A stretch of 7,110 nt of DNA from a virus (taxonomy: Duplodnaviria; Heunggongvirae; Uroviricota; Caudoviricetes): IMG/VR virus record IMGVR_UViG_2671180268_000013; one strand, written 5' to 3'. The translations under genes were made by a program, and so were the position numbers. Shown piece after piece: positions 1 through 7,110 of the stretch. How positions within the stretch are numbered: position 1 is the stretch's first letter; the number at the start of each line of letters is the position of its first letter. The notes beneath the pieces were generated by a model that ran no database searches, was not told where the DNA came from, and was given only the letters and a program-made list of their open reading frames with translations.

Positions 1-588
1 GAACAGGAGGGACAGCTGATAGAAACAGAAGCCACTGGAGCACCTCAAAAACACCATCATACACTAAATCAGTAAGTTGGCAGCATCACCGGGGGCGCAG
101 ACCCTGATTATGTTATCTGGGCGAAAGAAGTTCAGGGTATTAACCGTGCATGGACTTTCAGACACTGGAAAGGCACTGGAACGGTTGGCGTGATGGTGGC
201 GACAAACGATCCGGAACGCCCGGCCCCGGATGAAAGCGTGATTAACGCAGTCAGGGACCACATCCTTCCTCTGGCACCTGTTGCCGGAAGCGGATTGTAT
301 GTATTCGGTGCCACAGAAAAAGTCATCCCGATGACGATTGCATTATCGAAAGACACACCGCAGATCAGGACTGCAATAAAAGCAGAGCTGAATGCACTGA
401 TGTTACGGGATGGTGTGCCAGAGGGGCGTATGTATCTGTCCAGAATCAGTGAGGCCATCAGTTTGTCTGCTGGTGAAGTGGCCCACCGGTTAATCGTCCC
501 TTCATCGGATATTGACCTGGGGGAGACCGAGCTTCCGGTGCTCGGCGAGATCACCTGGCAGGCTTATGACCCGGCAAGGAGTAAATAA
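1..588 (+). pseudogene. Baseplate J/gp47-family protein (P2 gpJ / Mu gp47-like), 3' portion entering from upstream; frame interrupted by in-frame TAA at 73-75
   Basis: Frame 1 is open from the window edge but has TAA at 73-75. Translation continues in the same frame (VGSITGGADPDYVIWAKEVQGINRAW..., C-terminal layout resembling P2 gpJ) with no ATG/GTG/TTG between 76 and the GTG at 190. Frames 2 and 3 upstream are stop-rich or low-complexity. Stop at 586-588 overlaps the next gene start. A restart at GTG 190 would give only a 132-aa C-terminal fragment. Confidence 0.55.
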
Positions 589-1178
589 TGGATTCGTTAC
601 AGGATGATTATACAAAGCTGCTGTACGGACTGATGCCGCCGGGGCCTGCATGGTCAGATACCGACGGTGTACTTGACGGTCTGGCACCATCGCTTGTGCG
701 TGTTCACCAGCGGGCTGATGAACTGGTGATTGAAATCGATCCCGGTCAGTCCACAGAGCTGATTGAACGTTATGAAGAATTGTATGGTTTACCTGATTCC
801 TGTTCCCCTGTCGGAACCCAGACATTACGCCAGCGTCAGCAACGTCTTGAAGCAAAAGCCAATGTGGCTGGTGGCATAAATGAGCAGTTCTTCCTGGATC
901 AGCTTGAGGCGCTGGGATATACCGGCGTAACGATCGAACAGTTCCAGCACTTGGATGCAAGCCCCGATCCGGAATGGGGAGATCGCTGGCGTTATTTCTG
1001 GCGTGTGACGTTGCCGATGGATGCCGGTGCTCAGTGGCAGACATGCACGGACGCCTGCAACACACCGATCCGGACGTGGGGGGATACGGTTGCGGAGTGC
1101 GTGATTAATAAATTATGTCCGTCACACACCGTCGTTTTATTTTCCTATCCAGATGAGGATGAAGATGCACAGGATTGA
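588..1178 (+). CDS. Phage baseplate/tail protein, P2 gpI / Mu gp48-like (e14 YmfQ-like, DUF2313-type)
   Basis: 196-aa ORF. ATG at 588 overlaps the upstream stop (TAATG), with AAGGAG at 576-581 six nt upstream. Position after the J-like gene and before the tail fibre matches baseplate gene order. N-terminus MDSLQDDYTKLLYGL resembles the YmfQ family from memory. Confidence 0.8.
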   Translation: MDSLQDDYTKLLYGLMPPGPAWSDTDGVLDGLAPSLVRVHQRADELVIEIDPGQSTELIERYEELYGLPDSCSPVGTQTLRQRQQRLEAKANVAGGINEQFFLDQLEALGYTGVTIEQFQHLDASPDPEWGDRWRYFWRVTLPMDAGAQWQTCTDACNTPIRTWGDTVAECVINKLCPSHTVVLFSYPDEDEDAQD

Positions 1179-2205
1179 TACGCTGACTGCGGTAAAAGAT
1201 AAGTTTGGTCCGGGTAAGAACGGATTTACTGACGGAAATCTTCGCACAGGACGTCTTGCTACCTGGCTGAACAGTGCCATGTGGAATGCCATTCAGGAGG
1301 AAATCTGTGGTGTCATTGAGAAGGCCGGGATAGAACTGAATAAAGAAGAACACGACCAGCTATATAAGGCTATATTATTGCTGGTGGGCGGTGCAATTAA
1401 CGAAGAGGCATTGCTGATAAAAAATAACCTTTCGGATGTGGAAGACAGGGATGAGGCTGTTGAAAACCTCGGATTAAAACCCACGGTGGATAAGGCAAAA
1501 AATGCCGTTCAGCGTGATGGCGACACCATGACCGGAGAGCTGAAAATCCGTGGTGTTAATGCGCTGAGGATTTTCAACGAAGCTTTTGGCCTGATTTTTC
1601 GTCGTTCGGAAGAGTGCCTGCACCTTATTCCCACCAGTGAAGGTCAGGGGGAAAATGGCGATATTGGTCCCCTGCGCCCGTTCACCATTAATCTGCGGAC
1701 GGGTGAAATATCCATGTCGCATAAAGTGTCTGTTGGCGGTGGTTCGCAGGTCAATGGTGCGCTGGGTATCGGCGTTCAGAACGCCCTGGGGGGGAATTCA
1801 ATTGTTCTTGGTGATAATGACACCGGATTCAAACAGAATGGTGATGGCCTGCTGGATGTTTATGCCAATAGCGTGCATGTGTTGCGTTTTCAGAGTGGCA
1901 GTATCCAGAGTAATAAAGCTGTAAACGTTACAGGACGGGTAACACCGTCAGACTACGGAAACTTTGATGCCCGTTACCAGCAGCGAAATGGTGGCGTGCA
2001 GGATGTGCGGTATGGTTATGAAATGTATTACCCCCCCGGCAGTAACACCGTTTCGTGGACATTTCGCTCACCTTCGGGACACGGGCTGTCAGGGATATCG
2101 ATATCGGATACCGGCCGTAACTCAGCGGATAACGTCAACGGCGTGTATTACCGACCGCTGCAAAAACTGATTAATGGCACCTGGTATAACGTAGCGAGTA
2201 TTTAA
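1165..2205 (+). CDS. Tail fibre protein; e14 StfP-like N-terminal region joined to a P2 gpH-like C-terminal receptor-binding region
   Basis: ORF track gives 1153..2205. I prefer ATG 1165 (MHRIDTLTAVKDKFG..., the StfP-type N-terminus) with GAGG at 1155-1158 upstream. The C-terminal part carries motifs I recall from P2 gpH-type fibres (NAVQRDGDTMTG, GGNSIVLGDNDTGFKQNGDGLLDVYANS, ending INGTWYNVASI). Start overlaps the end of the upstream gene. Confidence 0.8.
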   Translation: MHRIDTLTAVKDKFGPGKNGFTDGNLRTGRLATWLNSAMWNAIQEEICGVIEKAGIELNKEEHDQLYKAILLLVGGAINEEALLIKNNLSDVEDRDEAVENLGLKPTVDKAKNAVQRDGDTMTGELKIRGVNALRIFNEAFGLIFRRSEECLHLIPTSEGQGENGDIGPLRPFTINLRTGEISMSHKVSVGGGSQVNGALGIGVQNALGGNSIVLGDNDTGFKQNGDGLLDVYANSVHVLRFQSGSIQSNKAVNVTGRVTPSDYGNFDARYQQRNGGVQDVRYGYEMYYPPGSNTVSWTFRSPSGHGLSGISISDTGRNSADNVNGVYYRPLQKLINGTWYNVASI

Positions 2206-2207
2206 CA

Positions 2208-2753
2208 ATGTTGCATTTAAAAAATATTACGGCAGGTAATCCGAAAACCGCGGAATAATATCAGCTGACAAAACAGTATGATGTCACCTGGCTTTTTTCG
2301 GAAGACGGCAAAAACTGGTATGAAGAACAGAAGAACTTTGCCAGTGACACCATAAAAATGGTTTACACCGGAGACGGGCGCGTGGTGTGGGTCGGTAAGG
2401 ATGTGACAGGCATTGAACCCCGTAACGCCAGTGTTATTGAAGTTCCTGATATTACCGCCAACCGCCGCATTACCGCGCCGGGTTACTGGTTTTACCGCAA
2501 TGATGAATTTGTCTTTGACTACAGACTCAAAGCGGAAGATGAGCGTGATGCCCTTCTGGCTCAGGTCAGTGCCCGGACAGGGGAATGGGAAGAAGACCTG
2601 CTGCTGGGGCTAATCAGCGACGAAGACCGGGAAAAACTGAAAGCGTACCGTATTTACGCGAAATCGCTGCAGGCGATGGATTTCAGCACCATCACTGATA
2701 AATCCTCATATAACGCCATTGAATGGTCCGTCTCTCCGGAAGGTTCTTCCTGA
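2208..2753 (+). pseudogene. Tail fibre assembly protein (P2 gpG / TfaE-like) with in-frame TAA at codon 17
   Basis: ATG at 2208 gives MLHLKNITAGNPKTAE, then TAA at 2256-2258, then the same frame continues YQLTKQYDVTWLFSEDGKNWYEEQKNF...VIEVPDITANRR. This is colinear with the P2 G / TfaE family, where Q (CAA) occupies the stop position. The first downstream ATG in frame is 2358, giving a 131-aa N-truncated product. Confidence 0.6.
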
Positions 2754-2776
2754 TTTAATTTATCGCGAGAAAAACT

Positions 2777-4045
2777 ATGTCTGTAGTGATATCAGGTGCG
2801 CTGACTGATGGCGCAGGCATCCCCATGTCCGGATGCCAGATTATTCTGAAATCCCGTGTAAACACCTCAGAAGTGGTGATGCGTACCAGGGCTGATGTAG
2901 TGACCGGAAATAACGGTGAATATTCGTTTGAGGCACAGGTCGGAAAATATTGCGTGTATCTGAAACGGGACTGGCGCGACGAGTACTGTGTTGGCGACAT
3001 TGCTGTATACGACGACTCAAAGCCCGGCACGCTGAATGACTTTCTGATTGCTCCTGATGAGGGCGACCTGAAACCGGATGTCGTCAAACGCTTTGAGGAA
3101 ATGGTGGCGCAGGCGCAGCAGAGCGCCGGGGCCGCAGCCGGAAACGCACAGCAGACGGCGCAGGATGTGGCGGCAGCCGCAGGTTATGCCCGCGCAGCAG
3201 AGCAGGCCAAAAATGACATTGATGCTGCGCTGACCGGCACTCTGAAAACGGCTAACCATCTGTCTGAAATCGCAGCAGCAGGCGAAAAGGCACAACAGAA
3301 GTCCCGGGATAATCTGGGGCTGAAAAGTGCGGCCACGATGGAAGCACAGAGCGACATTTACGACCGGACAAAAGGCCGTCTGGCGATACCCGGCGCATTC
3401 GGCTTTGGGTGTGCTTTTCTGCCTGAAGATGTTATCCGTTTTGACACTAAGAGTGATTTCCTGGCCTGGGTAAGGAATGCGCTGCCAGGTGAATATTCCG
3501 TTGCTGGCCCCTACGACATCATCATACCCGACACACGGTTTGAAGGGGTGCTCAGCATCCGGTGGACTGATGCACGCCCTGAGACAACAGAACCGAGGTA
3601 CAGAGCCAAATCCCTTACTTTTTACGGCATTAACGGCCCCATTTATCACACCCGCTACTGCTACTGGCCCATATCCAGACTGACTGGCTGGGTGAAAATA
3701 AATATAACCACAGAAGATATTATTTACAGAATCGTGGCGAGCTCTGTCTGCAACAGATGGGGAGACCCTGACATTGGCGGGCTGATTATTGCTGCGTACC
3801 AGGGAGAAGCTGACGGTGATAAAGTCATCAGACTTGTCAGGGGGCAGTCATACAGAGGCTCACGACTGGGACCGGTGGGGATTTCAGTGCCCAGTACTCC
3901 CACCGGAACGTATATAGCATCCCCACAATTTTTCATTACGGGATGTTCAGAGCATTCATTACCGGGGTCATATAGCGCCCTGTCCGGGGTGCCGGATGCT
4001 CATGTCTCTGGCGCAATGCCCGGGCTTTTTATTCGCACATCGTGA
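2777..4045 (+). CDS. Side tail fibre-like protein with lambda Stf-type N-terminal domain (Phage_fiber_N-like) and an unassigned C-terminal domain
   Basis: 422-aa ORF. The first ~100 aa (MSVVISGALTDGAGIPMSGCQIILKSR...VYDDSKPGTLNDFLIA) resemble the lambda Stf N-terminal domain. An Ala/Gln-rich stretch follows (about aa 110-200), then ~220 aa I cannot assign to a family. Confidence 0.75.
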   Translation: MSVVISGALTDGAGIPMSGCQIILKSRVNTSEVVMRTRADVVTGNNGEYSFEAQVGKYCVYLKRDWRDEYCVGDIAVYDDSKPGTLNDFLIAPDEGDLKPDVVKRFEEMVAQAQQSAGAAAGNAQQTAQDVAAAAGYARAAEQAKNDIDAALTGTLKTANHLSEIAAAGEKAQQKSRDNLGLKSAATMEAQSDIYDRTKGRLAIPGAFGFGCAFLPEDVIRFDTKSDFLAWVRNALPGEYSVAGPYDIIIPDTRFEGVLSIRWTDARPETTEPRYRAKSLTFYGINGPIYHTRYCYWPISRLTGWVKINITTEDIIYRIVASSVCNRWGDPDIGGLIIAAYQGEADGDKVIRLVRGQSYRGSRLGPVGISVPSTPTGTYIASPQFFITGCSEHSLPGSYSALSGVPDAHVSGAMPGLFIRTS

Positions 4046-4055
4046 GGAATGCACC

Positions 4056-4806
4056 GTGGAAATTAAAAAAATCATTAATCCCCGTTATACCGAAAGTGGC
4101 GCAGTAGACTGTGACGTTTTTTTTGACGACAGGGACCAGGCAGTCCCCTACACAGCCACCGCTGATGATGTCGCACCGACGGGTCAGCGAATCTGGCAGG
4201 AACTGCAAAGTGGCAAATGGGGTGAGATAGCCCCATTCACTGTGACACCAGAAATGCTGGAAGCGGCCAGAGAGGCCAGACGTCAGGAAATTGAAGCATG
4301 GCGCACAGAACAGGAGGCGAAGCCGTTCACGTTTGAATGGAANNNNNNNNNNNNNNNNNNNNNNNNNNNNNNNNNNNNNNNNNNNNNNNNNNNNNNNNNN
4401 NNNNNNNNNNNNNNNNNNNNNNNNNNNNNNNNNNNNNNNNNNNNNNNNNNNNNNNNNNNNNNNNNNNNNNNNNNNNNNNNNNNNNNNNNNNNNNNNNNNN
4501 NNNNNNNNNNNNNNNNNNNNNNNNNNNNNNNNNNNNNNNNNNNNNNNNNNNNNNNNNNNNNNNNNNNNNNNNNNNNNNNNNNNNNNNNNNNNNNNNNNNN
4601 NNNNNNNNNNNNNNNNNNNNNNNNNNNNNGATGCCGATAATCAGCAGGTGAAACTGTCGATGCCGGAACTGGAAGAACTGGCGGCAGCAATGGTGCAGGC
4701 GCAGGTCGATCGCAACGATGAGATTTATCGCCGTCAGCGTGAAATGAAAGAGGAGCTGAGTGGTCTGGAGGATTTGGGAACAATTAGAGCGTTTGATGTT
4801 ACGTAA
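4056..4806 (+). CDS. Putative tail fibre assembly/chaperone-like protein, interrupted by assembly gap (may be one gene or two)
   Basis: GTG at 4056 with GAGG at 4044-4047, immediately after the fibre stop; VEIKKIINPRYTESGAVDCDV... runs into the N run at 4343. After the gap an open frame (DADNQQVKLSMPELEEL...GTIRAFDVT) ends with TAA at 4804-4806. Gap length and frame relationship are unknown, so continuity is assumed. Family assignment is tentative. Confidence 0.4.
4343..4629. other. Assembly gap (287 N)
   Basis: Uninterrupted run of n from 4343 to 4629. All ORFs in the track that translate as X across this region are artefacts. Confidence 0.99.
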
Positions 4807-4852
4807 TTGGTAAGCTGCATCGTGTTAAATTGTTACCCTTATTTACAACTAG

Positions 4853-4886
4853 AAAAGCCTCTGACTTCATAATCAGAGGCTTTTTT
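4853..4886. terminator. Rho-independent terminator hairpin, potentially bidirectional
   Basis: AAAAGCCTCTGA (4853-4864), loop CTTCATAA, TCAGAGGCTTTT (4873-4884), then T-run to 4886 on the plus strand. The reverse strand reads stem then TTTTCT. It sits between the last tail-module gene and the ssrA 3' end. Confidence 0.6.
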
Positions 4887-5004
4887 GAAATGCACGTGCA
4901 TTTTGCGTGTATATTTTTGTCTTTTTCTGGTCCGCTTACTGTCTGGTCAGTGTCCGTAAGTGACTGTTTTTATAGTCTCTGTCCGGTTGCAGTCCTGTCA
5001 AAAG

Positions 5005-5367
5005 TGGTGGAGCTGGCGGGAGTTGAACCCGCGTCCGAAATTCCTACATCCTCGGTACTACATGCTTAGTCAGTCTTTACATTCGCTTGCCAGCTGCGGA
5101 CGGACACGCCACTAACAAACTAGCCTGATTAAGTTTTAACGCTTCAACCCCAGGCAGGGCTTCCACGCGATCTCTTTTGGGTTTGACCTCTCTTGATCCC
5201 CGTCCTAAGAGCGGAGGCTAGGGAGAGAGGGCTCTAAGCAGGTTATTAAGCTGCTAAAGCGTAGTTTTCGTCGTTTGCGACTATTTTTTGCGGCTTTTTA
5301 CGAGGCCAACCGCCCCTCGGCATGCACCTTGGGTTTCGCAAATCCCGTCGAATCCAGAATCAGCCCC
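5005..5367 (-). ncRNA. ssrA: tmRNA (SsrA, transfer-messenger RNA), 363 nt
   Basis: Reverse complement begins GGGGCTGATTCTGGATTCGACGGGATTTGCG and ends GGTTCAACTCCCGCCAGCTCCACCA. The tag reading frame at 5246-5278 (minus) encodes ANDENYALAA plus stop. It lies downstream of smpB on the same strand, as in E. coli. Confidence 0.97.
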
Positions 5368-5381
5368 AATGTGTAAAGGTA

Positions 5382-5411
5382 AGTATACCAGATTTATGAG
5401 CGCCATGACCA
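5382..5411 (-). promoter_or_regulatory. Candidate ssrA promoter (-10 TATACT, weak -35)
   Basis: Minus-strand TATACT at 5387-5382, about 14 nt upstream of the mature tmRNA 5' end, consistent with a short precursor leader. A weak -35-like TGGTCA sits about 18 bp upstream. Sequence inspection only. Confidence 0.3.
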
Positions 5412-5581
5412 GCCTCAATGGCGTTATCGTTAAAGATTTAGCACCCATGTAGCCTGATTTTTATTCGATTAAGCAATGGGATGGCAACATTTGTGTCGGA
5501 TGTGATAGCCAATAAGATGTTCATTCGCGCCGCCGGAGAGGGAGGCGCGGTGAGGAACTGGTCAATAATTGGAGTGCAGGT

Positions 5582-6064
5582 TTAACGGTGGGCGTTTTTC
5601 ATGATACGTGCTTTATCCACCTGCCATTCGCGTTCTTTGATATCTGAACGTTTATCGTGCTGTTTTTTACCTTTGGCGACGCCGATTTTCACTTTGCACC
5701 AGGCATTTTTCCAGTACAGGGAGAGCGCCACTACGGTATAGCCTTCTCGATTGACGCGACCGTACAATGAGTCCAGTTCGCGCTGGTTGAGAAGTAACTT
5801 GCGGGTACGGGTAGGATCGCACACCACATGCGTGGAGGCCACGGCCATTGGCGTGATGTTAGCGCCAAACAGAAATGCCTCTCCGTCACGCAGAAGGACG
5901 TAGCTGTCGCTGATATTGGCTTTTCCTGCGCGCAGGGATTTAACTTCCCAGCCTTGCAGGGCAAGTCCCGCTTCGAACTCTTCTTCGATAAAGTATTCGT
6001 GACGGGCGCGCTTGTTAAGCGCGATGGTCGCTGAACCAGGTTTATGTGCTTTTTTCTTCGTCAT
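5582..6064 (-). CDS. smpB: SsrA-binding protein SmpB
   Basis: 160-aa [67 protein letters not shown]..., recognised as E. coli-type SmpB; located immediately upstream of ssrA on the same strand. Confidence 0.97.
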
Positions 6065-6195
6065 AAGCGTCGTGAATCATCGGTAATCTGAAATCGAAAA
6101 CACCCCATATCAATCCTGCGGGGGACAAGGCTCTATCTTAGCATGAACCCGATGTTACCCAGCGCCGGGATAGCGTTTTTTTTACAGCAGGATAA

Positions 6196-6672
6196 ATGAT
6201 ATTATTTGTTGGATTTTTGTTGATGGAAATAGTTATGCCTCAGATTAGCCGGACCGCACTGGTACCCTACAGCGCGGAGCAAATGTATCAGTTAGTGAAT
6301 GACGTTCAGTCTTATCCTCAGTTTTTGCCGGGTTGTACCGGAAGTCGGATTCTGGAGTCCACTCCTGGGCAGATGACTGCGGCGGTAGATGTCTCTAAGG
6401 CTGGGATCAGCAAAACGTTTACTACCCGCAACCAGTTGACCAGTAACCAAAGTATTCTTATGAATCTGGTGGATGGGCCGTTCAAGAAATTGATTGGTGG
6501 ATGGAAGTTTACGCCGCTGAGCCAGGAGGCGTGTCGTATCGAGTTTCATCTCGACTTTGAGTTTACCAATAAGTTGATTGAACTCGCCTTTGGTCGCGTG
6601 TTTAAAGAGCTGGCGTCTAATATGGTCCAGGCTTTTACGGTTCGTGCGAAAGAGGTTTACAGTGCTAGGTAA
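6196..6672 (+). CDS. ratA: Ribosome association toxin RatA (YfjG; SRPBCC/polyketide cyclase-fold family)
   Basis: 158-aa ORF divergent from smpB, conserved ratA position. Start is ambiguous: ATG 6196 has AGGA only 3 nt upstream; ATG 6235 (MPQISRTAL...) has better GGAA spacing and would give 145 aa. Confidence 0.88.
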
Positions 6673-6952
6673 AATTGCCGTTGAGGTGGCTTATGCGCTA
6701 CCTGAGAAGCAGTACCTGCAGCGCGTGACGCTGCAGGAGGGCGCGACGGTTGAAGAAGCTATTCGCGCCAGTGGCTTGCTGGAATTGCGTACCGATATCG
6801 ATTTAACTAAAAACAAAGTCGGCATTTACAGCCGTCCGGCAAAACTAAGCGATAGTGTGCATGATGGCGATCGGGTGGAGATTTATCGCCCTCTCATTGC
6901 CGATCCGAAAGAGCTTCGCAGGCAACGAGCAGAAAAATCAGCGAATAAATAA
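6662..6952 (+). CDS. ratB: RatB / YfjF (UPF0125 family) protein
   Basis: The track ORF 6578..6952 is over-extended. Likely start is GTG 6662 ([27 protein letters not shown]...), overlapping the ratA stop by 11 nt and giving 96 aa. Terminator follows. Confidence 0.85.
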
Positions 6953-7028
6953 CAGACAGAAAAAAGGTGCTCATTGAGCTAATGCCGATCAGTTAAGGAT
7001 CAGTTGACCGATCCAGTGGCTGTGTAAG

Positions 7029-7063
7029 AATCCGGAAACGCTCACTTGTTTCCGGATTTTTTT
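7029..7063 (+). terminator. Rho-independent terminator downstream of ratB
   Basis: AATCCGGAAAC (7029-7039), loop GCTCACTT, GTTTCCGGATT (7048-7058) running into a 7-T tract (7057-7063). Confidence 0.6.
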
Positions 7064-7110
7064 ATGCACATTGGACAGGCTCTTGATCTGGTATCCCGTT
7101 ACGATTCTCT

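What the first reader, a model, noticed from the sequence alone, without database searches (positions are those of the whole stretch)
2777..4045. Second tail fibre with lambda Stf-type N-terminus and an unassigned ~220-aa C-terminal domain
The N-terminal ~100 aa match the conserved lambda Stf anchoring domain, followed by an Ala/Gln-rich linker (AQAQQSAGAAAGNAQQTAQDVAAAAGYARAAEQAKND...). The C-terminal half (from about GAFGFGCAFLPEDVIRFDTKSDF to the end, Cys/Trp/Tyr-containing) matches no fibre tip family I recognise. Fibre C-termini set receptor specificity, so this is the most likely place for a new binding domain. At 422 aa the protein is short for an Stf, so it may also be a truncated or recombinant fibre.
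Basis: partly seen in the sequence, partly recalled or inferred. Interest (0 to 1): 0.55.

Follow-up and report, generated by a model that had tools for sequence, protein, structure and literature searches.

The report
Prophage tail fibre with uncharacterised tip
This is an intact copy of the second tail fibre of a phiP27-type prophage that has decayed in Shigella sonnei; the gene is ordinary and already catalogued, but its last ~110 residues form a receptor-binding tip that resembles no solved structure.

Summary
The ORF at 2777-4045 (+) is real and encodes 422 aa. Residues 1-131 match Pfam PF08400, the lambda Stf-type anchor, at E 2e-63. An Ala/Gln-rich helical shaft follows.

Residues ~160-422 form a C-terminal module with no Pfam or PDB sequence match. 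It is still a recurrent family: PHROG 2636 at E 8e-205, and about 108 cluster representatives among 1.84 billion proteins. It always sits at the C-terminus, behind different anchors.

The gene is not a truncated fragment. It aligns to its last residue with phiP27 L56 and other homologues. It is short only because the shaft lacks 49 residues, exactly seven heptads. The same 422-aa protein is on 674 contigs named Shigella sonnei.

In every related locus with enough downstream DNA, a conserved DUF4376 gene follows within 0-53 nt (mostly 10-15). This is the probable fibre chaperone.

The host prophage is defective: IS1 interrupts the baseplate J gene, and the first fibre's assembly gene has a nonsense codon.

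Verdict: an ordinary modular phage receptor-binding fibre, already annotated. Its tip is structurally uncharacterised and its receptor is unknown.

The parts
2777..4045 (+). Second tail fibre gene, 422 aa plus stop (phiP27 L56 / PHROG 2636 family)
   Evidence: ORF. PHROG 2636 at E 7.8e-205. 40% identity over 100% of its length to phiP27 L56. The exact protein is on 674 contigs named Shigella sonnei.
2777..3169 (+). Stf-type N-terminal anchor. Residues 1-131 match PF08400; residues 1-92 correspond to the Ig-like collar domain of lambda gpStf.
   Evidence: PF08400 at E 2.4e-63. 9e7m lambda Stf residues 1-92 at E 4.6e-17, and XM1 collar spike 7kjk at E 1.1e-6. The roles of these domains are described in PMC12617516 and PMC10457771.
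3053..3322 (+). Flexible linker plus short Ala/Gln-rich helical shaft (residues ~93-182), ending in the conserved junction motif SRDNLGLK
   Evidence: Sequence. AF2 predicts a helix for fibre residues 162-179. The shaft is 49 residues (7 heptads) shorter than in P0006 and the 471-aa alleles. The coiled coil itself is inferred by analogy with lambda gpStf.
3323..3712 (+). Tip subdomain A (residues ~183-312), an alpha/beta domain that is repeated 2-3 times in tandem in longer family members
3713..4042 (+). Tip subdomain B (residues ~313-422), the terminal small beta-rich domain with conserved GGLILAAYQG, GSRL, LPGxYxALSG and GLFxR motifs and variable loops
4056..4806 (+). Downstream partner gene (DUF4376 protein, probable fibre chaperone). 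It starts at GTG 4056 behind GAGGAA. A run of 287 N at 4343-4629 interrupts the reading.
   Evidence: The L001 and L008 orthologue is 187 aa and matches PF14301 DUF4376 at E 8e-17. It is 75% identical to phiP27 L57 and 37% to Av-05 gp077. It follows the tip in every locus with enough downstream DNA. The N-run replaces 100 nt of CP022457.1.
4857..4887 (+). Terminator-like hairpin (GCCTCTGA...TCAGAGGC followed by a T-run) that closes the fibre operon
   Evidence: Read directly from the sequence. The terminator scan tool was not run.
1153..2205 (+). First tail fibre gene (350 aa) of the same prophage, given as context
   Evidence: PHROG 6859 at E 5.7e-209. It corresponds to phiP27 L54.
2208..2753 (+). 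Tail fibre assembly gene (Caudo_TAP) for fibre 1. It is inactivated by a CAA to TAA nonsense codon at 2256-2258.
   Evidence: PF02413 covers only the C-terminal 131 aa. Alignment to the intact E. coli copy shows a single C to T change at 2256.

Best explanation
The gene encodes the accessory ('second') receptor-binding fibre of a phiP27-type temperate myovirus.

Inferred mechanism:
- Three chains form one fibre.
- The N-terminal Ig-like Stf-type domains (residues 1-92) dock as a ring on the tail. Whether they dock at the neck or at the baseplate is not settled.
- A flexible linker and a short Ala/Gln coiled coil project the tip.
- The tip has a knob-like subdomain A and a terminal small beta-rich subdomain B. 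The variable loops of B contact a still unknown cell-surface receptor.
- The DUF4376 protein encoded immediately downstream acts as the fibre's chaperone or temporary cap during trimerisation.
- Tip plus partner travel together as a host-range cassette that recombines onto different anchors at the conserved SRDNLGLKSAAT...GAFGFG junction.

In this particular genome (Shigella sonnei) the ORF is intact, but the prophage cannot build a tail. The gene is therefore most likely an unexpressed or functionless relic.

Shown here: domain composition, family membership, synteny with the partner, mosaicism, prophage decay, and the lack of structural relatives for subdomain B.

Inferred: trimer formation, coiled coil, receptor binding, chaperone role, and attachment site.
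For: - Anchor: PF08400 at E 2.4e-63; lambda Stf N-domain and XM1 collar spike in PDB; their docking roles are described in the literature.
- Family: PHROG 2636 at E 7.8e-205; full-length 40% identity to phiP27 L56, with the same gene order of fibre 1, Tfa, fibre 2, L57.
- Modularity: the tip is always C-terminal in about 108 cluster representatives, behind PF08400 or PF12571 anchors or in Vequintavirinae fibres. Tips about 98% identical occur behind MSVVISG, MAVKISG and MPQLKG anchors.
- Partner: the DUF4376 gene is present 0-53 nt downstream (mostly 10-15) in all loci with enough downstream DNA, including tips only 24-43% identical.
- Partner function: DUF4376 proteins are experimentally required fibre chaperones in Alteromonas phage V22 and Campylobacter CJIE1.
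- Variability: the tip is more divergent than the partner or the anchor. dN/dS in the tip is about 0.4-2.3, against 0.06-0.40 in the N-terminal part.
- Intactness: the 49-residue (7-heptad) shaft difference is in frame, and the 422-aa allele is recurrent.
- Decay of the prophage: an IS1 end lies at window 1-91 inside the baseplate J gene, and the Tfa gene has a nonsense codon.
Against: - No member of this tip family has a demonstrated receptor or a solved structure, so 'receptor-binding' rests on position, variability and analogy.
- The AF2 models are monomers. A trimeric context could change the fold or the domain boundaries.
- dN/dS near 1 in the tip among close copies fits relaxed constraint in decaying prophages as well as it fits diversifying selection, and the substitution counts are small.
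- Many sister copies are frameshifted.
- The partner gene cannot be read completely in the window because of the N-run.
- The attachment site on a Mu-type contractile tail is unknown. phiP27 neck proteins gave no PDB sequence match.
Confidence: 0.75

Rival explanations
1. The ORF is a degraded or truncated remnant of a longer Stf-type fibre gene, so the odd C-terminus is out-of-context or decayed sequence.
For: The protein is shorter than lambda Stf and than phiP27 L56 (490 aa). The prophage around it is decaying. Many sister copies carry frameshifts.
Against: It aligns from residue 1 to the last residue with L56 and with family members, including the terminal GLFxR motif. PHROG 2636 is matched up to position 567 of 568. 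The only length difference is a clean in-frame 49-residue (7-heptad) gap in the shaft. The 422-aa allele is the commonest intact form (19 loci) and occurs at 95-98% DNA identity in 10 complete E. coli genomes.
Confidence: 0.04
2. The downstream DUF4376 protein, not the fibre's own C-terminus, is the real adhesin, as gp38 is at the tip of T2-type fibres. On this reading the fibre's C-terminal module is mainly an adaptor that holds it.
For: PHROG 1141 labels the partner 'tail fiber protein'. The Alteromonas study proposes that DUF4376 chaperones can stay on the fibre as transient caps. TfaMu is reported to remain bound to the Mu fibre. Synteny with the tip is strict.
Against: The partner is much more conserved than the tip across the family: 46-76% (N-terminal part) and 35-78% (C-terminal part), against 24-60% for the tip. 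That is the opposite of what is expected for the specificity determinant.
Confidence: 0.12
3. The terminal subdomain is an assembly-only element, an intramolecular-chaperone-like or self-cleaving module, or an enzyme, rather than a receptor-binding surface.
For: Several motifs are strongly conserved and Gly-rich (GGLILAAYQG, GSRL, LPGxYxALSG, GLFxR). This looks more like a structural core or an active site than a variable binding face. There is no structural analogue to argue otherwise.
Against: There is no Pfam hit to peptidase S74 or to any enzyme family, for the window protein or for 41 family members. A separate chaperone gene is always present. Variable loops and insertion hot spots lie between the conserved motifs. 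The domain is retained in the annotated full-length proteins.
Confidence: 0.07

Closest known systems
Enterobacteria phage phiP27 L56 (NP_543108, 'tail fiber protein') with L57
   Same: The N-terminal anchor, Ala/Gln shaft, two-part tip and terminal motifs are the same. The gene order is the same: fibre 1, Tfa, fibre 2, DUF4376 gene at the right end of a Mu-type tail module.
   Different: Identity is only 40% overall and about 33% in the tip. L56 is 490 aa, with a longer shaft and insertions in the tip. Neither protein has been characterised experimentally.
Lambda (Ur-lambda) side tail fibre gpStf
   Same: The N-terminal Ig-like collar domain is homologous (46% identity over about 110 residues; PF08400). 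A flexible linker and a helical shaft follow.
   Different: The lambda tip is T4 gp37-like and binds OmpC, and its chaperone is Tfa of the Caudo_TAP family. Here the tip is unrelated and the chaperone is a DUF4376 protein. Lambda is a siphovirus whose collar sits at the gpV-gpM junction. This fibre belongs to a contractile Mu-type tail.
Vibrio myovirus XM1 collar spike gp40 (PDB 7kjk)
   Same: It has a related N-terminal domain followed by an Ala/Gln-rich helical region (E 1.1e-6 over residues 1-198). It is part of a contractile-tailed virion, where six trimers bind the neck.
   Different: gp40 is 839 aa with a different distal part. The window's Gp48-like baseplate protein (588-1178) is closest in PDB to a chain named 'Baseplate protein gp48' (9ki1), taken here to be from phage Mu, not to an XM1 chain. 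No homology was found between phiP27 and XM1 neck proteins.
DUF4376-chaperone-dependent fibres (Alteromonas V22 gp26/gp27 and A5 gp8/gp9; Campylobacter CJIE1 H-fibre)
   Same: A fibre gene is followed directly by a DUF4376 gene. The cassette is shared between unrelated phage morphotypes, and knob duplications occur in the fibre.
   Different: Sequence relatedness of those fibre tips to this one was not tested. The anchors are different.
Knob-type domains of phage fibres and receptor-binding proteins (phi812 RBP 9euf, phage K gp144 5m9f, T4 gp34 5nxh, R2 pyocin 6cl6, Mu S 8ju3)

Membership tests
phiP27 L56-type second fibre (PHROG 2636) | Full-length sequence homology, including the C-terminal module | tested here: met
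   PHROG 2636 at E 7.8e-205, matching to profile position 567 of 568. tblastn to L56 gives 100% coverage at 40% identity. Alignment.
phiP27 L56-type second fibre (PHROG 2636) | Position after fibre 1 and Tfa, and before a DUF4376 gene, at the end of a Mu-type baseplate module | tested here: met
   The window has Baseplate_J, Mu Gp48, fibre 1, Caudo_TAP, this gene, then DUF4376. phiP27 has the same order.
Lambda Stf-type side tail fibre | N-terminal PF08400 collar or anchor domain | tested here: met
   E 2.4e-63 against a cut-off of 26.6 bits. 9e7m at E 4.6e-17.
Lambda Stf-type side tail fibre | T4 gp37-like distal receptor-binding tip | tested here: not met
   No Pfam or PDB sequence match for residues 160-422, either alone or as a profile. 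The tblastn matches to lambda-like Stf proteins listed cover only residues 1-110.
Lambda Stf-type side tail fibre | Downstream Tfa chaperone of the Caudo_TAP family (PF02413) | tested here: not met
   The downstream gene is DUF4376 PF14301. The Caudo_TAP gene in the window precedes this fibre and belongs to fibre 1.
DUF4376-chaperoned tail fibres | A DUF4376 gene immediately downstream of the fibre gene | tested here: met
   Present 0-53 nt (mostly 10-15) after the tip in all loci with enough downstream DNA. PF14301 at E 8e-17, 4e-18 and 8e-12 in three lineages.
DUF4376-chaperoned tail fibres | The fibre needs the partner for folding or activity | not testable with these tools
   This needs co-expression experiments. 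It is known for V22 and CJIE1.
Trimeric knob-domain fibres (phage K gp144 / R-pyocin type) | Fold similarity of tip domains to solved knob domains | tested here: inconclusive
Self-cleaving intramolecular chaperone tips (peptidase S74) | S74 domain at the C-terminus | tested here: not met
   No such Pfam hit in the window protein or in 41 family members.

The most novel reading that the evidence does not exclude
The terminal ~110 residues are a receptor-binding fold not yet represented among solved structures. With its conserved DUF4376 cap it forms a portable host-range cassette in Enterobacterales phages. Because the anchor is of the lambda Stf / XM1 collar-spike type, phiP27-type myoviruses may carry this fibre at the neck rather than on the baseplate.
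Probability: 0.3. Interest if true: 0.45.

Novelty: new member of a known kind. Interest (0 to 1): 0.25.

Why it matters
Fibre tips decide which bacteria a phage or an engineered tailocin can attack. This tip family is spread through Shigella, E. coli, Salmonella and Yersinia prophages and some lytic Vequintavirinae. It always travels with its own chaperone, and it has neither a known receptor nor a solved structure. A compact 260-residue tip plus a 187-residue partner would be a convenient cassette for retargeting lambda-, P2- or pyocin-type scaffolds. In this particular genome it is only a relic in a dead prophage, so its biological importance there is small.

Tried and rejected
- Truncation or degradation: rejected on end-to-end alignment and the recurrent 422-aa allele.
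- Internal duplication (subdomain A similar to B): hhalign probability 0.5%, rejected.
- Co-variation of the partner's N-terminus with the tip, as a sign of specific recognition: the correlations are positive but not corrected for phylogeny, and the partner is simply more conserved throughout. No conclusion was drawn.
- Placing the anchor by homology of neck or baseplate proteins to solved virions: the Gp48-like baseplate protein matches a chain named 'Baseplate protein gp48' (9ki1), taken here to be phage Mu. phiP27 L42 and L43 match nothing. Unresolved.
- Literature on phiP27, Av-05 and Shigella prophage fibres: no functional study of this tip was found.
- The ncbifam scan failed on a coordinate error and was not repeated.
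It was repeated with 7 sequences.

Full report
**What is at the coordinates**

The window holds a single ORF at 2777..4045 on the + strand, with an ATG start and 422 codons.

- Residues 1-131 match Pfam PF08400, 'Prophage tail fibre N-terminal', at E 2.4e-63.
- Residues 1-92 match the solved N-domain of lambda Stf (9e7m) at E 4.6e-17. More weakly, residues 1-198 match the collar spike gp40 of Vibrio myovirus XM1 (7kjk) at E 1.1e-6.
- An Ala/Gln-rich segment follows. AlphaFold2 predicts a helix for residues 162-179.
- The remaining residues have no Pfam family and no sequence relative in the PDB. This holds for the single sequence and for a 41-sequence profile.

**Genomic setting**

The upstream genes are, in order:
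- a Baseplate_J C-terminal fragment;
- a Mu Gp48-like (YmfQ) protein;
- a first tail fibre (1153-2205, PHROG 6859);
- a Caudo_TAP assembly gene.

Downstream lie a DUF4376 gene, a hairpin terminator, the tmRNA gene ssrA (5005-5367, minus strand), smpB and the ratA/ratB region. This is the right end of a phiP27-type prophage inserted at ssrA. Phage phiP27 has the same order: L54 fibre, L55 assembly protein, L56 fibre, L57.

The window is 100% identical to CP022457.1 on both sides of a run of 287 N. The exact protein is present on 674 contigs named Shigella sonnei.

The prophage is defective:
- Window 1-91 is the end of an IS1 that splits the baseplate J gene.
- The fibre-1 assembly gene has a CAA to TAA nonsense codon at 2256-2258. 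This is one of only four differences from the intact E. coli copy across the 650 nt aligned.
- A further IS1 lies just downstream of the tape measure gene.

**Is it a fragment?**

No. The protein aligns from its first to its last residue with phiP27 L56 (40% identity, 100% coverage) and with other family members, through the terminal GLFxR motif. PHROG 2636 is matched to position 567 of 568.

The short length has one cause. The Ala/Gln shaft lacks 49 residues that are present in P0006 and in the 468-474-aa alleles. Forty-nine residues is exactly seven heptads, so a coiled-coil register would be preserved. That last point is my inference.

Among the loci read, the 422-aa form is the commonest intact allele, at 19 loci. 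It also occurs at 95-98% DNA identity in 10 of 5426 complete E. coli genomes.

**What the C-terminal module is**

Residues ~160-422 define a modest but real family. There are 108 cluster representatives at E<=0.001 among 1.84 billion proteins. The module is always at the C-terminus of proteins of 240-1034 aa.

The N-terminal parts of these proteins differ:
- PF08400 (Stf-type);
- PF12571 (P2 gpH-type);
- fibres of lytic Vequintavirinae such as Av-05.

Tips about 98% identical sit behind three different PF08400 variants, starting MSVVISG, MAVKISG and MPQLKG. Recombination at the conserved junction (SRDNLGLKSAAT...DIYDRT.GRLA.PGAFGFG) is therefore recent and frequent.

The module has two parts:
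- **Subdomain A (about residues 183-312)** is repeated two or three times in tandem in longer relatives.
- **Subdomain B (about residues 313-422)** is always last.

The two show no detectable sequence relationship to each other (hhalign probability 0.5%).

In genomes sampled one per species, the module was found in E. coli, Shigella flexneri (4-5 copies per genome), Salmonella enterica and Yersinia similis. An Actinobacillus phage also carries it.

**Structure**

An AF2 monomer model of residues 160-422, built on a 41-sequence alignment, is confident: pLDDT 89.6, pTM 0.71.
- Foldseek against the PDB finds nothing at E<=0.001. The best hit is the C-terminal domains of phage K gp144, at E 7.6e-3.

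One caveat applies. These are monomer models of what is almost certainly a trimer.

**The partner gene**

A gene starts at GTG 4056, behind a GAGGAA Shine-Dalgarno sequence. In the window it is interrupted by the N-run. In CP022457.1 and in E. coli FDAARGOS_944 it is 187 aa and contains DUF4376 (PF14301, E 8e-17). It is 75% identical to phiP27 L57 and 37% identical to Av-05 gp077, which likewise follows the Av-05 fibre that carries this tip.

In all IMG/VR and reference loci with enough DNA downstream of the tip, a homologue starts 0-53 nt after the fibre's stop, mostly 10-15 nt. This includes loci whose tips are only 24-43% identical.

The partner is clearly more conserved than the tip:

| Region compared | Identity to the window copy in distant family members |
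|---|---|
| Partner, N-terminal part (residues 1-70) | 46-76% |
| Partner, C-terminal part (residues 71-188) | 35-78% |
| Tip subdomain A | 29-60% |
| Tip subdomain B | 24-43% |

DUF4376 proteins are experimentally required chaperones for the fibres of Alteromonas phage V22 and the Campylobacter CJIE1 prophage. They have been proposed to act as transient caps.

**How it most likely works**

By homology, the N-domain is the ring-forming Ig-like anchor.
- In Ur-lambda, twelve copies form a collar at the gpV-gpM junction. Each set of three is tied by about 10-residue linkers to one trimeric coiled coil.
- In XM1, six trimers bind the neck proteins.

The shaft projects the tip. Variable loops and insertion hot spots in subdomains A and B would contact the receptor, and the DUF4376 protein would assist trimer folding.

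Among close copies, dN/dS is 0.06-0.40 in the N-terminal part and about 0.4-2.3 in the tip. The substitution counts are small, and many of these prophages are decaying. This fits diversifying selection and relaxed constraint equally well.

It is open whether the anchor sits at the neck or the baseplate of a Mu-type contractile tail. The Gp48-like baseplate protein is closest to a PDB chain named 'Baseplate protein gp48' (9ki1), which I take to be from phage Mu, and the neck proteins of phiP27 match nothing solved.

**Comparison and verdict**

The protein is a member of the phiP27 L56 / PHROG 2636 family. It shares only the anchor with lambda Stf. It fails the other two lambda features: a gp37-like tip and a Caudo_TAP chaperone.

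It works like other chaperone-dependent modular fibres. It is already annotated ('prophage tail fibre N-terminal domain-containing protein') and widespread, so the gene is not new.

What remains open is the receptor, the fold of the terminal domain in a trimer, and the attachment site. Interest is low to moderate.

Noticed in passing
window 4343-4629: A run of 287 N lies inside the DUF4376 partner gene. In CP022457.1, which is otherwise 100% identical, the corresponding stretch is only 100 nt. The N-run is therefore not length-preserving and breaks the reading frame artificially (4056 and 4630 are in different frames).
   Followed up: yes
window 2256-2258 (gene 2208-2753): The fibre-1 assembly gene (Caudo_TAP) carries a CAA to TAA nonsense codon at codon 17. 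This is one of only four differences from the intact E. coli FDAARGOS_944 copy over the 650 nt aligned (2150-2800).
   Followed up: yes
window 1-91: These bases are the terminal part of an IS1 copy, identical to other IS1 copies in the same genomes. The IS1 is inserted in the baseplate J gene, so only the C-terminal part of that gene (190-588) remains in the window.
   Followed up: partly
window 1898-1933 (first fibre gene 1153-2205): Relative to E. coli FDAARGOS_944, the first fibre gene lacks about 168 nt (350 aa against 402 aa). The deletion appears to be in frame.
   Followed up: partly
window 5005-5367 (minus strand), junction near 5042: This is the tmRNA gene ssrA, with tag ANDENYALAA. 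Its 3' end abuts the prophage. In other S. sonnei genomes (CP032523, CP044191) similarity to the window stops at about 5042, and a second element carrying an integrase follows. The ssrA 3' end therefore serves as a tandem integration site.
   Followed up: partly
loci L046-L067, L093-L098 (IMG/VR, S. flexneri and E. coli genomes): Many near-identical copies of this fibre gene are frameshifted, often near tip residue 144. S. flexneri SFBU1023 and E. coli ECMA0423 carry 4-5 copies each. This points to several decaying phiP27- or SfV-like prophages per genome.
   Followed up: partly
proteins P0047, P0048, P0051, P0050, P0056; L003 5712-6482: Subdomain A of the tip occurs as 2-3 tandem copies in longer fibres. 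It also occurs in the next Av-05 fibre gene (Av05_0078), without subdomain B. This suggests A is a reusable shaft or knob unit.
   Followed up: no
window 4857-4887: A GC-rich inverted repeat (GCCTCTGA / TCAGAGGC) followed by a T-run lies after the partner gene. It looks like the intrinsic terminator of the late operon.
   Followed up: no
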